The translations under genes and the position numbers were made by a program. The notes under the pieces are model-generated. The model did no database searches. It had not been told where the DNA came from and saw only the letters and a list, made by a program, of their open reading frames with translations. From Chiloscyllium plagiosum (lineage: Eukaryota): 43,095 bases of DNA. Shown piece by piece: positions 1 to 43,095 of the stretch (position 1 is the first letter of the stretch; each line of letters begins with the position of its first letter). Location: positions 3,285,472-3,328,566 of the forward strand of contig NC_057759.1 in the NCBI RefSeq assembly GCF_004010195.1, given 5' to 3'.

Positions 1-227
1 CCTCTCCGCCCCCACCCCAGTCTGACCTATCACCCTCACCTTGACCTCTCTCCACCTATCACATTTCCGACGCCCCTCCCCCAAGTCCCTCCTCCCTACC
101 TTTTATCTTAGCCTGCTGGACAAACTTTCCTCATTCCTGAAGAAGGGCTTATGCCCGAAACGTCGATTCTCCTGTTCCCTGGATGCTGCCTGACCTGCTG
201 CATTTTTCCAGCAACACATTTTCAGCT
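1..227 (+). mobile_element. Penelope-like element 3' terminal fragment
   Basis: C-rich stretch, then CTGAAGAAGGGCTTATGCCCGAAACGTCG and GGATGCTGCCTGACCTGCTG..TTCCAGCAACACATTTTCAGCT; a similar tail sits at 4612-4775 on the element that encodes a PLE RT/GIY-YIG ORF. Confidence 0.8.
137..164 (+). ncRNA. Minimal type I hammerhead ribozyme core (PLE-associated)
   Basis: CUGAAGA, extra A, helix II GGGC-UUAU-GCCC, GAAA, then CGUC (palindromic ACGU helix III, GUC triplet). Confidence 0.7.
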
Positions 228-640
228 ATGAGAGTTATTAACCAACCTGTCCCTGTCAGATTCTGCTCTGTGCATCTGGGGGGAGTGCAGTTATTAATCT
301 GTATCTATCAGCTTCTTAAATGTGCAAATTCATTTATCAAACTGTACCTGTCAGGCTTTGCTATGCGAATGTGTTAGTCTAGTTATCAACCTGTACCTGT
401 CGTATTGGTGTCCATGATTATTGTTCGCTCTCTTTCAGTTTCTGCAATGTGAATATGTGAGAGCCGAAATCAATTGATGTCTGTCAGTTTCGGTTGCGGC
501 AATATGAGAGTTTGGGACTTGATGGAAACATGTCAACTTCTGCTGTGTCCATGTGTGAATTTAGGAATTGATCTATACATGCCAGTTTCTGCTGTGTGAC
601 TGTGAGAGTCAAGTTCTCAAGGAGTTCCAGTCACTTTCAA
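228..640 (-). repeat. Degenerate ~47-bp satellite (reverse orientation)
   Basis: Repeated variants of GTTATCAA(C/T)CTGTACCTGTCAGTTTCTGCT, the reverse complement of the unit in 9770-12800. Confidence 0.75.
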
Positions 641-689
641 CTCTTATATACCAAAGTTGCTCAATTCTCTGGCAGCCATTAATATTCTA

Positions 690-908
690 AGAGTCTAATG
701 ATGTCCACGAATCTATTGTTGATTGCCAGAAAAACTCATCTGGTTCAGTAATGTCCTTGAATGAAGGAAACTACCATCCTTTCCTTGTCTGGCCTGCATG
801 TGACTCCAGACCCACATCAATGTGGCTGCATGGGTAGTTCGGGATGGGCAATAAATGCTGGCCGAGTCAGTGATGCCCCCACCCATGAATGAATTAGAAA
901 AAAAAAAA
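690..908 (+). mobile_element. Shark SINE body and 3' tail (GGGCAATAAATGCTGG family)
   Basis: CATCTGGTTCAGTAATGTCC..GACTCCAGACCCAC..GGATGGGCAATAAATGCTGG..ATGAATGAAT followed by an A tract; counterparts at the same position in copies 1 and 2. Confidence 0.7.
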
Positions 909-1344
909 TTCTGTGACTGAGATTCAATCTGATAGTGTTTAGGGTGTTGAGATTGGGCCTTAATCTCTTATGCATATTGTGATTTATGACTCAATCACAG
1001 AATTGATACAACCATTCAGCCTGTTGTGTCTGCACTGGGACATTCTATTCTTTATCTGTCTCCATACTAGTTTCCACTAATTGTTGGGATTCTAATCTTC
1101 ATTCACTCACTGCCAGTGTCTCCGTGTAAATGCCAATTTGAGATTAGTTCTGCAGTTATTGGCCTTTGAATACCTCGAGTACCAGTTTTGCTCTGTGTGC
1201 AACAGTGACAAGTCGAGTATATGGATGCCATTCTCTATGTTCAGTTGTGTTTTTTCAGCAGGGTGTAGGATAAATCCGTTCAATATTTGATAAACCTGTG
1301 TGCTTGAGGCATTAATGTTGGTTCAATAAACATCTTTGCCAAGA

Positions 1345-1404
1345 TTTGGAGATGCCGGTGTTGGACTGCGTGTACAAAGTTAAAGCCTGGTGTTGTGTGA
1401 TTTT
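1345..1404. mobile_element. 60-bp insertion with 14-bp TSD (probable PLE terminal fragment)
   Basis: CATCTTTGCCAAGA at 1331-1344 and 1405-1418; the paralogous sites near 9080 and 26960 have a single copy and no insert. Confidence 0.75.
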
Positions 1405-1879
1405 CATCTTTGCCAAGAATCTGAATTTTATTGTATTCAATCTCAGTTTTCTTTTTACATTGTGCGTGTGTGCAGTAGTCTTTGGCAGTTGCTGCTGGGC
1501 ACTGCAATAATGTAACATCTAATACTAACATCTTCTGAAGCGATTAATAATGTGGTCAATTTATGACTGTCCATATCTGGAAGTAGTTGTGGGCCTAAAT
1601 TGCATTTTTTTTCCCTTTTACCATTAACTGGCTGAGTGAGAGTGAGTTTTGTGTTGTGCTGCCAATCTGTATCACTTTGAAGAGTGGTACTGGTCGAGAT
1701 CACACCAACATTGTCTGTATGTCTCTCTGTGATTCCAGTTCTGATACACTTTGAGGTGGTTTTAAGATCTTATCAATCAGTGTTTCATACATTAAAAAAG
1801 TATGGAAATGCTTCTGCATTACTGAGGCCCTCAACCAGAATGGGAGCGTGCATAAAGTGTGTTTTCATCAACACTAGGC

Positions 1880-1947
1880 TGAGAGTGAGAATGAGACAGA
1901 GAGAGAGAGACAGACAGACAGACAGAGATGTGTATGTACGTATGTGA
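1880..1947 (+). repeat. (GA)n/(GACA)n/(GTAT)n microsatellite
   Basis: GAGACAGAGAGAGAGAGACAGACAGACAGACAGAGATGTGTATGTACGTATG read directly. Confidence 0.9.
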
Positions 1948-2032
1948 ATGAGCATTACGCATCATCTGTGGATATGGCTTGACCAAGAGGTTCATTTGAA
2001 ATTTACATTGTTTGATTATTGTCTTTGTACAG

Positions 2033-2147
2033 GACAAATGTTTATCAAAAGAATAATTTTGTCCTGCTCAGTTACTCATAAATGTCCAACATTGCTTCTA
2101 TATCTGCACTCAAATATACACTTCATACAAATATTTGTTATAACCAT
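2033..2147 (+). pseudogene. Decayed exon, paralog of exon E (24911-25021)
   Basis: TTGTCTTTGTACAG acceptor and CAT|GTAAC donor; aligns to the reverse complement of 24911-25021 with frame disruption. Confidence 0.45.
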
Positions 2148-3039
2148 GTAACACCATGATCGGTTTGTTCTAATTGATTGTAACTTTAAAAATGCCAAAT
2201 CTACATATGAATTTAATGTAGCTCAAATGTATATTTATTATAAGCATACAGTCTAACCTGCTTCTCATCTTATGAATGATAATTGGCTTTGAATAATGGA
2301 ATTTACTGTCATGGAGGTGACAAGCACTGAGAAGAGGGCAGAATAATATAGATTTATATATCGTCAGTTGTGTTTAACTCTTGGATTGAATGTGTACTTC
2401 TGGAAATGGAGCTCAATGTGCGCCTGACTCAATCCACTCTGATTGTGGAAAGGACCTTCTCCTCTCTAACAGTGGTAACATACCTGCTGGGTGTGAGAAG
2501 CAGTTGGTCACTCTTGGATTGATCCATCAAATATTTGCCTGGAGAAAGACAAAAGAGAAAGCTCCTGTACATCACTAGCAGCTGAGTAGGAAGATATCAA
2601 ATGATCAATGCAATATTCAGGTCATGATCATTACAATTCTTTGTTTTTGAACAGGGCAAGGTGAACAGTGCAGATCCTGGTTCCACTCGAGCCCTGAGCT
2701 CCTTCCAGTCTTTTTCTGTTTCCCAAATTCTAAAACATTTCACTTAGATAAAATAAACTCACCAACATATGGACATCTCCACAAATGGAATGATTGCACA
2801 GTTCAATGTCCAGCTCCCAATACATTAACTGTTAAAAAACAAATTGGGCAGGATTTCACATACTTGGAGACGTTTATCCGGTGCCTGCTATATTTATCTT
2901 ACACAGGATTATCACATTTGTTTCTATTGTCCTTTATTTCAATGTCTATTCGCAATAAACAACGTGAAACAGAAGCCAAACAATAAATTCTCATCAGTGT
3001 TTAGGGGATTGCAAACCCCAAGAATGTCCCACAGCAGCT

Positions 3040-3430
3040 TCTTCCCGCTCTGCCTCCCTCAGCAGGCCCACACACAGCCCGAGAAAGGCCTCTCTCTTCC
3101 CCCCAGCCCGCTCACTCCAAGTTCCTGCTCCACTCGGCCTCTTACAAACAGCCCCCGCTTCTCCCTGAACTCACCCCGAATCAATCCCGGTCTCGGAGCC
3201 CCCTCTGTGTCCCAGGCTCCCATCCCGATGTGCTGCTGGAAGGAGCCTGCTGTTCCCTCGCTTCCCTGGGTGCTGATCTCTCCATTGCAGTCTGTTCCAA
3301 ACAAACCTCTTGCACTCACTGAGTAAATGCTCCTCAATGGCAGCGCTGGGGGAGGGCAGCTCCTCTGGTCAGGAACAATCAGCATTGGGGGAGGTGAGCT
3401 TGCGATGAGGCATTGCGCATGCGATGTTTT
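3040..3430 (-). promoter_or_regulatory. GC-rich promoter/first-exon-like region with NRF1-like motif
   Basis: Locally high GC and CpG; TGCGCATGCG at 3414-3423; minus-strand donor GGG|GTGAGT with exon end at 3175; a gcaATGg start upstream of that donor. Confidence 0.4.
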
Positions 3431-4009
3431 CCCCAAAACAAACATCAATTGGTCATTTCCCCAATTCCCTTTTCTCCCAGTTTGATCAAAGGAACTGAGG
3501 CTGTGGGAGAAAGGGTAGAGAACGTTTCAAGCTGGGAATTGCCCCTTTATGAAGCTCCAGTGGAGCTCATTCCCGGGTCATGTTAATAACTCCTCCCTCC
3601 GGCTCTCTCAATTTGATCAGGGAGCGGAGAAGCTGGAGGCCACTCGGCCCATCCTCTGTGCTCCCCCATTCGATAACATCACGTCTGATCAAACGTTAAC
3701 TGTGGTATTTAATCCTGCTGACCCCTCATCCACAAATATTAACTCCTTGCCCAAAGTAGCATACAGAGAGATGGAATGAGTGGAACATTCTTACGAAGGC
3801 TGAAAATTACTGATGGAGAGAATCTTGCATCACAGTGTCGGTGCTTATTTCTGGGTCAGGAGGCATGTGCAAAAGTCAGACCAGATGCGCAATAACACCT
3901 CAGGGACTCGATTTAGTTTTTCGTGGATGACAGATTTTAGTGTCATGTATGCTGCAGACAGAAACGTTGTGATGTATTGAATGCCACAACGAGAGACCCC
4001 AGCTGTTTT

Positions 4010-4310
4010 TGTTTATTTACTCCTGGAACGTGGATGTCGCTGGCTGAGCCTACCATTTATTCTCCATCCCTTTTGAGAAGGCGGTGGTGAGCCACCTTCT
4101 GGAACAGCTGTTGTCCATGTGCTGCCCACAATGCCACGAATAGGGAGTTCCAGGGTCTTGATCCAGTGTCAGTGAAAGAAAGCGGTTTTATTTCTAAGTC
4201 AGCATGGTGAGTGCCTTAGAGGGGAACCTGTCTGACATCAAGGCGGTGTTCCCTGACATCAGCTGCCTTTATCGTTTTGGATGGAAGTAGTCGCGATTTC
4301 GAAGGTTCTC
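4010..4310 (-). mobile_element. LINE 3' fragment (family also at ~20330, ~37715, ~42595)
   Basis: CATTTATT..CCATCCC..TTGAGAAGGCGGTGGTGAGCCACCTTCTGGAA..GGGAGTTCCAGG, repeated elsewhere in the window. Confidence 0.6.
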
Positions 4311-4611
4311 CTTTTACAAATTACAAAACTCGAATCTCTTTGTCAGCGGCACAGACAGACGTCTCTCTGACCGATAGAGTGGTCAGAAGAGTGTGTTGTC
4401 TCCCTGATGTCAGGATCAAGAATATCTCGGAGAGAGTGCAGATATTCACAAAGGGGCTTACACATTGGAACTAACTACACAGGAAGGGAAAGATATGAGA
4501 TTCCGAAGGAAGAATAAGGAAGAGAGGCAAGAATTTAGAAAGGAGGTCCTCTCCGGTAGTAATACCTAGATTACTCCCGCTGCTACAAGCGACTGAGTGT
4601 AGGAATAGGAT

Positions 4612-5440
4612 TCTGGATCAGTGGTGCTGGAAGAGCACAGCAATTCAGGCAGCATCCGAGGACAGGCAAAATCGACGTTTCGGGCAAAAGCCCTTCATCA
4701 GGAATAAAGGCAGAGAGCCTGAAGCATGGAGAGATAAGCTAGAGGAGGGTGGGGGTGGGAGAGAGTGGCATAGAAGTCAGTAAGTGAGTTGCTCGCTGCA
4801 GTATTCCCAGTCTCTGACCTGCACTTGTAGCCACAGTATTTGGTCATTTAGATATTGTGGGGAATTCAACAATGGCAATGCTTTTGGATGGTAATGATTA
4901 GATCTCATGAATAAAGGCTGTGGATGATTGTGTGAGGAATGATGGTCCAGTCTCCCCAATGTAGAGGAGTCCGCATCGGGAGCAACGGATACAATAGATG
5001 ATATTAGTGGATGTGCAGGTAAATCTTTGATGGATGTGGAAAGCTCCTTTGGGGCCTTGGATGGAGGTGAGGGAGGAGGTGTGGGCGCAGGTTTTACAGT
5101 TCCTGCGGTGGCAGGGGAAAGTTCCAGGATGGGAGGGTGGGTCGTAGGGGGGCGTGGACCTGACCAGGTAGTCACGGAGGGAACGGTCTTTGCGGAAGGC
5201 TGAGAGGGGTGGGGAGGGAAATATATCCCTGGTGGTGGGGTCTGTTTGGAGGTGGCGGAAATGTCGGCGGATGGTTTGGTTTATGCGAAGGTTGGTAGGG
5301 TGGAAGGTGAGCACCAGGGGCGTTCTGTCCTTGTTGCGGTTGGAGGGGTTGGGTCTGAGGGCGGAGGTGCGGGATGTGGATGAGATGCGTTGGAGGGCAT
5401 CTTTAACCACGTGGGAAGGGAAATTGCGGTCTCTAAAGAA
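4612..5440 (-). mobile_element. 5'-truncated Penelope-like element nested in CR1 ORF1, 12-bp TSD
   Basis: TAGGAATAGGAT at 4600-4611 and 5441-5452; ORF 4898-5569 contains PLVLTFHP, GTFPCHRRNCKTCAH and FTCTSTNIIYCIRCSRCGLLYIGET (PLE linker and start of GIY-YIG). Confidence 0.9.
4674..4701 (-). ncRNA. Minimal type I hammerhead ribozyme core
   Basis: Minus strand reads CUGAUGA-A-GGGC-UUUU-GCCC-GAAA-CGUC, in the PLE tail. Confidence 0.75.
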
Positions 5441-7143
5441 TAGGAATAGGATGATAGAGCAGAGGAATGCCCAACTCAGGAGCTGGTGCAGGGAGAGGTG
5501 TTCAAATTTTTGGTTCATTGGAATCTCTTCTGGGGAAGACGTGACTTGTAGAAAAAGGATGGCATACACCTGAATTGAAAGGGATCTACTATATTGGCAG
5601 GGTCACTTCCTTGAGCTACTGGGGAGGGGTTAAACTCGTAAGGTGTGGGCGTGGGGTGAGGTCAGTAGGAACCGGGGAGATAGTGAACAAAGATATCAAT
5701 CTGAGGCTGGTAGTCGGTAAGTCAAACACCCAGGGTAGACAGGAACATAGCAGAGAATGAGGTTGGATTGATAACTTAAACTGCATTTACTTCAATGCAA
5801 GAGGCCTTACAGGGGAGGAGGATGAACTCAGGACATGGTTAGGAAAATGGGATTGGAATTGGGATATCATAGCAATTACAGAGACATGGTTTGGGATGAC
5901 ACAACTGGCAGCTTAATGTTCCAGGAATCAAATGTTATAGGAAGGATGGGAGGAGGGGTCAGCAAGAGAAAATGGGGAGTGACATGTTTGGTAAGAGATA
6001 AGATCACACCTTTACTGAGGGAGGATATTCCTGGGCTTATATCCATGGAAATTATTTGGATGGGAAATGAGAAATAAGAAAGGATTTGATCACCTTATTG
6101 GGATTGGACTGTAGACACCCTAACAGTCAGCAGGAAATTGAGAAACAAATTTGTCAGGAGATCTTAGATCTGCAGGAATAATGGTGTGGTTATGATGAGG
6201 GATTTTAGCATTCCAAACATAGATTATGACTGCCAAATTGTTAATGGTTTAGACAGAAAGGAATTTCTTAAGTGTGTACAAGAAATGTTTCTGATTCAGT
6301 ATGTGAATGCATCGTCTAGACAAGCTGCAAATCTTGACCTACTCTTGTGATATAATGATGTCAGTGGGGGAGCACTTTGGGGCCAACGACCATAATTTTA
6401 TGAGTTTTAAAACTCTGATCGAAAAGGATATACCAGATCTAAGATAAATTTCTAATTTGGAGGAAGACCAATCTTGAAAGTATTGTGCGAAAACTTTCAA
6501 AAGTTGACTGAGGGCAGATGTTCACAGACAAAGTGATGGCTGAAAAATGGAAAGCCTTCAAAAATGAGAAAATGAGGGTACAGAGACAGTATGTTCCTTT
6601 TCGGGTGAAAGGCATGACTGGTAGGTGTAGGAAGTGCTGCATGAGAAAAGAATTTGAGGTTTTGGTCCAAATAAGAAGGAACCATATGTTAGTAGAATAC
6701 AGGAGAGGTTGAGTGAATCCTTCGAAGCGTATAAAGGCAGTAGGGATATGCTTAAAAAGGAAACGAGGAGGACAAAAAAGGGACATAACATACCTTTGGC
6801 AAATAGTGTTAAGGAGAATTCCAATAGATTTTATAAATACATGAATGTCAAAAGGGTAACCAGGGAAAGAAGAGGGTCCAGGGAAAGAAGAGGGTCCAGC
6901 AAAGATTAGCAAGGCAGCCTATGTGTGGAAGAAAAGGAAAAGTGGGAGATACTAAGCGAGTGCTTACTGAGGAGAAGGAAATGGAAGATATAGAACGTGG
7001 TGAAACAAATAGTGACATCTTTTAAAATGTCCATAATACAGAGGAGGTGCTGCTGGATGACTTTAAACAGAAAAGGTGGATAAAACACGAGCACCCGATC
7101 AGGTGGACCTGGAACATAGTGACAAGCTAGGGAAGTGATTGTT

Positions 7144-7716
7144 ATAGAGTCAGAGATGTACAGCATGGAAACAGACTCTTCGGTCCAACCCGTCCATGCC
7201 AACCAGTTATCCCAACCCAATCTAGTCCCACCTGCCAGCACCCGGCCCGTATCCCTCCAAACCCTTCCTATTCATTTACCCATCCAAATTCCTATTAAAT
7301 GTTGCAATTGTACCAGCCTCCACCACATCCTCTGGCAGCTCTTTCCATACACGTACCACCCTCTGCGTGAAAAAGTTGCCCCTTAGGTCTCTTTTATATT
7401 TTTCCCCTCTCACCCTAAACCTATGCCCTCTAGTTCTGGACTCCCCAACCTCAGGGAAAAGACTTTGTCTATTTATCCTATCCATGCCCCTCATAATTTT
7501 GTAAACCTCTATAAGGTCACGCCTCAGCCTCCGACGTTCCAGGGAAAACAGCCCCAGCCTGTTCAGCATCTCCCTGTAGCTCAGATCCTTCAACCCTGGC
7601 AACATTCTTGTAAATCTTTTCTGAACCCTTTCAAGTTTCACAACATCTTTCCAATTGGAAGGAGATCAGAATTGCATGCAACATTCCAACAGTGGCCTAA
7701 CCAATGTCCTGTACAG
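7144..7716 (-). mobile_element. Young CR1 LINE 3' end
   Basis: ORF 7276-7641 LERVQKRFTRMLPGL..LGLFSLERRRLRRDLIEVYKIMRG..TRGH..NFFTQRVV is the CR1 ORF2 C-terminus, followed by the 3' UTR. Confidence 0.9.
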
Positions 7717-7938
7717 CAAAGAATCAGGATATAGTTTTCTGAAGGAGTCATTGGAATCTGATCATTACTATTTAAATCATTGCAGAATGAAAGAGAAAGC
7801 CAAAATTTGTCGGTTTGTCAAGCTGCTCATTTTTTTTCCCCAACAGGAGTTGATATTTAAATTGTTAAATTCAATGTATTGAACTATTCTTCACAGAATG
7901 GTGGAAAATAAAAGTCCTTTTGATTTTCCCCTCCCTAC

Positions 7939-8024
7939 CATAGAGCAACACAAGAGTCTGCTAATGGCTTGCACCAAATCCTGTCCACATTGGTAAATAA
8001 AATAGAATTTGCCAATTCTCTTTC
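7939..8024 (-). pseudogene. Exon B of unidentified gene (copy 1, open frame)
   Basis: GTGTTCCTTGTACAG acceptor, TG|GTAGGG donor, 86 nt, phase 0 to 2: ERELANSILFTNVDRIWCKPLADSCVAL. Confidence 0.55.
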
Positions 8025-8169
8025 CTGTACAAGGAACACTGTGGTCAGTCAGCTGCAATGCAGTTAAAGTGTTCACTTAGTTGCAAATGGGTTTGATTAA
8101 TACTGGTCATCAATTTATCGGTTAAAACATGTCACAATGCAAACATTGATAGCAGTCTGAAAACCAGAC

Positions 8170-8246
8170 CTTGATATCCCCATTGTTCCCGGTTAGACTC
8201 TGCACTATAGGAGTTACAAAAGTCCATTGCTTTTCTCCCCTTGATT
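8170..8246 (-). pseudogene. Exon A of unidentified gene (copy 1, open frame)
   Basis: GTGCTTTTCTTCAG acceptor, AAG|GTCTGG donor, 77 nt, phase 1 to 0: SRGEKQWTFVTPIVQSLTGNNGDIK; phase-compatible with exon B. Confidence 0.55.
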
Positions 8247-9514
8247 CTGAAGAAAAGCACAGATGCTTTTCTGCTGCAATGTACTGCATGTTCAGTTGTC
8301 CATGGATCCTACAGGCACTAAGGCTAAAGGACATTGGCTGTGGACATTATCGAACGACATGTGCAGTGCCAGAGATTAATAGATATACAAACACATCCAC
8401 TTTCACAGACAGGAGCTGACTCCATTGGCAATGGATTAGTACCTCATTCATGTCAAGTAGCAGAAGTTTGAACACTGAAGTACAGTAGCAGTTACTAAAA
8501 GTGACATGTTTCAATTTGAATGACACTGAAGCACTGTGAAACACAATAACTAAGAATAAGAAGCACATTGATATCTAGTGTCAGAAAGTGAATGAATCTC
8601 ATTCTCATACTGAGCCTGGTGCTGATGAACACACACTTCCTCCACACTCATATTCTGGTTGACGGCCTGAGTTATGCAGAAGCATTTCCATACTTTTTCA
8701 GGATATGAAACACTGATATATAAGGCATTAAACCCACCTCATAAAGTGTATCAGATCATGACAGGCAGAATTGGAAACACAAGGCGACATTAAAAAAAAA
8801 GTATCAGTGTGATATAGACTACTGCCACTCCTTTAAAGTGATACAGATTGGCAGCACAACAGAAAACTCACTCACACACAGCCAGTTAATGCTGAAAGGG
8901 AAAAAAAAAAGAAATTTAGGCCCAGGTATTTCCAAATATGGATAGTTATAAATTGATTCACCAAACCATTAATCTTTTCAGTTAGTGTCAGATGTTATAT
9001 CTTAGTGTCCAGCAGCAACTGATAAAGATTACTCCATACACAAAATATTAAAAAAAGTCAATGCAATAAAATTCAGATTCATGGCAAAGATAACATTAAT
9101 CCCTCAATCACAATAGGTTAGTGAATATTGATCAAGTTTATCCTACACTCAGACCAAAAAAACAAAACTGAACACGGAAAGAGAATGAGATCCACATACT
9201 CTACCTGATGCTATTGCCCACAGAACAAAACTGGTACTATAGTTATCAAAGACAGGTAACTGAAGAAATAATCTCAAATTAGCATTTAGATAGAGATACT
9301 GGCAGTGAGTGGTTAAAGTTCAGAATCCCAACAGTTAATGGAAACTAGTATGGAGAACAGGTGAAGAACAGAATGTCCCAGTCTGGACACAAATTGGCCG
9401 AATGGCTGTACCAATTCTGTGACTCTACCATAAATGACATAATGCAGAAGAGTTTAAGTCCCAATCACAACACCCTAAAATCTACTATCACAGTATCAAT
9501 CAGTCACAGAGAAT

Positions 9515-9745
9515 TCTTTTTCCTAAATTCATTCACTGGATGAGAGAATCACTGGCAAGGCCAGCATTTATTGCCCATCCCTAACTGCCCAGTGGGTAGT
9601 TATTTGTCAGCCACATTGCTGTGGGTCTGGAGACACATGTAGGCCAGACCAAGTAAGGATGGCAGCTTCTTTCCTTAAAGGACATTAGTGAACCAGATGG
9701 CAAGCAAGAATAGATTCCTTGTCACCATTGGACTCATGGAATATT
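9515..9745 (-). mobile_element. Shark SINE (same insertion as 690-908 and 27385-27625)
   Basis: CCAGCATTTATTGCCCATCCC..GGGTCTGGAGACACATGTAGGCCAGACC..GGACATTAGTGAACCAGATG. Confidence 0.7.
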
Positions 9746-10296
9746 ATTGGCTGTCAACGAATTAAGCAACTTTTGATGCATGAGAGTTGAAAGTGACTGG
9801 TACTGATTGAACACTTGACGTTCAGTCACACAGCACAAACTGACAAGGTTAGCTCAATTCCTGAACTCTCATGGACGCAACAAAAACTGATAGGCGGAGA
9901 TTGATGGCTGCTCTCACATATTCACTCTGCTGAAACTGAAAGGGAGAGCAGGATACTTAAACACCCCCACCCCCAAACCCCCACATACCCTTCAAAAACA
10001 CTGGCAGGTACAATCTGATAAATGCATTTGCACATTTATAAACTAGACATTGACAAATACAGATTCACAGCTACATCCTGAGTTACACAGAGCAGAATAT
10101 AACAGGGACAGATTGGTCAATCACACTCAAATGCACGTGGCAGGACATTTCAGAGGAAGACATTCTCATTCACAAAGCAGAAACTTATTGGAACAGATTG
10201 ATAACACTCTGTTTCAAATTACTTAAATTGACATGTATGGTTTGATAATGACACTCTCATATTCACAGGAGAAACTGACAGGTAGAGATTGATAAC

Positions 10297-10995
10297 AGAA
10301 GAAATCAGAGTTACATTTGAGGTCTAGTGACCCTTCCTCAGAACTGAGTGTGTGCATTTTTCTAGCTGCCACGTGGTCTTCTCTATTCTGGGGAAACTGA
10401 GTGTAGATTGGGTGTCCACTTTGCCAAACACCTACATTCTGTCCAGAAAACAAGACCCTGACCTTTCACTTGCCCGCCACTTCAACACACCACCCAGTTC
10501 CCTAATGAACATCTCTGCCTCAGGCTTGCTGCAGTGCTCCAGCTAAAGCTCAGTGCAAGCTGGAAGGACAGTACCTCATTTTCTGGTTGGGAACACAACA
10601 GCCTTCTGGATCCAATACTGAGTTTTACTACTAGGGCTAGAGCTTTCCCATGTCATTACCCAGAACCTCTCACCCCAGGCCTCGTTATCACAAGGTTTGC
10701 TATTATACACCAACAGTCACTAACAGTCCCTGTTAATAGTGATTCACCTTCCTCGTCTGACCGTATTCTTTGGATTCTATATCCATCTACCATTTACTCC
10801 TGACCCTTCAACATACCCTACCTTCTGCTTAAAAACTAATCATTTCCTGGCTACCATCAGTTCTCAGGAAGGGTTACTGGACTGGAAATTTTAGCTCTGA
10901 TTTCTGTCCACAGACTCCGTCAGACTTGCTGAGCTTTTCCAGCAATTTGATTTTGTTTCTGACATCCAGCATCTGCAGTTCTTTTGGTTTTCATT
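10297..10995 (+). mobile_element. Old PLE fragment (GIY-YIG and tail) with inverted 5' segment
   Basis: Degenerate GIY-YIG peptide (LARHFNTPPSSLMNISASGLLQC); 10297-10350 is an inverted copy of the tail near 10855-10905; TSD-like TAGAGATT(G/A)ATAAC at 10283-10296 and 10996-11009. Confidence 0.75.
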
Positions 10996-11234
10996 TAGAG
11001 ATTAATAACTACATTTTCATATTTACAGAGCAGAAACTACCAGGGAAAATTGATAACTACATTCACATGTTCACAAAAGAAAATTTGTCAGGCAAACATT
11101 GATAAATACACTCACCTTTACAATTCGGACCCTGATTGGGAAGGATTCTTAATTAAACTTAACTAAACCTTCACAAAGCAAAACCTGACAGGGACTGTTA
11201 AAAACTAACTTCTCCTATTCACATAGCAGAAACT

Positions 11235-11394
11235 AGGAGAAAGTGAGGACTGCAGATGCTGGAGATCAGAGCTGAAAATGTGTTGCTGGAAAAGCAATGG
11301 ATTCCTGAAAAGATCCCTGAAGAAGGGCTCATGCTCGAAACGTAGATTCTCCTGCTCCTTGGATGCTGCCTGACCTGCTGCGCTTTTCCAGCAA
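11235..11394. mobile_element. PLE terminal fragment with internal inversion and 15-bp TSD
   Basis: CACATAGCAGAAACT at 11220-11234 and 11395-11409; single empty site at 28813-28827. Confidence 0.85.
11317..11344 (+). ncRNA. Minimal hammerhead ribozyme core (variant)
   Basis: CUGAAGA-A-GGGC-UCAU-GCUC-GAAA-CGUA; one G-U pair in helix II, GUA triplet. Confidence 0.6.
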
Positions 11395-11444
11395 CACATA
11401 GCAGAAACTGCCAGGCTTAGATTGACAATATATTCACCAAGCAG

Positions 11445-11978
11445 ATATCCTCAGGAGGCTAAGGAAATTCACCGTGTCTATAAAGACTCCTGTAAATTTT
11501 AATCAATGCACCACCTATCTGGATTTGTCACAGTGTGGTATGGCTACTGTTCTGCCCAAGACTACAAGAAATTACAGTCAGTTGTGAACAAAGCCCAATC
11601 CATCACTGAAAGCAGCCTTCCATCCAAAGGCTCCATTTATACTTCCTCCTGTGTTGGGAAAGCAACCAACATAATCAAAGACCCATCTGACCCCAGTTCT
11701 ATGCTCCTCCACCCATGTCTGTCAGGTAGAAAATACAGAAGTTTGAATATACCGTCCAACAGATTCAAGAACTGATTCTGTGCTATTATTAGACTATTGA
11801 ATGGACCTCTCAAATTTTAATGTTATTCTCGCGCTCTGCACCATTAACACTGTATTCCAGATTCTGTTCTATTGCCCTAATGCACTTTTATGATATAATC
11901 TGCGTGGAAGGCACTCAAAACAATACTTTTCATTGTATCTCTGTACATGTGACAATAATAAATCAGATCAAATCAAGT
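11445..11978 (+). mobile_element. Rex1/Babar-type LINE 3' fragment
   Basis: LRRLRKF then LSGFVTVWYGYCSAQDYKKLQSVVNKAQSI..IIKDPSDP..SGRKYRSL..NRFKN; tail GTGACAATAATAAATCAGATCAAATCAA. Confidence 0.8.
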
Positions 11979-12829
11979 GGATAACTACACTCACATGTCA
12001 CAGAATCTGAGAGGTACAGGTTGATATCTGCAGTCACACAACCTGACAGGAAAAGATGAATAAATACATTTAAACCCTGACATTACAGCACCTGACAGGA
12101 AGGATAGATAACTAAACTCTCTTATTCACAAAGCAGAAATTGATAGTGACAGATGAAAGCTCAGCTCACACATTCACATAGCATAAAATGGCAGGAATTG
12201 ACAATTACACAGACATATTCACCGAGCAGAAACTGACAGCTATAGATTGATAACTATGTTTATGTATTCACACAGCAGAGTCTGAAAGGTACAGATTGAC
12301 AATTACACTCTCACTTTGACAAAGAAGAAATTGACAGGTAGAGAATGATAACTGTACTAGTCACATATTGACAGGGAAGAATCTGACAGGGACAGATTGG
12401 TATTGACTCTCTCAAATTGACGAGGTAGAAACAGATTGACAATGACACTCTGGTGTCAAATAGCAAAACCTGACAGGTACTGTTTGATAATTGCACTGAG
12501 AAATTGATAAAAACTAAAACTGACAGGTGGAGATCAATATCTACATTCACACAGAAGATATTGACAGGTACAAATTGAAGACTGCATTTAATATTCATAC
12601 AGCAGAAACTGACCAGGAGATACTGAGAATGACACACCCATTATCAAAGCTGAAACTGACAGGTTCAGGTTGATAACTACACTGTCAGATACACAGCAGA
12701 AAGTGTTAGGGAAAGATTGTTAAGTAAATTCACACATTCACAACGGCAGAAACTGACAGGTACATATTGATAAGTAAACTCACACATCCCCATCAGTGAA
12801 GCACATAGGGACTGATCCTATTTATTTAA

Positions 12830-15600
12830 AACAGCACTCTTTGGTCCTACTCATCCATGCCAACCAGATGTCAGAAACTAATCTAGTCCCATTTGCCAGC
12901 ACTTGACCCATATCCCTTTGAACCCTTCCTATTCATGGACCCATCCAGGTGCCTTTTAAATGTTGTAATTGTACCAGCCTTCTCCACGTCTTCTGGCAGC
13001 TCATTCCTTACTCATACCATCATATGCGTGAAAACGTTGCCGCTTAGGTCCATTTAAAAATTTTCCCCGTTTACCTTAAACCTATGCCTCTAGTATTGTA
13101 CTTCCCCACCTCAGGGAAGAGACATTGTCCCTCATGATTTTATAAACCACTATGTGGTCAGACCTAGCCTGTTCAGCCTCTCTCTATAGCTAAAATCCTC
13201 CAACCCTGACAAATTCCTTGTAAATTTTTTCTGAACCCTTCAACATTTCACAATATCCTTCCAATACGAAGGAGACCAGTATGTGTGCAGTATTCCAAAA
13301 CTGGCCTCAGCAATGACCTGCACAGACAAAACATGACCTCCTAACTCCTATACTCAATGCACTGACCAATGAAGAAAACGTCCTTTCTACTTGCGACTCC
13401 ACTTTCGAGGAGCTATGAACCTGCATTCCAAGGTCTCTTTGTTCAACAACACTACCCACGATCTTACCATTAAGTGTACAAGTCCTGTCCTGATTTGCCT
13501 TTCCAAAATATAGCACCCCAGATTTATTTGAATAAAACTCCATCTGCCACTCCTCAGCCCATTGGCCCATCTGATCAAGACCCTGTTGTACTTTGAAGGA
13601 ACCTTCTTTGCTGTCCAATTTTGGTGTCAACTGCAAACTTATTAACTGTACCTGCTGTGTTCAAATCCAAATCATTCACATAAATGATGAAAAGCAGTGG
13701 ATCCAACACTGATACTGGTCACACACCACTGGTTACAGGCCTCCAGTCTGAAAAGCATCTCTCCTCCACCACTACCCCGTCTTCTACCATCGAGCAAGTT
13801 CTGCATCCAATTGGCTACCTTTCCTGTATTCCATGAGATCTAATCTTGCTAACCAATCTCCCATGAAGAACCTCGTTGAACGCCTTACTGAAGGCCATAT
13901 AGATCACATCCACCACTCTGACCTCATCAATCTTCTTTGTTATTTCTTCAAAACAACTCATTCAAATTCATGACACATGTTTTCCCACGCACAAAGCCAT
14001 GCTGACTATCCCGAATCAGTCATTGCCTTACCAAATGCATGTCAATCCTGTCTCTCAGGATTCCCTCCAACATCTTGCCCACCACCGATATCAGGCTCAC
14101 CGGCCTATAGTTCCCTGGCTTTTCCTTACCACCTTTCTTAAATAGTGGCACCACATTAACAATCTTCCAGTCATCCAGCACCTTACCTGCGACTATGAAT
14201 GATAAAAAATATCTCAGCAAGGTGCCCAGCAATCACTTCCCTACCTTCCCACAGAGTCCGAGGGTGCACTTGAACTGGTCTTGGGGAGTTATCCACTTTT
14301 ATGCATTTCAAGACATCCAGCACTTTCTCCTCTGTAATATGGACATTTTTCAAGATGTCACTATCTATTTTCCCACATTCTATTACCTTCCATGTCCTCC
14401 TTCACAGTGAACACTGATGGAAAATACTCATTTAGTATCTTCCCCATCTCCCATGGCTCCACACATCAGGTGCCTTGCTGATCTTTGAGAGACCCTGTTG
14501 TCTCCCCAGTTACTGTTTTGTCCTTAATCTATTTCTAAAAACTCTTTGCATTCTCCTTACTTCTATTTGCCAAAGCTATCTCATGTCCCCTTTTTGCCCT
14601 CAGGATTTCTCTCTTAAGGATACTCCTTTGACCTTTATACTCTAAGGATTCATTCAATTTCTTCTGTCTATACCTGACATATGCTTCATTTTTTCTTAAC
14701 CAAACCCTCAATTCCTCTCGTCATCCCACATGCCCGCATCTACCAGCCTTTCCTTTCACCCAACCAGGAATATACTAACGCTGGACTCTTGTTATCACAT
14801 TTTGAAGGCTTCCCATTTCCCAGCCTTCACTTTAGCTCCAAGCATCTGCCCCCAATCAGCTTTTGAAAGTTCTTGCCTAATGCTGTCAAAATTAGCCTTC
14901 CTCCAATTTTGAACTTCAGCTTTTAGATCCAGTCTATCCTTTTCCATCACTATTTACAAACAAACAGATTTATGGTTGCTGACTCCAAATGCTCCCCCAC
15001 TGACACATCAGTCACCTGCCCTGCCTTATTTCCCAGGTCTAGGTCAAATTTTGCATCTTCTCTAGCAGGAACATCCACATACTAAATCAGAAACTTTCCT
15101 TGTACACACTTAACAAATTGCTCTCCTTTTAAACCCTTAACACTATGGCAGACCCTGTCTACATTTGGAATGTTAAAATCCCCTACCATATCCACCGTAT
15201 TATTCTTACAGAGAACTGAAATCTCCTTACAAATTTGTTTCTGAATTTCTTGCTGACTATCAGGGAGTCAAGAATATCATCCCAATAAGATGACCATCCC
15301 TTTCTTATTTCTCAGTACCATCCAAATAACCTCCTGGATATATTCCCAGGAATATCGTCCTGGGAATACTGTTTTGTCCTTAATCTATTTCTAAAAACTC
15401 TTTGCATTCTCCTTACTTCTATTTGCCAAAGCTATCTCATGTCCCCTTTTTGCCCTCAGGATTTCTCTCTTAAGGATACTCCTACGATAGCGTTACAGTA
15501 GTAATGTTATCCCTTATCAAAACTGCCACTCCCCTCCTCTCTTGCCCCCACTTTCTAAGCTTCCTGTAGCATTTGTATCCTGGAACATGAAGCTCCTTCT
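12830..15600 (-). mobile_element. Degenerate CR1 LINE (endonuclease, RT and 3' end)
   Basis: DWKIVNVVPLFKKGGKEKPGNYRPVSLISVVGK; LQ-like QQGLDQMGQWAEEWQMEF..ERDLG-like QRDLG; 3' UTR near 12830-12930. Confidence 0.9.
15367..15483 (+). repeat. 117-bp copy of 14511-14627 inserted inside the same CR1
   Basis: TACTGTTTTGTCC..AAGGATACTCCT matches at both places with no mismatch seen. Confidence 0.9.
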
Positions 15601-15689
15601 CTCGGAACATTTACATGTTGATTAAGAAATTTTCTTCGAATTTTAAAAGTCTCTTCTCCATGCAAGCCTTTAACACAATGGTACTTGCA

Positions 15690-15950
15690 GACAATGTTTG
15701 CAAAAACCTACTATTACAACCTTTATATTCTTACATATATCTGAAATCTGTGTATATTTGTTCCTCAGTTTCCGTCTGACTGTTGGGGGGTCTATAGTAC
15801 AGTCCCATCATGGTGATTATCCCTTTCTTATTTTAATATTTTCACTGGATGATCTTTTTCAGAAATATTTTCTCTAGTTAGAGCAGCAATGTTTTCCTTA
15901 ATCAAAAACACCACCCCGCCTTCTCTTTTCCCTGCCTTTCTATCCTTCCG
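15690..15950 (-). mobile_element. CR1 endonuclease fragment
   Basis: Resembles 15180-15330 and 15500-15570 (GGGGTCTATAGTACAGTCCCATCATGGTGATTATCCCTTTCTT). Confidence 0.55.
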
Positions 15951-16027
15951 ATATCCCGCTCTTACTTCCATAATCTATTGAATACAGACCCAGAGTTATC
16001 CTCAATTGCTGTTTTTCTGACAAGTCC

Positions 16028-19000
16028 TTTATCCTGGGCTTATTCTTGTAAATGTACTCTTGGCTCCCTCCAACACGAGCACATCCTTCCCGAAATAATG
16101 GGCCCAAAGCTGCTCACAATATTCCAAATGCAGTCTGACCAGAACTGATAGAGCCTCAGCAGTACATTTCTGCTCTTGTATTGTAGCCTCTTTGAAATAA
16201 ATGTTAAAATGGCATTTGCCTTCCAAACTGCCAACTGAACCTGCCAGTTAACCTTAAGAGAATTCCTGAACTGGACTCCCAAGGTCCCTTGCCTTTGAGA
16301 TTTCTGAAGACTTTCCCTATTCAGAAAATTAGAAACATCTTTATTCCTTCTACCAGAGTGCATAACCTCACAATTTCCCATGTTGTATTCCATCTGTCAC
16401 TTCTACGTCCACTCTTGCAGCCTGTCCAAATCCTTCTACACCCTCTGCACTTCCTCAGCACTACCTGCCCCTCCACCGACATCTATCCCATGTGCAAACG
16501 TGGTAAAAATGCCCTCAGTTCCTTTGTCCAGGTCATTAAAGCATAACGTGAATAGTTGTGGTCCCAACACTGACCCCTGTGGAAGTCCATGAGTCACCGG
16601 CTGCCATTCTGTAAAAGACCCTTTTATCCTGACTCTCTGCCTTCTGCCAAGCAGCCAATTCTCTGCCTTTACCTTGTTTAGCAGCCTGCTGTGTGGTACC
16701 TTATCAAAGGCCTTCTGGAAATGCAAATCGATTACACCCACCGGCTCTGTGTTGTCTAACTTGCTTGTTACTTCCTCAAAGAATTTGAACAGATTTGTCA
16801 GGGAAGACCTCTCCTTAACAAAGCCGTGCTGACTCTGCCCTATTTTACCATGCACTTTCAAGTGCTCTGCAGCCTCATTCTAAACAAGGGATTCTCAAAC
16901 TTTAGGAATGACTACGTTCTAGCTACATAGCCTATAGTTTCCTGCCTCTGCCCCCCCCCCCCCTTTCTTAAACACGTGTTGCATTAGCCATTTTCCAGTC
17001 ATCTGGGACCCTGCCTGACTCCAGTTCTTTCTGAAAGATCATCACCAATGCCTCTCCAATCTACTCCGCTGTCTCCTTCAGTTATCTGGAGTGTAGTCCA
17101 TCCGGTCTTGGTGATTTATCCGCTTTCAGCTTCCCAGCACCTTCCCCTTACCAATGGCCAATGCACTCACTTCTGTCCCCAGGTTTCCCTTGAAGTTCTG
17201 GTTGGTTGCTGGTGTCTTCCACTGTTAAAAACTGATGGAAAGTACCACTTCAGATCCGTGCCATGGTTCCCCATTACTACTTTTCCAGCATTGCTTTCAA
17301 GCTGTCCAATGTACACTCGTCTCTTTGTAACCGTTTCGATATCCAAGAAAATTGCCTGCAGCCCTCTTCTGTATTAGTAGCGCGCTTACTCTCATATTTC
17401 TCTTCTTTCCCGCCCCCACCTTTTTTTCTAAAAGTTATTTGCTGTTTTTTAAAGGCTTCCCACTCTTCTGACTTCCACTGATCTTTACCACATTATATGC
17501 TGCTTGTGTTGCCTTTATGCTCTCCCTGACTTCCCCTGTCAACCAGGGTTGACTCATCCTCCCCTCAGCATTTTTATTCTTCCTTGGGATGAATTTCTGC
17601 AATGTCTCCTGAATTAACCCAGAAACTCCTGCCATCACTGCTCCACTGTCTTCGCTGGTCGGCTCTCCCTTCCAATCAACTCTGTCCAGCTCCACCCATA
17701 TGTCTTTGTAGTTACCTTTACCCAATTGTAATCCCGTTACATCTGATTCAATCTTCTCTCTCTCAAGCTGCAGGGTGAACTCTATTATGTTATGGCCATT
17801 GTGTCCTAGGAGTTCGTTCACTTTGAACTCCCCAATCAAGTCTCCCTCGTTACACATCACTAAATCCAGAATTGCCTGTTCCTGAGTGGGCTCTACCACA
17901 AACTGCTCCAAACAAAAAATCTCTCAGATAATTCCAAGTTTTCTTGAGAACCGCTATGAACCTTTTTTTCCCAGTCCACCTGCATATTGAAGTCCCCAAT
18001 GATTATTCTAACAGTTCCTTACATGCTTTTATAATCGCCTGATGTATTTTCTCCCCCAAATCGTGACAATCGCTAATGGCTTGTATACAAGTTCCTTTGG
18101 GGTCTTTTTTACTTTGTGGTTCCTGATCTCTACCCTCACGGATTCTACACCTTCTGACTCTTTCGCTTCTTGCTGTCAATTTAATTTTATTTCTTGCAAA
18201 CAAGGCAACCCCTCTGACTCTGCCCATTGCCTTTTTGATAGCTTGAATAATTAGTTACCAGCCCTGAACCCCCTGCAGCCTTTTCTCTGATACCTATAAC
18301 ATTGTGAATGCCAAGTTTACTCTGGCGTACCGGCTGATTTACCTTGTTCTGTAGACCGTGTGTATTTAGTTACAAGTCCCTCAGCCCTGCATTAATTGTC
18401 CCTCTTCTCATATTTGTCCCCTTATCTGTTGTGCCTGAAGTTATATTCCTGATCCTTTCCATACTTTCTATTCTGCAACATGTTGTGAAAGCTCTAACCT
18501 GTGCTGAGCACTTCCCCATTTTGACTTTTCCATAATTTTGCACACAGCTGAAAACAACCCCCATGTTTTAGTTTAAAGTCCAATATATAGGCCCTGGTTA
18601 TGCCATTCTCCAGGACTCTGATCCCAGCATCATTCATGTGTAGCCTGTCCGATCGGAACAGTTCCATCCTTCCCTAGTACTGACTCCAATGTCCAGTGAA
18701 TTCAAACCTCCTGTTTGTCCCACACGAATCTTTCAGCCACAGACATCTTACTGTTATAACCTTGTTGACTTTATGGCTCAGGTAGTAATCCAGAGATTAT
18801 TACCTTTTTGATTTTTAAAAAATTTATCCCTGAGCTGCACATATTCATTCAGCAGAACTTCTTCCCTTGATCTGTCTATATTAACAATTGGATTGTTCCT
18901 CTACAACCCAGATAACTATCGTGAACCCAGGCACCAGGCAGGCAAATCTGCCTTCGGGACTCTCTATTCTGGCAACAGGGAAGAGTCTCTATTCCCCTGA

Positions 19001-19450
19001 CTGCATTGTTTCCGATTACACTTGCATTTCCCTTTTCCCCTTTCTCTTGAATGGCTCCCTTTCCCACAGTGCTTTGCTCATCCTCCCTACAGACCCCACA
19101 CTCATCCACACAAAGAGCAAGAATCTCAAACCTGTTTGACAAGCTGAAGGGCTGAGGCTCATTCAGCACCACCCTCTGGTTTCCTCTACCGGCCTCACTC
19201 ATAGCCACACCCTTCTATCCCTGACCACTGATCGATTTGAGGTAGTTAATCCAAGGGCTGTGACTACCCCCTGAAACAGAGCATCCAGGTAACTCCTGCC
19301 CCTCCCTGATGTGTGGCAATGTTCAGAGCTCAGACTTCAGCTCAACAATCTGAGCTGGAATCCCTCAACCAACACTTGTTATGGTTTAGTAGCTATGAAC
19401 CACAATGAGGTCCACCAGCTCTGACAAGATGCAGTTAAGACACCTCGCCT
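16028..19450 (-). mobile_element. Near full-length degenerate CR1 LINE (second subfamily), 3' truncated
   Basis: ORF1 esterase VIGNNAVRGIE..RESRRQICLPGA; endonuclease EPTQEQAILDLV; RT QHGFVKERSSLTNL, FQKAFDKVPH, GLPQGSVLGPQLF; LVRLHLEYC. Confidence 0.9.
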
Positions 19451-19734
19451 GGTCTGGCCCCTCCATTTTAATGACTTGGTGCTTAATTTGATTTTTTAAA
19501 CATTTTATGCTGAAAGAACATCCACTTTTGTTGGAGAGATTAATTGACCATGCTCAAGAGGCCAAAATTACGTTAAGTGCAGATATCTTGAAAGATTAGA
19601 GGTGGGAATGATCACTATCATAGATCACTTTCAAAAGAACGATGAGAAATTTGTTAAAATGTTACTTTTCCTCAATTTGCGACCTCTTCAAGTCAATGAG
19701 CTCAGGGTGAGGAGAACAAAACTCACTGAGTGAT

Positions 19735-20060
19735 CACACGGGCAGCGGAGTATTGGATGAGCTGAAGATTACAAGGAGGTTGAAAGTGGGAGGTGGATCA
19801 GGAGTGTGTTAGGGTTATTCAGTCTCGAGATTACAAAGGACTGGATAAGATTTCACCACCTGGAGCTGAGACTGTGTTGGAGTCAGGCCACGTTACTGAA
19901 ATGGAAATAGAACGTCACAGGGAGGATGTGGGTCTGTGGTTCAAAGCTAATCTCCAACTGTGATATTCCCTTAATGTTGTGAAGACCCTGGTTCAGACAG
20001 TTACCAGAGGGACCGATACAGGTGGAGTTAGGAAGTTTTGTAACAGGGACTGAAGCCAGC
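19735..20060 (-). mobile_element. Old L2-clade LINE fragment
   Basis: Minus strand FYFHFSNVA..EILIQSFVISRLNNPNTLL, matching the L2 motif YFHLRNIA..LIHAFVTSRLDYSN. Confidence 0.65.
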
Positions 20061-20079
20061 AGTCTTCAGTGAACAAAAG

Positions 20080-20520
20080 ATCAGGAGTAGGCCTTTCAGC
20101 TGTTCCACTATTGAATGAACTCATGGCTGCTGTGTGGAGTTCAGCCTTTGGCCCATATCCCTGAATACCTTTGTTGAACAAAAGTTTATCTGCCTCAGAT
20201 CAAAACTAACAACTTAGTGTTTGATTTCCAAACCTCTTCCACCCTTTTCATATCAAAGTTATTCCTCATATCTCTCTCGAACAGACTCTGCTCCCATGTT
20301 CTTGATTAAATTGGAGAAAGTTTCTATTCATTCAGCACTGGATGTTGGGACGTTGTGTGAGTTGGAGGGAGCTTCAAGGGAATGTTGGTCACATACACCT
20401 GCTCTGTAGTCCTTCATGGTGGCGGAAGTGGCTTTTTTGGGAGGTTATGCTCAAGGTATGGTTGAGCAGTTGGTCGATAAAACCCCTCTCATTCTCCTTC
20501 CAGCACTGTGGAATATAATG
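20080..20520 (-). mobile_element. Decayed LINE 3' fragments
   Basis: CR1-type tail AGGAGTAGGCC..TCATGGCTG..CCCTGAATACC, followed by a piece resembling 4200-4310 and 42810-42920. Confidence 0.5.
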
Positions 20521-20534
20521 TGGAAAAATATATC

Positions 20535-20832
20535 GGGCGGCACGGTAGCTCAGTGGTTAGCACTGCTGCCTCACAGCACCAGGATCCCAGGTTTGATTCC
20601 AGTCTCGGGTCACCGTCTGTGTGGAATTTGCACATTGTTCCCAAAATTGCATGGATTTGCTCCGATTTCCTCCTACAGTCCAAAGATTTGCAGGTCAGGT
20701 GAATTGGCCATGGTAAATTGCCCGTAGTGCTAGGTGCATTGGTCAGAGGGAAATGGGTCTAGGTGGTTACTTTTCAGAGGGTCAGTGTGGACAGAAGGGC
20801 CTGTTTGCACACTGTAGGGAATCTAATCTAAT
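20535..20832 (+). mobile_element. HE1-type V-SINE, full length
   Basis: tRNA-like head GGGCGGCACGGTAGCTCAGTGGTTAGCAC..GGTTTGATTCC, central V-domain-like region, tail ending (CTAAT)n. Confidence 0.85.
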
Positions 20833-20834
20833 AT

Positions 20835-21520
20835 GCATTTCGGTAGGAAGACTAGGAGAGGTGAATATTATTAAACGATGGAAAATTGCAGTACAGAGAA
20901 TTTTGGGTTCTTCCACTTGAAAGATGAAAAACTAGCATCCAGATTCAGTGGGTATTCAGGAAAGGAAATTGTCAGTTAGCTTTTATTGAAAGGGAATGGG
21001 GAGGAAAAAATGGAAGTTTTGCTAAAACTGTTCAAGACAGGAGTCAGATCACACGTGGAATACTGAGAGTTGCTTTTGTCCCTTGTTTTGGGAAAGGCAG
21101 TCCGTAGAGTATTCAGGAGATTGATCCTGGATATGGGAGCAATTTCTCAGGAAATGAGTTTGAGCAGACTGCTTCTGTACTCATTGGAGTTCAGAAGATG
21201 AGACAAGACCTTATGGAAAGATTCTGAGGGGCATGACATTGTAGATTCAGGGAGATTGTTACTACTTGTTTGAGAGTTGAGGACACAATCTCAGAGTAAG
21301 GAATCACCTGTTTAAAATGGATGTGGAGGAATTCCTGCTGTTACAGTACAGAATACTGCAGTGGCCTGTGGAGGCTGTGCTGCTCAGTGTGTCCAAGGCT
21401 GAGATAAATAGATTTTTAATTAGTAAGGGATTCAAGGGTGGGGGCATAAGGCAGGAAAATCAAGCTGAGGATTATTGGATCAGCTTTGATCTCACTGAAT
21501 GGTGACAGCAGACTTGCTGG
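20835..21520 (+). mobile_element. Highly decayed CR1 3' fragment
   Basis: CATTTCGGTAGGAAG, TACTCATTGGAGTTCAGAAG and AAGGCTGAGATAAATAGATTTTTAAT landmarks in CR1 order. Confidence 0.7.
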
Positions 21521-21524
21521 GTTT

Positions 21525-21829
21525 TTAGATTAGATTACTTAGTGTGGAAACAGGCCCTTCGGCCCAATAAGTCCACACCAACCCGCCCCGCCAAAGCGCA
21601 ACCCACCCAGACCCATTTCCCTACATTCACCCAACTCTACAGGCAATGTAGCATGGCCAATTCATCTAACCTGCACATTTTTGGACTGTGGGAGTAAACC
21701 GGAGCACCCGGAGGAAACCCACACAGACACGGGGAGAATGTGCAAACTCTACACAGTCAGTCGCCTGAGGTGGGAATCGAACCGGGGTCTCTGGCGCTGT
21801 GAGGCAGCAGTGCTAACCATTGTGCTACC
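21525..21829 (-). mobile_element. HE1-type V-SINE
   Basis: TTAGATTAGATT tail; GGAGCACCCGGAGGAAACCCAC..GAATGTGCAAACTC..GCAGCAGTGCTAACC. Confidence 0.9.
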
Positions 21830-21915
21830 TACTTCTGCTCTTACACCTGACGGTTTAAGCATTTTCTTTTTTGGGTTCTCACTTGTTTTGCTTTTGTTTT
21901 CAATGAACTTCATAG

Positions 21916-22520
21916 GGAATTAGAAGACGATTTGCAATGAGGAGACTTAAAAGCAGGCATCGCTTCTCAATCTGCTGAGTTTTTTGCCGCCGAAATATCA
22001 TTGGGTTTTGAAGTAAAAAAGCACCGTTCACAATGGGGGAGAAATCGTACGTGTGTTGTACATGTGGACAAGTCTTTAGCAGATCACTGCCCGTCACACT
22101 GGGGAAAGGCCATTCATCTATTCCAAGGGTGGGAAAGGATTCACTCGATTATCCATCTTGCTGAAACCCGAGCAAGTACACACAGAGAAACAGACCGTTG
22201 AAATACTCAGAATGTGGGAAATGTTTTAAAAACTCTGGGGCACTGATATCCCAACAACATCCTCACAGTGACCCTTCATGTGCTCTCATTGTGGGTGTAG
22301 GTTCAAGCTATCATCCAACCTGATTAATCACCAGCGGATCCACACTGGGGAGAGACCATTCACCTGCTCACACGATGGGAAAGGATTTTCTTATAAATCC
22401 AACCTGTTAAAACACAAGCGATCTCTCAGAATGTAGAGATTGTTCTGCTGTACTGACTGTGGGAAGAGATTCATTGTGAAATCCAAGTTGCTGAAACACC
22501 AGTGTATACATGAGAAATGA
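21916..22520 (+). pseudogene. C2H2 (Kruppel-type) zinc-finger pseudogene, about 6 decayed fingers
   Basis: Acceptor TTCATAG at 21915; [82 protein letters not shown]; frameshifts, an in-frame TAG and lost Cys/His; AATAAA at ~22728. Confidence 0.9.
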
Positions 22521-24009
22521 CAGTGCCTGGTTTTTACTGTGAACATCTCCCTGCTTCATAGTCTCATCCAGAAGATTTCATTTCAATTCCCACCTGACAT
22601 GGAGCTATGTCAAAGAACTTAATTCTTTTTGTAATTGATAACTGAATAATATCCACTCGGGCAGGTTTCTACTGACGTTGATGAACTCCAGCTCAGTTAA
22701 AGGGATGACTATTCTGGGTGACAGTGAAATAAATGCACTTTGTGTTAAACACACTGTATAAAACCTATTTCTAATTTCTAAATGCTCATTGAAGTGATCT
22801 CCCTCTGACTGTGTTATGGAAGAATCAATGTTTTGTAAAAAATTACCAGGAGACACAGAAAATCCTTCACGAAATTAAACTTCAATCTTGAAAATCAAAA
22901 CTGTGGGAGCCAGCTAAATGTCTTCCCTGGCTCCCCACAGGCTCTTTGTTCTCCTGCAACTTATACAGTTGTTCTTCCCGCGCTTATCGGGTACATTAGC
23001 ATAACCAGTCATGCTGGCTTGCTTTATCTTTCTAAACTAATCACCATCTGCCACACTGGTTCCCTCCATCACACTTAACCTATCACATTACAACCTCATT
23101 GTCTCATGTACCAGTGATTTGGCTAACCTATCACAATGCACTATCATTATCTGTTACTGGAGCCCTATAATATGATACCAGGCATGCATTACAACACTAA
23201 AATAACTACATAACTGCCAGAGTAACTTCCTTAACTGAAGGAGGAGTTGAAATTTTCTGTTGATCACATCCAGCATCCAATTTGATTCATTGTAGTCTTT
23301 CTCAATTGACCGTGTCAAAATTCTAGCTTGGTTACAGGTGTTAATAAAAAGGATAAAATTATATTAAATTATATTAAATTTGTGCTAACACTTTCTAACG
23401 TCCTTCGCACTTGCTTTTGAAATGTTTCCCTTTCTCTCTCCTCCATCTTGTAAGGAGCTCATGCAACTGCTTTGTCATTCAGATTGAGATAATCTGAGCA
23501 GCTGTCTCTTTCATGTCCCTCCTTTCCCTGAAACTGTCTCTGAAGTTCCACTTTGTCAGAATCCTGAATACTCAACTTCCTCCAGCCCCCCTCCTACCTT
23601 GGGAGCTCCTCATGTCCACGAGAACCAACTTCTCGTCTCTTGACCATTTTCCCACTCAACCTCCTCCCATCCACTGATACTGGTAACAGTTCTTGCTCTC
23701 GTCTCGTAAGGTCCCGGTCACTTTAACTCCACCATTATCATCCATCCAGTGAAAACCAATGTGGCCTCATTTCCAAACTCCCTTTTCTTTCCAAAAACCT
23801 AGAACTTGGTCACCTCCAAGGGCGGAGCCTATCCCTGGCACCTGCTGTTCTCAATCACATGACACCATGAGGTGAGCTCATCCAAAGGCATGGCATTAGT
23901 TTTCACACATCTGCTGGCATTACCCAATTCTACCTCATCAGACAACCCAATGTCTCCATTATTCCACTGTTGCTAAATTATCAGACAGTGTATTGTACAG
24001 CACTGGATG

Positions 24010-24328
24010 TTTTATTGACTTATTGAGTCACAGGATGTGGGCATCACTCGCTCATCCAGGGCAGTTAAGAGCCAACCACATTGCTGTGGATTGAGAATCA
24101 CGTACAGCAGACTGGGTATGGACAGGATTTCCTTCCTTTAAAGGACTTCAGTGTACCAGGTAGGATATTCCAACAATCAACCAGGTCATCATTAGTCTTT
24201 TAATTCCAGATTTCCATTGAATTCAAATTCCATCATCTGTCACAGTGGATATCCAAACCAGATCCCCCAAACATTACCTCGACCCCTAGTTTAATAGTCT
24301 GCCGATAATCCACTAAGCTACTGCCTCC
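24010..24328 (-). mobile_element. Shark SINE with tRNA-like head (family of 690-908)
   Basis: Minus head GGAGGCAGTAGCTTAGTGG..GAATTTGAATTCAAT; body similar to 9515-9745. Confidence 0.65.
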
Positions 24329-24910
24329 ATGAGCAGAAATTTGCTCCAGTTAAAAATTGCAAAAGTCCCTCTTGATCACTGTAATATAACAGCCCTTGCC
24401 CTGTTCACCTTGCCCTGTTTAAAAATAAAGAATTATCATGATCATGACCTGAATGTTGCATTGGTCAGTTGATGTCTTTCTATTCAGCTGATGGTGATTT
24501 ACAGGCGATATCGCTCTTGTCTTCCTCCAGGCAAATGCCTGATGGACCAAGATAATGTCAGACTTCCTCAGTACAAAAACAAAGTGTGACCAACTCCTTC
24601 TAACAGACAGCAGCTATGTTACTGTTGTCAGATTGGATTGCGTCAGACTCACATTGATCTCAGTTTCCAGAAGTCCAAGAGTCAAACACAACTGATGAAA
24701 CATTTTTTACAATTTCTCCCTACACTCAATGCTTAACAGCTCAGTTTCAATAAATGCCATTATGCATAGTCAGTTATCATTTGCAACATCAGAAGAGGGA
24801 GAGACTGTATCCTCATCTGAAACATACATTCAGGAACTGCATTAGTTCCACATGTAGTAAAGGCAATTTTAAAGTTACAATCAACGTGAACAAACAGATC
24901 ATGCTCTTAC

Positions 24911-26135
24911 ATTGATACAGCAAGGATTTATGTAGCAAGTATTGAGTGCAGATATAGAACGAAACTTTGGCATTCTGAGTAACTGAGAAGGACAAAATTA
25001 ATCTTTTGATAAATAGAAATCCTATGCAAAGACACAATAATTAAACTGTTTAAATTCCAAATAAATCTCTGAGCCAAAGCCTGACGTTGAGAGAATGCTT
25101 ACTGCATGTGCATACACTTGCACAAAACCCCCATCATCTCCACCCCCACCCTCATGTGTACTTGCATGCGTATGCACGCACACACCATTCTCTCACAGTT
25201 ACTTACTGATTTACAATAGTTGCAAATTTGTACACCATCCTGAAATACACATTACAGCATTTAACAATAATGAAGATCCATATACACAGCAACTATCAGA
25301 AAACATTACATCAAATTGATTTCTACTCTGATATCAAATCCGAGATCTACAGCAGAGAATAAGTCTCTTCAAATTTTTAAGTTTGCACTGATCAAAAACA
25401 GTCCATAAAACAACATAACAGTTGACTGAACCCTTTTAACTAGCATTCCATTTCCATGCAAATATCAAGGCAGCAGAGAAGCTATCATACCCATCTGTAT
25501 CAGAAGATCTTTCTCTAATTCATCATTTTGTAGGTATTTTATTTTTCTGTCTAGCAAGAAAGTATTTTTCTATTATTCCATTTGTATTTCAAAATTTGTT
25601 CTGATTTTCTATGAAAAGCCCTGCATTCCTCTTGACCCTTCCCTCGGTATGTTAGAAAAAAGCAAGGAATCAGTATATAGTTTTATCAAGGAGTCCATGG
25701 AATTGGATCGTTACTATTTAAAGCAGTGCAGAAAGAAAGAAAAATCCAAAATTGGTAGGTTTGTCAAGCTGCTCAATTGACAGTTCAAATATTCTTCACT
25801 GAATGGTGGAAAAGAAAAGTCCTTTTGCTTTCCTACTCCCTACCGTTGAGCAACACAACAGTACTGCACTAGATCCTGTCCAGATTGGTATATAAAATAG
25901 AATTGGTCAATTCTCTTTCCTGTACAAGGAACACTGTGGTCAGTCAGCTGCAATGCAGTTGAGTGTTCACTTATTTGCAAATGGGTTCGGTTAATATTGA
26001 TCATTAATTCATTGGTAAAATATGTCACTATGTAAAAATTGATAGCATCCTTAAAACCAAACCTTGATATCACTATTCCCAGTTACACTCGCATTATAGG
26101 AGTTACAAAGGTCCATTGCTTTTCTCCCCTTGATT
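24911..26135 (-). pseudogene. Five decayed exons (A-E) of an unidentified protein-coding gene
   Basis: A 26063-26135 and B 25844-25919 (both frameshifted relative to copy 1); C 25491-25646 (acceptor AG changed to AC); D 25310-25387; E 24911-25021. C, D and E are 156, 78 and 111 nt, all phase 2 to 2. Stops in C and D are all TGA. Confidence 0.6.
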
Positions 26136-27384
26136 CTGAAGAAAAGCACAGTTTCTTTTCTGCTGCAATGTGTTGCATGTTCACTTGTCCATGAATCCTA
26201 CAGGCACTAAAATTAAAGAACATTGGTTGTGAACATTATCGAATGACATGTGCAGTGCCAGAGATTAACAGATATACAAACACATCCACTTTCACTGACA
26301 GGAGCTGACTCCAGTGGCAATGGATAATACCTCATTCATGTCAAGTAGCAGAAGTTTGAACAATGAATTATACTTGCAGTTACTAAAAGTGGCATGTTTC
26401 CATTTAGGTGGCACTGAAGCACTGTGAAACACAATAACCAAGAATAAGAAGCACATTGATATCTAGTGTCAGAGAGTGAATGAATCCCATTCCCATACTG
26501 AGCCTGGTGCTGATGAACGCACACTTTCCCCACACTCTCATTCTGGTTGAAGGCCTGAGTAATGCAGAAGCATTTCTGTATTTTTTTAATGTATGAAACA
26601 CTGATTTATAAGGCGTTAAATTCACCTCATAATGTGTATCAGATCATGACATGCAAAATTGGAAACACAAGAAGACATACAGAATATGTCAGTGTGACAT
26701 AGATCAGTGCCACTCCTTTCAAGTGATACAGATTGGCAGCACAACAGAAAACTCATTCTTTAATGGTGACAGGAAATAAAATGAAACTTAGGCCCAGGTA
26801 TTTCCAAATATGGACAATTTTAAATTGAGTCACCAAACCATTAATCGCTTCAGTTAGTGTTAGATGTTACATCTTACAGTGTCCAGCAGCAACTGATAAA
26901 GACTACTGTGTACATAAAATGTTAAAAAACAGTCTGAATGCAATAAAATTCAGATTCATGGCAAAGATAACTATTGAACTAACATTCATCCCTCAATCAC
27001 AAATGGTTAGTGAATATTGATCGAGTTTATCCTACACTCAGACCAAACAAATACAACTGAACATGGAAAGAGAATGAGATCCACATACTCTTACCTGACA
27101 CTGTTGCCCACAGAACAAATCTGGCTCTATAGTTATTCAAAGACAGAGAACTGCAGAAATAATCTCAAATTAGCTTTATATAAAGATACTAGCGGTGAGT
27201 GGATAAAGTTCAGAATCCCAACAGTTAGTGGAAACTAGTATGGAGAACAGGTGAAGAATAGAATGTCCCAATGTGGACTGTACCAATTCTGTGACTCTCA
27301 TAAATCACAAAATCAGAAGACATTCAGGCCTAATCACCACATCCGAAAATCTACTATCACAGAATCAATCACAGTCACAGAGAA

Positions 27385-27625
27385 CTCTTTTTCCAAATTT
27401 TATGCACGGGATGACGGCATCACTGGCTAGGCCAGCATTTATTGCCCATCCCTAACTGCTCAGGGGGTAGTTATGTGTCAGCCACATTGCTGTGGGTCTG
27501 GAGACACATGTAGGCCAGACCAGGTAAGGATGGCAGTTTCCTTCCTTAAAGGACATTAGTGAACCAGATAGGGTTTTCAGACAAACAACAATACATTCGT
27601 TGTCATTATTCAACTCTTAGAATAT
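27385..27625 (-). mobile_element. Shark SINE (shared by all three block copies)
   Basis: Same sequence and position as 9515-9745. Confidence 0.7.
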
Positions 27626-27914
27626 TATTGGCTGCCAGCGAATTACGCAACTTTGATACAGAAGAGTTGAATGTGACTGGTATTGATTGAGCAGTCACAC
27701 AGCAGAAACTGACCAGGTTAGATCAATTCCTGAAGTCTCATGTGGACACAACAGAAACTGACAGGTGTAGATTGATAGCTGCTCTCGCATATTCACTCTG
27801 CAGAAGCTGAATGTAGATTGATAGCTGCTCTCGCATATTCACTCTGCAGAAGCTGAAAGGGAGAGCATGATATGTAAACACACACCCCAAATCCCAAATT
27901 GTGTGCACGCACAC

Positions 27915-28592
27915 ACAATTTTCCTAGCTGCTATGTGGTCCTCTCTATTCTGAGGAAACGGAGTGTAGATTGGGTGTCCGCTTTGCCGAAAACTTACATT
28001 CTGTCCAGAAAAAAGTACCTGAGCTTCCAGTTGCCTGCCACTTCAACACACCACCCTGTTCCCTGGCCAACATCTCTGTCTCAGGCTTGCTGCAGTGCTC
28101 CAGTGAAGCTCAGTGCAAGCTGGAAGAACAGCAAGTCATTTTGTGCTTGGCAACTTGACAGCCTTCCGGACTCAATATTTAGTTATACAACTTTAGGGCT
28201 ACAGCTCTCCCGTGTCTTTACCTGAAAGCTCACACACCAGCCCTTGTTATCACTTAGTATGCTATTATACACTAACAGTCATTGACAATCTCTATTAACA
28301 GCTATTCATCCTCCTCATCTGACCGTGATCCACTCATTTGTCTGTACAACTGTTGTTCCCTCTCTTTGGATTCTATCTCCATATGTCATTTACTCCTTAC
28401 CCTTCAACACACACTATCTTCTGCAGATAAACAAATAATTTCCTGGCTACCATCAGTTCTCAGGAAGGGTTATTGGACTGGAAATTTTAACTTTGATCAA
28501 ACTTCACAGACTCTGTCAGACCTGCTGAGCTTTTCCAGCAATTTATTTTTGTATTTGACTTGCAGCATTTGCAGTTCTTTTGATTTTTATTT
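27915..28592 (+). mobile_element. Old PLE GIY-YIG fragment (paralog of 10355-10995)
   Basis: LGVRFAENLHSVQKKVPELPVACHFNTPPCSLANISVSGLLQC..KLEEQQVI. Confidence 0.8.
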
Positions 28593-28874
28593 TGAAATTA
28601 ATAACTATATTTTCATATTTAGAGAGCAGAAACTACCAGGGATAATTGATAACCACATTCACATGCTCACAAAATAAATTCTGTCATGCAAACATTGATA
28701 AATACACTCAGATTTACACTCAGATTTACTGGGAAGGAGTCTTAAATAAACTTAACTAAACCGTCACAAAGCAAAAACTGACAGGGACTGTTAGGAACTA
28801 AATTCTCACTTTCACATAGCAGAAACTGGCAGGTTTTGATTGACAATTACCTAAACATATTCACCAAGCAGATT

Positions 28875-29835
28875 TCCTCAGGAGGCTAAGGAAATTCAGA
28901 ATGTCCATAAAGACACTTCCAACTTTTTATAGATGCACCACAGAAAGCATCATATCTGGATGTGTCACAGCATGGTATGGCTATTGTGCTGCCCAAGACT
29001 CCAAGGAACTACAGAGAGTTTGGAATGGCGGGACTATCTTATGCTGAAAGATTGGAGAGATTGGGCTTGTATACCTTTGAGTTTAGAAGACTGAGAGGGG
29101 ATCTGATTGAGATATATAAGATTATTAAAGGATTGGACACTCTGGAGGCAGGAAACATGTTTCCGCTGATGGGTGAGACCTGAACCAGAGGACACAGCTT
29201 AAAAATAAGGGGTAGGTCATTTAGGACAGAGATGAGGAGAAACTTCTTCACCCAGTGAGTGGTGGGTGTGTGGAATGCTCTGCCCCAGAGGGCAGTGGAG
29301 GCCCAGTCTCTGGATTTGTTTAAGAAAGAGTTTGATAGAACTCTCAAAGATAGTGGAATCAAGGGTTATGGAGATAAGGCAGGAACAGGATACTGATTGA
29401 GGATGATCAGCCATGATCATAATGAATGGTGGTGCAGGCTCGAAGGGCAGAATGGCCTACTCCTGCACCTATTGTCTATTGACCACATTTACACCTTCCC
29501 CCGTCTTGGGAAAGCAACCGACATAATCAAAAAATCCATCTGACCCCTGTTATATTCTCCTCCACTCTCTTCTGTCAGGGAGAAGTTTGAATACACCATC
29601 CAACAGGTTCATGAACAGCTTCCCCGCTGTCATCAGACTTTTGAATGGACCACTCAAATTTTAATGTTAATCTCTCTCTCTCTCTGCACCTTCTCTGAAG
29701 CATTAACACTGTATTCCAAATTCTGTTATATTACCCGAATGCACTTTGTATGATATGATCTGCCTGTAAAGCGCACAGAACAATACTTTTCATTACAACT
29801 CGTGCATGTGACAATAACAAATCAGATCAAGTCAA
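28875..29835 (+). mobile_element. Rex1/Babar fragment (paralog of 11445-11978), split by a CR1
   Basis: TTCCTCAGGAGGCTAAGGAAATTC start and GTGACAATAACAAATCAGATCAA tail as in copy 1. Confidence 0.8.
29021..29482 (+). mobile_element. Young CR1 3' end, specific to copy 2
   Basis: GMAGLSYAERLERLGLYTFEFRRLRGDLIEIYKIIKG; tail GGCCTACTCCTGCACCTATTGTCTATTG; absent near 11580 in copy 1. Confidence 0.9.
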
Positions 29836-30194
29836 ATAGATAACTACAGCCTCATTCATCTAGCAGAATCTGAGAGTTACATGTTGATAACCACAGTCAT
29901 ACAAACTGACAGGAAAAGATGGATAAATACACTCAAACACTGACATTACAGAGCCTGACAGGGAAAGATTGACAACTGAACTCTCACATTCACAAGACTG
30001 AAACTGATAGTGACAGATGAGAACTTAGCTCACACATTCACATTGCAGGAATAGATTGACAATTACACAAAACTATTCGGTGAGCAGAAACTGACAGCTA
30101 CAGATTGGTAACTATATTTATGTATTCACACAGCGGGGTCTGAAAGGTATAGATTGACAACTACATTCTTTCTTTGACAAGGAAGAAACTGACA

Positions 30195-30506
30195 GATTAG
30201 ATTAGATTAGATGAGATGACTTTACAGTGTGGAAACAGGCCCTTCGGCCCAACAAGTCCACACCGACCCGCCGAAGCGCAAACCACCCATACCCCTACAT
30301 TTACCCCTTACCTAACATTACGGACAATTTAACATGGTCAATTCACCTAACCTGCACATCTTTGGACTGTGGGAGGAAACCGGAGCTCCCGGAGGAAACC
30401 CACGCAGACACGGGGAGAATGTGCAAACTCCACACAGTCAGTCGCCTGAGGCGGGAATTGAACCCGGGTCTCTGGCGCCTGAGGCGGGAATTGAACCCGG
30501 GTCTCT
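30195..30506 (-). mobile_element. HE1-type V-SINE, head truncated, with a 33-bp internal tandem duplication
   Basis: GATTA-repeat tail; CGCCTGAGGCGGGAATTGAACCCGGGTCTCT twice; absent near 12335 in copy 1. Confidence 0.9.
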
Positions 30507-30708
30507 ATTCTCAGGTAGAGAATAATAACTGTACTCCCACATTCACATCGCTGAAATTGACGGATACAGTTTGATTAATACACCCATATTCACAGAGCAG
30601 AATCTGATGTGTACTGATCATTAACTGTATTTGCATACTGACAGGGTCGGATTTGTATCTGCACTCTCATATTAACATATTAGTATTACGACATGGTGGT
30701 AAATCCCT

Positions 30709-32638
30709 CTGCTAATTAAACCAAATACACGGAAAAGCTCACCTCGCCTAATAATCTATTAAAATATTAGTGACAGAGGACTACCCAAATTCCACTATTT
30801 AACACTGAAAGTGAACATTAACAACAATTATTTGCAACTCTAAGCCTCCTTTCGCTTGAAGATTTGTTATCTACCTCCCAATCTTTAACAATGTGCTGAT
30901 CCAATAAAGTCCCTATTAAATTTACAGTAACTTAATTTTCAAAACCAGCCAGTGGCTGTCATTCCCAGTGTCGATCTTCCTCTATTTGTAGATCTCCCTG
31001 GGTCATCTTCAGTCTTCGGCTGCAAAGATTACTTGGTATGTCAGGAACTAGAGGTCACAATTTCAAGATTGTCAGCAAGAGAGCGAGGAGTGAGATGAGG
31101 AGAAATATCTTTACTCAGAGTTGTTAGGATTTGGATTGTGCAGCCTGAGATCGTGGTGGAGGTATGTTTCCATATGAGGTATGAAATGAGAGCTGGATAT
31201 GTATTAGAAGTGATTAAATTAGGGGCAAAGAAGATAGGGATGGAAAACAATCCTGCCTTGAATTATTTCCAGCTCATCACAATTTAAACAAAACATGGAC
31301 AGTACATTCAATTCATTGGCTCATCTGCCTGGACTCATTCGCCAGGAGATGAAATGGATATCCAAGTTAAGAATGATCAGCATAGATCAGCATAAAATCT
31401 CAAATCTCGGCCACCAACAGTTAGATTGTGCAACAGTGGAAATAGACTGACACACTGAGGGTTGTGGAAGAGACAATTATGCAGATGGTTTCTCAAGACA
31501 AGTCCATCTTTGGAACTGATATCTTGCTGACTGAATTGAGACAAAGCCTAGCTTAGTCGCAGTAACATGCCTTCTCTTCCTTGTCCTCCTCATTTGCTGC
31601 AATGTAGGATTGCTATTGATCGATTTGTGAAGCTTCACAGGCTTTCTTTTACACTGTTCTCACGATATCAGTGCTGCTAATTAAACCAAATACACGGAAA
31701 AGCTCACCTCGCCTAATAATCTATTAAAATATTAGTGACAGAGGACTACCCAAATTCCACTATTTAACACTGAAAGTGAACATTAACAACAATTATTTGC
31801 AACTCTAAGCCTCCTTTCGCTTGAAGATTTGTTATCTACCTCCCACTCTTTAACAATGTGCTGATCCAATAAAGTCCCTATTAAATTTACAGTAACTTAA
31901 TTTTCAAAACCAGCCAGTGGCTGTCATTCCCAGTGTCGATCTTCCTCTATTTGTAGATCTCCCTGGGTCATCTTCAGTCTTCGGCTGCAAAGATTACTTG
32001 GTATGTCAGGAACTAGAGGTCACAATTTCAAGATTGTCAGCAAGAGAGCGAGGAGTGAGATGAGGAGAAATATCTTTACTCAGAGTTGTTAGGATTTGGA
32101 TTGTGCAGCCTGAGATCGTGGTGGAGGTATGTTTCCATATGAGGTATGAAATGAGAGCTGGATATGTACTAGAAGTGATTAAATTAGGGGCAAAGAAGAT
32201 AGGGATGGAAAACAATCCTGCCTTGAATTATTTCCAGCTCACCACAATTTAAACAAAACATGGACAGTACATTCAATTCATTGGCTCATCTGCCTGGACT
32301 CATTTGCCAGGAGATGAAATGGATATCCAAGTTAGGAATGATCAGCATAAAATCTCAAATCTCGGCCACCAACAGTTAGATTGTGCAACAGTGGAAATAG
32401 ACTGACACACTGAGTGTTGTGGAAGAGACAATTATGCAGATGGTTTCTCAAGACAAGTCCATCTTTGGAACTGATATCTTGCTGACTGAATTGAGACAAA
32501 GCCTAGCTTAGTCGCAGTAACATGACATTGCTATGCCTTCTCTTCCTTGTCCTCCTCATTTGCTGCAAGGTAGGATTGCTATTGATCGATTTGTGAAGCT
32601 TCACAGGCTTTCTTTTACGCTATCTCACGATATCCGTG
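30709..32638. repeat. Recent tandem duplication, two 965-bp units
   Basis: CTGCTAATTAAACCAAATACAC starts at 30709 and 31674; units nearly identical, with a few substitutions and two small indels. Confidence 0.95.
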
Positions 32639-32756
32639 GAAGGTTGACATAAACGCTTCCCTCTTCATCTTGACCTGGTTCCTCATCCCCTCCTGTATCT
32701 GTGTGCCTCAGAGTGGTATATGTGATGCAGGGTAGTTGCTGCTCTGTTTGGTCAGC
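32625..32756 (-). CDS. Terminal coding exon of a putative ITIM-bearing receptor (cytoplasmic tail)
   Basis: Long polypyrimidine acceptor TTCTTTCTACTATGTTTCTGTGTTGTCCTGTTTTCAG; 132 nt in phase 0: ADQTEQQLPCITYTTLRHTDTGGDEEPGQDEEGSVYVNLPRIS*; ITYTTL and SVYVNL fit (I/V/L/S)xYxx(L/V). Confidence 0.65.
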   Translation of the reverse strand, partial: ADQTEQQLPCITYTTLRHTDTGGDEEPGQDEEGSVYVNLPRIS

Positions 32757-32811
32757 CTGAAAACAGGACAACACAGAAACATAGTAGAAAGAAGCAGGAC
32801 CAAAAGTAGTG

Positions 32812-33654
32812 TCATTGTGGACAGAGAAGGAGGTTATCTAAGAGTACAATGGAAACTTGATCCAGATGAAGTTTAATTTAGATAAATGTGACGTGTTGTA
32901 TTTTGGTAAGGCAAACCAGGGCAGGACTTATACTGTTAATTGTACAAGTCTGGGGAGTGTTTCTAACAAACAGACCTAGGGGTGCAGGAAGACAGTTCCT
33001 TGAATGTGGTGTCACAGCTAGACACTGTGGTGAAGGTAGCATTTACCATGCTTCCCTTCACTGATCAGAGCACTGGCGGCAGGAGTTGGAGCATCATGTT
33101 ACAGCTGTACAGGATGTTGGTGAGGTCACTTTTAGAACACTATCTACAGTGCTGGTCAACCTGCTGTGGAAAGGATGTTCTCAATTTGGAAAGGGTACAG
33201 AAAAGATTTACAAAGATGTTACCATGACTGTAGATTTGAGTTACAAGAAGAAGCTGCTTAATCTGGGAGCTTTTCTCCCAGTTTTTCAGAGACTGCGGGG
33301 TGACATGAGAGTTTATAAAATCACAAGGGGCATAGATAAGGTAAACAGCTATGGTCTTTTCCCCAGGGTAGGGGTGTCCAAAACTAGTGGGCATAGGTTT
33401 AAGGTGAGAGGGAAAAGATTAAAAAGGGATCTGAGAGGCAAACTTATCACACAGAGGGCAGAGTATATGGAATGAACTGCCAGAAAAAGTGGTAGAGGCA
33501 GGTACAATTACAACATTTCAAAGACATTTGGAAAGGTACATGGATAAGAAAGATTTAGAGCGATATGGGCCAAATGGGACTAGTTGAGTTTGGGAAACCT
33601 GTTAAGCTTGGGCGAGTTGGGCCGAAGGGCCTGTTTCCATGCTGTATAACTCTA
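32812..33654 (+). mobile_element. CR1 LINE 3' part
   Basis: LQLYRMLVRSLLEHY..LERVQKRFTKMLP, RLRGD..YKITRGID..TSGHRFKV; tail GGGCCGAAGGGCCTGTTTCCATGCTGTATAACTCTA. Confidence 0.9.
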
Positions 33655-33984
33655 AATTTGGATGAGAATAACAAACTTTGCCTGAAAGACAGAATGTACA
33701 GGAGGAGCTGTGAATATCTGGGGTTATTATCAAGACCAATTTCTCTTGGCAAACCATGTGATTTCAACAAGCCGAAAACTGACCCTGACAAACGTTATTT
33801 CTCTGCACTCTGAAGAGGATGCGGCCATCTCTGCCAAAGTGGGAAGTGGATGCAATTCCGAAATGTCCTTGAACCAATCGACTTGCTCAGCCAGAAGGAG
33901 GTGAGGAATTTGGAAAGGATTAGGAGTCATGTGCAGAGCAGACTGGATGAGGAGGACAGATTTCATTTCCTGAAGGACCATCAT

Positions 33985-34375
33985 AGACAGAAACAGGAGA
34001 AGGCTATTCGGCCCCTCGAGCATGCTCAGCCATTCAATAGCATTGTGGCTAATGCACCATTCCTCATGCTCACTTTCCTGCACTTAACATGTAACCTTCA
34101 ATTCCCCGACTGATCAAGAATCTATGTACCCCAGCTTTAAACCTGCTCCCTGCCCCCACACACAGCTCTCTGTGGCAAGGAGTTCCAAACACTCAACCTT
34201 CCGAGAGAAGAAATTCCTCCTCACCTCAGTCTTCAATTTTGAACCAGATGGTTGTTTGTTCCTGACAACAGTCATCATTAGAGTCTTAACTCCAGATCTA
34301 TTTTTGTTTCAAATTGAATTCCAAATCCACCACCTGCCACAGCAAGATTCAAATTCACATCTGCAGGACACACCC
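33985..34375 (-). mobile_element. CR1 3' tail fragment followed by a SINE fragment
   Basis: AGGAGAAGGCTATTCGGCCCCTCGAG..GAGAAGAAATTCCTCCTCACCTC, then GAACCAGATGG..TGAATTCCAAATCCACC as in 24010-24328. Confidence 0.7.
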
Positions 34376-34504
34376 TAGGGAGCTGAAAACATGGAATTTT
34401 GCTTCCCCATTATTTCAGAAACTGAAAATGAATCTCATCAAAATTAAATTCAGAATAAATTTCACCACATCTTTGGGCTAAACATTGATGTCACCATAAT
34501 CCAC

Positions 34505-34983
34505 ACAGTGTAGACAGAGACCATTCAGCCCATCCAGTCTGCCCAAGCCAGTGAAGAGCATCCCAAACAAGCCCTGACCCTATCCCCGTAGCCCTGCATT
34601 AACCATGGCCAATCCCCCTCACCTGCACATCATAGAATCCTACAGTGTGGAAGCAGGCCTTTCAGCCCATCGAGTCCATACTGATCCTCTGAATAGCATC
34701 CCACCCAGATACACTGCCCTATGCTAGCCCTGTAACACTGCGTCTGCATTGGCTAACCCTCTTCGCCTGCCTATCCCTCACACTGTGGGCAACTTAGCAT
34801 GGCCAATCCATCGAAACTCCACACCTTTGGACTTTGGGAGGAAACCAGAAAACCTGGAGAAAACCCATACAGAGAAGGGGACAACGTGCAAACTCCACAC
34901 AGACAGTCACCCGAGGCTGAAATTGTTCCTGGGTCCCTGGTGCTGTGAGACAGCAATGCTAACCACCCAGCCACTGAGCCTCC
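34505..34983 (-). mobile_element. Two HE1-like V-SINE copies (one partial)
   Basis: CATGGCCAATCC..CCTGCACATC twice; GGACTTTGGGAGGAAACC..GTGCAAACTCCACACAGACAGTCACCCGAGG. Confidence 0.8.
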
Positions 34984-35007
34984 CAATGTTTTTGCCATTG
35001 GCCATGT

Positions 35008-35212
35008 AGGGGTTGGTTAGCTCAGCTGATTCTATGTTGGCTTACAATGTATTGTCACGTTGACAGCTTGTAGTTCAATTGCTGCTCTGGTTGAGATTGC
35101 TATGAATGATCATTCCCTGTGCCTTAGATGTGGCAACCCTCAGGTTAAACCATAAACATTTATTGCTTTTTCTCTCTCTCCCACACCTCTCTCTCCCTCT
35201 CTCTAATGAGAC
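35008..35212 (+). mobile_element. tRNA-derived SINE (second family)
   Basis: GGTTAGCTCAG head, AGTTCAATT, ACCCTCAGGTTAAACCA, (CT)n then TAATGAGA; related copy at 40519-40700. Confidence 0.6.
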
Positions 35213-35384
35213 AATCCAGACTTTACATTATCTGCCTGCTAAAAACATAACTTTGCTGATTAAAATTTAACAGCCCTCTTTTTCACTCAAAAATAACCAC
35301 TGTCTTTCTTTCCTGATGCACCAGTGGAATGAGCTATAAATAAAAGAAAAGACATTTTACCAGCAGGACATATCTAAATGAACT

Positions 35385-36850
35385 GTGAGATGATACACAG
35401 AGATTTACCAGCAGGTTGCCTTGGGGGCTGGAGAGTTTCAGGTGATTGGGAGAGATAGGACAGACTGGGGTTGTTGACCTTACAGCACAGTAGATTGAAA
35501 GAGAGGGATGTATAAAACAATGAGGGGTGAAGATAGGAAGGAACTTTCACCCCTTGACAGAGGTGGAGGAGGGGCATAGATTGGAGGTAAGGGCCAGGAG
35601 GTTTCGAGGGGATGTGAAGAAAATTTTGTTCACACAGAGGATGGTGGGGAATCTGGAACTCACTGCCTGTAAGGGTGGGAGAAGATGAAACACTTATCAC
35701 ATTGAAGAACGATTTAGATGTACATTCGTAACGCCAGGGCTATGGGGCCAGGTGCTGAGGAAATGGGATTAGAGAATAGTGAAGTGGTTGTTTCTGACCG
35801 GCACAGACTCGATGGGCCGATGGGCCTTTTCCTGGGCTGTAGATCTCTCAGAAGTTATGATGAACGCACTTTGTGATTTGTATTCTACATCCAAGATACC
35901 ATCCAACTGCAATGTGATTTTGTACATTTCATGTTCAGAGATTTGTCTTCAAAAGACAGATTGAGTAATCAAGGCCAATACTCTCTGAAGTTTAGAGGAA
36001 TGAGAGGAGATCCAACTGAGGGATATAGGACAATAAAGGGGGTGGGATTGACAAAGGAGACAGAGAGAGGATGTTTCCTCATGTGGAACAATTTAGAACG
36101 AGGGGGTCATTGTTTCAGGAGAAGAGGGTGGGACAGATTGAAAACAGTGATGCTGAGAAATGGCTTCTCTCCAAGGGAGAGGGGGTGGGAATCTCTGACA
36201 CTTCACCCCACCTCCCCCAGTAATGGGGGGCATGTCCGCACACTAAATAAATTGAAGGAGGGGACTGACAGATTGTTAATCAGTTAAAGGGAGTGGGGGC
36301 AGGAAATTAGGGCTGAGACTGGGATGAGATGAGTCACAGCCGTATAGAATGGGGATAGCAGGCTCCTGAGGGCCCATCGCCCATATGTTGTGTTGGTCGT
36401 CCAGCTGCCTGAACACTTTTTAGTGTGGGTGACTCATAAAGCTCTGAATCAGAGGGACTAAACTGTGCGATGCATCACAATCTATTAGTCACTTAGTGCA
36501 AAGACCATAAGATATAGCAGCCATTCGACCCATCACATCTGCTCCAACATTCCTTCATGGCTAATATGTTTGTTAATCCTGCCTTCTCTCTGTAACGCTT
36601 GATCCTTCTACTGATCAAGAACCTATCTATCTCTATCTTGAAGACATAATGACAGCTGTCTGCAGTAATGTTTTCCACTTAGAAAACAGTCTCTATCTCT
36701 GTTCTTTCTACTAAAAGACATAACTTCCCACTTTCCCACATTGTATTCCATCTGCCATTTCATTGCCCACACTCTTCGCCTGTCCAAATCCTTCTGCAGC
36801 ATCCCTGCTTCCTCAACACTACCTGTCCTTCCACCTATGATTGTATCATC
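35385..36850. mobile_element. Three decayed CR1 3' fragments (+35385-35850, +35955-36390, -36505-36850)
   Basis: Each has CR1 landmarks, e.g. QYSLKFRGMRGD-like peptide, GATGGGCCGATGGGCCT tail, GCCATTCGACCCATC and TTCCCACATTGTATTCCATCTGCC. Confidence 0.7.
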
Positions 36851-37714
36851 AAAGAGACAGTTCAGGACAGTGAAATGACAATGCTTCTCAGGTCAATGAT
36901 GCTAGACCTAAAGTGAATGGCTCCTTGCCCCAAAGACCAAGGCCAGAAGGGGCCACTCTCAGACATTAAGCTGTTGTACTGGGGAAATCAACATATTGAT
37001 GTCCCAGGGCCTAAAATTTAGGCATGCCCTCAAAACAAGATGTCAGATAAAGCAATTAGCCATCAGTGTAACGTTTCCTCTTCCAATTCACATTGCCGTG
37101 TTGGTAATTTAGTTGACATAGATGGAACATGTCTATGATTTAGATGATTGCAAACATTATCAATTATTAATAAATTCAAAGGATGTAAAAAGATTCATGG
37201 ATCTTCACTCCATGCCATGAGCAAGAGAAACACTAATGATGTTTAAAAGTGGCTGGGTTTTTCAGGGTTAAGATAAACTGGAGAAAATCTCCACTTTCAC
37301 TGAACCAGAAATGTTATAAAAGTATATATATATTGTATTCTGTACAAGCGTTTCTTGTTTTGGAGATGATGCAAACTGAGTACACCAAACTGCTGTCTAT
37401 TTCGGAGTCATCTACAATCAAGAAACAATAAGCAAAGTGAACCGAAAGGTTAGAAATCAGAATGTTAAACCAACAGCAAACGATACCTCAAAATTAAATA
37501 CGGAATGATAATTAAGGTCACAGCCCCAATCCAGCAGGAATACAAACCTAAGCTCTTGGTTATAGATCAACCTTTTCAAAGCAGTTCATGAACCAGGTGA
37601 CTCAATAACATCAAATGGGTATTTTGCATCAACATTCACTACAAAGTTGGCAGCTCCCCTCCCAGAACAAACTCACAAAGGGAAGGTGGAGGCCCTGGGG
37701 TAAATTACATTTTT

Positions 37715-38590
37715 TTATTATTCACTCATGGCACAAGGGCATCACCCTCTGGACCCAGTGTTTATTGCCCAACTCATCCCTACTTGTTCCCTTGAGAAGG
37801 TAGAGATGAGCTGCTTTCTTAAACTGCTGCAGTCCATGTGCTGTAGATAGACATATTGAATGGAAAGTTGTCTTCAACAGTAAACAGTCAGTCCACAGTT
37901 GGCAAACAATCTGTCCCTGCTGAGTTTTTCCAACAATTTCTGTGTCTCTTTTTATTTTTGACACTCAGTGCCTGAAGAAAGCTAATGAAATGCTGGCCTT
38001 TATATCAAGAGGACTGGGGTACAAGGATGCAGAAGGGATGCTGCAGTTATACAAAACCCTGGTTAGACCCACTTGGAGCAGATCTGGGCACCACACCTGA
38101 GGAAGGATAGATTGGCCCAGGAGGGAGTACAGCGCGAGTTTACAAGAATGATACCTGGGCTTCAGGGGTTAAGTTATGTGGAGAGATTACACAAATTAAG
38201 CCTGTTCTGTCCAGAATTTACACGGTTCAGGGATGGTCTGATTGAAGATATTAACAGGAAAAGACAGGGTGAATAAACTGTTTCCACTATTTGGGGATCC
38301 TAGAAATTGGGAGGGCATAGCCGGAGAATTAGGACCAGACTGTTCAGGAGAGATGTTCGGAAGTACTACCACGCATACTGGCTGGGGGAGGTTTGGAACT
38401 CTCTTCCACAAACAGCAGGCATTGTTTTTTTTAATCAGTTGTTAGTTTTAAATCTGAGAGGTAAGTTTTTTGTTCAGCAAAGTTTTTAAGGGGATAAGGG
38501 CCAAAGACAGGTCTATGGAGTCAGGTCACAGATCAGGCATTGAATGGTGGAACAGGCTCAAGGGCCTTCTCCGTGGCCTCCTCCTGCTCC
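37715..38590. mobile_element. LINE fragment (-, 37715-37850), PLE-tail remnant (37890-37965) and CR1 3' part (+, 37965-38590)
   Basis: TTTATTGCCC..CTTGAGAAGG; CCTGCTGAGTTTTTCCAACAATTTC; WAPHLRKD..EGVQREFTRMIPGLQGLSYVERL. Confidence 0.7.
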
Positions 38591-39654
38591 TTTATACAAA
38601 TATTCCACATTTATAAATCATGGAACCACCTGCAGTTCCAAAGTGGCATTCCCACACACCGGAGCAATTAGTGACTTCAAATAGAAATTGAAAGTCCAAA
38701 TTTTTTTTTCACACATTCCAGATCCCCACCGTCCTCTGGGTGAAACAATCCTCAAATCGCTCTCAAAACCTCTTACTCTTCACTTTAAAATGATGTCCTC
38801 CCTTGTTACTGACCTTCGACTAAAGGAAACAGCTGCTTCCTGCCCTCCCTGTCCATGTCCCTCATAATAGAGTCATAGAGACACTCAGCAAGGAATCAGA
38901 CCCTTCGGTCCAACTCGTCCATGCCATTCATAATCTCAAACTAAACTAGTCCAACTTGTTTGCACTTGGGCCCATATCTCTCCAACCTTTCCTATTCTTG
39001 AACTAATCTAAATATCTTTTAAACATTGTAACTGACCCCGTATCCGCCACTTTCTCTGAAAGTTCAATCCACGCATGAGCCACTCTCCGTCAAAAAATGT
39101 TACCAGTCATGTCATTTTCAAAAATGTTTCTCTTCTCAACTGAAAAATATGTCCCCTGGTCTTTAAGTCCCCCACCCTAGGAAAAAGACACCTGCCATTC
39201 ACCTTATCTATGCCCATCAAGATTTTATAAACTTCTACCTTCCAGTGAAAATAGTCCCAGTCCGTCCAGCCTCTCCTTATAACTCAAACTCTCCATTCCC
39301 AACAACATTCTGGAATATCTTTTCTGAACCCTCTCCAGCTTAATAATGTCCTTCCTCTAATGGGACAACCAGAACTGGACACAATACACCACAGCAGGCT
39401 TCACCAATGTCCTGTACAACCACAACATGGTGTCCGAACTCCAACACTCAATGGTCTGTGCAATGAAGGCAAGTGTTCTAAACACGTTCTCAAACACCCT
39501 GTCTACCTGTGACACAAACTCCAAAGAATTATGGACCTGAACCCCTCGGGTGCTGTGCTCGACAACACTACCAATCTTACACACCTCTGTCATGTCCTAC
39601 TCCCCTATCAATCTTTTCTGTTGAAAATGAAACAACCCAAACTTCCCTCCAACA

Positions 39655-40028
39655 NNNNNNNNNNNNNNNNNNNNNNNNNNNNNNNNNNNNNNNNNNNNNN
39701 NNNNNNNNNNNNNNNNNNNNNNNNNNNNNNNNNNNNNNNNNNNNNNNNNNNNNNNNNNNNNNNNNNNNNNNNNNNNNNNNNNNNNNNNNNNNNNNNNNNN
39801 NNNNNNNNNNNNNNNNNNNNNNNNNNNNNNNNNNNNNNNNNNNNNNNNNNNNNNNNNNNNNNNNNNNNNNNNNNNNNNNNNNNNNNNNNNNNNNNNNNNN
39901 NNNNNNNNNNNNNNNNNNNNNNNNNNNNNNNNNNNNNNNNNNNNNNNNNNNNNNNNNNNNNNNNNNNNNNNNNNNNNNNNNNNNNNNNNNNNNNNNNNNN
40001 NNNNNNNNNNNNNNNNNNNNNNNNNNNN
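39655..40028. other. Assembly gap (N run)
   Basis: Run of N. Confidence 1.
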
Positions 40029-40518
40029 TCTCTCACTGACAATCTTGAAATTCTGACCAGCCAGTTACTAATAGACCAATGAGTAGGAAACAATAATTTG
40101 CTTTCCTATCAGAATTTTTCAAACTCCCAACATCTCAATAAGGTCAACATTTCATCTTCTCTGCTCAAAAGAGAATAAGCTCAATCTCTTGAACCTTTCC
40201 CTGAATCTAAAATCTCTCATCGTTGTGATCATTCTTATAAATCTCCTTAACACTGTCTCCAGGGTTTGAACATCCTTCCTTAAGTAAGGTGTCCAGAACA
40301 GAACAAAACCAGCTTGGGTAATAGAAGGCCAACTCCCTTTGTCAAATGTATTTCCAAATTCAGCTACTGTTGCCTGTGAAGGTAAGGTGTTACGCACATG
40401 CAAAATAAAAACCCAACAGACCAAAGATGTATCTCCAATATGATCTAATATTCTCCATTCAGTACTTGTGCTGTCACCAGAATTAATTTCTTTTCTGCTC
40501 TCTGCTTTGTGTTGGATG

Positions 40519-40700
40519 TCAGGTTAGCTCAGTTGGCTGGATGTCTGGTTTGGAATGGGGAGTAACATCGACAGCGTGGGTTTGAATCTCTCACTGACTG
40601 AGGTTACCATGAAGGACTGTCCTCCTCCATTCCTTCCTTTGTGTGAGGCATGGTAACCCTCAAGTTGAAACGCCCCCTACCAGTTATCACTCTCTCCCTG
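40519..40700 (+). mobile_element. tRNA-derived SINE (family of 35008-35212)
   Basis: AGGTTAGCTCAGTTGG..GGGTTTGAATC..TGAGGTTACCATGAAGG..ACCCTCAAGTTGAA. Confidence 0.65.
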
Positions 40701-41070
40701 ACGTTCCAGCTGAGGTCCACCAGTAGTCTTTTACAATTTCAACATCACCTCCTTGTTCTCGGACTCTATGCCCCTATTAATTAAGCTGACGATGCTGTGC
40801 GTTTCATTAACTGCTCTCCCCCGTGTTATGCCGCCTTCACTGATCTGTGGATATATACCCCCAATTCCCTCTGCTCCTACACCCACTTTAGAATTTTACC
40901 CCCTACTTTGTATTGTCTTTTCGTTTCTTTCAACCAACATCCTTCACCAAATGTGTGTGGAATCACTTTTGTCTTTATTTTCCAATGTTCACGAATTAAA
41001 ACCTATTTTGTTAAATCAAACTTAATTTTCTCCATCCTAGTAGTTTTGCTACTAACTAATAATATAACTC

Positions 41071-41486
41071 NNNNNNNNNNNNNNNNNNNNNNNNNNNNNN
41101 NNNNNNNNNNNNNNNNNNNNNNNNNNNNNNNNNNNNNNNNNNNNNNNNNNNNNNNNNNNNNNNNNNNNNNNNNNNNNNNNNNNNNNNNNNNNNNNNNNNN
41201 NNNNNNNNNNNNNNNNNNNNNNNNNNNNNNNNNNNNNNNNNNNNNNNNNNNNNNNNNNNNNNNNNNNNNNNNNNNNNNNNNNNNNNNNNNNNNNNNNNNN
41301 NNNNNNNNNNNNNNNNNNNNNNNNNNNNNNNNNNNNNNNNNNNNNNNNNNNNNNNNNNNNNNNNNNNNNNNNNNNNNNNNNNNNNNNNNNNNNNNNNNNN
41401 NNNNNNNNNNNNNNNNNNNNNNNNNNNNNNNNNNNNNNNNNNNNNNNNNNNNNNNNNNNNNNNNNNNNNNNNNNNNNNNNNNNNNN
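41071..41486. other. Assembly gap (N run)
   Basis: Run of N. Confidence 1.
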
Positions 41487-42052
41487 GTGAATCTCCTCTG
41501 AACTACCTCCAGTATAAACTGCATCTGTCCTCAAGTAAAGAGATCAAAATTGTACCAGTCTCTTCTCATAAGACTAAACTTTCATCTGGGCAATCAATTC
41601 AGTGATCTCCTTTGAACTCCCTCCAATTCAACTACATCTCTCAAGGAATGGGACCAAAACAGTCTGCAGTACTCCGGATGTGGAAACCCCAATCACTTGT
41701 ACAGTTGCAGTAACAATTACCTACTTCCATACTCAATTCCTTCGCAATAAATATTTTCCTTGTGACCTGCTGTAGACTTTACACTGACACTTTGAAATTT
41801 CTCTCCTATTCAGATGATAAGTTCCCTTTTTCAATTCTTCCAACTGCAATGGATAACCTCACCGCTAATGGTACTGACCAACGCTCAGTTCACTGTCTAA
41901 CGGAAATTGAGAGTGTGTCGTCAATTTGAACTGTTGTGCTTTAGATTTGCAAATGAGTCAGGCACAACAGTTCATTTGCTCCAATTTGTCTAACAAATAT
42001 AAAATTGCTGGGTTTGCATCCCAGAGTGATTTACAGCCCATTCAGACAGTGT

Positions 42053-42313
42053 TTGATTAGATTAGATTACTTACAGTGTGGAAACAGGCCCTTTGGCCGA
42101 ACAAGTCCACACCGACCCGCCGAAGCGCAACCCACCCAGACCCATTCCCCTACATTTGTCCCTTCACCTAACACTACGGGCAATTTTAGCATGGCCAATT
42201 CACCTGACCTGCACATTTTTGGGCTGTGGGAGGAAACCGGAGCACCCGGAGGAAACCCATGCAGAATGCTGTTTGAAGTTGCTAACCACCTCACTTAACT
42301 ACCTGTGCCACCG
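42053..42313 (-). mobile_element. HE1-type V-SINE with internal deletion/rearrangement
   Basis: GATTA-repeat tail, GGAGCACCCGGAGGAAACCC, then a jump to GCTAACCAC..CTGTGCCACCG. Confidence 0.85.
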
Positions 42314-42594
42314 GGAACTGCTCGAAGAATCAGCTGGAGAAAATAAGAGAGAAAGAACATTGGAAAGTTTCACTGCAAATACTCAGCTTCTCCTGCTAGC
42401 AAATGAATCTGGATTCTTTGACTGATGCGCAAGCAACAACTATTCCAATTTTAATCTTTAGTTTATAGCTGTGCTGACCATTCCTCTGAACACAACACAT
42501 TACTTTGTATGTCTCCCCAAGTAATTTCATCTGCCACTTGCTCAACCTGCCCACACCCTCAGAAAGCACGTTCCAAAATAGTGCTTTATTTCTT

Positions 42595-43040
42595 TTTTAA
42601 TTCACTTGTGGGATGTGAAAATCACTGACTAGGCCGAGAATTTATTACCCATCCCGAGATGGCCCCTTGAGAAGGAGGTAGTGAGCTGCCTTCTTGAACC
42701 GCTACAGTCCCTGTGCTGTAGGTCGACCCACGATACCATTAGAGAGGGAACTACAGGAGTTTGACCCAGTGACACTAAATGAATGGCTGATATATTTCCA
42801 AGTTGGGATGGTGAGTGGCTCAGAAGGAAACGTGCAAGAGATGGTATTCTCATGTATCTGCTGTGCCTGTCCTTCTAGATGGACGTGGTTGTGGGTTTGG
42901 AAGGTGCTGCCTGAGGATCTTTGGTGAATTTCTGCAGGGCATCTCGTAGCTGCTACTGAGCGCGGGTGGTGGACGGAGTGGATGTGGTGCCAATCAAGCA
43001 GGGGCTGCGTTGTCCCTGGATGGTGTTCGGATTCTCAAGT
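42595..43040 (-). mobile_element. LINE 3' fragment (family of 4010-4310)
   Basis: CCCTTGAGAAGGAGGTAGTGAGCTGCCTTCTTGAACCGCT..TATTTCCAAGT..GTGCCAATCAAGC..TTGTCCCTGGATGGTG. Confidence 0.7.
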
Positions 43041-43095
43041 GTGGTCTACAATGTGCACTGCAGAAGTGACTGACTGACTGTGTGTGCGCGCACGT

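Follow-up and report, generated by a model that had tools for sequence, protein, structure and literature searches.

The locus analysed here is a stretch of 43,095 nucleotides of Chiloscyllium plagiosum (the window), and the question that it raises is whether a short stop-terminated frame on its minus strand ends a working inhibitory receptor gene. An earlier note, made from the letters alone, had taken this frame for the last exon of an unannotated receptor with two ITIMs in its cytoplasmic tail, transcribed from right to left. Homologous shark receptors bear out both this direction and the place of the exon at the end of an Ig-superfamily receptor gene that carries ITIMs. As for the working gene, we are highly confident that the exon closes a 5′-truncated, multiply broken duplicate of a five-Ig FCRL-like gene, a headless pseudogene fragment that very likely yields no protein.

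The terminal exon and its tyrosine motifs

Inspection of the sequence confirmed a minus-strand polypyrimidine tract with a TTTTCAG acceptor that ends at 32757, together with the stop-terminated 43-aa frame that had been claimed; the acceptor and the phase of the exon are real (Table 1). The phase-0 frame (32756-32628) reads ADQTEQQLPCITYTTLRHTDTGGDEEPGQDEEGSVYVNLPRIS and is closed by a TGA at 32627-32625, and its two tyrosines are indeed 23 aa apart. The tandem duplication on its 3′ side consists of the units 30709-31673 and 31674-32638.

Table 1. Features of the receptor copy in the window (window coordinates; a dot marks features without strand)
Feature	Position	Strand	Remark
Last coding exon (43 codons, then TGA) of the dead FCRL-like copy	32625..32756	-	Homology, spliced contig
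Polypyrimidine tract + AG acceptor, intact, phase 0	32757..32790	-	Position as in the intact gene
ITYTTL, consensus ITIM	32709..32726	-	I[T/I]YATL in intact genes
SVYVNL, distal tyrosine motif	32640..32657	-	N(V/I)YAN(L/V) in intact genes; S private to the window copy
Tandem duplication, 965 bp, 96.7% identical	30709..32638	.	Spans the stop codon and the 3′ UTR side
Cytoplasmic exon c3, 32 nt	35302..35333	-	Phase-0 GT donor lost, AG instead
Cytoplasmic exon c2, 66 nt, upstream ITIM	37346..37411	-	Reads LVYSVC; the intact gene has LLYSVV
Junction of a ~630-bp deletion removing cytoplasmic exon c1c	37854..37860	-	Comparison with paralogue B
Assembly gap, 374 N, probable place of cytoplasmic exon c1b	39655..40028	.	
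Cytoplasmic exon c1, 31 nt, splice sites intact	42303..42333	-	

Taken alone, the pair of motifs is at chance level. Of 100 dinucleotide shuffles made from the window, 42 held two ITIM-consensus motifs spaced 15-30 aa apart and lying within 45 aa of a stop (mean 0.52, observed 2). The second motif meets the ITIM consensus because of the private substitution N34S alone, which places a serine two residues before the distal tyrosine in one of the 30 aligned copies; the intact genes have N at this position, and the double-ITIM character of the terminal exon is limited to the window copy. YxN is a Grb2-type motif, and the distal NxYxNL/V of the intact genes, judged from its sequence, appears to fit such a site better than an ITIM. 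The reality of the exon rests on homology and splicing, not on its motifs.

On the one hand, the exon matches the C-termini of RefSeq proteins from four carpet sharks. It is identical in 36/43 aa to P0024, the C. punctatum-type second gene, and in 29/43 to P0008; with 34/43 in Hemiscyllium, the window tail is nearer to this second intact gene than to the intact gene of its own assembly (29/43). An intact orthologue of the second (P0024-type) gene was sought in this assembly and not found. The 43-aa peptide gave no family in a Pfam search, and a protein database search returned one candidate, none significant, which is weak evidence. On the other hand, the junction into 32756 that the earlier note had called for was encountered in one assembled contig, whose status as RNA is a guess. 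This contig matches 32455-32756 with 47 of 302 bases different and, at exactly 32756, continues into the upstream exon c3. Past this point it agrees in 28/30 bases with c3 of the intact gene versus 23/30 with that of the window copy, which makes the observed spliced product one of the intact-gene type. The base that the window carries at 32747 occurs in no contig; the runs are of undeclared species, and this is hence not a sign of silence. Raw single-cell reads had zero depth over the exon in ~2% of one run, which is no evidence either way.

An intact relative and the FCRL-like assignment

An intact relative lies on the same scaffold (C50, 8.08 Mb) at ~2.503-2.531 Mb, ~0.8 Mb from the window copy, and is complete: behind a two-exon leader come five Ig exons of the C2 type, one TM exon and a tail of six exons. 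It is the gene of the RefSeq 'PECAM-like' protein of C. plagiosum (XP_043539736), with which its fifth Ig exon agrees throughout. The tail carries a consensus ITIM two exons upstream of the end (LxYSVV/I), IxYATL in the terminal exon and the distal non-consensus NxYxNL/V; the cytoplasmic ITIM-type tyrosines looked for in an FCRL/FcR gene are thus present as LLYSVV and IIYATL, with three further tyrosines. Both terminal-exon tyrosines are kept in the full-length relatives examined, as I(T/I)YATL and N(V/I)YAN(L/V), in agreement with the conservation in related sharks that had been proposed as a check. By analogy with ITIM biology, clustering of the intact receptor by its ligand would let Src-family kinases phosphorylate LxYSVV and IxYATL, and these sites would then recruit SHP-1/SHP-2 and damp signalling in B cells or myeloid cells; the distal NxYxNL/V, which is conserved, would act as an accessory Grb2-type SH2 site. 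In the TM exon of the intact C. plagiosum gene (L115), a mutation has hit the upstream acceptor on which the X1 isoform of the zebra shark relies, and the RefSeq model takes a downstream AG that gives a shorter stalk.

The family, which the earlier note had held to be beyond assignment without the ectodomain, can be assigned. Against solved structures, the intact protein matched FCRL5 (E 1.9e-49, collinear over residues 14-437), FCRL4 (2.9e-19) and Fc-gamma-RI (6.8e-19). By domain, Ig2 was best matched by D2 of Fc-gamma-RI, Ig3 by FCRL5, FCRLA and D3 of Fc-gamma-RI, and Ig4 and Ig5 by FCRL5, so that best matches and collinearity place Ig2-Ig5 in the FcR-subtype order D1-D2-D3-D4/5; Ig1 is uninformative alone and is placed by position only. 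From these comparisons the family is FCRL-like, and not Siglec, CD300, SIRP or PECAM1; among the candidates listed beforehand, the FcRL type is the one that held. PECAM1 has six Ig domains; the intact gene has five Ig exons, no PECAM1 chain was found among its nine structure matches at E 1e-8 or better, and this identity was rejected. Siglec/CD22, CD300 and SIRP, which have an N-terminal V-set domain, were likewise rejected: Ig1 of the intact gene is a short domain that was matched by the Ig_2, Ig_3 and ig models but by no V-set model, and CD22 gave only a weak match to the Ig domains.

The signal peptide of the intact gene is split over two exons (40 coding nt and a 30-nt exon, both phase 1). 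The second leader exon of FcR/FCRL genes is 21 bp in the part of PMC7940838 available to us; it is 30 nt in the intact gene, which is therefore filed as FCRL-like and not as a strict member. According to the accessible portion of PMC2413239, the 30/21 leader rule is followed by only a fraction of Xenopus FcR-like genes. The intact shark gene thus resembles human FCRL5, FCRL4 and Fc-gamma-RI in its Ig2-Ig5 matches and split leader, and differs from human FcR/FCRL in the length of the second leader exon (30 versus 21 nt). Among six FCRL3/5-like RefSeq proteins of frog, ray and catshark (P0027-P0032), five have tails in which a distal NxYxN(L/F) comes after an ITIM-type motif, like the shark gene (P0027, P0028 and P0030-P0032, from catshark, ray and one frog; not P0029, nor P0033 and P0034); the six are 26-31% identical to it over Ig1-4, and most have longer ectodomains.

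The family is already annotated in RefSeq, and the window copy is a dead copy of it; the term 'unannotated' stands for this copy as far as tested and falls for the family. Relatives are named Fc receptor-like 2 to 6 in Hemiscyllium, Stegostoma and C. punctatum. The carpet-shark models include C. plagiosum XP_043539736/40, H. ocellatum XP_060712749-52 and XP_060710971, S. tigrinum 'Fc receptor-like protein 2/4' and C. punctatum 'Fc receptor-like protein 2' XP_072420101. The window copy is like them in its terminal exon (29-36/43 aa), upstream tail exons, Ig4 and Ig5. Unlike the window copy, these models are open and, save for the partial XP_060710971, of full length, whereas the window copy is without leader, Ig1-3 and c1c and is broken in Ig4, Ig5 and the c3 donor.

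Other genes share the region. On C50, at ~1.48, 2.90, 3.85, 4.14, 4.90, 6.14, 6.98 and 7.07 Mb, lies a second subfamily of FCRL-like genes that shares 35-50% identity with the first; most of its Ig exons are open, and it has a homologous tail with both tyrosines. Histone H1, C2H2 zinc-finger and other Ig-receptor genes are neighbours in the receptor region, and histone H1-like and C2H2 zinc-finger frames (two of them near-identical, with 13 fingers) are interleaved with the receptor copies (L024-L025, L043, L038-L039, L047). A three-Ig plus TM gene 41-59 kb to the right of the window, in L017 (1000-8220) and L018 (~9000), was considered as the ectodomain and rejected, since it runs away from the copy on the plus strand and is of another family. 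Two of the Ig exons of this separate receptor gene are frameshifted, while the third is open and has ~7 copies at 74-100%.

Lesions of the window copy and spread of the headless unit

The window copy had no leader, no open ectodomain exons and no in-frame splice path to the tail. Exons c1 and c2 retain their GT/AG sites. The c3 donor was the sole phase-0 donor before the terminal exon, and with its loss c3 is unable to feed the terminal exon in frame; of the remaining two phases at the terminal acceptor, one runs straight into a stop and the other yields a peptide of 15 aa that lacks both motifs. Exon c1b, whose expected place is a gap in the window, is frameshifted in the two closest sister copies fetched. 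Following the gene 5′, as had been advised, led to remnants of Ig4 and Ig5, both broken, and to an assembly gap at the TM position. To the right of the window end are a 1311-N gap at the expected TM exon site, where the sister copies carry a TM exon, a stop-bearing Ig5 remnant at +1.3 to +1.4 kb, a frameshifted Ig4 remnant at +2.7 to +3.0 kb and a 164-bp CpG-island remnant at +3.5 kb. Ig5 has a TGA before its first Cys. Ig4 has lost its acceptor (AG to GG) and contains a 1-bp insertion, deletions of 10 bp and 7 bp and two stops. No match to the leader or Ig1-3 was found in the 200 kb fetched upstream of the copy, and what lies upstream of the dead Ig4 is a LINE followed by a degraded provirus, read by eye.

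The degraded endogenous retrovirus, with paired terminal repeats, occupies ~5.5-14 kb to the right of the window (L013-L014), and is common to the window copy and the two closest sister copies fetched. Within the window, 16478-20513 and 21833-24058 have no match in the fetched paralogous regions, and the former holds decayed LINE reverse-transcriptase frames.

The exon had been described as lying in a non-repeat island, which does not hold. A DNA search of its own genome gave 41 matches at 75-100% identity, 29 of them on the scaffold of the window (a lower bound, with 40 candidates scored), and a protein search with the tail gave 39. A match to a repeat consensus had been named as grounds for refutation; the exon is multi-copy, but the amplified family is a segmental-duplication family and not a transposon. 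Of 31 loci given, 30 copies of the terminal exon were aligned and one failed to align; the acceptor, both tyrosines and the open frame are retained together in seven of the 30. Over 29 copies the alleles comprise 35 synonymous, 103 non-synonymous and 8 nonsense changes, with a pN/pS of 0.96, a rough figure in which distinct alleles were counted against the majority codon of a 129-nt exon.

The ectodomain exons are unevenly represented. Genome-wide, with all candidates scored, Ig2 has six close copies (>=65% identity) among 15 matches and Ig3 six close loci among 25 matches, versus 55 pieces at >=58% among 75 matches for Ig4 (150 of 253 candidates scored) and 59 matches for Ig5. Lesions of Ig4 were compared with the intact gene in 31 copies, namely the window copy, one sister and the 29 best-scoring other loci. 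The same 10-bp deletion is common to 25 and the same Tyr-to-stop change (Y71-stop) to 21 of the 31 copies, and only one has an open Ig4. Because these lesions are common to many copies, sequencing error is ruled out and the unit was broken before its spread. Five other copies on C50 that keep 5′ Ig exons (~1.46, 2.97, 4.12, 4.87 and 7.03 Mb) all have stops or frameshifts. One headless unit with an island piece lies on a different, 56-Mb scaffold (G000:C24:7432662-7446621).

These patterns suggest a history in which one rearrangement would have cut a gene copy ~0.3-0.5 kb upstream of Ig4 and placed a CpG island there. The 10-bp Ig4 deletion and the Tyr-to-stop change would then have been fixed in the headless unit, which may have been copied some forty times through segmental duplication, for the most part within one 8-Mb scaffold, with the copies probably decaying neutrally thereafter.

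The CpG island, alternative readings and meaning for the family

The 5′ edge of the amplified headless units is marked by a ~600-bp CpG island (full form L228:8510-9190). It has at least 36 matches at >=94% identity, and its copies are 95-99% identical over most of its length versus 85-92% in the adjoining DNA. In 105 pairs of 15 copies the pairwise distance is 0.016 in the island versus 0.118 beside it (~8 times less diverged), and 0.012 versus 0.112 in the same copies without CpG-type sites. The piece left in the window copy (L013:3480-3643, ~480 bp upstream of the dead Ig4) has 27 matches at 95-100% among 41, and over the 431 bp next to it other copies agree at 68-89%. The island contains words that we take to be YY1- and BANP-like, and its fold z-scores are -2.5 and -1.1. 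More distant island relatives (73-85%) are found on C4, C37, C48 and small contigs.

It is possible, though in our judgement unlikely, that the window copy is dead as a protein gene yet transcribed within a non-coding RNA, be it from the CpG island, from the neighbouring LTR or by read-through, with the island as the selected core that carries the dead tail along. The far lower divergence of the island than of its flanks and its many close matches point in this direction, as does its absence from the intron of the intact gene, where it was looked for. However, the island of the window copy is cut down to 164 bp, with its CpG core deleted and a LINE in place of its donor side, and the donor-like sites of the island face away from the FCRL remnant. 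No Rfam family was matched, no downstream gene of the island was found in the stretches fetched, and gene conversion would leave the same pattern without any function; promoter selection and gene conversion both fit the conservation. A similarly doubtful proposal is that the forty-odd dead tails are passengers of a shark 'core duplicon', in which an island promoter fused upstream of Ig4 would be the selected unit, driving RNAs that would have spread together with it over an immune-gene scaffold, and the intact member of that scaffold would be a genuine orthologue of FCRL, older than bony fish. Primate core duplicons (LRRC37, NPIP) are described, in the parts of PMC3530683 and PMC7419210 available, as a conserved core common to interspersed duplications on one chromosome. 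The analogy extends to the CpG island only, and the shark island is known from its sequence, with no transcript or gene attached. The amplification of dead receptor halves could find its explanation in the conserved island.

A far smaller chance remains for a working, unannotated inhibitory receptor that ends in this exon, with its ectodomain in gaps or far upstream. Its terminal exon is open, the acceptor and both tyrosines are intact and c1 and c2 keep GT/AG, all of which runs against the dead-copy reading, as do the position of the TM exon and c1b within unsequenced gaps (1311 and 374 N) and the closer match of the tail to the second intact gene than to the one in this assembly. Nevertheless, both sequenced Ig exons are broken, the in-frame donor is gone and leader and Ig1-3 are absent from the 200 kb upstream; moreover, the upstream gaps of the unit measure at most 1311 bp and coincide with the TM position of the sister copies. 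The working receptor is already largely refuted by these findings. A chance open reading frame in a repeat, to which the chance-level motif pair and the multi-copy nature of the stretch would lend themselves, has a negligible probability and is already refuted by the RefSeq C-termini of four carpet sharks, the collinearity of the exon with the other exons of the gene and a contig spliced exactly at its acceptor.

The broken FCRL-like duplicate thus stands as the preferred reading, and the window locus is an ordinary pseudogene, though the family to which it belongs is interesting. As one more dead duplicate, the exon is of little consequence, although such dead copies will confound read mapping and annotation of the receptor locus. 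The family matters more. Cartilaginous fishes are said to lack FcR-like molecules in the accessible parts of a 2014 survey (PMC4016189) and a 2026 review (PMC13337447), and bamboo-shark B cells express fcrl3, fcrl5 and fcgr1a-like genes according to the available part of a single-cell study (PMC11372145). Our literature search, with subscription journals mostly outside its coverage, returned no paper describing the shark FCRL-like cluster. With the domain-by-domain match of the intact gene to FCRL5 and Fc-gamma-RI, how sharks read antibody Fc becomes testable, a point that belongs to the intact gene and is already implied by the RefSeq names.
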